Positions 1-44,678 of a DNA stretch of 44,678 nucleotides are shown piece by piece. The notes beneath the pieces were generated by a model that was not told the DNA's origin, ran no database searches, and saw only the letters and a program-made list of their open reading frames with translations. The position numbers and the translations under genes were made by a program. Each line of letters opens with the position of its first letter. The first letter of the stretch is position 1. This DNA is from a virus (taxonomy: Duplodnaviria; Caudoviricetes), in IMG/VR virus record IMGVR_UViG_3300037424_001811, positions 1 to 44,678 of that record; one strand, written 5' to 3'.

Positions 1-121
1 GCAGCCCTGGGTCGCCCACGGCTCGGCGGATAGGTCGATTTCGAGACCGTTGCCGAAATCAATGACGGGGGAGGTCATTTGCAGTTATACTCCAAATCAT
101 ATCCGCGTCTGACATATCGCG
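1..121. repeat. Terminal direct repeat, left copy (circular overlap with 44558-44678)
   Basis: 121 bp matches 44558-44678 except at positions 13 and 22 (C vs T); contains the 5' end of the ATPase gene. Confidence 0.95.
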
Positions 122-275
122 CGTAGGTCCGATGCTCCAACCGCATCAGTTGGGCAAATTTTCGATTACGGAGCCGCCGACGAATATTTGGCACTGCATC
201 ACGCCTGGCCTTGATTATTTGCCAGGTTCGATAAGCCTCCATTGTCAATTTCCTTTGTGTTGGCCTATCCCTCAT
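75..275 (-). CDS. Hypothetical basic protein (66 aa)
   Basis: ATGA overlaps with both the upstream JAB gene and the downstream ATPase start (76-78); GAGGAG RBS. Confidence 0.7.
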   Translation of the reverse strand: MRDRPTQRKLTMEAYRTWQIIKARRDAVPNIRRRLRNRKFAQLMRLEHRTYARYVRRGYDLEYNCK

Positions 276-898
276 CTCTCCTCCTCAAACGGCCCCAGTC
301 CCTCGAATAAACAGCCCGCCGGCAATTCCACAAAATCGCCGTACACCCCCAGCCGCAGCCGGATTTCGGGCCGCGAGTAGATGCGCCCGATGACGGCGTA
401 AAACCTCGCCGCCTGTTCGTCGCGGTTATCTATCCCGCTGAAAAATGCCCTCATCTCGTGATGACTGTGCAACTCCAGCACCACATTGGCATCCTGCCCC
501 ACCTCGTAGACGACGTGTCCCGCCCCGGCCCTCTGCCTCGGCACGGCCACGCGCCAACCGCCATCGACCCGGTGGAATTGATACATCTGCTCGATAGACC
601 TCAGCCCTCCCGCTTTCCTCGCGTGTTCCCACACCGCCCACAGCCACCGCTCTGGTATCCGGGGCACTCGCAGCCGCACCCCCTCCTCCGGCCAGCGACA
701 TAGGCCGGCCACACGAGCCCGGGCCAGGCGCAGGCTCGCATAAAAATGAGGGTGATCCACGAGCTTGTAGAGGCCGTTGGCCGCCAATACGTAGGCGTAG
801 GGCCAGGCCGGGGGGAGCGCGCCGCCGGTGTGGATGTGATAGCTGATAGGGGAAGGGAGGTTAGCCATTGGGTCCTCTCTCGGCCAGTATATCGACAT
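272..898 (-). CDS. JAB/MPN+ metallopeptidase (PRTRC system protein A-like, deubiquitinase-like)
   Basis: E...ELHSHHEMRAFFSGIDNRDE = JAMM motif HxH-x7-S-x2-D; N-terminal YVLAANGLY and C-terminal RLGVYG typical of PRTRC-A. Confidence 0.88.
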   Translation of the reverse strand: MSIYWPREDPMANLPSPISYHIHTGGALPPAWPYAYVLAANGLYKLVDHPHFYASLRLARARVAGLCRWPEEGVRLRVPRIPERWLWAVWEHARKAGGLRSIEQMYQFHRVDGGWRVAVPRQRAGAGHVVYEVGQDANVVLELHSHHEMRAFFSGIDNRDEQAARFYAVIGRIYSRPEIRLRLGVYGDFVELPAGCLFEGLGPFEEER

Positions 899-1076
899 AG
901 CGCCGGGCCGGGCTATAGGTGCGCAGCCACGCCTTGTAACCCTTGCGCAGCAAAAAATTCACCCGGCTAACCGCGCCCTCTTTACCCGTTTTATGAACGA
1001 AGTGTTCACGGGCAAGCTTACCCGTGGTTGGGTCCTTAAAAAAGACGGTCCATTTGTAATCGGATTGCTCAGCCAT
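861..1076 (-). CDS. Hypothetical protein (~71 aa)
   Basis: ATG at 1076 with GGAGGGAG RBS; fills the gap between E2 and JAB. Confidence 0.6.
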   Translation of the reverse strand: MAEQSDYKWTVFFKDPTTGKLAREHFVHKTGKEGAVSRVNFLLRKGYKAWLRTYSPARRYVDILAERGPNG

Positions 1077-1078
1077 AA

Positions 1079-1831
1079 TTACACTCCCTCCATCAACCCC
1101 TTCAACGTCAACCGCGTACTCACCAAATCGTCCTCCGGCCACGTTTCCGCCCCGGCCTCGTACAGCACGGCCCATTGCTCCAGCACGCTGTCACGGTGAG
1201 CCAGGCTCTTGCCGTTGCTCAGGTGGTCGTTAAAATCGCTCTCGAAAAACAATGCCAGCGCCGACCACATAGTGGAGGCTGCCGCCGCCGGAAATTCCAC
1301 ATTCCCCCGACAGATCGCCTCACTCATATTCGGCACGGGCGCGGCCCACAGCGCCGTCTCCGGCCCCGGCCAGTCCGTGCCTTTGAGGGCGTACAGCCAG
1401 TAATCAACCCCCTGCCCGATCCAGACCAGCCCCGGCAGCGGCACTCGCCACGCCTGCCGCCCCACGCCACGCTTACGCTTCGGGTCGTCGTTTGGGCCGG
1501 GCGCGACCACGTTCACCGTCCAGATTTGCGGCTCGCAGTAAATGCCGATGCGTTCGCCCCCGGCAGCCTTCTGCCAGAAAAGGCAATTGCGCGGCAGGAG
1601 GGGGGAAGACAACGTCATCCCGGCCAGAGCCGCCGCGACGTGAGCCGGATCAAGGGCGTACAGCCCGCCGCCGGCGCCCTTATCGAACTTCTGGGCAATG
1701 ATGATATCATCGTAGCAGTCCAGCCGCAGCTTCAGGCTGGCATATTGATGGTCGTCCAGCGACATCTCCGGGATAACCAGGTTGGCCAGGATAGTCGGAT
1801 CAGATAATTTGTTGTGTCCGTTGCGTCTCAT
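1079..1831 (-). CDS. Prokaryotic E2-like protein (Prok-E2 family D / PRTRC system protein B-like)
   Basis: LLPRNCLFW, VPLPGLVW, LWAAPVPNMSEAICRGN (putative catalytic Cys), FFESDFN; start chosen at ATG 1831 (ATGA overlap). Confidence 0.82.
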   Translation of the reverse strand: MRRNGHNKLSDPTILANLVIPEMSLDDHQYASLKLRLDCYDDIIIAQKFDKGAGGGLYALDPAHVAAALAGMTLSSPLLPRNCLFWQKAAGGERIGIYCEPQIWTVNVVAPGPNDDPKRKRGVGRQAWRVPLPGLVWIGQGVDYWLYALKGTDWPGPETALWAAPVPNMSEAICRGNVEFPAAAASTMWSALALFFESDFNDHLSNGKSLAHRDSVLEQWAVLYEAGAETWPEDDLVSTRLTLKGLMEGV

Positions 1832-2670
1832 GGAAACTCCCTGATTTGTAAATCTTCCGGCCATTCCGCCGGATCGCCGCCCTTGCCGGCCTTCGCCCCC
1901 GCCTCGATCTTCCACCGGCTGCCAAGTTGCTTGACAAAGACCGGCGCCCCCGCCGCCCGGCACTGCTGCACCAGCGAGCGGACCCAGCCCAACTTCAGCT
2001 TGCGGGCGTGTTTGCCGGACTCGCCGCCGATGATGACCCAGTCAACCCCGGCCTGATCCTCCTCGATGGTTTTGGCCCAATCATAGCCGCCCTCGCAGTC
2101 GTGCGGCCCAAATCGCCCGCACCAATCACACCAGCGCAAATTGACCGGCCCCAGCAGCGGCTCCACACTCAGGAAATTGGGCAGGGATATCTGAAGCAAT
2201 TCCGGCACCCGTTTATCCGCCCATTCCTGATTTTCCACCGATGTGCCGATGCGCACGTTTTCCAGCAGGAAATCACCCCGCAACCGAAAAAAGAGCCGGG
2301 CCACGTCGGGCCGCTTGGTCAGAAGAAGCCAGTCGAGATTAGGCGTTGCCCGGATCAGTTGGAAGAAATCCAGCCGCCAGTCGATCAACCCGTCGTTATT
2401 CTCAAACGGGTCACATAGCGACGGGAAGACCCGCAACCGCCGGCCCTCGGCTTCAGCCTGGCGTTGCCACCGCAGCGGCTCCTGCCAGTAGGCGTCAGAG
2501 GTGCGCAGCCGCTTGGTGGTGACCGCCGGACCCCACGTGCCCGCCCAGCGGCTCTTGCGGGTCATCATCTCCTCGGCATAGCAGTGGGCGCAGCCAGGGC
2601 TGACCTTAAAGCAGCCAATCCAGGGCGACCAGCTATGATCGGTCCATTCAATGCCGCTATTCTCCGCCAT
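1828..2670 (-). CDS. DUF5131 / phage Gp37-Gp68 family radical-SAM-like protein
   Basis: IEWTDHSWSPWIGCFKVSPGCAHCYAE (Cx6Cx2C), LLLTKRP, SVEPLLG, WVIIGGESG, FVKQLG. Confidence 0.92.
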   Translation of the reverse strand: MAENSGIEWTDHSWSPWIGCFKVSPGCAHCYAEEMMTRKSRWAGTWGPAVTTKRLRTSDAYWQEPLRWQRQAEAEGRRLRVFPSLCDPFENNDGLIDWRLDFFQLIRATPNLDWLLLTKRPDVARLFFRLRGDFLLENVRIGTSVENQEWADKRVPELLQISLPNFLSVEPLLGPVNLRWCDWCGRFGPHDCEGGYDWAKTIEEDQAGVDWVIIGGESGKHARKLKLGWVRSLVQQCRAAGAPVFVKQLGSRWKIEAGAKAGKGGDPAEWPEDLQIREFP

Positions 2671-3487
2671 CGTCATCATCCTCCTCGGCATATACGGCCA
2701 GCAGCACCTCGGCCAGCCGTTGCATCTCGCCCGGCCCGTCGCACCACTGGACAAAGGCACGCCATTTGTCTACGGTCGGCTTGGCCGCCTGCCAGAATCC
2801 TTGCACCTTCTCCAGGTCGTCGTCCCAGGTCCAGCCCAGCGGCTCCTCCTCCATGTAGTTGGCGCAATCCAAGATTTCATTGCCGGTAAGGGCACACACC
2901 ACCCGCGCCACGTCCGGCAGCCAGCATAGTGGCTCCTCCAGCTCGGCAAACTCTTCGCCGTTCAGCCGGTCCCACAGGTCCCAGGAGTTGGCGCACCAGT
3001 CGGTGTCGATGCCGTACTCCTCGCATAAGGCCAGAAGCATCGAGCCGGACTGGTCCCAATTTGGATCAAGCAGCGCCTTCAGTAGGGCAAGCTGCGGATA
3101 CCGCTCCGGCCAGCTTTCGTCGTAGTCGCTGAAGCCAAGCACTAGCACCGGGATTTCATACAGCCAGCGGGCGAAATAATCCTGGCCTTCGTCGTCAGTC
3201 AGCAAATCCCAATCGACCTCGAACCAATCCCGCGCCTCTACGTTTTGGAGAAAGTCGCGGAAGATGTCCGACCAATGGGGCAGCTTCTTGCGCGGGTAAT
3301 CGTACACGTCAAGCATCAGTGGGCAGTGCGTTTGCAATAGCCAGAGCGTCCTGGCTAGCCGGCTGTACTCACCCAGGCAGAAGACAATCGTCTCCAGCTT
3401 AAGCGGGCGCAGCCGGCGTAGAACGTAGCGCGCGCTTAGAAGCCGAGCGGGACTTTGGGCGCCGAGACTGGTTTTAATCGCAAGCAT
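2657..3487 (-). CDS. Acidic Trp-rich hypothetical protein next to the Ubl gene (positional equivalent of PRTRC protein F)
   Basis: 276-aa ORF overlapping both neighbours; function only inferred from position. Confidence 0.65.
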   Translation of the reverse strand: MLAIKTSLGAQSPARLLSARYVLRRLRPLKLETIVFCLGEYSRLARTLWLLQTHCPLMLDVYDYPRKKLPHWSDIFRDFLQNVEARDWFEVDWDLLTDDEGQDYFARWLYEIPVLVLGFSDYDESWPERYPQLALLKALLDPNWDQSGSMLLALCEEYGIDTDWCANSWDLWDRLNGEEFAELEEPLCWLPDVARVVCALTGNEILDCANYMEEEPLGWTWDDDLEKVQGFWQAAKPTVDKWRAFVQWCDGPGEMQRLAEVLLAVYAEEDDDDGGE

Positions 3488-3876
3488 CTATCTAATGCCT
3501 CATTGGATCGTCGGGCCAGGGCGTCGGCCTGGTCAAAAGCCTGCTCAATTTCCGGACCGCGCGCGATGATCTGCTCCATCGTCGCCGACGCTTCGCCGTA
3601 GAATTGATGGAGCAGGTCGATAGCCGGCACGCGGGCCGGGGGAATAGAGAGCAGGAGGGTGATGATGGGGTGGGTCAATCCCTTCGTCCCCACCTTCTTC
3701 GCAAACGTGACCACCTTCACCCCATCATCGCCCGTCTTCGTATCCCACGTGGCCGCCGACAGCTCCGGGAACGTTTGCGCCCAGTGACTTTTGATGTCCT
3801 CCGGTTTGTAGGCGTCCTGTTCGTCCACAAACTCGACCTCGCGCCCGCCGGTCAGATATACGTATTTTGTTGGCAT
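3436..3876 (-). CDS. Prokaryotic ubiquitin-like protein (Prok_Ub / PRTRC protein C-like) with 80-aa C-terminal extension
   Basis: Residues 1-66: PEDIKSHWAQTFPELSAA...VTFAKKVGTKG matches the Prok_Ub pattern ending in GTKG; ORF continues to PLGF; AGGAG RBS. Confidence 0.82.
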   Translation of the reverse strand: MPTKYVYLTGGREVEFVDEQDAYKPEDIKSHWAQTFPELSAATWDTKTGDDGVKVVTFAKKVGTKGLTHPIITLLLSIPPARVPAIDLLHQFYGEASATMEQIIARGPEIEQAFDQADALARRSNEALDRCLRLKPVSAPKVPLGF

Positions 3877-3901
3877 AAGATTTCTCCTGTCTGACTACTG
3901 A

Positions 3902-4879
3902 CTATTGACTAACTTCCAACCACTCCGACGCTTCGGCCTCTGCCTCCACCGCCCGCTCCAGTTCCACCTTCGCCTTTATCGCCGCGCACACCCGCTCGGC
4001 CACATCCGCCGGCAGCGCCGACTTGGGCAGCGCCCCGTGGAGGATGGTCACCAGGGGCGGCGCGCCCGCTGGCACGCTAATGCTCAGTACCCAGGCCGCC
4101 TCGCGGACCACCGGCGGCGGGGGCAGCGGGGGGCCAGGGAGAGGCGGCGCAATTGCCGGCGCAACCGCTGCAACAGGAACGGCAGCAGGAAGCGGGGGCC
4201 GCAGATCGTTTTCAGGTTCGCCCGGTAGAGTTTGCGTTGTAGTTTCGGCGTCATCGGTTGCCTCCTCAGTGGCTTGCATCCAGGCCGGCATTGGCTCGGC
4301 TTCGGCTTCTAACACCTCCACCGGTTTTAACAACGAAGCATCAAGACCGCCTAATTTTTGCCGCAATTCCGCAACAGCCTCATCGACAATCTTGGCCTCA
4401 TCGACAATCTCCATCACCAGGGCAGGCCCCGTACTCTCAAAGCTCGCTTGCGGCGAGGTCTGCGGCGCGGGCCGATGCTCCGCCACAATCTCTTTGGCCT
4501 TCGTATGGGTGATGGCTTCGCCGGATTGAGCGCGGGCTATCGCCTCCTCGCGGGCTTCGTCGGGAGTGGAAGGGGCGGCGAGGAGGTAGAGGGCGGAGGG
4601 GGCAAAATTCAAATCGGACAAATTGTCCGTTTTAAAAGTTTCGGCCACAGACATAAATCGTCTAGCCATTCGCTCATTCCAATCAAACTCCCCTTCCAAC
4701 CACCCCCCAAAATACCCGTGCCCCAGCCGCTCCTTCACGTCAATCAGCTTCTCGCCAATCTCGATGATGTCCTGAGCCGTGCGCTTCATCAGCGCCTTGA
4801 TTTCGCTGGTGCGTTGCTGCACGACGATGCGCGTCTCGGCGTCGAGTTGTTGGTAATCGAATAAAATCAATTGGTCCAT
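3902..4879 (-). CDS. DUF3102-domain protein with Pro/Ala-rich linker
   Basis: AQDIIEIGEKLIDVKERLGHGYFGGWLEGEFDWNERMARRFMSVA...SALYLLAAPSTP. Confidence 0.85.
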   Translation of the reverse strand: MDQLILFDYQQLDAETRIVVQQRTSEIKALMKRTAQDIIEIGEKLIDVKERLGHGYFGGWLEGEFDWNERMARRFMSVAETFKTDNLSDLNFAPSALYLLAAPSTPDEAREEAIARAQSGEAITHTKAKEIVAEHRPAPQTSPQASFESTGPALVMEIVDEAKIVDEAVAELRQKLGGLDASLLKPVEVLEAEAEPMPAWMQATEEATDDAETTTQTLPGEPENDLRPPLPAAVPVAAVAPAIAPPLPGPPLPPPPVVREAAWVLSISVPAGAPPLVTILHGALPKSALPADVAERVCAAIKAKVELERAVEAEAEASEWLEVSQ

Positions 4880-5742
4880 TTCGCTCCTCCATTTGCCACC
4901 ACCTGCATGACCGCAGGGTTGGCGCTATTTAAGCCCTGCTTTATACCTTGCACCCGCTGAGCCAAGTCGGACAAGTACAGAAGCACCGGATGCTTCGGCC
5001 CCCAAATTTCCATAACTACACTCAGTAACTTGATCGAATGGGCGCTAGAATTACCGACCTTTTCAAACACAACGGCGATAATGTCATAAAGCTCGTGACA
5101 ATTTTGACATAACTGAACAGAGAATTCGTTCTCGCCCCACGTAGCCACATCGAGCAGATGCGCCCGCGTTGATAATGGATGTCGGCAACACTCGCAAGGC
5201 GTCAGTCGCTCCACCAATTTGGTGTGGCGGCGCTTCTGGCGCACATCGGACGTATCAAAACGAGGGCGCTCTACACCATCAGCCCCCAGCAATCGCTGCA
5301 ATTGCTTAATCTGCCCCTCGGCCTCTAATTCCTCACGGCAACCAGCAACGGTCTTATCAGAAGTAAGGCAAATTTGAGCCAGCCGACTATTCGACCATTC
5401 GGGATGACGGCCAATCATTCGCTTGATAATTGCCCGTTTTTCCTGCCTGGTCAGACTCTTGCCGTGCTTCAGATTATCCAAATCGGCAAATTCTGCCGCT
5501 TCTTCCCACGTTCCCTCATGTACGATAAAACGCCCAACTAGCCGGCCCGCTTGCCGGTGCGCGGCGATACGATGGAAACCAGCAACAAGCCGGTAGCATC
5601 CATCGAGCACAAATACGTGCATTGCCGGTAAGTCGTCAATATGAGCTGCGTAGTCCGTAACCACTTCCTGGTCTAGCGCCTCTTTGCGAGGGTTAAAGCC
5701 ACTATCGGTTTCGATTTCGTCAAGGCTAAGTATTTCTTCCAT
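4867..5742 (-). CDS. ParB N-terminal domain protein with HTH and C-terminal HNH-like zinc-binding domain
   Basis: FNPR, LVAGFHRIAA (ParB box), HPEWSNSRLAQIC...SDKTV (HTH), CECC...AH...N...LCQNCH. Confidence 0.8.
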   Translation of the reverse strand: MEEILSLDEIETDSGFNPRKEALDQEVVTDYAAHIDDLPAMHVFVLDGCYRLVAGFHRIAAHRQAGRLVGRFIVHEGTWEEAAEFADLDNLKHGKSLTRQEKRAIIKRMIGRHPEWSNSRLAQICLTSDKTVAGCREELEAEGQIKQLQRLLGADGVERPRFDTSDVRQKRRHTKLVERLTPCECCRHPLSTRAHLLDVATWGENEFSVQLCQNCHELYDIIAVVFEKVGNSSAHSIKLLSVVMEIWGPKHPVLLYLSDLAQRVQGIKQGLNSANPAVMQVVANGGAKWTN

Positions 5743-5752
5743 AATTTTCCTT

Positions 5753-5983
5753 TTACATCTCCAGCCAGATAACCGGCTGTCTCAATCCTAACTCCTCCGC
5801 CCTGGCCAGCGCCTCGGCGGGTGTCCAACCCCGTCGATACGCCCGGTAAACAGGGCAGGGCTTGAGCCGCTCGGCCACGAAGGTATTATCATTGCAGATC
5901 TCGCCCTCGTGCCGCACGCAGTCCGGCAGCGGGCAACGGTCGCACACGGCCAGCCAGGGATCGACGAATGAGTATTTCGTCAT
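5753..5983 (-). CDS. Small Cys-rich hypothetical protein
   Basis: CDRCPLPDC...PCP; TGATG coupling with upstream ORF. Confidence 0.65.
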   Translation of the reverse strand: MTKYSFVDPWLAVCDRCPLPDCVRHEGEICNDNTFVAERLKPCPVYRAYRRGWTPAEALARAEELGLRQPVIWLEM

Positions 5984-6159
5984 CAGTTGACGTATACCAA
6001 ATACCGGCTGACCTCGCGATCAAGCCGGTCGACGACGATGATGAGGGAGGCCGCGTCGCGGGCGCAGTCGATGCGGAACCAACAGAAGCCGGTTTCCTGC
6101 GGCGAGGGCGGCGGCGAGGTTTTGGGTTTGCGCAGCTTGGCGATTAGTCGTTTGATCAT
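5983..6159 (-). CDS. Hypothetical protein (58 aa, below ORF-track cutoff)
   Basis: Manual translation MIKRLIAKLRKPKTSPPPSPQETGFCWFRIDCARDAASLIIVVDRLDREVSRYLVYVN; AAGGAG RBS. Confidence 0.7.
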   Translation of the reverse strand: MIKRLIAKLRKPKTSPPPSPQETGFCWFRIDCARDAASLIIVVDRLDREVSRYLVYVN

Positions 6160-6242
6160 GCTTACTCCTTAATAGGATAAAATTATTAATCTGAGTCTCT
6201 ATCTATATCCCCGCGTAACCGCTTGCGAGGATGCGCCGGCAT

Positions 6243-7403
6243 CTAATCGGCGTGCAAATCGCCGCCGTTTGCGTGCAATCGCGCCGGTTTTAAGTGCGCT
6301 TGCATTTGATCGGCAGGCAAAAAAAAGTTTTTAAATGCAATTGCATTTAAAACATTACTTTCAGCGGGGTTTTTAAATGCAATTGCATTTAAAACGCCAC
6401 CGTCATCCAAAACAAGGCCGCTCCGGTCAAACCATACCCGCATCAGGCTGACTGCCTCTACCTGTTGCCAGGCGGACAGATCGATGCCCAGCTCGCCCAG
6501 GAACCCGGCGTGGGCCTGCCGCGCCTCGTCGCTGAAGCGGGCTGTTTGCCAGGGGGTGAGCAGCGGCGGCCAGCGGTAAATCTGGACGGCGAAGCGGGTA
6601 TTACGCGCGGCGGTGCCGATCTGCCGGACGGCGGCCAGGCCGTGCTCGGCCAGGAGTTGGAATACGCCGGCCGACCAGTAACGGCACATCGGCCGCTCGC
6701 CGGGAAGTTCCCGGTTGCCCGGATAGCCGTAACGCCCGCAACAGTCGATGACCTCGCCGGTCTCGGCCAGCAGGGCGTGGTCGAACACGGGGCAGGGCCG
6801 CCAGCAGCCGGTGAGCTGCTGCGAGGAGCAACGGGTCAGGCGGGCCAGGTCCTTGAGCAAAACCTCCCAGACCGGCGTCCAGGCCCGATCATATTTTTTG
6901 TCGTCCAGCCGGTCGCGGATGAATTGCCACACGGCCAGAGCGCGGCTGCCGGCAAAGCGGTTGAAGGTGCTGAAATATGGCTGATAGTAGAGTGACAGGT
7001 AACGGGGATGTTTGGTCCAATTCCGGGCCAGTTGGTCGAAATGGGCCAGGTCGTCGGCGGCGGCGGCCCTCGGAATTTCCGAGGTGGCCACGGGGTCTGC
7101 GTCGCGTTCTGCCGCAGGCTCGGGCCCTGCGCTCGTCGCAACCCCATTGCCGTTGGCCTGTCCTGAGCTTGCCGAAGGGCTGTAACGGATCTCCACCGAG
7201 CGGCCGGCGACGCTTTCCGCCGTGCGCAGGAGCATGCCGTGCAGCCGGTTCTCCAGCCAATCGCGAGCGGCGGCGCTGGCCGGGTGGAGGGTGAGCACGT
7301 CACCCTGCTGGGTGGCCGTCATCCATTGAATGAGGGTCTCGTATTGAGACCGGGGCATTTGCTGCGAGAGTAACATTTTGATTTGGTCGAATAAGTCGGG
7401 CAT
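6243..7403 (-). CDS. Phage replication initiator with DnaA N-terminal-like domain
   Basis: LFDQIKMLLSQQMPRSQYETLI...ARDWLENRL resembles DnaA_N; central winged-helix-like segment; iterons in 3' end. Confidence 0.72.
   Translation of the reverse strand: MPDLFDQIKMLLSQQMPRSQYETLIQWMTATQQGDVLTLHPASAAARDWLENRLHGMLLRTAESVAGRSVEIRYSPSASSGQANGNGVATSAGPEPAAERDADPVATSEIPRAAAADDLAHFDQLARNWTKHPRYLSLYYQPYFSTFNRFAGSRALAVWQFIRDRLDDKKYDRAWTPVWEVLLKDLARLTRCSSQQLTGCWRPCPVFDHALLAETGEVIDCCGRYGYPGNRELPGERPMCRYWSAGVFQLLAEHGLAAVRQIGTAARNTRFAVQIYRWPPLLTPWQTARFSDEARQAHAGFLGELGIDLSAWQQVEAVSLMRVWFDRSGLVLDDGGVLNAIAFKNPAESNVLNAIAFKNFFLPADQMQAHLKPARLHANGGDLHAD
6327..6395. repeat. Two identical 27-bp palindromic iterons (putative replication origin)
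   Basis: gtttttaaatgcaattgcatttaaaac at 6327-6353 and 6369-6395 (42-bp period), AT-rich within a GC-rich gene. Confidence 0.8.
7158..7180 (-). repeat. REP-like short element, copy 1 (in frame, encodes PSASSGQ)
   Basis: Reverse complement gcccttcggcaagctcaggacag is 22/23 identical to 10288-10310. Confidence 0.7.
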
Positions 7404-7480
7404 ATCAGAACTATCAGAACTGGAATTTAGAGCGCGAGAGCCAATCGAACAAGGTAATATATTGGCTACACGCAAGATAA

Positions 7481-7714
7481 TTAGTCTCTATATTCGCCGT
7501 TGAGGGCGTCGGACGCCCGGCGCTCGACGGCGTCCAGAGCGTGGCGTAGCCGGGACAGGTGCAAAAGCAGGTTGAGGTCCATTCGTTTCTCGGCGATGTC
7601 GTTCGCCTTGCTCCATTGCTGCCGGCCGGCGGCACATTCGTCCAGAATATCACGCAAGGCCCATTGGGTCTTGTTGGGAATACGGCTACGAGTTTTGGCT
7701 TGGTCTGAAGCCAT
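7481..7714 (-). CDS. Hypothetical helical protein
   Basis: ATG 7714 with GGAGG RBS, operon context. Confidence 0.7.
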   Translation of the reverse strand: MASDQAKTRSRIPNKTQWALRDILDECAAGRQQWSKANDIAEKRMDLNLLLHLSRLRHALDAVERRASDALNGEYRD

Positions 7715-7979
7715 TGATAACCTCCAGAATTTCGTCGAATTCATTCCAGAGGGAACGGAAAATAATAGCCAGGCTCGACAGGCCGATCAGGGTCAATATT
7801 TTGGTCCAGGTCCGAAATGGAATGAGGGGGAGTAGAAGTAGCAGATCGACGCCGATGCCGATTACCACCGTTAGCCAGGTCCGCTTTTGAGCCAGAAAGC
7901 GGCCCAGATGGGTAAATTGTAAAAACGAGGCCCAAAGAGCGCCCCAAAGCAGGGCTAAAATCATCATCGTGGCATTCAT
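7686..7979 (-). CDS. Small multi-pass membrane protein
   Basis: Three hydrophobic segments; ATGA overlap with upstream ORF. Confidence 0.7.
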   Translation of the reverse strand: MNATMMILALLWGALWASFLQFTHLGRFLAQKRTWLTVVIGIGVDLLLLLPLIPFRTWTKILTLIGLSSLAIIFRSLWNEFDEILEVINGFRPSQNS

Positions 7980-8242
7980 CGTGGTATGCTCTTGATAGCC
8001 CGGTGGGCCGGCACGCGAACCGGCCCACCGGGCGGTAACCCGAGGCTCTCCCCGCCTGGACCGGTATGGGAGGTAGCCCCCCACCGCATACGGGCAGACG
8101 GGGAGAGCGCCGGGTTGGCGGACTGGGCCAATTCCAGGGCGGCCAGGGTCAGCAGGCGAACGAACCGCTCGCGGCTGTTGGCCGGGGCGAGGGTGATGCG
8201 CTGCCGGGCGACGGCGATGGCCTTAGTCAGGTTGTTGCTCAT
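7976..8242 (-). CDS. Hypothetical protein
   Basis: ORF overlapping the Cro-like gene and the membrane gene. Confidence 0.55.
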   Translation of the reverse strand: MSNNLTKAIAVARQRITLAPANSRERFVRLLTLAALELAQSANPALSPSARMRWGATSHTGPGGESLGLPPGGPVRVPAHRAIKSIPR

Positions 8243-8507
8243 GGTTGTTCAGGAAAAATGCAAAGGCCGCTTCGGCTTCGGGGGTGTTGAAGTTGTAGCC
8301 GAGGGCGGCCTGAATGCGCTCGTACATATCAACTTTAATACGGAGCTCGCCGCGTTCGATCTGGTTCACCCAGCCGTGGGTCATTCCGACCATTTCGGCA
8401 AGCTGGCGGGTAGACATGTATCTGGCGAGGCGAGCGAGGCGGATTTTTTTGCCCGGAGGAATGTTATTCGGTATGGGATAATCAAATTTGCTTTTTGAGG
8501 TAATCAT
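8223..8507 (-). CDS. Cro-like XRE helix-turn-helix regulator
   Basis: IRLARLARYMSTRQLAEMVGMTHGWVNQIERGE; divergent from the CI-like gene. Confidence 0.88.
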   Translation of the reverse strand: MITSKSKFDYPIPNNIPPGKKIRLARLARYMSTRQLAEMVGMTHGWVNQIERGELRIKVDMYERIQAALGYNFNTPEAEAAFAFFLNNHEQQPD

Positions 8508-8553
8508 ACTAGCCTTTTTGGGCAAAAAAATATGCAAATAAAATTGCCCTTTC

Positions 8554-8617
8554 AAGATAGCATTATTTGCCTTTGTTGTCAAGGTGTTATAGCCCAATTT
8601 TAAGGTTATTGTATAAT
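8554..8617. promoter_or_regulatory. Divergent lysis/lysogeny switch promoters
   Basis: Minus strand TTGACA(8582-8577)-17-TATCTT(8559-8554) with TG extension; plus strand TATAAT at 8612-8617 just upstream of GTG 8624. Confidence 0.7.
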
Positions 8618-8623
8618 TGTAGA

Positions 8624-8998
8624 GTGGAAAATTTAAGGAAAATTGCCGCAAAACGCATCAAGCAAGCTCGTGAGGTTTCGGGGTTGACTCAGGCGGAATT
8701 GGCCGATCACTTAGGGGTGACCCGTGCTCTTATTACCAGCTTGGAAAATGGCCGCAGCGCCTTAACTATTCATCATTTAGAAGAACTTCCAAAAATTTTA
8801 CATCGACCCATTAGTTATTTTTTGGGCTTAGAATCAGACTGTAATCTCTCTTCCGACGAGGAGGAACTTTTGGCTCTCTACCGCTCCCTTCCCGCCACCG
8901 GGCCTCTGCGCCGTTTCGCCCTGGCGCAGGTACGGGCCTTTGTCGAGGTGGCCAGGGGCGGCGGGGCCGGGGAGGGGGATGATGATTTGATCGAATAG
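8624..8998 (+). CDS. CI-like XRE repressor (no S24 peptidase domain)
   Basis: RIKQAREVSGLTQAELADHLGVTRALITSLENGR...LSSDEEELLALYRSL. Confidence 0.88.
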   Translation: MENLRKIAAKRIKQAREVSGLTQAELADHLGVTRALITSLENGRSALTIHHLEELPKILHRPISYFLGLESDCNLSSDEEELLALYRSLPATGPLRRFALAQVRAFVEVARGGGAGEGDDDLIE

Positions 8999-9162
8999 AT
9001 AATCATCCGGCTCAACCGCCGGATCAATTTTGCACACGGCGTTTGGCATGTGCAGCGTAGACAGGAAAGTTGGGTCATCGGGCCTCTGTTGGAAAAGTTC
9101 AGATATTATTTATACGGGAGATGTTCAAGAAAACTTTATCGGAAATCTTAAAGTTTTGCGAC

Positions 9163-9199
9163 AAAAAACAAAAACCCGCCTTGCGGCGGGCCTTCATTT
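9163..9199 (-). terminator. Intrinsic terminator between convergent operons
   Basis: cccgcc-gcaa-ggcggg followed by TTTTTGTTTTTT on the minus strand. Confidence 0.75.
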
Positions 9200-9253
9200 G
9201 GGCCTGGGGTGCAGTCGGGATTAGATAGGAAGCCCATCAGGGCATTGAAACAA

Positions 9254-9448
9254 CTAATGCTCCGGCACTCCCTGGAGTTGGTCCACCAATTCGTACCAGT
9301 GAAATTGCTTGCCGCAGACCGGGCAATGCGGCTTGCTCTGCTTGATCGTTGGCGTCGTCATCGAGCCCGGGCACCAGGCGACGACCTCGCCCAGCCAGGC
9401 CCCCGGCTGCCGTTTTGTTTTTTTGGGTTTGAGCTTCAGGGCAGCCAT
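9254..9448 (-). CDS. Small zinc-ribbon protein
   Basis: WCPG...HCPVCG...H; GGAGGAG RBS. Confidence 0.6.
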   Translation of the reverse strand: MAALKLKPKKTKRQPGAWLGEVVAWCPGSMTTPTIKQSKPHCPVCGKQFHWYELVDQLQGVPEH

Positions 9449-9732
9449 AGCTCCTCCAATTCCGCCGCCGTGGGCGCGGTGATCGCCGCGTGGCAGCCGT
9501 CGCACAAATCCCAGTCGCCTGCTGTGATCGTCGCCGGCCGGTCGCAACAAACGCAGGTGACGGCGGGCGCGGGCCGGTGGTAAAGGGCGAGGTTGCTCAA
9601 CAGCAGCACCGCCTTGGCCAGGTTGCCGATCTGCGCCACGAGCGGCGCGCCGGCGTTGAACGTGGTGTCGTCGATCTGGGCGTCGAGGCCGCCGATGGTG
9701 GTTAAAAATTGGTCGATGTCTTGCTGGGTCAT
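9436..9732 (-). CDS. Hypothetical protein with C-terminal CxxC...CxxC
   Basis: CVCCDRPA...LCDGCH; GAGGAG RBS. Confidence 0.7.
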   Translation of the reverse strand: MTQQDIDQFLTTIGGLDAQIDDTTFNAGAPLVAQIGNLAKAVLLLSNLALYHRPAPAVTCVCCDRPATITAGDWDLCDGCHAAITAPTAAELEELWLP

Positions 9733-9787
9733 AATTTTACTCCTCTGTTGGATTAGGCAAGGCCGGCCGTGGGGCCGGCCTGGGTGA

Positions 9788-10258
9788 TTAAAATCCCTCC
9801 GCCGCCATTATTGACGCTTCTTCCGGGTCGGTGGTGCCAAAACGGGCGAACATAATCGCCTCAAGCAGGTCGTAAAAAGTGGAGCGTTTGCAGTCTTTGG
9901 CCGAATTGACCACGTGCAGCGCGGCCCATTGAGCCTCGATTAGACAAGTCTCGATGTTATTAATCGAGAATGCCGAGTTTATCACCACGCAATGCGGCGC
10001 GTACTCGCCCGGAAATTCCAGCCGCAAATTGAAGAAGCAAGGATCATCGTAGTTCGCTACCTGAAAAATAGCCTTGATCGTGATCCTCTCCAGGCTGAAA
10101 CCATAATGCGCTTCCAGGATGGTCCGGACCTGCTCTGCGACTGCGTTCTCCTGCCGGGCGATTTTGGCCAGCTGCTCGCGCTGCTGTTGGACGGCCTCCT
10201 CGCGGGCGCGGCGCTTCGCTTCTATTCGGTTTTGAATGGCTTGATCTAAAGTTTGCAT
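9788..10258 (-). CDS. Hypothetical protein with N-terminal coiled coil
   Basis: 156-aa ORF, AAGGAG RBS. Confidence 0.75.
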   Translation of the reverse strand: MQTLDQAIQNRIEAKRRAREEAVQQQREQLAKIARQENAVAEQVRTILEAHYGFSLERITIKAIFQVANYDDPCFFNLRLEFPGEYAPHCVVINSAFSINNIETCLIEAQWAALHVVNSAKDCKRSTFYDLLEAIMFARFGTTDPEEASIMAAEGF

Positions 10259-10287
10259 GATAATCTCCTTGTTGGCTAGGGGGGGCC

Positions 10288-10310
10288 GCCCTTCGACAAG
10301 CTCAGGACAG
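10288..10310 (+). repeat. REP-like short element, copy 2 (intergenic)
   Basis: gcccttcgacaagctcaggacag; inverted near-identical copy at 7158-7180. Confidence 0.7.
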
Positions 10311-10322
10311 CCCCGATTTGAT

Positions 10323-10688
10323 TTAGAGTATCCCCGCCGGGATCGGCTCGGCTTCGTTCCCGTCGCCGCCGAATTTGATCAGTAGCGCGTATTCGACGCC
10401 GTCCTCGCTCTGGCCGGTAGCCCGGCTAAACCAGACCGCCTTGCCGAACTTGCCGGACCCGGCCCGGCGGGTGAAGCGGTGACCACACCACTCGACCTCG
10501 CTCACGCCCTGGCTGTCGCGGGCGATCACGTCCGCGCCAATGATCTCCCACTTGAAGGCGGGGTAATCCCTAAGGGCGCGCCGGTAGCGGGGGCTGACCG
10601 GAGCATTGACCCGGAGCTGGTGGGAAATGGCCCGCATCAGCTCGGTTTGGGCTTTCAATTGAGCCAAAACTTCTTCCTGATAACTCAT
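10323..10688 (-). CDS. DdrB-like single-stranded DNA-binding/annealing protein
   Basis: FKWEIIGA / GHRFTRR / VWFSRA / DGVEYALLIKFGG parallel, in order, the Deinococcus DdrB motifs as recalled (FDWSLIGA / GHAYRRR / IKYSRG / IEYVSLAIFRGG). Confidence 0.62.
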   Translation of the reverse strand: MSYQEEVLAQLKAQTELMRAISHQLRVNAPVSPRYRRALRDYPAFKWEIIGADVIARDSQGVSEVEWCGHRFTRRAGSGKFGKAVWFSRATGQSEDGVEYALLIKFGGDGNEAEPIPAGIL

Positions 10689-10767
10689 TGTCTAAATCCT
10701 TTCCGTTTGCTAATCCCGGCCAACCGCCGGGCGTCCTGAATAACCTTGACAATCCATTTGATAATGC

Positions 10768-11514
10768 TCATCGATGCCCTACCCCCTCCACGTACATCCG
10801 CCGGCCGTCACGCTGCCGGTTGAGCGGATCCGGGGCCAGGGCCAGCTCGTAGGCAGCGGCGCGGGCGGCGTTGCGCTCGCTCCGGTCCACGATCTCGCGC
10901 TGCACCACCTGGTTGAACTCGCGCCCGGCCCGGTACAGGATTTCGTGACAGATCGTATGTTTGCAGGCAATGCCCCACTCGGCCCGGAAACCCCGGTGGA
11001 GAGCGTCGGGGCAGTTACAATCGCGGTTGGGTTTGCCGCCGCCGGCGTATTGGGATGACGTTTGATATTTGGGGAATTCGACCTCGCCCGCCTCGACCAG
11101 GGCCAGGGCGCTGTCGATCCGGCTGCACAGGTGGGGGTATTCCGATTTCAGTAGGGCGGCGATTTGCTCGACCGGGCTGAGCGGCATGGGCAGCGGCTCG
11201 TTCGCTGCGCGGTCCAGTTCGACGGTGTGGACCGTGATCGCTTCCAGGTCGCCGCCGGCGTTGAAGATACCGCCGGCTACGTCCACGATCCAATCGCCGG
11301 GGTTCTGTTTGTCGCGGCGGATGCTCGCGCCGCCGAGCCGGAAAACAGGCACGTGGTCCGTGGGATGGACCTCGTTATTTTGGCAGGTCCAGCCGAGGGA
11401 TTTCAGGGTTTTGTAGGCTTCGTTGGTGGCCAGGGGTTGGCCGGGGTTGAACCGGGCCGGGGAGAGGTCAGAAGATTTGATTTGTTCGCGGATGTGTGCT
11501 AGATTTAATGACAT
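10768..11514 (-). CDS. SWIM zinc-finger protein
   Basis: CNCPD...ACKH motif; AGGAG RBS. Confidence 0.75.
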   Translation of the reverse strand: MSLNLAHIREQIKSSDLSPARFNPGQPLATNEAYKTLKSLGWTCQNNEVHPTDHVPVFRLGGASIRRDKQNPGDWIVDVAGGIFNAGGDLEAITVHTVELDRAANEPLPMPLSPVEQIAALLKSEYPHLCSRIDSALALVEAGEVEFPKYQTSSQYAGGGKPNRDCNCPDALHRGFRAEWGIACKHTICHEILYRAGREFNQVVQREIVDRSERNAARAAAYELALAPDPLNRQRDGRRMYVEGVGHR

Positions 11515-11587
11515 AGTGCGCTCCTGTGAGTGTGCTACTTGGCTTCGCTGGCTATCTTGGCGGATGGGACAGCGGAGCCTTTTTTAT
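11477..11587 (+). ncRNA. Putative cis-antisense sRNA unit to ORF 10768-11514 (promoter + 2 hairpins)
   Basis: TTGATT-17-TAGATT (TG-extended) inside the ORF 5' end; hairpin over RBS/ATG; terminator ggcttcgctg...cagcggagcc + T run. Confidence 0.55.
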
Positions 11588-11602
11588 TACCTTACACCTA
11601 AG

Positions 11603-11690
11603 ATTATAGCAGACTAGTCCGCCATTGTCAAGGTATTAACCTTAAAAAGCAGTAAAGTATCTTGACAATAGAATAATAGTCTGCTATCTT
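11603..11690. promoter_or_regulatory. Back-to-back sigma70 promoters with shared inverted operator-like sequence
   Basis: Minus: TTGACA(11631-26)-17-TATAAT(11608-03); plus: TTGACA(11662-67)-17-TATCTT(11685-90); both read cttgacaat-N7-tagtctgctat. Confidence 0.8.
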
Positions 11691-11717
11691 AAAAGAAACG
11701 TAAGAGGTATATCAATA

Positions 11718-11960
11718 ATGATAGTTAAAATTGATACTGTAGTTTTCTTTAATCTTTGGAAAGATAAAGAAAAAACTTTAAGCCGTCCTCTCACCTTGAG
11801 TGAAGCCTGCGAAATTACAGATTTAGCCCCGGAGACAATTCGAGGTATTAAAGAGGGTAAAACTCTTCGTTTCGATGCGCCGGTGCTGGCTAAATTGTGC
11901 TCATTGCTTGATGTACCACCCGGACCTATTCCTTTTATTGTTTTTAGCGAGGATGAGTGA
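11718..11960 (+). CDS. XRE/Cro-C1 type HTH regulator
   Basis: LTLSEACEITDLAPETIRGIKEGKTLRFDAPVLAKLCSLLDV. Confidence 0.82.
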   Translation: MIVKIDTVVFFNLWKDKEKTLSRPLTLSEACEITDLAPETIRGIKEGKTLRFDAPVLAKLCSLLDVPPGPIPFIVFSEDE

Positions 11961-12757
11961 TGCCTGTTTATTTCATCCAGCAGGGAGAAAGTGGACCTGT
12001 AAAGATAGGCTTTGCAACCAGCGTAGACCAGCGAATAAGGCAACTAAAAACCAGTTCCCCTGCTCCTTTACGCTTACTAGGGGCTATTGAAACCAAAAAG
12101 GAAAATGAAAGATTTATTCATACTCTGTTTGGTAAATTTAGGTTACGTGGCGAGTGGTTTAAGCCAGATAAAAGTATTTTTGAGTTCATCAAAAAATATA
12201 ACTCTTTTCAGTATATTCAATCACCCACACAAAAAGGAAATGGCGACCAATTGGGTTTTGATGATATATTAATTATTCACGCCTCACCTTTGGTTAAAGA
12301 GCTAGATGAAGAATTAGAGCAAAATATTAAGACAGAAAAAGCTCAAACCAAAGATAACTCCAAAACTCACGCGGACTCCCATTGTATAATTTGTGGCAAA
12401 AAAATAGAGTTTGAAACCAGCAGTAAGAAAAAGTATGGTCATTTAAGAAAATATTGTTCCGACGATTGTCGGAAAATTGCCTACTCTAAATCTTTCGTTT
12501 GTAAAAGTTGTGGGAAAGAATTTTTATCTCCAACGCCTAAAAAATATTGTTCTGCGGGTTGTGAGAAAAAAGGAAGCACTGAAGATGTTGCAAATTGTGC
12601 GATTTGTGGCAATTTGTTTAGGCGCATTAATCCTGGTCATATTTACTGTTCTACGGTATGCGCTCAGGTAGCTGTGGCTGTGCGTAACCTAAAAAAAGAA
12701 GGTTGTCCAATCGAGGAAATTAAAGAAAAATTCCTCAAGGCTATAGATAAACTTTAA
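11957..12757 (+). CDS. GIY-YIG-like (T5orf172/MUG113 family) nuclease with C-terminal Cys-rich zinc fingers
   Basis: VYFIQ...VKIGFA...RIRQL...E..IH..F...RLRGEWF; three CxxC...YCSxxC repeats; AT-rich. Confidence 0.82.
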   Translation: MMPVYFIQQGESGPVKIGFATSVDQRIRQLKTSSPAPLRLLGAIETKKENERFIHTLFGKFRLRGEWFKPDKSIFEFIKKYNSFQYIQSPTQKGNGDQLGFDDILIIHASPLVKELDEELEQNIKTEKAQTKDNSKTHADSHCIICGKKIEFETSSKKKYGHLRKYCSDDCRKIAYSKSFVCKSCGKEFLSPTPKKYCSAGCEKKGSTEDVANCAICGNLFRRINPGHIYCSTVCAQVAVAVRNLKKEGCPIEEIKEKFLKAIDKL

Positions 12758-12759
12758 TT

Positions 12760-12871
12760 TAAAACCGCGACGGCGCTGTGTTCGCACCACAGCGCCGTCG
12801 CTAACCAACACAGAAAGGGTGCTTTCCATGTCAGCTAATTCTATTGTAAACTCATATTCCAAAAGTGACAA
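12760..12871 (-). ncRNA. Putative SymR-like antisense sRNA unit to ORF 12828-12986
   Basis: TTGTCA(12871-66)-17-TACAAT(12848-43); 14-bp hairpin over ATG/RBS; perfect 14-bp terminator stem 12767-12801 then GGTTTT. Confidence 0.62.
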
Positions 12872-12986
12872 GGCCATTGTCTTGATGGCCCTCCTGAGGT
12901 ACATCCGTTATTTGCTTCGGGACGGCATCATGACCGCGAGTGATCTGCAGAAGCTCACGGCTAAAGCAGTCGAGAAAGGAGTCTAA
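12828..12986 (+). CDS. Hypothetical protein (52 aa, below ORF-track cutoff)
   Basis: Manual translation MSANSIVNSYSKSDKAIVLMALLRYIRYLLRDGIMTASDLQKLTAKAVEKGV; GAAAGGG RBS; TAATG coupling to next gene. Confidence 0.65.
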   Translation: MSANSIVNSYSKSDKAIVLMALLRYIRYLLRDGIMTASDLQKLTAKAVEKGV

Positions 12987-13222
12987 TGGCAAACTACAAG
13001 CGCAAACGCCGGCATCCGCTGCGGGCCTGCCGGCTGTGCAAATTCCACAAATACACCGGCAATTCAAGGCAATCAATGAAGGCCAAGTATCAGGAACTAC
13101 GTGAGCGTATCGAAGACCTGGAAGACACACTGGAATTACTCACGGCCAAACAGGAAGATGATGAAATTATCCCCTGGGAACAAATCTTCCAAGTAAAAAA
13201 TCTTGGAATTAAAAGGAGCTAA
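12986..13222 (+). CDS. Hypothetical protein; acidic C-terminus resembles antitoxin tails
   Basis: CRLCK motif; ERIEDLEDTLELLTAKQEDDEIIPWEQI. Confidence 0.6.
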   Translation: MANYKRKRRHPLRACRLCKFHKYTGNSRQSMKAKYQELRERIEDLEDTLELLTAKQEDDEIIPWEQIFQVKNLGIKRS

Positions 13223-13224
13223 CC

Positions 13225-13548
13225 GTGACCACTGACCACCCGCCCCTAAAACCCCTCGCGCCCAAACCGCCCGCTGCAACCAAACAATGTCCTTATTGCG
13301 CCGAAACGATTAAGGCTGAAGCGAAGGTCTGCCGCTACTGTAACCGTGATCTAACTACGCCACCGCCGAAGCCGGAAAAGAAAAAAGACCCCGCCATCGG
13401 CCTGGCTGGGCTAATGATTATTTTATTGGGTATAGGTCTAATCTTTGTCGCAGGGGATTATGCCTTTATTCCCTGCTTAACGATGGCTACTGGCGCTGGC
13501 GTCCTTGCCTACGCTCTGGCCACCGGGAATGTGAAGCTGCTCGGCTAA
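13225..13548 (+). CDS. Zinc-ribbon membrane protein
   Basis: KQCPYCAETIKAEAKVCRYC plus two C-terminal TM helices; AAGGAG RBS. Confidence 0.8.
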   Translation: MTTDHPPLKPLAPKPPAATKQCPYCAETIKAEAKVCRYCNRDLTTPPPKPEKKKDPAIGLAGLMIILLGIGLIFVAGDYAFIPCLTMATGAGVLAYALATGNVKLLG

Positions 13549-13571
13549 ACGTCGGAAACTCCGAGGTTTAA

Positions 13572-15161
13572 TTGAAATTTTATGCCTGCTACATTCGCAA
13601 ATCGGTCATCGACGACGAAACCACCAAAAGCCCGGCCCGGCAGCGCGAAAACATCAGCCGGGTTATCCCCCCGGGCTGCGCCGCCCGCTGGTATGAGGAC
13701 CTCGACATATCAGGCCGCTACGAGGCCAAGCGCCCCGGCTGGCTGCGCCTCCTTAGCGACCTTAACGATCCCGACTGCGCCGGCGTCGCCTGCGAAAGCC
13801 TGGATCGTATCTACCGCAATCGCACCGAATTCGGCCTGTTCAAAGCCCGCCTCGAGTCCACCGGCCAGCGGCTCATCATTGCCGACGCTATCGGCATAGA
13901 CGGCTCCACCGCCGCCGGCAACCTATTCCTGGGGATGACCGCCGAGGTGGCCGAATTCGAGAGCCGGGTGGCCTCGGAACGGATGACTGCCACCATCCGC
14001 TACAAACAAGAAATCATCGGCCAGCACTTTGGGCGCTTCCCCTTCGGCTGCGACCGCCACCCTGAAACAAAACTGCTCATTCCTTCTACCCTGTCCTACT
14101 GGCTCGATCCCCTCACCGGCGAAGCCGGACCGCTCCCTGACCCCCAATCCCCGCCCCCCGGTTGTGAGTGCCGCTATTATTTCGATGCCTTACGCACGCT
14201 CTACGACCTATATACCGGCGGTGAAATGGCCTGCGCCGCCGTCGCCAAGTCCCTGAACACAGGCGGCTGGCGGCACTGGGGCAAGCGGCGCCAATCCCCC
14301 CAGCTTTTCTATTACGACCTGGTCCGCGACATCCTCCGTTTGTGGCCGCTCTACGCCGGCGGGTTGCCCCCGGCGCGAACCAAGCGCAGCCCCCGCCGCG
14401 TTGCCTTACCCGGCGGCCACGGTCCCATTTTGCCGGTCGAACTTTGCCGGCAGGTGGGGGAAGTGATGGAACGCCGGGCGCGGCATCGCACCGTCACCCG
14501 CCGGGGCAATCACATCTACCTCCTCACCGGCCTGCTGTACTGCGGTGAGTGTGGCGAGATTATGACCGGTCAAACTTACCACGGCAATGGCCGGACCTAT
14601 TACTACTACCGGCATCGTTACTCCAAACTATCATGTAGCCAGTCGATGATTGAAACCGGCAAGCTGGACGATCAAATCCTGGACGTTTTACGCTCCTTCA
14701 ACGAGCGGCTGCTGCCAGAAATCGAGGCAGAGCTAACGGCCCTCCTGGAGCAAACCAGCACGGAGCCGGATACAGCCATTGTCCAACTACAAACAAAAAA
14801 GGCCGAACAGGAGCGCCTCATTGACGCCTACCAGTCCGGCCTCATCACCCGCGAGCAGTTCGCCAGCCGCCAGGCCCCGCTCCAGGCCCATATCGAGCAA
14901 CTGGAAGCGGAAACAGCCGCCACGCCGGCGCACAACGCCGCCAAAATTCAGGAACTACTCCCCATCCTCATGGGCCAACTTTCCCATCTAGAAAAAGCCG
15001 ACTCATATCTACTTAAGGAAATTGTGTATAATTTATTTGAGCGGTTAGAAGTCCGTGACAACCAAATCGCCAACTTTTTCCCCCGGCCCTGGGCCGCCTC
15101 GATTTTGTGTATAGATGGGGTTAAAGTAAGGTTTACGCCTCAGTATACAAATCACTCGTGA
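13572..15161 (+). CDS. Large serine recombinase (integrase)
   Basis: YIRKS catalytic Ser, DLDISG...RPG, LDRIYRN, recombinase domain, LLTGLLYCGECG zinc ribbon, coiled coil. Confidence 0.95.
   Translation: MKFYACYIRKSVIDDETTKSPARQRENISRVIPPGCAARWYEDLDISGRYEAKRPGWLRLLSDLNDPDCAGVACESLDRIYRNRTEFGLFKARLESTGQRLIIADAIGIDGSTAAGNLFLGMTAEVAEFESRVASERMTATIRYKQEIIGQHFGRFPFGCDRHPETKLLIPSTLSYWLDPLTGEAGPLPDPQSPPPGCECRYYFDALRTLYDLYTGGEMACAAVAKSLNTGGWRHWGKRRQSPQLFYYDLVRDILRLWPLYAGGLPPARTKRSPRRVALPGGHGPILPVELCRQVGEVMERRARHRTVTRRGNHIYLLTGLLYCGECGEIMTGQTYHGNGRTYYYYRHRYSKLSCSQSMIETGKLDDQILDVLRSFNERLLPEIEAELTALLEQTSTEPDTAIVQLQTKKAEQERLIDAYQSGLITREQFASRQAPLQAHIEQLEAETAATPAHNAAKIQELLPILMGQLSHLEKADSYLLKEIVYNLFERLEVRDNQIANFFPRPWAASILCIDGVKVRFTPQYTNHS
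15101..15153. other. Candidate attP (imperfect inverted repeat around central AA 15128-15129)
   Basis: tgtata...taaa gt AA gg ttta...tataca symmetric about 15128/15129; AT-rich; in integrase 3' end. Confidence 0.45.
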
Positions 15162-15170
15162 TTTTTGGCC

Positions 15171-15533
15171 TTACCCCATCCCCTTTAACTTCCCCTTAAT
15201 CGCATCATCAATCATCCCCGCCGTGCGCGGCGTCAAACCGGCCCGTTGCCTCAAAATGTTGATTTCGTCCAATATCACCAGAGCGCAAGCCTTAACCACC
15301 CGTTTTAGATTTAACTCGTACAGGTCCACTACTCGCCCCCCGGCCTGTGCCGCCGCGAACAGTTCGGCTTCACGTGCATTGAGGATAGCTTGTAAATCAC
15401 CTTCCAGCGGCAGGCCGCCGACTGACCATAGATAGGATTGACCGCCGCCGTTGCTGATGATAATTTCACAGGCCCGGCTAACTATCTGCCCCTCCGGGTT
15501 ACGAACCATAAACGTATTGACGATTTCAATCAT
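15171..15533 (-). CDS. Hypothetical protein (possible tail-fibre assembly/accessory)
   Basis: Directly downstream of the tail fibre gene; GAGGA RBS. Confidence 0.65.
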   Translation of the reverse strand: MIEIVNTFMVRNPEGQIVSRACEIIISNGGGQSYLWSVGGLPLEGDLQAILNAREAELFAAAQAGGRVVDLYELNLKRVVKACALVILDEINILRQRAGLTPRTAGMIDDAIKGKLKGMG

Positions 15534-15540
15534 AAATCCT

Positions 15541-17442
15541 CTACGGCGTCGCCAGGTAATAGCCAACGACATTCAAATACGTGCTGGCCGTCCCCGACCC
15601 ACTGGCTATTTCTCGCATATCAAAGCGGCGGTTGATGAGTGAGACACTATCTGAAATCGAATTAATTGCGCTGGACGGTTGACTGAAGGCGATAGCTGTT
15701 TGTTTGTTGACATTAAATGCCTCATGGGGATGCGCTGCAAACACGCCTCCACCAGCACTGGCACTACTGTCCAACTGTTGCACAAATAATTGAATTGCTC
15801 GTGCCAGCAGTGGAATTTCACTTTGCTGGCTCAAATCCAGGTCAATAGCCTTGTCACTTCCACCCGTCGTGACTGTTTGGCTCTCGATGGTGAGTGTGTC
15901 ACCGTTGGCCCAGGCGTCGGCAGTCGAAACCGTTGTAATGGTGTTTGTGCCGGTATTATTGCTTTCAATCAGCCGACCCGTTCCCCGGGTCGTATTCCAT
16001 AAAATCATCTTGGCCAGTTGGCCAGACGCTTCCGGGGTGATAATATCCTCGCTGCCAGAAACGGGGGTGTAAACGACGCTCGTAGCCGATGGCGCGCCAT
16101 TGATGGTGGCTGTGAATGCCGCCGTGCTGTGGCTGAGGCAAGAAAACAGGCGGGTATTTGAGGTGTACGGCACGAACCTGGTGCCACACAATAGCAGCGC
16201 CTCGACAAACCCTCCGCTCCCCGCCGCCAAACACACCGCGAAAATCTCCGGCCTCATCGTCGTTTGCGCCGCTGCGTCACCTGCGCTGGTGGAGGTTACG
16301 AGGTAATCCCCGGCTGCCGGAGCCGAGCCGGTATAGGCGACGGTTGCATTGCCGGTATTTTTGACGAGAATGTGGGAGTTGTTTGGCCCGCCAACCGTGA
16401 CCACGTGCCACGCCACACTGTCGTTAGCTGTCGTGGTCGTTTTGAATTCACCATCCTCATTGACGTAGCCGACATCGCCGTAAGCCACCGCCCCGCCGGA
16501 GGTATTTAGCGCAACCTTGCCACAGTCCCGACCTTTGTCATCCAGGGCTGTACCTCGCACCGTACCCCCGCCAGAGCTATCAATTGTCACTCCGCTGGCT
16601 ATCCGCACGTTGCGTAATTCAATTACCGCACTCGCGTGCGCTGTGACCAGCTTCCCGGCCAGCACCTCACCACCTTCTACCACGCAAGTTGAACCAGCCG
16701 TGTGCAGGTAAATGGCATAATTCAAAATTGTGCCCCCGAAAATATTGACCTTACAATTCCTCAACAGCGAATCACCCGCTGACTGACTGAGGCCGATGTG
16801 GTTTCCATCTGTGCCGGTCGTGTGGACAATTGCCACATTGTCTAAAACTAATGCGGCCTGGTCTGTTGCCAGGTTGGTTGATGTGCCGGCCCCTGTCCCC
16901 CCGGTGTGCTGGATAGTCAAACTTTTCAGGGTGACTGGCGTATCAGAGACGGTCATCACCACGCTGCTGTCATCCGCCCGAGTGATGATGGTTTTCTCTG
17001 GGGCTAATCCGATGATAGCCACCGCATCGGCAACGGCCTCACCCCCGGCCACATTCGGCGCGGTCAGCGTCCCCGCGTCGAGCAGGATTTCCCAGCTGTC
17101 CACGGCGGCGGCCAGAGCATCCGTCAGCGAGGCATAATCTGCTCCGGCGGCGGATGATACCGACTTGATTTTATCGTATGACCAGCCACCCGCTGCCGCC
17201 GCCGACGCCCCGCTGGTTCCCACGATCACGTACTGCATGGCCCCCGTCGTTCGCCGCTGCACCGCCACAAACGCCCCCGCAGATAGCGCCGGGAACCCCG
17301 TCCACCAGGCGTAGACCCGCGCCCCGTCCCCGCCCGGCAACTCCACGACCACCGCCTTGGGCGCGGCCCCGGTGGGGATGCTGATGATTTCGCACGGCTC
17401 AATCGTCCGGTCGAATTGCCCCAATTTGGTCACATCATACAT
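15541..17442 (-). CDS. Tail fibre/spike with pectin-lyase-like beta-helix region
   Basis: ADYASLTDALAAA, repeated beta-strand G/T/S-rich segments; last large gene of the tail module. Confidence 0.7.
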   Translation of the reverse strand: MYDVTKLGQFDRTIEPCEIISIPTGAAPKAVVVELPGGDGARVYAWWTGFPALSAGAFVAVQRRTTGAMQYVIVGTSGASAAAAGGWSYDKIKSVSSAAGADYASLTDALAAAVDSWEILLDAGTLTAPNVAGGEAVADAVAIIGLAPEKTIITRADDSSVVMTVSDTPVTLKSLTIQHTGGTGAGTSTNLATDQAALVLDNVAIVHTTGTDGNHIGLSQSAGDSLLRNCKVNIFGGTILNYAIYLHTAGSTCVVEGGEVLAGKLVTAHASAVIELRNVRIASGVTIDSSGGGTVRGTALDDKGRDCGKVALNTSGGAVAYGDVGYVNEDGEFKTTTTANDSVAWHVVTVGGPNNSHILVKNTGNATVAYTGSAPAAGDYLVTSTSAGDAAAQTTMRPEIFAVCLAAGSGGFVEALLLCGTRFVPYTSNTRLFSCLSHSTAAFTATINGAPSATSVVYTPVSGSEDIITPEASGQLAKMILWNTTRGTGRLIESNNTGTNTITTVSTADAWANGDTLTIESQTVTTGGSDKAIDLDLSQQSEIPLLARAIQLFVQQLDSSASAGGGVFAAHPHEAFNVNKQTAIAFSQPSSAINSISDSVSLINRRFDMREIASGSGTASTYLNVVGYYLATP

Positions 17443-18577
17443 TGGCGTATTCCAGGGTGAGCGTAGCCGTCGCCCGGCGGCGCTCCGGCTCAAGATTGAT
17501 ATTGATCCCGTAGACAAAAAACGCCTGCGCTGACAGGCTCAGATGGACCCCGCCGCCGGTATCGGCATCCGCCGCCGCGCCGTCGTAGGTCACCAGCAGC
17601 CGGTCCCCCAGATCCAGCCCCGCGCCGTCGTCGCCAAACAGAGCCAGCCCGGCGTCCACATTGACTGTGAGTGTGTAGGGCCTCGTGAGCCACTTGTACA
17701 GCCGCTCCGCCAGCGTGTCGGCCCGCGCCTGGCTCTGGGCCCAAATACCGCTTTTTTTCTCGAAAATCTTGCCACTGGCGGGGCTGGCCGGGTACTGGGC
17801 ATTGTAGATGTTAGCCGGCCGGATACCGGCCACGATCTGCACCTGCCCGATCTGCTGCCCTGGCTGATTATTGATATACTGCACCCCCACCGCGCCCCGG
17901 ATCAGGGATGTGTCCAGCGTTCCTTTGGCCGTCGGGGCCGGGCTGATGAATGCCGGCGCCGGCGTGTAGACCAGCGAGCCATCGCGCTTGCAATAAATCC
18001 GGTAGAATTCCCCGCCGCCCTCCTCGCCGCCGCCTATTTGTTGCAGCGTGGCCCATAGGTTGGTCGTGCTGTTGACGATAAAGTAATCACCGGCGGTGTC
18101 AAATAAGGTACTGCTGGCGTCAAAGTCCAGCACGGTCAATACCCCCTCCGGTGAGCCATCGCCCGCGCTGCCATCGGCGTCGTAGACGAAATTAGTATGG
18201 CTCTTGAGGATGTGCTGAATCATCGTGGAGAAGCGCCAGCTCGTGGCCTCGTGGCTGTTGGACGGGCTGGCTACAACGGCAAAACTCACATCCTGCAATG
18301 AGCCGCCGGTCAGCAAGTTGTCAACCGTCCCAAACTGAAACGTCGCCTGGCTGCTGTAGCGGTCAAAGGAAAAATTGGGCAATCCCATCACGTAACCGTC
18401 AAATGCCAGCCGGTGCGCCGGGTCCACCCAGCCGGCCAGCGAGCGCCCCCGGTATTGGAGGTATCGCCCCGTGGTCACCGCGTCCGTGTCGCCGTCCACC
18501 CGGGCGGTCATGATCCAGCCGCCGCGCCGCAGATCGCCGTTGAGGGAAACGGGGATGATTTCGGGCCTACGCAACAT
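17435..18577 (-). CDS. Minor tail protein (tail-tip hub-like)
   Basis: Position after distal-tail genes; LDLGDRLLVTY motif typical of hub C-termini. Confidence 0.6.
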   Translation of the reverse strand: MLRRPEIIPVSLNGDLRRGGWIMTARVDGDTDAVTTGRYLQYRGRSLAGWVDPAHRLAFDGYVMGLPNFSFDRYSSQATFQFGTVDNLLTGGSLQDVSFAVVASPSNSHEATSWRFSTMIQHILKSHTNFVYDADGSAGDGSPEGVLTVLDFDASSTLFDTAGDYFIVNSTTNLWATLQQIGGGEEGGGEFYRIYCKRDGSLVYTPAPAFISPAPTAKGTLDTSLIRGAVGVQYINNQPGQQIGQVQIVAGIRPANIYNAQYPASPASGKIFEKKSGIWAQSQARADTLAERLYKWLTRPYTLTVNVDAGLALFGDDGAGLDLGDRLLVTYDGAAADADTGGGVHLSLSAQAFFVYGININLEPERRRATATLTLEYANV

Positions 18578-19172
18578 AGCCCACCTCTAGCCCTGCCACA
18601 TTCGTGGCTGCCACCAGGTTGGCCCCGGTAATATTGCTGAAATACGTCCCGCTATTTGGGCTGTAAAGCAGGTTGGCTGCCCCGGTCACCTGCCCGGCAG
18701 CATAGACCCGATGTTTTTCTATTTCGGCTTGCCACACCACCGCCAGGGCCGTTGCATTGAAACCCAATGCCGCGTTGAGGCTGACCCAGTTAGCCCCGGC
18801 GTCAATGGTGCGTAGTAAGTCCTGGTCAGTGTTGATGGTGATGATGATTTCATCTGCATTGCTGGGGTTGACCGCCAGCCCGTTGACCACCTTCGTCGTT
18901 AGCCCCGTCGGGCTGATATTGGTGTTCGCCCCGCTGCTGACCGTGTGCAAAATGACCTGTACCCCGCTGCCGAAATTGCCGTAAAAGAGCATCAGGTCTG
19001 CATTGCCGGGGACCTGGGCCACGTTGGCCGCTGTGCCCGCAGCAGGATTATAGGCTGCTGTCCAGGCGGATAGGTCCGCGTGGGCGCAGCGAGCGATAAC
19101 CGGTTGGCCACTGGCATTTTCCAGGGCCAGAAAAATATAATTTCCATCGGCAGACACGGTAATGGCGCTCAT
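18567..19172 (-). CDS. Minor tail protein, BNR/beta-propeller-like
   Basis: RTIDAGANW, YSPNSG Asp-box-like motifs. Confidence 0.6.
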   Translation of the reverse strand: MSAITVSADGNYIFLALENASGQPVIARCAHADLSAWTAAYNPAAGTAANVAQVPGNADLMLFYGNFGSGVQVILHTVSSGANTNISPTGLTTKVVNGLAVNPSNADEIIITINTDQDLLRTIDAGANWVSLNAALGFNATALAVVWQAEIEKHRVYAAGQVTGAANLLYSPNSGTYFSNITGANLVAATNVAGLEVGYVA

Positions 19173-20284
19173 ACCATCACGCTCCCCGGAATTCCCGCCG
19201 CGTTGCGGGTGAAGCCGTAATTAGTCCCCTCGGCAGCAAATGCTTCACTCCGGCCATAGATAGCCGCCTGCGCTCCCAGCGCCGCGAACAGGAAGCCCTC
19301 ATTACTACTCAGTTTGACCACATGAGTAATACCCGCCGTGCCGCCGGTGATCGTTTCCGGCGTTGCCCAAACCCCCGCCGCCAATAGCGCAAAATCCCCA
19401 TTGTGGTCTCCAGCCTGTTGGCTGGTAAAGCCGATTGTCGTTACCGGAAATATCTCGATCCCGCCCTGCTGGTGGTCGGTCGGCGTCACCCAGGTGTCAC
19501 CCAGGTTGGAAGCATATTTCCAGATCGTGCCGGAACTGGTCACTAACGACCAGTGAAAAACATCTCTGAGATAACTCACCCCTCTTAGCCATTGGTCCGT
19601 TGGCGTCCACGCCCCCCCGGTAAATGTGGCGCTTTGGGTAATACTGAACGTGCCCGCCGCCCACTCAAACCAGCGATAAACCGCATCGGGGTCAGGGTCA
19701 GAAATATTATGAGATGAGCTATCGATAAAAACCGGGCTTATCCCCTGGCCGTATGTAGTGGAAAATCTAGACGGTTGCCCAATAGGAGCAGGTGAATTGC
19801 CAACCGTCGCTGCGCTCCAGCTTGAACCATCGGCGCTATATTCGGCCCAGGTGAAATTGTAGTCAATCCGGCTGGTCGGAGCGACGATCAAATAAGCAGC
19901 ATCGCAGTATAGTGCATATTTAGCCGCCACATCAGGAGAGGCCATAGCCAGGCATTCAGTCCAGCTTGTGCCGGCTCCGCTGTACCTGTAAACTCTCACA
20001 TTGTTAGCATCGGTTGTAAACACAACGGCGTACAGGTTGCTCTCAAACCATTGGATACTTGAGCCGACCAGCCCCCCGCCGGCATTAGCGGTAAGCTGGG
20101 GACTTGTACCGCCCCACGAGGCAGCATTGGAAATCTGTGAAACAGAGTCCAGTGAGACATCGTACTTGAAAACGTGATACTCCGCCCCGCCGCCGTATTG
20201 AACGAAATAAATATCCGTTCCATCCGTGCAAACCGAGTTGAAATCAAATGTGGTTAGATTCTGTAATAGCGCCCACGTTGCCAT
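19169..20284 (-). CDS. Minor tail protein, beta-propeller-like (possible receptor binding)
   Basis: YSADGSSW, SNLGDTW motifs; lower GC than neighbours. Confidence 0.6.
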   Translation of the reverse strand: MATWALLQNLTTFDFNSVCTDGTDIYFVQYGGGAEYHVFKYDVSLDSVSQISNAASWGGTSPQLTANAGGGLVGSSIQWFESNLYAVVFTTDANNVRVYRYSGAGTSWTECLAMASPDVAAKYALYCDAAYLIVAPTSRIDYNFTWAEYSADGSSWSAATVGNSPAPIGQPSRFSTTYGQGISPVFIDSSSHNISDPDPDAVYRWFEWAAGTFSITQSATFTGGAWTPTDQWLRGVSYLRDVFHWSLVTSSGTIWKYASNLGDTWVTPTDHQQGGIEIFPVTTIGFTSQQAGDHNGDFALLAAGVWATPETITGGTAGITHVVKLSSNEGFLFAALGAQAAIYGRSEAFAAEGTNYGFTRNAAGIPGSVMV

Positions 20285-20291
20285 AATGCCT

Positions 20292-21152
20292 CTAGATACT
20301 CACCTGCGCATTGCTCCATGATGCGCCGTAATCGTCCGATTTATAGAGCCACGTCCTAAGCGGGCTAACTGTTGCCCGCATCAGGTACACCCGGCGGGAG
20401 TCCTGCGGGTCAAAGGCCACGTCGATTTGGTCAAGGTCTGCCGTAGCCGGCGCGGGGTCGTCCCCGGCGCTGTTATCCGGCGCGCCCAGCGTCGCCTTGC
20501 TAATATTCGTCCACGTGGCCCCGCCCGTCGTCGAATAGCTCACCCCGTCTTTGGTGGCCAGCCAGATGTGCTGCTGCGCCGCCGTCAGATCGGCGTAGGC
20601 CGGGTGGAGCCGCGCCGTCCTGATTTTGAGTTGATCCCCGCTCAGCCCGGTGTTGCTGGCCGTCGGCGTGCCGCCGTTGTCGCTGATGAACATCCCGCCC
20701 GCCGGCGTGGCGATGTATACCCGCTCCACCGGCACGACAACCTCCACCGTTATGAACACGTGCTGGCTCGGCGTGCTCAGTAGGTCGGTCACAAATGCCT
20801 CCACCGTGTAGACCCCCGCCGCATCGTAGACCACGTCCCCGGTTTTGGCCCCGGCCCACGCCGCCCCACTGATGTCGCCGATGTCGGTCGCCCCGCCCCA
20901 GTCGATGGTGTATGTGCTGATTGTGCTGGTGGCACTGCGGCTATTACTGATGTCCCAGGCGATGGCCTGCCCAAGAAATTGGATACGCGGAATCAGTGAC
21001 AGGTGACACACCGGCGGCTTGGTGGTGTAGATGGCCGGCGTTCCCATCGTTGGGTCGTCACAATAAAAACGGGCAACAAACACGCGCCCACTCCATATTT
21101 CCCCCTCGATTCCGGTTTCCCCGGCGTTCCTGAATCTATCCCAGGTTGCCAC
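20292..21152 (-). CDS. Minor tail protein with PKD-like domain and BNR repeats
   Basis: YTIDWG...YDAAGVYTVEAFVTD; SDNGG, STTGGATW, SDDYGASW. Confidence 0.68.
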   Translation of the reverse strand: MATWDRFRNAGETGIEGEIWSGRVFVARFYCDDPTMGTPAIYTTKPPVCHLSLIPRIQFLGQAIAWDISNSRSATSTISTYTIDWGGATDIGDISGAAWAGAKTGDVVYDAAGVYTVEAFVTDLLSTPSQHVFITVEVVVPVERVYIATPAGGMFISDNGGTPTASNTGLSGDQLKIRTARLHPAYADLTAAQQHIWLATKDGVSYSTTGGATWTNISKATLGAPDNSAGDDPAPATADLDQIDVAFDPQDSRRVYLMRATVSPLRTWLYKSDDYGASWSNAQVSI

Positions 21153-21154
21153 AG

Positions 21155-21487
21155 TTAGCTAATGTCCACTCGAAATTCAATCCGCACATCCACCGCCCGC
21201 CGCCCTGTCTGCGCACCAGATAGCGTTGTAATCTCCGCGCTGGTGTAGGTTGCGCCGTTGTTGACATCCCCAATGGCCGTTGTCGCCAGGCTAGTGAGCC
21301 TTTGCCCCTGTAGAGCTAGCAGGCTCAAAAAGACCGACATTTCCATCTGGCTGATGTCCCAGGTATGCAGCGCGTAGTTTTGCCAGGTAATCCCGCCCGG
21401 GGTGCGCCGCTTCTGGACGCGCTGCCACCCGGCAAAGACGCCGTAACAAGCTATGGTGGTGTTGACCACAAAAGTCGGTGTTGCCAT
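21155..21487 (-). CDS. Distal-tail-like protein, paralog B
   Basis: 110 aa after TMP; aligns by eye with 21488-21823. Confidence 0.55.
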   Translation of the reverse strand: MATPTFVVNTTIACYGVFAGWQRVQKRRTPGGITWQNYALHTWDISQMEMSVFLSLLALQGQRLTSLATTAIGDVNNGATYTSAEITTLSGAQTGRRAVDVRIEFRVDIS

Positions 21488-21823
21488 CTACACCCTCACC
21501 AAAAACTCGGCCGTCACCCCCGTCATCACCGGCCCCTCGTGCCGCCCGTCCAGCCGCTCGAATTCCGCCCCATAATAAGTTACATAATTGGCGGCGTTGC
21601 GGTCCCCATACGGCGGAACGGTGATGCTCACCCGCTGCCCTTCCAGGCCCCGCAAGGTGTTAAACTCTGTCGCGCTCAAAACCTCCGCCTTAGCCACCAG
21701 CCGCCGCCACCGGGCCAGCGGCATTGCCCCCGCGTGGTTTTGGTCGTCCCCCGCTTCGTCGATCCAATCGGGCCGGGTGATCCGGGCTATGGCCGTGCCG
21801 TTGATGCTGAATTGCTGGGCCAT
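21488..21823 (-). CDS. Distal-tail-like protein, paralog A
   Basis: 111 aa immediately after TMP. Confidence 0.55.
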   Translation of the reverse strand: MAQQFSINGTAIARITRPDWIDEAGDDQNHAGAMPLARWRRLVAKAEVLSATEFNTLRGLEGQRVSITVPPYGDRNAANYVTYYGAEFERLDGRHEGPVMTGVTAEFLVRV

Positions 21824-21856
21824 TTTTCATCCGCTCCTTTCGCCAATCCGCTGTTG

Positions 21857-24364
21857 CTACCCATTTGACCACGGCACGATCACCGTATCGTGATACTCCG
21901 CCACCCCCTGCTCCACCTTCCGCCGGATGATCGCCGCCAATTGTTCCCCGCCGATGCCGTTGACGTTGACCGTGATTTGCCCGCCCTGGCCTTGTGGCTG
22001 CACCGTCACCACCTCGTTCGGCGAGGCCCAAAACGAAACAAGCTGGCTGTCCACCCCGCCGGCCCCGCCGACGGTGAACGCGCCGCCGCTGGCAAAGCGC
22101 CGGCGCGGCCCGTGCGAAGTGCCGGCAGGGACCGGCCCGCGAGTGATTGGCGCGGAGGCGGAAGCGGGGGGCGACCAATTACCACCGGTGGCAGGGTTGG
22201 TGCGCGGCCCCTGGTTTCCCTGACCGGCCAGTGCCTCGTTAGCCAGTTCGTTGATCCGCTGGTTTTTTTCAAAACCTTCATTCATCCCCTCGGCATACGC
22301 CGCGCCCGTTTCCTCGCCCAGCGCGGCGGCCAGCGCCTTGGTTTCCTCCATTTCCTTGCGGGTCAGGTCCTTATTTTCGGTCAGTTTCTCGGCCAGGGCA
22401 GCGGTTTCCTCCGCGGCGGTTTCCTGGATTTCGGCCAGCCGTTCATCGCGGTTTTTTCTCAGATCGTCCAGTCGCTCCATGTGGGCCGCTTTTTCCTGAC
22501 CCAGCTCCTCCTGTAGCCGCTCCTGGTTAGCGGTCAGGGCCTCGGCGGCCTGATCACGGAGTTCCTGCATCCGTTCCTCGGCCTGCGCCTGGCGTTCCGT
22601 TTTTGCATCGGCTGCATCCTGGCGCATCCGGTCGATCTCAACCCGGCTATTTTCCGTTGCCGTTCGGTCCTCTTCGACCTGCTTTTCGGCCTCGATCTGT
22701 TTTTCGATGGCCCGCCGCCCCATCGCTTCCTGGATTTGGTTGAACGCGCCCTCGGCGGCCAGCTGGCGCATATCAAATTGAAATAGCCGTTCGTCACCCC
22801 GCGCATCGATACGCCGCTGGCGGGCCTGCTGGCGCTCCTGCCGGGCCTGGTCCTGTTGTTTGCGGCTGATGTCACGGGCAAGACCCTTCTCGATTTTGGC
22901 AATATCGGCGGCGGCGGATTTGTGCTCTTTGGCCAAATCCTTGACCAGGGTCTTTTGAATTTGAGCCTGCTCATCGGCGGCGCGTTTTTGGATAGCGGCT
23001 ACATTTTCCTGGTAATTTTCCCATTCTTCAGCCTCGGCCTTGAAGTAATCACCCCAGGTCTTTTTGGTATCCTCGGCGGCCTTTTTCTGAATTTCGATAA
23101 GGCCACGAGCCGCATCCTTGCGAGCAGCCTGAGCGGCTTCGGCTCGCTTGGCGGCTTCTGCGGCCCGATCCAGGGCGTCGCTATTTTTGTCGGTGGCAGT
23201 GGTATTGTCGTCTGTTTCGTCTGTAGTTTGCTTGAGAGTTTTGGCGTATTGGTCAGCCGCCTCCTTGGCTTTGCGGTGCTCCTCTGCTACTTCAGAAACA
23301 GCCTTGGCCAGGGCCTCATCGCTGATTGCGCTTCCTGCTACCTGCCCAAACGCCCCTCGCCGGGCTGTGGCGGCTATGCCCATCTCCTTGGCGGCGCGCT
23401 CCCTGGCTTCGGCCAGGATGCGCATATTCTCAATAGCCCCTTCCCAGGCTTTTGCGCCCTGCGCGAGTTTATCCAAAAAACCCGACGCAAAATCTGTTGC
23501 GACGCCGCTGCCGATGGTCAGTAATAGGCCGCCCATCGCCTCCTGTAATCGCCCGGCGCTAACCTCCATGTCCTTCATTCCGCCGGCGGCGTCGCGGGCT
23601 ACTTTGGCCTGGCCTGCAACCTGTTTTTCCAGTTTGGCCAGGATTACATTTTGTGCTTCTGCAGCTCGACCGGCCTTGAACAGGGCAGCTATCCGTTCTT
23701 CTTCGGCAGCGGTGAATGATATTCCGCTGCGCTTCAAGGCACTTATTTGCCCATCAAGAGCTTTACCAACGGCAATCGCGGCGCCTTGCAAATCACCGTC
23801 CATTAGTTCGGCCAGGTCTGCGGTGGCTTGTGTCGCGCGTGGGATCACGTCCCTCCCCACCTTATCGAAGGTCAAGAGTAGCCCTTGCGCGTGTGTAACG
23901 GCTTCATCTGTGAAATTGGAGTTATCTTCCAATGCCGTAGCCAGAACTGCCAATTGATCCTTGAAGCCGGCTGCTCCTTTGCCGGTGGAATTAAGAATCC
24001 CTAATAATTCTCGATCTGCGGCAATGGACTCTCTCGCTGCCTGCACCGCATCAAACCCGGCTTTCACCAAAACGCCAGTAGCTACAAGCGCGGCTTGGCC
24101 CCATTCCCGCTCGATTTTGACTTGCTTTTTACGCTCGCTAGCCAGGTCTTTATCAAGCCGGGCAGTCAAAGCGGTCACGCGTTGATGGCTTTGAATTTCC
24201 ATCTTGGCGCTATTGGCAATCAATTGCTCGCGGAATTTAAGCGCGCGCATCTGCTCCTGAGCATTGCGCATGGCCGTTTGCTGCGCGCTGTGGGCATCGC
24301 GTTCTAGTTGGTTAAAGCCGCGCCCGTCATATTGAGTTTTGATCGGGATTTTTACATCAGCCAT
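21857..24364 (-). CDS. Tape measure protein
   Basis: 835-aa Ala/Glu/Gln-rich helical protein; LLLTF...ATQATADLA...GKAL; C-terminal FASGG...E.V motif. Confidence 0.9.
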   Translation of the reverse strand: MADVKIPIKTQYDGRGFNQLERDAHSAQQTAMRNAQEQMRALKFREQLIANSAKMEIQSHQRVTALTARLDKDLASERKKQVKIEREWGQAALVATGVLVKAGFDAVQAARESIAADRELLGILNSTGKGAAGFKDQLAVLATALEDNSNFTDEAVTHAQGLLLTFDKVGRDVIPRATQATADLAELMDGDLQGAAIAVGKALDGQISALKRSGISFTAAEEERIAALFKAGRAAEAQNVILAKLEKQVAGQAKVARDAAGGMKDMEVSAGRLQEAMGGLLLTIGSGVATDFASGFLDKLAQGAKAWEGAIENMRILAEARERAAKEMGIAATARRGAFGQVAGSAISDEALAKAVSEVAEEHRKAKEAADQYAKTLKQTTDETDDNTTATDKNSDALDRAAEAAKRAEAAQAARKDAARGLIEIQKKAAEDTKKTWGDYFKAEAEEWENYQENVAAIQKRAADEQAQIQKTLVKDLAKEHKSAAADIAKIEKGLARDISRKQQDQARQERQQARQRRIDARGDERLFQFDMRQLAAEGAFNQIQEAMGRRAIEKQIEAEKQVEEDRTATENSRVEIDRMRQDAADAKTERQAQAEERMQELRDQAAEALTANQERLQEELGQEKAAHMERLDDLRKNRDERLAEIQETAAEETAALAEKLTENKDLTRKEMEETKALAAALGEETGAAYAEGMNEGFEKNQRINELANEALAGQGNQGPRTNPATGGNWSPPASASAPITRGPVPAGTSHGPRRRFASGGAFTVGGAGGVDSQLVSFWASPNEVVTVQPQGQGGQITVNVNGIGGEQLAAIIRRKVEQGVAEYHDTVIVPWSNG

Positions 24365-24379
24365 AATTCGACAGGTTCA

Positions 24380-24667
24380 CTATAAATCTAAACTCATCCT
24401 GAGTATTTCCAATGTCCAGTCATCCAGTTCGGCTAAATCCGCTGCCGATAGGCCAAAACGCGGCCAGGTAACGGCAGCTAAATCGAGTAGTTCGTTGAGT
24501 TCAACGTATTCGGGGAATTCGGCAGCCAGCGTGTGGGAAAACTGCCGGCTCAACGCGGGGGATGGTTTGACCGTCTGCGTCTTGCCGGCTACGGTGACGG
24601 ACTGTTCGCCTCGCCAGCGCCTTGCGCTGTCGAGGAGTTCGCGGAAACGAGCCGCTTCCTGGCGAAA
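24380..24667 (-). CDS. Tail assembly chaperone, -1 frameshift extension (gpGT-like)
   Basis: Open -1 frame entered at slippery T TTT TTC (24670-24664); directly upstream of TMP. Confidence 0.72.
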   Translation of the reverse strand, partial: FRQEAARFRELLDSARRWRGEQSVTVAGKTQTVKPSPALSRQFSHTLAAEFPEYVELNELLDLAAVTWPRFGLSAADLAELDDWTLEILRMSLDL

Positions 24668-24981
24668 AAACGGTAATCGTAATCCCAAAATGCCTCGACC
24701 AGGTCGAGCAGAAAGCCCTCGCCCAGCGCCTCGCGCAGTGCCTCGGCGTCGGCTTGGGTGGTCAGGGGGTAGGCGTCGCCATTCTGGGAGACGGACATAA
24801 ATAACTGCGGGATGAATTCAACCGTCTTGGCCGGGTCATAGCCGGTCTTGAACCATTGCTGCAACTCGGCGGTTAGTTTGTCGTTGATCCGCCCGCTGGC
24901 CTCGAAAGTCAGGGGCGGATTGCAGTAGAGTTCGAGATCGTCAGTGGTGACAACTCGAATAGTTTTCGCTTTTAAATTCAT
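24589..24981 (-). CDS. Tail assembly chaperone (gpG-like)
   Basis: Between tail tube and TMP; GGAGG RBS; slippery site near 3' end. Confidence 0.75.
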   Translation of the reverse strand: MNLKAKTIRVVTTDDLELYCNPPLTFEASGRINDKLTAELQQWFKTGYDPAKTVEFIPQLFMSVSQNGDAYPLTTQADAEALREALGEGFLLDLVEAFWDYDYRFFARKRLVSANSSTAQGAGEANSPSP

Positions 24982-24992
24982 AGCGTAGCCTC

Positions 24993-26303
24993 CTAAACCG
25001 GCAATCTGCATACAGTCGTGGCCTTGATCGGCCCATCGCTCGTGTCATAAATCGTCCTAAAGGCCAATTCCACCCCCTGAGCCACGCCCTGGCGGTTACG
25101 GGTGTAGTCCTGGAAGGTGGTTTGGGTCATCTCCAGGAGGAGCTTATACGGCGTGGTGCCCTGGATGAAAAACGGGGTCAGAAAGGTCAGCTCCCAATTT
25201 TCGACCGTAGAATTGCGGTACGAGGTCCAGCGGGTGTTGTCGCCCGGCAGGAGGGTGATCGTTCCAAATACCTCGACCTCCCCCTCCACCTTGCCGCTCG
25301 GATTTTGCGCCCCGCTCGACACCGCGTAGAGCGATGTGTTTGGCTGGATCGTGATCTGCATGGCCGCCACCTCCGCATTGGCCGCCCCGCCAATCGTCAC
25401 CGCCCCGGTCCACCCGGCGAAGGGCCGGTACAGTTTGGCCGCATCGTTGGCGAAGGCGCCCGCCGTCGTCGGCGTGCCGTACAGCCCCTGGACCGTGGCG
25501 TTGCACATGAGCATATTTTCCGGTGCGCTGCGGTCGTAGCTCAGTACCAATGTGGGTACAATACAGCCGGGGAAATATTCGGAATTGCCGCTACCTGCCT
25601 CGGTCCGCCCGCCCTGCTCGATGACCAGGCTGGGCGTCGTCGTGCCGATCGTGTGGACATTGGTCACATATTTGACCCCGGCCACCGTTACCATCCCCAG
25701 CGTTACGCTCCCCGCGATAGTGAATGTCACCGTCGGCGCATAAGCGCCTTTACTATAATAGACCCCGTCCACCGTAGCGACGTTGGTCCCAATAGTAATC
25801 GTTTCCTGGATCACAGCCCCGACCAGGATATTGATCACCGCGCCGCTGGCCGCCGTGCTGCTGGCTATGGTGAATTTGAGCTGTTCTGTGCCGGTCGGTT
25901 GAGCCGATAGCGTAGCCAGCGAAGCAAACGCAGTTGATGCCTGCGCCGCCGTGCCCGCCTCCTCGGTTCGCTGCACCGTGCCGAACACGGCCCGAAAAAT
26001 CCGGTCGGTCAATTCGGGATAGAACCCAAATTCCAGGTTGCCCAGCTCCACCGGATACGCCCCGGCCACCGGCAGCGCCGCGTTCATTGCCCGCGTGCCG
26101 GCCATTGTCATCGGGTAGATAATGGTCGATTTCGGTTGCAGGCCGTCGGACTCTTTGTTGACCGGCAATTCAAACCAGCCGTTGGCTCCGCCGCCCTGGG
26201 CCGCCGCGATATTCCAAGCCGTGCCCCCGGCCGGTGTGGCGGCGTTAAATGACGCCTCGGAGCGATAGCGAAAAAATCGAGTAAAGAGAGCTTGTGCGGT
26301 CAT
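24993..26303 (-). CDS. Major tail tube protein with inserted domain
   Basis: Position before chaperones/TMP; beta-rich; central Thr/Ala/Gly-rich insertion. Confidence 0.72.
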   Translation of the reverse strand: MTAQALFTRFFRYRSEASFNAATPAGGTAWNIAAAQGGGANGWFELPVNKESDGLQPKSTIIYPMTMAGTRAMNAALPVAGAYPVELGNLEFGFYPELTDRIFRAVFGTVQRTEEAGTAAQASTAFASLATLSAQPTGTEQLKFTIASSTAASGAVINILVGAVIQETITIGTNVATVDGVYYSKGAYAPTVTFTIAGSVTLGMVTVAGVKYVTNVHTIGTTTPSLVIEQGGRTEAGSGNSEYFPGCIVPTLVLSYDRSAPENMLMCNATVQGLYGTPTTAGAFANDAAKLYRPFAGWTGAVTIGGAANAEVAAMQITIQPNTSLYAVSSGAQNPSGKVEGEVEVFGTITLLPGDNTRWTSYRNSTVENWELTFLTPFFIQGTTPYKLLLEMTQTTFQDYTRNRQGVAQGVELAFRTIYDTSDGPIKATTVCRLPV

Positions 26304-26533
26304 TAGTTAGTATCTCCTTCGTCGGTCAGGATTGCGGTTTCGCCGAGTTTGGCTTCAATCCCCCGGCGCTTTTTGCCGGTCGCCTCGCCGATCTGGGCGG
26401 CCAGCTCCCCGCCGTGTTTTTCGGCCAGCAAAATCTCCGCCTCATCGCCGATCTCGGCCTCATGATTGATTATCTGAATGACGGTATACCCGTCCGTAAT
26501 TTGCCCGTTTTCGATCTCAAATCGATATTTCAT
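26303..26533 (-). CDS. Hypothetical protein
   Basis: Coupled to both neighbours. Confidence 0.65.
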   Translation of the reverse strand: MKYRFEIENGQITDGYTVIQIINHEAEIGDEAEILLAEKHGGELAAQIGEATGKKRRGIEAKLGETAILTDEGDTN

Positions 26534-26949
26534 CGCCGTAATTTCTCCTCTACAATTTCAGACACTTTCTCCTGGATTTCCTGCTCCACCTCATCCCGCG
26601 ATTTCCAGCGCCCCCGGTGGATCGGCGCCTGCTCCTGCCGTGTCCCCAGCACAAATTTGCCATAGCGCGCCTTGCCTTCGTCCACCGACCACACCCCGGA
26701 AATATCCGGCAGTTTATCGCCGGTCCGCTCCGTCTGGCTGGCGTCACGGAGGTCGAACGTCCGCCGGTATCGGCTGCCGCCGGGCAGGGCCGGGAAATTG
26801 GAGGAGGTGTATTTGTGGATTTGGGCCAACTCAACCAGACGTAGCAATTCGTCCACCGTCTCGTTCAGCCCGGCCTCCAGCCAATCTACCCCGTTCTCGA
26901 CAGCCGCGGTTGCCCCGATCACCTTATAGGTAACGACAACATTAACCAC
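26530..26949 (-). CDS. Neck/tail completion protein (HK97 gp10-like)
   Basis: YRRTFDLRDAS...YGKFVLG pattern; position. Confidence 0.55.
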   Translation of the reverse strand: MVNVVVTYKVIGATAAVENGVDWLEAGLNETVDELLRLVELAQIHKYTSSNFPALPGGSRYRRTFDLRDASQTERTGDKLPDISGVWSVDEGKARYGKFVLGTRQEQAPIHRGRWKSRDEVEQEIQEKVSEIVEEKLRR

Positions 26950-27511
26950 CGGCAGCCTCCAGCGCTTCCAGCCGGCTGTCGATATTCGTTACCCATTGCT
27001 CCAGCGCGGCCAGCCGCTCACTATCAGATCTGAACCCCACCCGGCGCAATTGAAACGTCAAGTGCAGGCCGGTGTGGTCGCTGAGCATGCCCAACCCGGT
27101 GGCCACATCGCTGGAATATTCCGGCGTGAAGATGTAGACCGTCACCCCGCCGGGTTGCCCGGCCTTGACGACATCACCCTGCACCTGATCGATCTGGCCG
27201 CTGCCCTGGGTGGGGACAATGAACGCCCGCTGGGGCGCGGGGGGCCGCCATAGAAAATCAGGAGTCAGGGTATAGAACTTTGCAGTTGAATAGGAAAACA
27301 CCACGGGGACATTCGGCATGGCCCTGCCGTTTTCGTCCAATACCAGGACGGTGATCCGCTGCCCCTCGAAACTCGCCGCCTCAGTCCGCCGGGCGGCCAC
27401 CAACCGAAAAACGCCGTTGGCGGTTGGTTCTGCAGGGATGACCTGGGCCAGCCAATCGCGTTGGATGTCAACGGGGAGCTGGGTTAAAGGTTCGTTTATT
27501 CCGATTTCCAT
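26942..27511 (-). CDS. Hypothetical protein with Ig/transthyretin-like strand pattern and C-terminal coiled coil
   Basis: ITVLVLDENGRAMPNVPVVF; ERLAALEQW...RLEALE. Confidence 0.65.
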   Translation of the reverse strand: MEIGINEPLTQLPVDIQRDWLAQVIPAEPTANGVFRLVAARRTEAASFEGQRITVLVLDENGRAMPNVPVVFSYSTAKFYTLTPDFLWRPPAPQRAFIVPTQGSGQIDQVQGDVVKAGQPGGVTVYIFTPEYSSDVATGLGMLSDHTGLHLTFQLRRVGFRSDSERLAALEQWVTNIDSRLEALEAAGG

Positions 27512-27618
27512 AATCTCTCCAATCCCTCGACGTACTCCGCCGCGCTAACCTCGCGTTTACCCCTCCAGGCCATCAGCCACAGCCAGGCCCGGATAACCCT
27601 GGACTTAATGGCCATCAT
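27496..27618 (-). CDS. Small hypothetical protein (40 aa)
   Basis: Manual translation MMAIKSRVIRAWLWLMAWRGKREVSAAEYVEGLERLWKSE; TGATG coupling. Confidence 0.45.
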   Translation of the reverse strand: MMAIKSRVIRAWLWLMAWRGKREVSAAEYVEGLERLWKSE

Positions 27619-28103
27619 CAGATACTCGGCAAACTATGCTGCTGCTGGACCATCGCGCGGCAGTAGACGCCCCAAAACGTCTGCCCGCTCAGCCAGCCCA
27701 TCGGCCCGATCTGCGAGGTGAACAGCCCCGCGTCATTGCCGATGTCCAGCGCCGTCCCGCCCAACCCCCGGTTATCAAAAAACACCGTCGCGGCGGCCAG
27801 CAGCCACGCCTGCGCGCTCGCTTCGTCGGCGGCGCTCACGTCGTCGCGGGTGGCAAATGGGGCAATACAGATCATTACCTCCGCCGGCCAAATGTGATAG
27901 CCGACGCCCTGGCTCGCGGGCCGCCACACCCCATTCTCGTTGAGCACCTGGGCGCACAAAACAAACGGAAACGTCTCATAACTCACGCTCGCCCGATCCG
28001 CTGGCCAGGCCCACACCCGCGTACCCAAACTCACGCCTGCGGGCGGAGCGATGGTCAAAAACACCGCCCGCAGCGCCGCCACAGCCTCAACAACCGTACT
28101 CAT
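27618..28103 (-). CDS. Putative tail terminator
   Basis: 161 aa in neck region; FFDNRGLGGTA motif. Confidence 0.55.
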   Translation of the reverse strand: MSTVVEAVAALRAVFLTIAPPAGVSLGTRVWAWPADRASVSYETFPFVLCAQVLNENGVWRPASQGVGYHIWPAEVMICIAPFATRDDVSAADEASAQAWLLAAATVFFDNRGLGGTALDIGNDAGLFTSQIGPMGWLSGQTFWGVYCRAMVQQQHSLPSI

Positions 28104-28130
28104 CTAAACCTCGGAAATTCCGACGTTTCC

Positions 28131-28162
28131 CATTGACAATTGACAATTGACCATTGACAATT
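28131..28162. repeat. Heptamer tandem repeat (attgaca/attgacc)
   Basis: cattgacaattgacaattgaccattgacaatt; same unit in frame inside ThiF at 42739-42770. Confidence 0.8.
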
Positions 28163-28164
28163 CT

Positions 28165-28596
28165 TCACTTCCCCCGCCGTCCTGTCGCCAGCGCGAACAT
28201 CGTCGGCATATTCGGCGTCTCATCCGCCGGCGTGACGATATCGGCTAGCTCCGCCGTGGCCAGCGCCCGCAGTTCCGCCGCCCGCTCCGCCGGATCGTAG
28301 GTCTGCCGGCTGTAGGACATATCGCGGGTGCTCACGTTCAGCGAGGTGATGCGCACCGCCGCCGGCGCCAGCCGGGCCGCGCAAAAGTAAATCGCCGCCC
28401 GGGTGATTTTGACCTGCTCCACCGCAACAGCATTACTGGCCGCCGTCGGGTAGATGCCGACCACATCCTGGATTGCCGCCGCCTTGTAGATCGTCCGGTC
28501 CAACATCGTATCCGGGATGTCACCGCTGGTCAACTTCGTGTCCAGGGCAGCCAGGACGGCCGGGTAGTCGGTTGTGGTCAGGATTTCCCAGGGCAT
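28165..28596 (-). CDS. Head-tail connector/adaptor
   Basis: Helical 143-aa protein downstream of capsid; AAIYFCAARL. Confidence 0.6.
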   Translation of the reverse strand: MPWEILTTTDYPAVLAALDTKLTSGDIPDTMLDRTIYKAAAIQDVVGIYPTAASNAVAVEQVKITRAAIYFCAARLAPAAVRITSLNVSTRDMSYSRQTYDPAERAAELRALATAELADIVTPADETPNMPTMFALATGRRGK

Positions 28597-28862
28597 TACT
28601 TGCGCCCCTTTGGTTTGACCGGGGCAACTTGTTTCGCCTGGATGATTTTCTCACCCCTGCTCCCCCGCTCCCCCGCTCCCCCGCTCTCTACCACCACCAC
28701 CAACCGCCCCTCCTGTATTGCCGCGCGGACCCCCGCCGTATCGCCCGCCTGGTGCTCCTGGTCGTCGGTGATGAATATCTCACCGTCGGGGTGAGCAGGA
28801 TGACGCTCCCAGAACGCCACCCGATCTTTTGCTAAGCCGGATTTGACGGTAATCATGAGCAT
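28596..28862 (-). CDS. Hypothetical head-associated protein
   Basis: AAGGAG RBS; basic C-terminus; contains octamer repeat ccccgctc. Confidence 0.65.
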   Translation of the reverse strand: MLMITVKSGLAKDRVAFWERHPAHPDGEIFITDDQEHQAGDTAGVRAAIQEGRLVVVVESGGAGERGSRGEKIIQAKQVAPVKPKGRK

Positions 28863-28866
28863 CTCC

Positions 28867-29727
28867 TTACGGCGTGCCGATGATACAATACGACACCGCC
28901 GCACCCTCTTCAGACGCCGTGGGGGTAGCATTGCTGGTCCAGACAGAAACCGTCACTACCCCGGAGGCGTTGATCGTCGAGCACGTTTGGCTGGCCCCGG
29001 TCGGGTCCTGGTTCAGACTGCACCAGGGCACAACCGGCGTAGCGATAGCCGTAGTTGAGGAGGTTAGGGCCAGGGTTCCGGTAAAGGTGGAAGCATTGCA
29101 ATACACCCGCTGGCCGGCTGTGCCGTATTGCAGCACCAGGCCGGTAATAGTCCCACCGTTATTGACGGTAAAAACCGGTGTGGCAGCATCTCTGACTTCA
29201 AAAATAGTTGATACACCCAGGCTATCCACCACCATCGCCGGCGTAGCTGTGGCGATAGCCGTCGGCGCGGCGATTTTACCCCAGTTGTTGACCGTCTGGC
29301 CGCCGCTATGCGTGCCCGCCCCGGTCGATGACCAGGCCCCGCCGTTATTGATTGTAAAAACAGGCGTAGCGGCGTCGCGGACCTCCAGCAGGTTACTGCC
29401 GGCGGCCAGGCTGTCGATCAACGCCGCCGGGGTTGCGGTTGTGGCCGCCGTCGGCTGCCCGACGATAAGGTTATTTAGCGTTGCTCCCTGGGTCAGAATA
29501 GTCGAAGCGACGATCCCGCCGCCGTTGTTAATGCTAAAAACCGGCGTGCCGCCATCGGAAAACTCAACAATTTTACCCGCGCCCTGCTGGTTGACCCTAA
29601 GCGCGGGTATTGCCGTCGGGTTGGCATCCTGGATATGGACCGCCCCGAAATTCGTCACTGCCAACACCGGCACAAACGCCACCAGGATCACGGATAGTAT
29701 GAATAGCAAGCCCAGTTTCAATTTCAT
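28867..29727 (-). CDS. Repeat-containing fibre-like protein with N-terminal signal peptide
   Basis: MKLKLGLLFILSVILVAFVPVLA; three repeats of E(V/F)xDxxTPVF(T/S)(I/V)NNGG. Confidence 0.72.
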   Translation of the reverse strand: MKLKLGLLFILSVILVAFVPVLAVTNFGAVHIQDANPTAIPALRVNQQGAGKIVEFSDGGTPVFSINNGGGIVASTILTQGATLNNLIVGQPTAATTATPAALIDSLAAGSNLLEVRDAATPVFTINNGGAWSSTGAGTHSGGQTVNNWGKIAAPTAIATATPAMVVDSLGVSTIFEVRDAATPVFTVNNGGTITGLVLQYGTAGQRVYCNASTFTGTLALTSSTTAIATPVVPWCSLNQDPTGASQTCSTINASGVVTVSVWTSNATPTASEEGAAVSYCIIGTP

Positions 29728-29773
29728 AAGATATTTTCTCCTTACTTCCTACTTCCTACTCCCTACTCCCCGC

Positions 29774-30979
29774 TTAGGCGTTGACCGTCAGCGTCTTGAC
29801 CCCATTGGCGTCCATAATGGCATAACCGTCCATCTCGGTCATCGTCATAATTTGAGTCTGGTTGGTGATGAACCGCTCCATCTCGGCAATCTCCCCGCCG
29901 ATTTCCGTTACCTGCTCCACCGCAAAGCGCCGGTCGAAACCCAGGATCACGTTGGCCGTGGCGTCGCTGGTCCAGCCGTAGCGCACGCTGTCGCTGGTCA
30001 CGTTGATCGGGGTCAGCCCCTGGACCATCCCGCCCATATTCGCCCCCACCAGGGGCACATTGGCGCTGCCCACATTGAGCAAGGCCAGCTTCAGCGCGTC
30101 AGCCTCCTGCATCAGCGCCGTGGTCAGGATATAGGGGTTGACGAACTTCATCTTGAACGCCAGCCACGCCTTCAGAGTCAGCGTCCCGGCGATGGTGTCG
30201 CTGTCCAGGGTGGTCAGGTTGTAATTAGTGGGGGTGGTGCCGCTGTTGCCGTCGCCGTTGAGCAGAGTGTAGATCACGGCGGCCACTTTATCCATCTCGG
30301 CCTGCATCGCCATGTAAGCGATTTGCAACGCCAGTTTATCGACCCGCATCCGGCGCATTTGCTCATACGACGCCTGCAATGCCCGCCCGAATTTCTTGAG
30401 CTGGATCGTTCGCTCCGCGTCGGTCAGTTTGGCAACCGGTATCTCCGCCGACTCGCCTACCCGGAATTTCCGCAACTGCTCGGCGCTGTAGGCCATGTAA
30501 AACGCCCGATAATCCTGCCCCTCAATCGGCGTGGTCATCGCCACCAATTCCGACAGCGGGATTGCCGGCGCGAGTTGGAAATCCCAGCGCGCCTGCTGCG
30601 CCTCGGCATAGGGCCGCTGCCACGAGCCGGGCGTGCCGTCGCTGCTCAGGTAAATAGCCCGCCGGCCAAAACTCACCTTGCGCCATTCGCGGGCGAAAAA
30701 CTCGGTGTAAAGCGTGCGGTTGGCCGGCCCGTCCATAAACGTGCTGGCCTTCGAGGCCCAATAACCCGCCGCCGGATCACTGCGGGTCACAATCCCCGCC
30801 TCTTTCAGACATCGCTCAAAGGCATCCAACTTGTCGTCGCTCTCGCTGGGGCTGTTGATTTCCAGCCAGCGGCTTAAATTGAGACCCTTTTTGTAGCCCT
30901 CGCCGATGAACGTCACCGCCTCGGTGGCGCTGTTTAGCCGGGCCAACAGGTCTCTGGTACTGAGAATTTGTTGCTCCAT
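29774..30979 (-). CDS. Major capsid protein (HK97-like fold inferred)
   Basis: 401 aa; RVGESAEIP, LKKFGRALQASYE, LLNGDG; position after protease/decoration. Confidence 0.85.
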   Translation of the reverse strand: MEQQILSTRDLLARLNSATEAVTFIGEGYKKGLNLSRWLEINSPSESDDKLDAFERCLKEAGIVTRSDPAAGYWASKASTFMDGPANRTLYTEFFAREWRKVSFGRRAIYLSSDGTPGSWQRPYAEAQQARWDFQLAPAIPLSELVAMTTPIEGQDYRAFYMAYSAEQLRKFRVGESAEIPVAKLTDAERTIQLKKFGRALQASYEQMRRMRVDKLALQIAYMAMQAEMDKVAAVIYTLLNGDGNSGTTPTNYNLTTLDSDTIAGTLTLKAWLAFKMKFVNPYILTTALMQEADALKLALLNVGSANVPLVGANMGGMVQGLTPINVTSDSVRYGWTSDATANVILGFDRRFAVEQVTEIGGEIAEMERFITNQTQIMTMTEMDGYAIMDANGVKTLTVNA

Positions 30980-31011
30980 AGTTATTTATTCCTCCGTTTT
31001 CTTTCTGGACC

Positions 31012-31449
31012 TTAGCCCAAATCTACCACTACGGCGGTCGTGGTCGTAGGATCGATAATTTTACCTCTCGCGTGCCCCAACTCCGCCGCCGTTGCCGTCG
31101 CCACCTCGCGGATATAGCCCTCCGCCGCCGAGGCATTGACTGCGCCCACGATATGTTCACCTTCGGTTAGCCCGGCCCCATTGCCGGCGGGCAAGGTACA
31201 ATAACCGGCAGTCTGCACGACGCCAAAATTGTCCTTTGTTACCTCGATGAGTTTGCCCAGCACGAATTCCCCATCGGCCGCTGTCTCAATCGTGTTCTGA
31301 GTGCCCGCCTTTAGCGTGACCGCCAGTCCCACTTTTGAGCTGCCGTTGGCTACGGTCGCGCTGTAGGTGATGGTCGAGGCATCGATTTTGAACGTTTCCG
31401 CCCGGTAGCCAATTCCCTCAAACCGGACATCTGCTCTCGGATCAGCCAT
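31012..31449 (-). CDS. Head decoration/cement protein
   Basis: 145-aa Gly/Ala/Thr-rich beta protein between scaffold and MCP. Confidence 0.68.
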   Translation of the reverse strand: MADPRADVRFEGIGYRAETFKIDASTITYSATVANGSSKVGLAVTLKAGTQNTIETAADGEFVLGKLIEVTKDNFGVVQTAGYCTLPAGNGAGLTEGEHIVGAVNASAAEGYIREVATATAAELGHARGKIIDPTTTTAVVVDLG

Positions 31450-31475
31450 AATATAAAATCCTCCTTGCTAATAGA

Positions 31476-32723
31476 TTAACTCTTGTAGGCGCTGTCCGGT
31501 ACAATCGCCGGGGTTGCCTGTCGTTTCGTTGACTGTTCGTCCACCGTCTGCCGCTCGCCGGGGAACCGCTGCGCCGCCTGCTCCTGCCATTTCGTCCGCA
31601 GCAGCTTGATCTCCTCCAGGCCGGCCCGGGCGAACATCTGGCGGTACGTCTCCGCTGGGAACGCCTCGCCCATCGCCCGCACACCCTCGGCCAGGGCGTC
31701 AGCGACCAGGTCCTCGCGGTATTGCCGCCCCTCGTCGGCCAGCGGCGCGAGCCGGGCATTCTCGCCTACCAGCCAGCGCACGGCCTCCACTACCGGCCCT
31801 TCCGGCGCGCCGGCCTCGCTGGCCAGGGCGCGGATTTGGTCTAACTCGTCCATATTAGTAGTCCTTTCATCTGCTAGATTAGGGGTAACATTGGCCCCCC
31901 GCCAATTCTCCGGCGGCATCGGCAGGCGCACCCGATAGCGCGCCTCGATAGCCGCCGCCTGTTTCCGGGTCAATCGCCCGGCCTCCGCCTCTTGCTCCGC
32001 CTTGCGGACCACAACCGCGTTAGGCGTCGCCCCGGCGTAGACCGCCGAATATTCAAAAAGGTGAGCGTTGTTAATACTGACCGTGGCCATAATCGTGGCC
32101 GCCTGTCCGGCTCGCTCGATGTCATAGGTAAACCCGGCGACGTGCATACACTCCCAGCTAAAATATCGTGCCCCGCACACATCGCACGTTTCCGCCCCGC
32201 CGCCGTAGCCGATAGATACCTCCTCGACCATTCCCGTCTCGACGGCCTGGATAAAATCGTCGGTCGAAGCGAAGCTGAGATTATTTAATTTTATGCCGGG
32301 GATGATGAACGCCGCCGACAGCACCCGTTCGTACTGCGCCGGCTGGGGGATGGCAAAAGTATACTCCGCACTGCCCCGCCGGGGCGGACGGTCCCAGCCG
32401 GGCGGTGTCCCCGGTTCGGTATCGTAGCGCCCAAAGAGGCTACGCCCGTAGCCCAGTCTGAATGTATTATGGCTGTCCTGGAGGCTCACCCCGTCGTCGG
32501 CATCGGCGGCGTAGTTTTGCAGGGAGGTAGTCAGCATGTGGGTGAAATAATGGTCAAGGGAGTTATTGGAGATCTCCGTTTTCAGAAAATACGGCTGCTC
32601 CGCCGGGCTGTCGGGCAAGCGGTCCCGATAACGGGCAGTGAGTTCGGCCTTGCTGGGAAATAGGCCGGCCAGGGGGTTTTGCCCGCCGACTACCCGGGCC
32701 GGAAAATAGAACAGTTGCTCCAT
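31476..32723 (-). CDS. Prohead protease-scaffold fusion
   Basis: DSH, EVSIG, CDVCG...CMH, EYSAVYAGA protease motifs; helical C-terminal scaffold. Confidence 0.8.
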   Translation of the reverse strand: MEQLFYFPARVVGGQNPLAGLFPSKAELTARYRDRLPDSPAEQPYFLKTEISNNSLDHYFTHMLTTSLQNYAADADDGVSLQDSHNTFRLGYGRSLFGRYDTEPGTPPGWDRPPRRGSAEYTFAIPQPAQYERVLSAAFIIPGIKLNNLSFASTDDFIQAVETGMVEEVSIGYGGGAETCDVCGARYFSWECMHVAGFTYDIERAGQAATIMATVSINNAHLFEYSAVYAGATPNAVVVRKAEQEAEAGRLTRKQAAAIEARYRVRLPMPPENWRGANVTPNLADERTTNMDELDQIRALASEAGAPEGPVVEAVRWLVGENARLAPLADEGRQYREDLVADALAEGVRAMGEAFPAETYRQMFARAGLEEIKLLRTKWQEQAAQRFPGERQTVDEQSTKRQATPAIVPDSAYKS

Positions 32724-33184
32724 CACTCCCTCCTTAGCGTGGCTGTAATCGTGCTCGTGCTGGCGCTCACCGCCGACACCTCGCAAAATCGGCCCGCGTC
32801 CCCGGTAGGGGCTACGGTGGTATAGCTGATGGTATCCGTCGCCACGCCGTTAAGCGCCATAAAGCCGCTGGTAAAATTCGGCGTTGTCAGCCCGTCGCGC
32901 AGCTCCACCGTGACCGTCACCGCTCCGTCGCTGGCCGTCGCGTTGTGGATGACCAGCGTTTTACGCCCCACCGAGCCGCCGCCCTGCCCGCAGGCCACGA
33001 CCTGGCTCTGGGCCGTGGTCGTGATCGTCGCCCCGGTCCACAGCGCCGATTGCTGGCCGGGGTCACCGGATTGGTTGGCGGGGATGAAGGCCAGCAGGGA
33101 AAAGACAATAAACAGGCCGGATAGGCTAAAAAAAAGCGGGAAAACGATCTGAGTTTTGAGAGACTTTTTGCTTAAAAATAGCAT
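32723..33184 (-). CDS. Beta-sandwich-like protein with N-terminal hydrophobic/signal segment
   Basis: KKSLKTQIVFPLFFSLSGLFIVFSLLAFIPA then Thr-rich strands; GAGGTG RBS. Confidence 0.68.
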   Translation of the reverse strand: MLFLSKKSLKTQIVFPLFFSLSGLFIVFSLLAFIPANQSGDPGQQSALWTGATITTTAQSQVVACGQGGGSVGRKTLVIHNATASDGAVTVTVELRDGLTTPNFTSGFMALNGVATDTISYTTVAPTGDAGRFCEVSAVSASTSTITATLRRE

Positions 33185-33199
33185 CGTCACCTCGCGGGA

Positions 33200-33307
33200 A
33201 ATAAAAAAAGCGCCCGTCGGGACGCTTCTGCGTTCTTTGGGGCGCTTATGCGCTGCATATATTAGGTTGGCCCATTTAGTGTATCACATCTATGGGTCGC
33301 TTGTCAA
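33200..33307 (-). promoter_or_regulatory. Promoter followed by intrinsic terminator upstream of head genes (attenuated late leader)
   Basis: TTGACA(33307-02)-18-TACACT(33283-78); aagcgccc...gggcgctt + T run (33247-33203). Confidence 0.65.
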
Positions 33308-33505
33308 TCCCCCGTCATCCAATTGAGCCAGATCGACCAGGGTTTTTTGCCCCCGGCGCTGCACCTCGATCAATTTCCGCTCCGGGTCGTACAGAAACAG
33401 CAGCCAGCCCGTTCCCGGCTCCCTTACCGGGATAAACCCCCGTCGCCCCGGCCCCTGGCCCCCGGTCCCTGCGCCCGTGATCGCCGCCGACAGTTTTTCT
33501 CTCAT
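33290..33505 (-). CDS. Hypothetical protein
   Basis: WLLFLYDPERKLIEVQRRG; ATGA overlap. Confidence 0.6.
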   Translation of the reverse strand: MREKLSAAITGAGTGGQGPGRRGFIPVREPGTGWLLFLYDPERKLIEVQRRGQKTLVDLAQLDDGGLTSDP

Positions 33506-33702
33506 AGCGGCCTCGTTTTGCGGGGGTCAAATCGTTCTCCCTTTAGCGGGGGTATCTCCCCCTGATCGTCCAAAACGATATTGACAAGCAATATCCGCCC
33601 CGCTTCGTCCTGGATAGGCTGCAATTTCAGCCGCCCGCTCTCCAGGCCCTCTCTGAGCCATTCCAGCAGCCTCTCCTGGCTAGGTTTAGGTTGTGTGTCC
33701 AT
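33502..33702 (-). CDS. Hypothetical protein
   Basis: GGAGG RBS; overlaps portal end. Confidence 0.6.
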   Translation of the reverse strand: MDTQPKPSQERLLEWLREGLESGRLKLQPIQDEAGRILLVNIVLDDQGEIPPLKGERFDPRKTRPL

Positions 33703-35203
33703 TGTCGCCTCCCATCGACCGTTCCAATAATTCCCGCGCCGGCGTCACTCCCCGTGTCTCATCGTCGGCCACCGGCTCGCCGTCCCCATCGCCCTGCACC
33801 GGCTCCGGCGGCGCTGGCTGGCGGCGTGGCTCCTCCTCCTCCGGCGCGTGGCCTACCGTCATCATGGCAAATTCCTCCTGGCCGATGATCCCGGCGTCGT
33901 ACAGCGCCTGGCCGTTGGTAATTTTTAGCTGCAACGTCTGTTGATCCCGCAGCTCCTCACTGGCCCGCAGCTCGGCAAATCGAAACTCTACCCGCGCCTG
34001 GATGCCCTGGGCCTGGAGCATCACCGTCAAGAGGCGTTGCAGTAAGCTCTCTAATAAATGCTGGATCGACTTGATCCCCGCCGCGTGCAGCTCCCACTGC
34101 CGATTAGCGTGCGTTTCGCTGCCGCCCTCCTGTAGGCCCATCAGCAGCGGCATTGTTTTCAGCGCCCGGGTGATCATCCGCTCCAGGGCCACGATCAGCC
34201 CGTCAACCGCGCCCAACGAGCTGGCGTCTACTGTGCCGACGGGCCGGTTGACCGCCACCACGTCGGTGTGTACGTAGGCGTCATCCGGTTCCAACGAGCC
34301 GTACACATCGCCGATCTCGGTAATGATCGCATCGACCCAATTTTTGAATTGCTCCGTGCCCAGGGTGATGTCCTCCGGAGTCATTTCCAGCAGCTTCTCC
34401 ATTTCCACGGCCAGATCCAACCGGGGGTAACCCTGCTGTTGGACCACCCGCCGCAGATCGTGGAGCATCCCCAGGATAAAAATGGAAATAAAAATGGCCG
34501 GGGAGACCAGCGAGCGCCCGTAGGGTGAATTGGGCAGCGGATCGATGGGGATATATGAGATAGTAGGCGAGGTCAAATCAACCCAGCCCCTGGCCTGAAA
34601 TTGCCCCAACTGATAAATTGTCCCCCTTACCGGATCGACCACCTTCCGAAATCGGGCGCTGTATGGATCAGGCGTCGCCAGGTCCACCGGCAACCGGCCC
34701 ACGTCGTCGAGTACGATCTCGGCAAAAAACGCGCCGCGCAGAAATCCGGCCAGGACCAACCGGTTGAGGACTACATCGACAGACCCATAGAGTTGTTCTA
34801 GTTGAGCAAGGAACGCATCGACCGCCTCCTGCCCGCGCCGCTCGGCCCGCTCCGAATTGAGCCGGTAGGCATTGCACTCCCACCCGGAATTGAACATCCG
34901 AATAAAATCGAACAGCGCCCGGCTGATCTCCGGTGATAGATCGACCAGGTAGGCGACCAGGTCCGCCGGGGACATGGTACTCAGGGTGCTCGCGTCCAGG
35001 TCCAGCGTTCGCCACTCGCTGTCGGCATCCGGCGGCGGCACAATATTGAGCGTCGAGACAAAGGGCAGCTCGCCACTGCTATTGACCGAGGCCCGCGCCC
35101 GTTTGCCGGTGATGGGCCGGCGGGCGGAGGAGGGCGGCGCGGGCGGAGTTTTACTGCTGAAGAGATTTTTTAATCCGTCGATCCAACTCATTTGGGGTTC
35201 CAT
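33686..35203 (-). CDS. Portal protein
   Basis: 505 aa directly after TerL; PYGRSL motif; helical C-terminus. Confidence 0.85.
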   Translation of the reverse strand: MEPQMSWIDGLKNLFSSKTPPAPPSSARRPITGKRARASVNSSGELPFVSTLNIVPPPDADSEWRTLDLDASTLSTMSPADLVAYLVDLSPEISRALFDFIRMFNSGWECNAYRLNSERAERRGQEAVDAFLAQLEQLYGSVDVVLNRLVLAGFLRGAFFAEIVLDDVGRLPVDLATPDPYSARFRKVVDPVRGTIYQLGQFQARGWVDLTSPTISYIPIDPLPNSPYGRSLVSPAIFISIFILGMLHDLRRVVQQQGYPRLDLAVEMEKLLEMTPEDITLGTEQFKNWVDAIITEIGDVYGSLEPDDAYVHTDVVAVNRPVGTVDASSLGAVDGLIVALERMITRALKTMPLLMGLQEGGSETHANRQWELHAAGIKSIQHLLESLLQRLLTVMLQAQGIQARVEFRFAELRASEELRDQQTLQLKITNGQALYDAGIIGQEEFAMMTVGHAPEEEEPRRQPAPPEPVQGDGDGEPVADDETRGVTPARELLERSMGGDNGHTT

Positions 35204-36546
35204 CCTTTCGCTGCACGCTGAGCTAAAGCCGCCTGCGGGCGGCGGTTATCTACGAAGCCGAAACGGTCCACCAGGCCATAGGCGATGGCTTTCATCGAGT
35301 GATTGTGCTCATCACGCGGCATATCGTCCGTCGCGTTCCCGTCGCGGTCGGTGGGCCGTTTATATTTTTTGTATTCCTCCAGGGTGTTTTTACAGCGGGG
35401 ATCGTGAAACAGGCGCGGGTGGCGCTGGCCGTCCGGCCCCAGCTCGCCCTGCAAAAAACTACGGTGGCGAGCAATACCATCCAGGATACCAATCTCCTGG
35501 GAGTAGGGCCGTTTGCCCGTCTCGGCCCGCCAGATTTCCTCGGCCGATTTCTCGGCGTGATGCTGCCGGCCGGCAAAATCAATGACCAGCCGGCGCACAT
35601 TCCCCCACCAGGGCCGCCGCTTGGCTATGTCGATGACCTGCTGGTGGGTGTGCATATTCAGGTAGATTTCGTCGATCAGCCACACCTCCGGCCCGTGGAA
35701 CTGGACCGCCAAAATCACATAGGCGCTGGGGTAATAGCCGGGGTCGATCCACAGATGGACCGGCTTTTCCGGGTCAGACAAACAGGGCCGCACGTGTTCG
35801 GCATAGGAAAATTCCGGGAATACCAACGCCTTGCTGGGCACGCGCCTGGCCGCTACGGTGCGCTGAAATTCGTCATCGGGGAGGATGGTCCGCAGCCGCG
35901 CGATTTCCGGGTCGTTCTCCCCGCCGGGATAGAGATGGATATTCGACCAGGCCGGCAGGCTGCACGTCTCTCCCTGCCAGGGGTTGCCCGGCGCCTGCAA
36001 TTCATCGACCAGAGCCGCATACCAACCGAAATTATCATGGAGCGTACCCGACAGGATGACCATCCCCCGCGCCCGCGTTGCCCGGCGCACAGCGGCCAAA
36101 AAAACCGAATACGAGGCAATTATCCCGGCCTCACACAGGCAAATAATATCCGGCTCCTCACCCCGGGCGATGACCGAGGCCGCCCCCCGTTCCACCGACA
36201 GGGTAACGATATGGCAGCCGGTGCGCGTCCTCATTTGCCACATCCCGTGGGCCGGCTGGCTCGCCTCGCGCGGGTCCAGCGCGCCGATAGCCGATAATTG
36301 CTCCACCAGGTACTCGAACTCTTTACGGCTGTTGTCGTAGGTTTGCCCCACCAGGTAGACCAGCCGGCACCACGGCACACACGCCGTAATCTCCGAGGCT
36401 GCCACCTGGCTTTTGCCCGCCCCCTCCGCGCCGACGATTTGCAGTACCGTCGCCGCGCTGTGGTGCACCGGCGCTTGCAGTGGCGTCGGCTCGTAGCCGA
36501 TGCGCCGGAAGGTAACGACCTTTTGAGCCACGGTAGGGAAACGCAT
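35188..36546 (-). CDS. terL: Terminase large subunit
   Basis: GAEGAGKS Walker A, ICLCEA Walker B, LSGT motif III, WIDPG nuclease Asp, DEHNHSMKA. Confidence 0.93.
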   Translation of the reverse strand: MRFPTVAQKVVTFRRIGYEPTPLQAPVHHSAATVLQIVGAEGAGKSQVAASEITACVPWCRLVYLVGQTYDNSRKEFEYLVEQLSAIGALDPREASQPAHGMWQMRTRTGCHIVTLSVERGAASVIARGEEPDIICLCEAGIIASYSVFLAAVRRATRARGMVILSGTLHDNFGWYAALVDELQAPGNPWQGETCSLPAWSNIHLYPGGENDPEIARLRTILPDDEFQRTVAARRVPSKALVFPEFSYAEHVRPCLSDPEKPVHLWIDPGYYPSAYVILAVQFHGPEVWLIDEIYLNMHTHQQVIDIAKRRPWWGNVRRLVIDFAGRQHHAEKSAEEIWRAETGKRPYSQEIGILDGIARHRSFLQGELGPDGQRHPRLFHDPRCKNTLEEYKKYKRPTDRDGNATDDMPRDEHNHSMKAIAYGLVDRFGFVDNRRPQAALAQRAAKGWNPK

Positions 36547-37073
36547 CAGGCCGCCTGCCTCAACTCGCTTAACCAGGTCTCCATCGCCGCTCGTTCGTCG
36601 TCATCCCGTTTGCCGTCCCCCCGTGGCCGGTAATCGCCGGTCATCTCCAAAAACAGCTTGCGGTCATTGTGCCCCTTCGCGTCCGGTTGCGTCGCCACCG
36701 CAATCAGCGCCTCGTACACATCCCGCCGGTGCCGCAGCAGCGGCGACGCCTGCACCCAGGCAATGGCATCGGGCACGCCCGGCAGATCGGCGTAGCTTTT
36801 CTGCTCCCATTTCCAGATGGCCCGTACACTGCACCCCAGCACATGCTCGGCCAGTTCCTGCTTTGTGGCCGGTTTGCGGCCCTTGAGCGGCTGGCCGGCC
36901 CAGGCAATATAGACCCAGATCCGCCAGTTGCGGAAATGGGGGAACTGCTCGCGGATGGCAAGGTAATCGTTCCACCAGCCGTACTGCTCCTCCTTCGGCA
37001 GCGCCAATAGTTGCCGGTATGCGCCCCGGCTGATCTGCTGCCCCTGGGTTGCGGGTGATGCCGGAAAATCCAT
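36546..37073 (-). CDS. Terminase small subunit (HTH)
   Basis: PATKQELAEHVLGCSVRAIWKW HTH; DRKLFLEMTG; immediately upstream of TerL. Confidence 0.75.
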   Translation of the reverse strand: MDFPASPATQGQQISRGAYRQLLALPKEEQYGWWNDYLAIREQFPHFRNWRIWVYIAWAGQPLKGRKPATKQELAEHVLGCSVRAIWKWEQKSYADLPGVPDAIAWVQASPLLRHRRDVYEALIAVATQPDAKGHNDRKLFLEMTGDYRPRGDGKRDDDERAAMETWLSELRQAA

Positions 37074-37646
37074 CTACTCCCCTTTGTCCAATTCCTTTTT
37101 TAGCTCGCGCAATTGCCGCCAGCCGGCAGTTGCCTGCTCCAAATTATTCAGCACGTTCAACACCCCCCTGATTTTCAGGCGGGTCCCCTCGTTCAGCGGC
37201 TCCGCCTCCAGAATGTCCAGCAGTTGCGCCCGCGCCCCGCGCACCCGCTCGATGTTGCCGTTCAGGCCGTGGATCAAATCCGCCGCTGCCTGGTTATCCT
37301 CGGCCCGCTGCCACTCGGCCCGCAGCCGGCGCCGCAGCCAGCCCACCAGCACGGCGCTCAGCAGCACGGCGATGGCCACCTGGACCGACCGGCTCGTATC
37401 ATCCAGGACGTACAGACTGTACCCCGCCACAAATATCGCCGCCAGCAACCCGGCCCGCAGGCCGCCGGTGAATGCGCCGAACACCACAAACAGGTACAGC
37501 CAGGACAGGGTGATAGCGTAGCCGAAATACCGCGCGCCCAGATGATACAGCGCGGTAAAAATCACGGTGCTCATAGACCCATAAAATCTTGGAATAGTTA
37601 GAAATTTGGTCATATTAGTTAGAAATGTTAAAATAGATGTAAGCAT
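37074..37646 (-). CDS. Multi-pass membrane protein with C-terminal coiled coil (holin candidate)
   Basis: About 4 hydrophobic segments, GGLRAGLLAA. Confidence 0.65.
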   Translation of the reverse strand: MLTSILTFLTNMTKFLTIPRFYGSMSTVIFTALYHLGARYFGYAITLSWLYLFVVFGAFTGGLRAGLLAAIFVAGYSLYVLDDTSRSVQVAIAVLLSAVLVGWLRRRLRAEWQRAEDNQAAADLIHGLNGNIERVRGARAQLLDILEAEPLNEGTRLKIRGVLNVLNNLEQATAGWRQLRELKKELDKGE

Positions 37647-37722
37647 TGCCGAGGCTCCCTTCGGTAGTGCCCAGGAGTACGGCGGGTGTTTCGAGCGCCC
37701 GCCGCACTCCGCTTGGTTTATT
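37606..37722 (+). ncRNA. Putative cis-antisense sRNA unit to ORF 37074-37646
   Basis: TTGGTC-17-TAAAAT (TG-extended); hairpin cattgccga...tcggtagtg with CTCC loop opposite the RBS; second long hairpin 37673-37710. Confidence 0.55.
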
Positions 37723-38076
37723 GATCGAACCGGCGGATTAACAAATCCGTCCGAATCTCCGTTGCTTTGGCTTCCCTGTACAATTTCTCCAATTCGGTGC
37801 GGATGTCCTGGATTTCGATGATCGTCTGCGGGTCGGTGTCGATGCCCTTGAGCGCCTGCTGCATCTCCAGGATTTGCAGCCGCCGCCCGTAGGCGATAAT
37901 CAATTGGCGGATGTGCCTGGCCTTGACATCGACAAAATTGCGGAAGTCGGCGTGGTCCTGGATGATCTCCTCCAGGTTGGCCCGCAATAGTGCGATCTGC
38001 CCCTCTTTTTTTTTAATTCAACTCGGAGCTGCTGCACCAGGCGTTCAAGCTCTTCGGCGATCTCGTTGGCATCCAT
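37718..38076 (-). CDS. Coiled-coil protein split by a -1 frameshift at A9/A AAA AAG
   Basis: MDANEIAEELERLVQQLRVELKKK joins EGQIALLRANLEEIIQ... in the -1 frame at 38005-38014; fused product ~119 aa. Confidence 0.6.
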
Positions 38077-38077
38077 A

Positions 38078-38153
38078 AAGAAAAAGCCCCAGCCGCACAA
38101 ATATGCGGCGGGGGCTGTTGAAAATTATACTATATGCGGGGTAGTGATGTCAA
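38078..38153 (-). promoter_or_regulatory. Consensus promoter immediately followed by intrinsic terminator (pR'/tR'-like late leader)
   Basis: TTGACA(38153-48)-18-TATAAT(38129-24); agcccc-cgccgca...tgcggc-tggggct + TTTTCTTT. Confidence 0.72.
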
Positions 38154-38255
38154 GCTTGTCATTCCATTCTTCGGTCGAGATTGAAACAACTCGGCCGGAA
38201 GGGGATTTTTAGGTACGGTCTGTTCCAGACAGGTCGTGAATCCAAAACTAAAAGT

Positions 38256-38945
38256 CTACCCCTTCCCATTACTTCGTATACCACTCTTCCCACTCCCCGC
38301 GCTCAATACCACCTCCGCCTCCTCCACCGACAACACCACCCCCGCCGCCCGCTCGAATTCGCGGACCAGGTCCGGCGGCGTCAACACCGGCCCCTGCCAG
38401 CGACCAGCGAACAATCGCGCCTCATCGTCTACCGACATCCACTTCGCTCCTGTTCGTGTATTCATAGATTGTTGTATTTCCCCTGGGTCAACCCCTCGCG
38501 CTATACCAATCAGCATGACCATCAAAGGGTTTAATCCGGTCACAAACATACTCCACGCAACCGCCCCCGTGTCCCCCAGCAGCAGGTCTATCCCCGTCTC
38601 TCGCCGCACACTGGTGGCCGCGAACGCCGTCACGCCGACAATGCTCCCCAGCAGGAGCATCTGGCCAACCGCCAGCACCGACCAATACACCCAGTCGGTC
38701 AGCGACTTGGGCCGCAGCCCTACCCACAGCCGCGATACATACGCCAGCGCCTTGCCCTCTAGCACAGCAAACGCCAACCCAGAGAACACCTCCACCGGCC
38801 CAAACCAGGCCCAGCCGGCCAGATTGAAGCCGATGAAAACGCCGTGGATCAACATCATCCTCAGCGCGGCCACTACAGTGGCCGCGACTAAAAGGCGCTC
38901 CACCGTGCTCTTCCCTACCAACCAGACCAAAAATGATTTACCCAT
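38256..38945 (-). CDS. Multi-pass membrane protein
   Basis: About 4 TM segments; AAGGGAG RBS. Confidence 0.75.
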   Translation of the reverse strand: MGKSFLVWLVGKSTVERLLVAATVVAALRMMLIHGVFIGFNLAGWAWFGPVEVFSGLAFAVLEGKALAYVSRLWVGLRPKSLTDWVYWSVLAVGQMLLLGSIVGVTAFAATSVRRETGIDLLLGDTGAVAWSMFVTGLNPLMVMLIGIARGVDPGEIQQSMNTRTGAKWMSVDDEARLFAGRWQGPVLTPPDLVREFERAAGVVLSVEEAEVVLSAGSGKSGIRSNGKG

Positions 38946-39019
38946 CTCAAAAATTCTCCCTTATAGTTTTCATGGCAGCTCAATCGACCACAATCCGGTT
39001 CAATCGAGCTAAATTATGA

Positions 39020-39715
39020 TCATTTCAACTCACTCGGCCTCAGTTTCTCATATTCCTCCACCCGGCCCCAGGGCTGGCCAGGTACGTAGCGCCGGCTCCG
39101 GGCGTCGTCGGTCGGATACTCGATCCCACCAACGGCTTCCAGGATATCGCAGTAGGCCATCCACAACGGCCGGCCGATTTTCCTACTCCACACCCGCTCC
39201 CCTATCGCGCTCTCTCCCGGTTGCCTTTTCGCATGCAGCGCCTCCACTTTTTGGAGCCATTGCCAGATTTCCGCCCGGTCCACCCACACCCGCATCCCGC
39301 CGCCAATCTCCACCGTCACCCACCAGCCGCGTGAGTGATAGCGCATCACGCCGCTGATGACCTCGCCATCTCCCTCCCCCCAGGCTACACGATGTTTGTC
39401 ATCCCATAGCGTCTCGATAGTGCTCTGCAACTGCCGCACGCCCCAGTCCAAATGCCAGCCGCTCCACAAGCCGGGCCGGGCATACATCCCCCGCCGCGCC
39501 CGCCGGCTGGCCCGCTCGCGGTAGACCAGGCCAATCGGCGCGAACGTCAGCACGCCCACGCCCAGCGCCAGCAGCGCCAGCCACATGCCGATGCGGTTGG
39601 TCGAGCACACCTGCGGCCAGTCCCAATCCACGTAGATGCAGGTGGCGAACAAGCCCAGCCACGCCGCCGGGATGGTGAAGATCAGGGAGGTGAGGGTGTA
39701 CTGAAAAGTTTTCAT
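39020..39715 (-). CDS. Membrane protein (2 TM) with soluble C-terminal domain
   Basis: Two N-terminal hydrophobic helices; ATGA overlap. Confidence 0.72.
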   Translation of the reverse strand: MKTFQYTLTSLIFTIPAAWLGLFATCIYVDWDWPQVCSTNRIGMWLALLALGVGVLTFAPIGLVYRERASRRARRGMYARPGLWSGWHLDWGVRQLQSTIETLWDDKHRVAWGEGDGEVISGVMRYHSRGWWVTVEIGGGMRVWVDRAEIWQWLQKVEALHAKRQPGESAIGERVWSRKIGRPLWMAYCDILEAVGGIEYPTDDARSRRYVPGQPWGRVEEYEKLRPSELK

Positions 39716-40458
39716 TTTCCTTGCTGCAATAAAAGCTGCTGCTTGACCGCCGCCACCAGCGAGCGCGGCTCAGCCAATCCGCGATTGAGATAAATCAATT
39801 TACCTTCGGCCTCACCTAGCCGCTTGTCCATATTCAATAGTGGCACGGCGGCAATTGCCTGGTTGACCCGCGTCTGCTGCTGGGCGATCCGGCCCCGGGC
39901 CTCGACTATCCGCCGGCGCAATCCCTCAGCCTGGATTAGATAAGTTTCTCGCTGGGCGCTCAAAATCCCAATCTCAGCCGCTAACGTTTCATCCTTCTGC
40001 CGTTCGTCCAGCCGATCCAACATGCTGGCGAAAGCGGGGTCATAAAAATGCTGCCCCCGCCCCCCCCCCTCACAGGCTGCTATCTGGGCCTGGAGAAAAT
40101 CACCTTGCTCCAGAAATCCAACTACCAACCGCATCAGCGTACCAGCATACATCCTCGCATCAGTCACCGCCTGCTCAATATCCCCTCGATCCTGCTCCAG
40201 CTTGGCCAGCGCATCCCTAAAGCGGTCAAAAGCCTGACTCATTTCCGGCTCTAATTTCACTGGCTTCGTCGCTAGCGCCGGGGCGATCAGACTCCAGGCC
40301 AACCACACCACCCCGGCCAGCCAGACCCACACCCCAGCATCAAGATAGCTCTGATACGCCACCGGCACCAGCCAGTACACCAACCCGTAAGCAGGCAGAG
40401 CGCCGGCCAGTAACCCGGCCAGATAAACCTTGTTTTTAGCGATTAGGACCGTTTTCAC
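39712..40458 (-). CDS. Membrane-anchored coiled-coil protein
   Basis: Two N-terminal TM helices then long heptad region; GGAGG RBS before GTG 40458. Confidence 0.75.
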   Translation of the reverse strand: MKTVLIAKNKVYLAGLLAGALPAYGLVYWLVPVAYQSYLDAGVWVWLAGVVWLAWSLIAPALATKPVKLEPEMSQAFDRFRDALAKLEQDRGDIEQAVTDARMYAGTLMRLVVGFLEQGDFLQAQIAACEGGGRGQHFYDPAFASMLDRLDERQKDETLAAEIGILSAQRETYLIQAEGLRRRIVEARGRIAQQQTRVNQAIAAVPLLNMDKRLGEAEGKLIYLNRGLAEPRSLVAAVKQQLLLQQGK

Positions 40459-40487
40459 TTTAACCTCCACAAAAACTAAGCGCCGCC

Positions 40488-40590
40488 TTGATCGTGGCAG
40501 CGCCTCATGCTAAAATGGAGACGGCTGCTGCTCGCTCAGCGGCCCGCCCTGGAAGCGGCTTTCATCCGCGACCAGGGCATTTTGATTTTT
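40488..40590 (+). ncRNA. Putative sRNA unit (promoter + 2 hairpins) convergent on the CRISPR array
   Basis: TTGATC-17-TAAAAT (TG-extended); ggctgctg/cagcggcc hairpin; gccctgg/ccagggc + ATTTTGATTTTT. Confidence 0.5.
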
Positions 40591-40609
40591 AACGCCCTCT
40601 GAATTTCCG

Positions 40610-40760
40610 AGGTTCACCCCCACGTGTGTGGGGAAAACGCGCTTGGAATAGAACCCGCCTGGCCAGAGAACGGTTCACCCCCACGTGTGTGGGGAAAACT
40701 AATAAACCACTGCCGACAGTCGCCTGTAGGTCGGTTCACCCCCACGTGTGTGGGGAAAAC
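40610..40760 (-). CRISPR. Type I-E-like CRISPR mini-array: 3 repeats, 2 spacers, no cas genes
   Basis: 29-bp GTTTTCCCCACACACGTGGGGGTGAACCG at 40732-40760, 40671-40699 and 40610-40638 (last base T); 32-nt spacers; 61-bp period. Confidence 0.93.
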
Positions 40761-40761
40761 A

Positions 40762-40785
40762 AGCACTGTAAATATTTACAGTGCT
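40762..40785. repeat. Perfect 24-bp palindrome abutting the first CRISPR repeat
   Basis: agcactgtaaatatttacagtgct. Confidence 0.9.
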
Positions 40786-40786
40786 G

Positions 40787-40966
40787 CTACCCAAACACCC
40801 GCAAAACCATCCCCACGATCACCCCCAGCCCAAACCACAGCGCCGCCCACGCCGCCCGCCGTAGCCATCGCTCCACGCGGGCCAGGCAGCCCGGCGGCTC
40901 ACTAATAGCCACTTGCAGATAGCCGCCGTCGGCGACGCGGGCCGTGGGGCGTTTAGGGTTGGACAT
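40787..40966 (-). CDS. Small membrane protein (59 aa, below ORF-track cutoff)
   Basis: Manual translation MSNPKRPTARVADGGYLQVAISEPPGCLARVERWLRRAAWAALWFGLGVIVGMVLRVFG; GGAG RBS. Confidence 0.65.
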   Translation of the reverse strand: MSNPKRPTARVADGGYLQVAISEPPGCLARVERWLRRAAWAALWFGLGVIVGMVLRVFG

Positions 40967-41171
40967 TGCGTCTCCGTCTGACTGGTTTCGGTCTGGCTTG
41001 TTGCTCTATCTGTCTCAATTCAGCCGCTTGATTTACCATCGTGTGTCGGCATACCTCCAGCGCTCCCGCCGGATTATTCCCGAATTCGGCTATAAGCACA
41101 TACATCGTTCTAATCCCAACCCCAAAGCCGTGCTCGTAAGCATCTGCAAAAGTTTGATATTTATCAGCCAC
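40953..41171 (-). CDS. Hypothetical protein
   Basis: Overlaps both neighbours in the operon. Confidence 0.6.
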   Translation of the reverse strand: MADKYQTFADAYEHGFGVGIRTMYVLIAEFGNNPAGALEVCRHTMVNQAAELRQIEQQARPKPVRRRRNVQP

Positions 41172-41616
41172 GTTGCCCCGCCTCCCATCTCGCTATAAAT
41201 TCCTTCCGCCGGGCCATCACCGCCTTACTCGCCGCCAGTACCTCCGGCAATCCCCGCCCCAGCCGCAGCGCCAGCCACAGCAACGCCTGCCGGCCCGCCG
41301 CTTCCTGCTCCGCCGGGTAATCCCGCGAGCAGACCCATAGCCGCAGGCCGTCCACACGCGGCCAGCCGGCGGCGAGGTAGACCGGACAGCGGGTGGCGTC
41401 CACCAATTGCCAGGCCACGCGCAGCTCGCCGGGGGTGGGGACGTGGCCGAGCGGCTTGATCTCCAGCCACACCTCGGCATCCATCAGCCAAAAATCGGGC
41501 CGATAGCGGATAGCGCGGGCAATGGCCGGCTCCAGGGCCTCGTACAGGTAGGGGGTGTGGAGGTGGTCCAGCAGGGCGGCCCAGGCGTATTCGTTGGGGG
41601 CGCGGTAGTGGGTCAT
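41164..41616 (-). CDS. PD-(D/E)xK-like nuclease
   Basis: E..WA..LD......YE, YRPDFWL...WLEIKP. Confidence 0.78.
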   Translation of the reverse strand: MTHYRAPNEYAWAALLDHLHTPYLYEALEPAIARAIRYRPDFWLMDAEVWLEIKPLGHVPTPGELRVAWQLVDATRCPVYLAAGWPRVDGLRLWVCSRDYPAEQEAAGRQALLWLALRLGRGLPEVLAASKAVMARRKEFIARWEAGQRG

Positions 41617-42038
41617 AACGCCTCAATCAATTCGAGTAAATTAGTGTGTATTCCACCATTAACAAATGCCATTCGATACATCAACTCCGGTTCGCCATCC
41701 GCCAATAAAATATGAAGCGGTTTTCCTGCACCAACAAAATATCCGGCTTCCAGATGAGCAGACCGCCCACACGGCAAAACCAAAACACAAGCATCCGACC
41801 ATAGCATTGCCGAAAAGTCGCTATCAAAACCACTGACAGCAATGGGGTGGCTTAGGACCGATTTGAATAATTCCGGCCTCCATTCCTTCCAATTTGGGTC
41901 AATCTCCGACCAATGAAAGCCAATGTCACCTGGTCTTGGATTTCTAAAATCATAAACCGCATGTCCCGCCTGCAATAGAGCTTTTACCACATTTGGCTGA
42001 TATTGATTGCGCCAGGAGGACGCCACATATATTTTCAC
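41613..42038 (-). CDS. Nucleoside 2-deoxyribosyltransferase-like protein
   Basis: KIYVASSWRN, GFDSDFSAMLWSDACVLVLPCGRSAHLEAGY; GTGA overlap. Confidence 0.78.
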   Translation of the reverse strand: MKIYVASSWRNQYQPNVVKALLQAGHAVYDFRNPRPGDIGFHWSEIDPNWKEWRPELFKSVLSHPIAVSGFDSDFSAMLWSDACVLVLPCGRSAHLEAGYFVGAGKPLHILLADGEPELMYRMAFVNGGIHTNLLELIEAL

Positions 42039-42256
42039 TTCCCCCTCCTCCCTCCCCGCCGCCTTCCCGCCCACGCCGCGCGGACCGCCACCGGGTCGAT
42101 GCCCTTCTCGCAAAAAAATCGCTCCGCATCCGCCGCCCATCGCCCGCCGTACAACAGGTCATTGCGCGCCCGGCGATAAATCGCCCGGTGCAGCGCCTCC
42201 CACGGGTCCTCCTCCTCCTCCAATTGCGGATAGTTGCGGTCGTCTATGTAGGTCAC
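42035..42256 (-). CDS. Hypothetical protein
   Basis: Abuts ThiF stop; AIYRRARNDL...AERFF. Confidence 0.6.
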   Translation of the reverse strand: MTYIDDRNYPQLEEEEDPWEALHRAIYRRARNDLLYGGRWAADAERFFCEKGIDPVAVRAAWAGRRRGGRRGK

Positions 42257-43357
42257 TTACTCAGCCACCTCAACAGCAACAGCGACGCCGTGGCCAGCGC
42301 CAGGCCGACGACGGTCATCGCCAGGATTATCGTCTCCATCCTCAAAACCCTCCCATACATCCGTCGCCATTTGCCAACCGCAAGCCGGACAGAAAACAAT
42401 GTCCTCCTCGCCGACTTCATCGGCCAGCACGTCGCGGCCCTCGGTCAATTCCCCACCACATTCCGGGCACACACCAGGAAAACCGCCAACCGCCTCACCA
42501 AAGGCATCCAGCATCTCCCCCACCTCGGCCCACGCATCCGGTACAGCCGCCGCCTGCCCCTCCGTAATCGCCACGCTGCGCACATTGCCGCCGCGCAGAT
42601 CGAGCCACGTCTGGTAGATGTCCAGATCGTGAGCCAGCAGCCGGTAGACATACACGCCGATCCACCCGGCCATCACCTGGTTGATCATCAGCGACTGCGC
42701 ATTGAGCGCCGTCAACTCCGCGCAACTCAGGGCCTCATCATTGACCATTGACAATTGACTATTGACAATTAACCCCGGCTCCTGCACCGCCGGCAGCGGT
42801 AGCATCACACACCGCCCTAGCAGCGGATCAATCACCGGCTCCGCCATTAGCGAGTTGCCAATCAGCACCTGGCCGGCGTGCTCGCTGTTGCCGGCGTCGA
42901 GCCACCAGGCGTTGCGATTTCGGGCAATGGCATCACCGCTAAAAAACCGAGCAATACTTTCCCGCGCGGCCGGATTATCCACGCAGCCGACGACGACTAG
43001 CAGGCCGTTGCGGGAACCGTTATACCAATTATTGAGGAGCCAATTCGAGGCAAACACTCCCACAATCGCCCCGATCTGCAATCCAAAAGCCAGGTTGTAC
43101 CGGCTGGCCAGCGCCATCGCTTTCGCCTGGCCGATCTCCGCCGGGCAGAAATTCTGCCTGCCGATATTTTTCTCCTCCACCCGGTCAGGGTCGCAGAAGA
43201 TCAGCCGCAGCTTCGGCCTATTGCTGCGCCGCGCTTCGTAGGCGAGCCGGGCGAGGTGGAGGGCGGCAAATGAGCCGGTGCCGCCGCAGCCGACGAGGAG
43301 GAGGGTGACTTCGGCGGGGTCGCCGATCTCGATGGGGATGTGGGGGACTATAATCAT
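42257..43357 (-). CDS. ThiF/E1-like adenylyltransferase (PRTRC ThiF-like) with C-terminal zinc ribbon
   Basis: LVGCGGTGS, DPDRVEEKNIGRQNF, GCVDNPAAR, WWLDAGN, LSCAE (putative catalytic Cys), QSLMIN; CPECG...CPACG. Confidence 0.92.
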   Translation of the reverse strand: MIIVPHIPIEIGDPAEVTLLLVGCGGTGSFAALHLARLAYEARRSNRPKLRLIFCDPDRVEEKNIGRQNFCPAEIGQAKAMALASRYNLAFGLQIGAIVGVFASNWLLNNWYNGSRNGLLVVVGCVDNPAARESIARFFSGDAIARNRNAWWLDAGNSEHAGQVLIGNSLMAEPVIDPLLGRCVMLPLPAVQEPGLIVNSQLSMVNDEALSCAELTALNAQSLMINQVMAGWIGVYVYRLLAHDLDIYQTWLDLRGGNVRSVAITEGQAAAVPDAWAEVGEMLDAFGEAVGGFPGVCPECGGELTEGRDVLADEVGEEDIVFCPACGWQMATDVWEGFEDGDDNPGDDRRRPGAGHGVAVAVEVAE

Positions 43358-43659
43358 CCCCCCTCCCACCCGCCGCGCTTCGGCACTCTGACCAAATCCC
43401 GGCCAAAGCGGACGAACAAACTCTCCCCATCCTCACCTTCGACCGCGCCGCTGACTCCCTGCTGTAAAAGAAGCGTCCGCTGCACCTGCACCAGCAAAGG
43501 CGTCGTCAGCCGCACCCGCTGCGGCAGTGGCTCCGCCGCCAACGGCAGCGCGGCGTAGTGGCCGTTAGGTATCAGTGTGCCGCTGATGAGCCGGGTGGTG
43601 CGTGCGGGTTTACGTTTCTGGCTAAATAAAGCCTTGAGTTGTTTCAAATTCCTGATCAT
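43354..43659 (-). CDS. Hypothetical protein
   Basis: GGAGGA RBS; ATGA overlap with ThiF. Confidence 0.6.
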   Translation of the reverse strand: MIRNLKQLKALFSQKRKPARTTRLISGTLIPNGHYAALPLAAEPLPQRVRLTTPLLVQVQRTLLLQQGVSGAVEGEDGESLFVRFGRDLVRVPKRGGWEGG

Positions 43660-43660
43660 G

Positions 43661-44635
43661 CTATTCCTCCGTATCGATTTCCTCATACGCCGCGCCCAGC
43701 CCCCCGGCCACGCGGGCGGTCAATGCCTGATCCATCTCAAACAGCGGCCTCTGCCGCACTTCGACGCGCGGCGTCTTGGCCAAATCTGGCGTAAGCCGCT
43801 TCCGGCACGGCGGCAATTTCCAAACCTTACCACCAAATACGGCGTAAAACTCGCCCGTTTTCAGTCCCAGCAAATGCCGGTGCTCGATCCGCTCCTTCAC
43901 CTGCACCGGCCTCGGGCCCATCCCCGGCGGCACGTAGCCGTTGCCCCGCCCGCCGGCGGCCTGCTGGCCAATGTTGAGTTCGGAACGCACGGCCTCGAAA
44001 TCCCGCTCTAATTGCAAAAATCCAACGATCCGCAGGTTACACTGGCTCAATACGTCCTTCTCCAAATCGCTCGGCCGCTGGGTGATGAAGACCAGGTTCA
44101 GGCCGAAGCTCCGCCCCCGCCGGGCGTATTGGTTAGTGATTTCCAGCGCCGCCACGTCCTGCTGCCGTTTCTGCGGGGCGAACATCTCCGCTTCGTCGAT
44201 GACCACAAACAGCGGCCTCGGCTGCTCCTGTTCGGTCTGCCGCCGCCATAGTTGGGTCAGCAGGTCGGTATAGATGTTTCGTTGCTCATTCAACATCAGC
44301 CCGGCCAGGTTGACCACGACGCCCGCCCCGCGCATCAGGTAGTCGATGACCTGGGGCATCCATTTGGTTTCCCAGCTCACATGCAAATGTCCATCCCGCC
44401 CGGCCACGATCACGCCGGGCAGCTCGGCCAGGCCCCGGTACTCGCCAACTTTGGGGTCGATCACCAGGAACGGCTGGCCGATAGCATGCAGCTCCTCCAA
44501 GACGACGACGGTCAGATGAGACTTGCCGCCGCCGCTGTTGGCCGCGATAGTCCAGCGGCAGCCCTGGGTTGCCCACGGTTCGGCGGATAGGTCGATTTCG
44601 AGACCGTTGCCGAAATCAATGACGGGGGAGGTCAT
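43661..44635 (-). CDS. HerA/FtsK-superfamily (DUF87-like) P-loop ATPase
   Basis: ANSGGGKS, VIDPKVGEY, VVIDEAEMFAP, RRGRSFG, ITQRPS, SQCN. Confidence 0.9.
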   Translation of the reverse strand: MTSPVIDFGNGLEIDLSAEPWATQGCRWTIAANSGGGKSHLTVVVLEELHAIGQPFLVIDPKVGEYRGLAELPGVIVAGRDGHLHVSWETKWMPQVIDYLMRGAGVVVNLAGLMLNEQRNIYTDLLTQLWRRQTEQEQPRPLFVVIDEAEMFAPQKRQQDVAALEITNQYARRGRSFGLNLVFITQRPSDLEKDVLSQCNLRIVGFLQLERDFEAVRSELNIGQQAAGGRGNGYVPPGMGPRPVQVKERIEHRHLLGLKTGEFYAVFGGKVWKLPPCRKRLTPDLAKTPRVEVRQRPLFEMDQALTARVAGGLGAAYEEIDTEE

Positions 44636-44678
44636 TTGCAGTTATACTCCAAATCATATCCGCGTCTGACATATCGCG
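44558..44678. repeat. Terminal direct repeat, right copy
   Basis: Matches 1-121 with two mismatches. Confidence 0.95.

Follow-up and report, generated by a model that had tools for sequence, protein, structure and literature searches.

The window, as we call the whole 44,678-nucleotide stretch analyzed here, is the genome of a complete temperate phage from sediment that carries a real type I-E CRISPR array with two guides and in which we detected no cas gene. The array joins an already known kind of element, the viral CRISPR mini-array, and we favor, with moderate confidence, a role in borrowed immunity, in which host Cas6e would cut the transcript into guides that steer host Cascade and Cas3. 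Because no target was found for either spacer, this function is argued from anatomy and precedent. The identity of the repeat with host I-E repeats makes hijack of host Cascade, as proposed in a preliminary description of this DNA, plausible, whereas the purpose named there, competition between phages or titration, finds no protospacer to support it.

Three 29-bp repeats (in transcript order on the minus strand, repeat 1 at 40732-40760, repeat 2 at 40671-40699 and a trailer repeat at 40610-40638), with start-to-start distances of 61 and 61 bp, alternate with two 32-nt spacers (spacer 1 at 40700-40731 and spacer 2 at 40639-40670), and this layout and both spacer sequences are as first described. 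Repeat 1 equals the I-E repeats of Anaerolineae-type hosts and repeat 2 has the same sequence, while the trailer repeat is identical over 28 bases, its sole difference in the minus-strand reading being a change of base 29 from G to T. Extra copies were sought at 61 and 122 bp to either side without result (5 to 12 of 29 bases identical), the best match of the repeat in the rest of the window is 19/29, and because an exact second copy exists for 239 of the 44,420 14-mers of the phage genome, three spaced repeats are far beyond chance. On the minus strand the repeat folds into an I-E-type hairpin of 6 to 7 bp with an 8-nt handle (an Escherichia coli I-E repeat consensus is given in the accessible part of PMC3338789). 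The 29-nt hairpin repeat, the 61-nt period and the variable base 29 are features of a type I-E array, and the assignment to this type, made in the preliminary description, is borne out by the canonical geometry and by the presence of the same repeat beside I-E cas operons in Chloroflexota genomes. The array is placed between genes, in an intergenic gap, in the sense direction.

The carrier genome is circular (∼44.6 kb, its ends overlapping by 121 nt at 98% identity) and encodes, by profile matches, a major capsid protein, portal, terminase, tape measure protein, serine integrase and helix-turn-helix (HTH) regulators. No cas family appeared among the 71, 75 and 78 open reading frames (ORFs) compared with PHROGs, Pfam and NCBIfam, at the best five families per protein, and as a positive control NCBIfam readily named the I-E cas genes of host loci; by cas-less we mean that no cas gene was detected, and strongly divergent Cas proteins may be present. 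The preliminary description of a cas-less array within an apparently complete phage genome thus agrees with the blank scans, with the terminal overlap, which supports circularity, and with the structural and integrase genes on a genome whose array is crossed by an unbroken contig.

Several other features of this genome deserve mention. A PRTRC-like prokaryotic ubiquitin set (JAB, E2 family D, ubiquitin-like, ParB-like and ThiF/E1) is spread across the leftward gene run; with a nearby HerA/FtsK-like ATPase it gives profile matches on the minus strand at 272-898, 1079-1963, 3436-3876, 4867-5742, 42257-43369 and 43661-44635, with NCBIfam PRTRC scores below the family cut-offs. A likely replication origin lies at 6286-6395, where a gene with a weak match to the DnaA N terminus contains three AT-rich palindromes spaced 41 to 42 bases apart, two of them perfect and 24 bp long and the third a partial copy. 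Two other dispersed short-repeat families (7155-7180 and 10288-10313; 28117-28176 and 42725-42784) comprise one inverted pair and one heptamer run, and a DdrB-like single-strand DNA-binding domain at 10323-10688 scores above the Pfam cut-off.

An assembly chimera of the phage with a host array is highly improbable because a single contig of the probable source run crosses the array without a break. This run, a sediment metagenome and the sole listed run with this DNA, provides a second assembly rather than a second sample. Its 12,897-nt contig, at an even depth of 10, covers 36000-41553 with 0 differences and crosses both flanks of the array, each of which is phage sequence, and so the chimeric join named in the preliminary description as a possible refutation did not appear at contig level. 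What could favor a chimera is that arrays with related repeats are common in the probable source sample: a query with the array alone matched 161 contigs, 160 of them on the repeat alone and with a related repeat (∼73% of the run read), and the summed depth on the repeat was ∼2300. Against this, the spacers show phage depth alone, at 10 and entirely from the phage's own contig, and neither spacer has a second copy in other contigs of the run (both over the same ∼73%).

We compared the repeat, with one loop base left open, with 185,579 GTDB species representatives and recovered 15 loci in 8 genomes; in viral contigs the exact repeat had 0 matches. The exact repeat is present in four of these, all Chloroflexota and mostly Anaerolineae (titled Anaerolineales, Aggregatilineales, Anaerolinea and Chloroflexota), three of which appear to share one class (class-level sets centered on each gave the same genomes). 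In three of the four, long arrays of the exact repeat lie next to type I-E cas genes, which is the match to host arrays that the preliminary description had proposed to look for. Two of these loci (L012 and L014) have cas3, cas8e, cas11, cas7e, cas5e, cas6e and cas1e adjoining the array, and the third (L011) has cas5e, cas6e, cas1e and cas2e on a cut contig; 61 nt is one of the two commonest periods in these host arrays. The phage array shares their repeat, orientation and period, but they contain 42 to 165 repeats and have leaders and cas genes. The Cas3 proteins at L012:471-4088 and L014:94-3810 have, from their predicted starts, ∼340 residues ahead of the HD domain without an NCBIfam match.

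The host is probably a member of the Anaerolineae, an assignment we make with good confidence though short of proof. A portal relative at 56% was present in 1 of 301 class genomes, on a contig that shares six head-module proteins at 39 to 64% identity and looks wholly viral, which would show binning in a MAG of the class and not integration. The closest terminase relatives are at 80 to 85% identity, and others carry a Gammaproteobacteria MAG label (76%) or a Chloroflexi label (39%). None of the 1,002 host spacers collected (522 of them first) matched the phage, the longest match being 20 nt; the terminase profile was absent from 141 class genomes, the phage capsid from five repeat-bearing genomes, and Cas7e from the three MAGs, all incomplete, that hold related phage contigs. 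Relatives of the ThiF protein (38 to 52%) occur in 6 of 301 Chloroflexota genomes, a comparison with no outgroup control that was left out of the host call.

Searches for the targets of the two spacers returned no credible protospacer. Spacer 1 had 0 matches in viral contigs, genome contigs, metagenome contigs and GenBank phages, and 0 in 401 class genomes at 3 mismatches; among the plasmid matches shown, 17 were partial (E of 3 to 9) and none covered 80% of the spacer. Spacer 2 was compared with viral contigs, phages, plasmids and class genomes. Its 5′ part had 0 matches in viral contigs, and 11 matches to its 3′ part were rejected, the best reaching 23/32 with no more than 4 of 10 seed bases matched. 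One partial match in phages (E of 3) and five in plasmids were likewise set aside, as was a 24/32 match in one of the 401 class genomes, which lies inside a long chromosomal ORF and of which 0.18 to 0.29 would be expected by chance. Within the window the best matches were 19 and 21/32, in agreement with the earlier inspection by eye, and no self-target emerged at the seed or protein level either. The phage's relatives gave no target: the best matches of the two spacers were 20 and 21/32 in 33 capsid-relative loci, 20 and 19 in five terminase-relative loci, and 21 in the related phage contig G292. Translated spacers scored no higher against phage proteins than 100 control spacers did (at least 19 of the 100 scored as high), and a BLAST of 36000-44678 against the 401 genomes was dominated by arrays and uninformative on the spacers. 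A G at repeat position 29 precedes both phage spacers, as expected of ordinary host-acquired spacers. The missing target is weak evidence, as the viruses of this community are barely sampled.

The downstream junction hints at the origin of the array. The trailer repeat is fused to a copy of a dispersed phage palindromic element (40596-40614, minus strand; other copies at 7067-7086, 13548-13568 and 28107-28127), whose first four bases are repeat positions 25 to 28 and whose fifth is the altered T. This copy is identical to that at 28107 over 14 of 14 bases, and the element was also found once, with one mismatch, in five host-class genomes. The four-base overlap, which we spotted post hoc, suggests capture by short-homology recombination, and the array was likely captured in this way from a host array rather than built by adaptation in place. 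The last base of the trailer repeat, correctly reported as altered in the preliminary description, is not a sign of decay: host arrays differ at base 29, this base derives from the PAM in the E. coli I-E system (according to the accessible part of PMC3338789), and here it starts the phage hairpin element. Among arrays with the same 28-mer, base 29 is G in 70, T in 53, A in 19 and C in 17 repeats of L012, and G in 159 of 163 repeats of L014.

At the other end, a perfect 24-bp palindrome (40762-40785; z of −4.07) lies one base upstream of repeat 1, where a leader would be, and scores as a terminator on the minus (array) strand together with the repeat's own T run; the only other perfect palindromes of at least 16 bases in the genome are two copies in the replication gene. 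No leader is present (the last 30 bases share 6 to 10 with those of five host leaders), and no array-strand promoter was found in 40300-41300. In one predicted fold (ensemble frequency 0.05) the hairpin of repeat 1 is opened by pairing with the upstream RNA. The upstream ORF (59 aa, 40787-40966, minus strand) has a hydrophobic C terminus and no family, and a single base separates its stop codon from the palindrome; the downstream ORF (252 aa, 39712-40470, minus strand) has no family and has relatives at 79% and 38% identity. An Atlas search with a 72-aa ORF gave no lead. On the plus strand at 40488-40592, two hairpins and a T-rich tail (z of −3.66) come after a promoter-like site (9/12, with TG) and may represent a 70-nt small RNA that runs toward the array tail and ends before it. 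Rfam had no match to this putative RNA and nothing at the gathering score, with three weak matches at chance level.

Both junctions bear on the view that the array is a silent passenger: a stretch of a host array, taken up recently, that is insulated by the upstream hairpin terminator and has no selected function. The absent leader, the terminator-like hairpin at repeat 1 and the resemblance of the trailer junction to short-homology recombination all favor it, as does the absence of the array from the relatives examined: of 30 capsid-relative records (from 33 loci; mostly fragments, with 4 at least 90% complete) and 5 terminase-relative records, none held an I-E pattern, such that the array is not conserved among them. 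We nevertheless consider a silent passenger unlikely, given that the repeats are undecayed, that the placement is clean, intergenic and in the sense direction, and that similar units recur in unrelated Anaerolineae phages.

These similar units are mini-arrays with the same repeat or a one-base variant in two unrelated phage lineages (L006 and L049). In L006, from an Anaerolinea MAG, two one-spacer I-E units with the exact repeat (12210-12120 and 10028-9939, minus strand) flank a phage minor head gene. One L006 unit continues at the contig end straight into an array of a different repeat, and no cas7e was found in this incomplete MAG. L049, a viral contig, has in its head module a one-spacer unit with a one-base repeat variant. 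At this site its prophage relative L009 (95% identity upstream) has a lone repeat (L009:10001-10029), compared with repeat-spacer-repeat plus 22 bases in L049 (3740-3829). In both, a strong promoter-like sequence of the head genes follows directly. The solitary repeat of L009 could be an assembly collapse.

In the reading that we prefer, borrowed immunity, the array would be transcribed by read-through from a leftward gene run. At the head of this run is a σ70-like promoter that matches the consensus at 12 of 12 positions (11603-11631, minus strand), with a second σ70-like site at 8554-8582, both identified by consensus match only. A divergent promoter pair (11603-11690) divides a short rightward run, which ends in the integrase, from the long leftward run, which wraps around the circle, reaches the array after ∼15 kb and stops before another 12/12 promoter at 38153, ahead of the packaging genes. 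Judging from the layout of temperate phages, the leftward run is probably a lytic unit, early or middle, and the guides would be made during lytic growth or induction and not in the quiet prophage. Host Cas6e would process the transcript into two 61-nt crRNAs, and these would guide the host's Cascade and Cas3 to rival phages or other mobile elements. The points against borrowed immunity are the lack of a protospacer, the lack of a promoter of its own, the terminator-like palindrome before repeat 1 and the predicted fold that opens its hairpin, together with the indirect nature of the host link, the missing Cas7e in the three incomplete MAGs and the lack of conservation in relatives.

Virus-borne CRISPR mini-arrays were reportedly the subject of work by Faure et al. 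in 2019. Published viral mini-arrays, as far as the accessible text of PMC11656645 describes them, have one or two spacers and host-identical repeats and are mostly aimed at related viruses. The phage array resembles the virus-borne cases in the available portions of PMC11656645 and PMC6858448 in having one to two spacers, no cas genes, a host-type repeat, an intergenic position and no self-target; it is leaderless like the bacterial phage mini-arrays described in PMC6858448 and unlike SPV1/SPV2 in the same source. It differs from published viral mini-arrays in being bracketed by two palindromes, in its probable host class, Anaerolineae, and in having no target found. We met no title on mini-arrays of Anaerolineae phages in the literature, a title-level result that is not proof of absence.

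Alternatively, a lytic-phase flood of nontargeting crRNAs could, in the manner of Racrs, occupy Cas6e and Cascade and thereby dilute host immunity, with the trailer adding an RNA that has the 5′ handle and lacks the terminal repeat hairpin. Like Racrs and solitary repeat units (PMC10651486, in the part accessible), the array has a host-like repeat in a phage without cas genes and could compete for Cas6 and Cas7; I-E Racrs inhibit their cognate system according to the same part of that source. Such a decoy would also fit the position of the array inside the leftward, probably lytic, run, the lack of a target and the solitary repeat that L009 holds alone at the L049 site. We nonetheless judge it fairly unlikely, because Racrs, as there described, are solitary repeats, whereas here three intact repeats enclose two full-length spacers, no promoter lies directly upstream and no acr or aca neighbor was identified; profile searches of the flanking ORFs found no HTH (Aca-like) or other family, with libraries that cover Acr proteins poorly.

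The preliminary description also raised repression of host genes, in which Cascade of the host, guided by Cracr/CreR-like partial pairing, would silence host promoters such as those of cas. Two-spacer I-E Cracr arrays, or viral crlRNAs, are known in temperate phages from the accessible part of bioRxiv 10.1101/2024.10.29.618823 (a related survey, likewise accessible in part, is 10.1101/2023.03.03.530964), and the present array is similar in these respects. The fit is otherwise poor: the tested I-E Cracr array in that source has 24- and 21-nt spacers and repeat-like units, compared with canonical 32-nt spacers and exact repeats here, and no seed match of at least 9 bases to a cas promoter or elsewhere was present in L012 and L014, which cover whole cas operons (with only 93 bases upstream of cas3 in L014) and are not the true host. 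We consider this form of repression very unlikely.

A further, distinctly unlikely possibility is that the array is gated by its two flanking hairpins, having been planted at, or grown from, the dispersed phage palindromic element, with the upstream palindrome serving as an attenuator or operator that would release the guides only at one lytic stage. If true, and taken together with L006, L009 and L049, this would mean that Anaerolineae phages repeatedly park I-E units at operon joints and that such phages alternate between two states, a lone decoy repeat and an armed array.

With borrowed immunity as the preferred reading, the target and function of the array are inferred and no current model is changed. 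The array adds a clean case to known viral CRISPR borrowing, in an uncultured sediment phage tied to a probable Anaerolineae host. The junction can still be read and gives a hint of the way in which such arrays are captured, and L009 and L049, which are close relatives, show one and the same site in its solitary and its one-spacer state.
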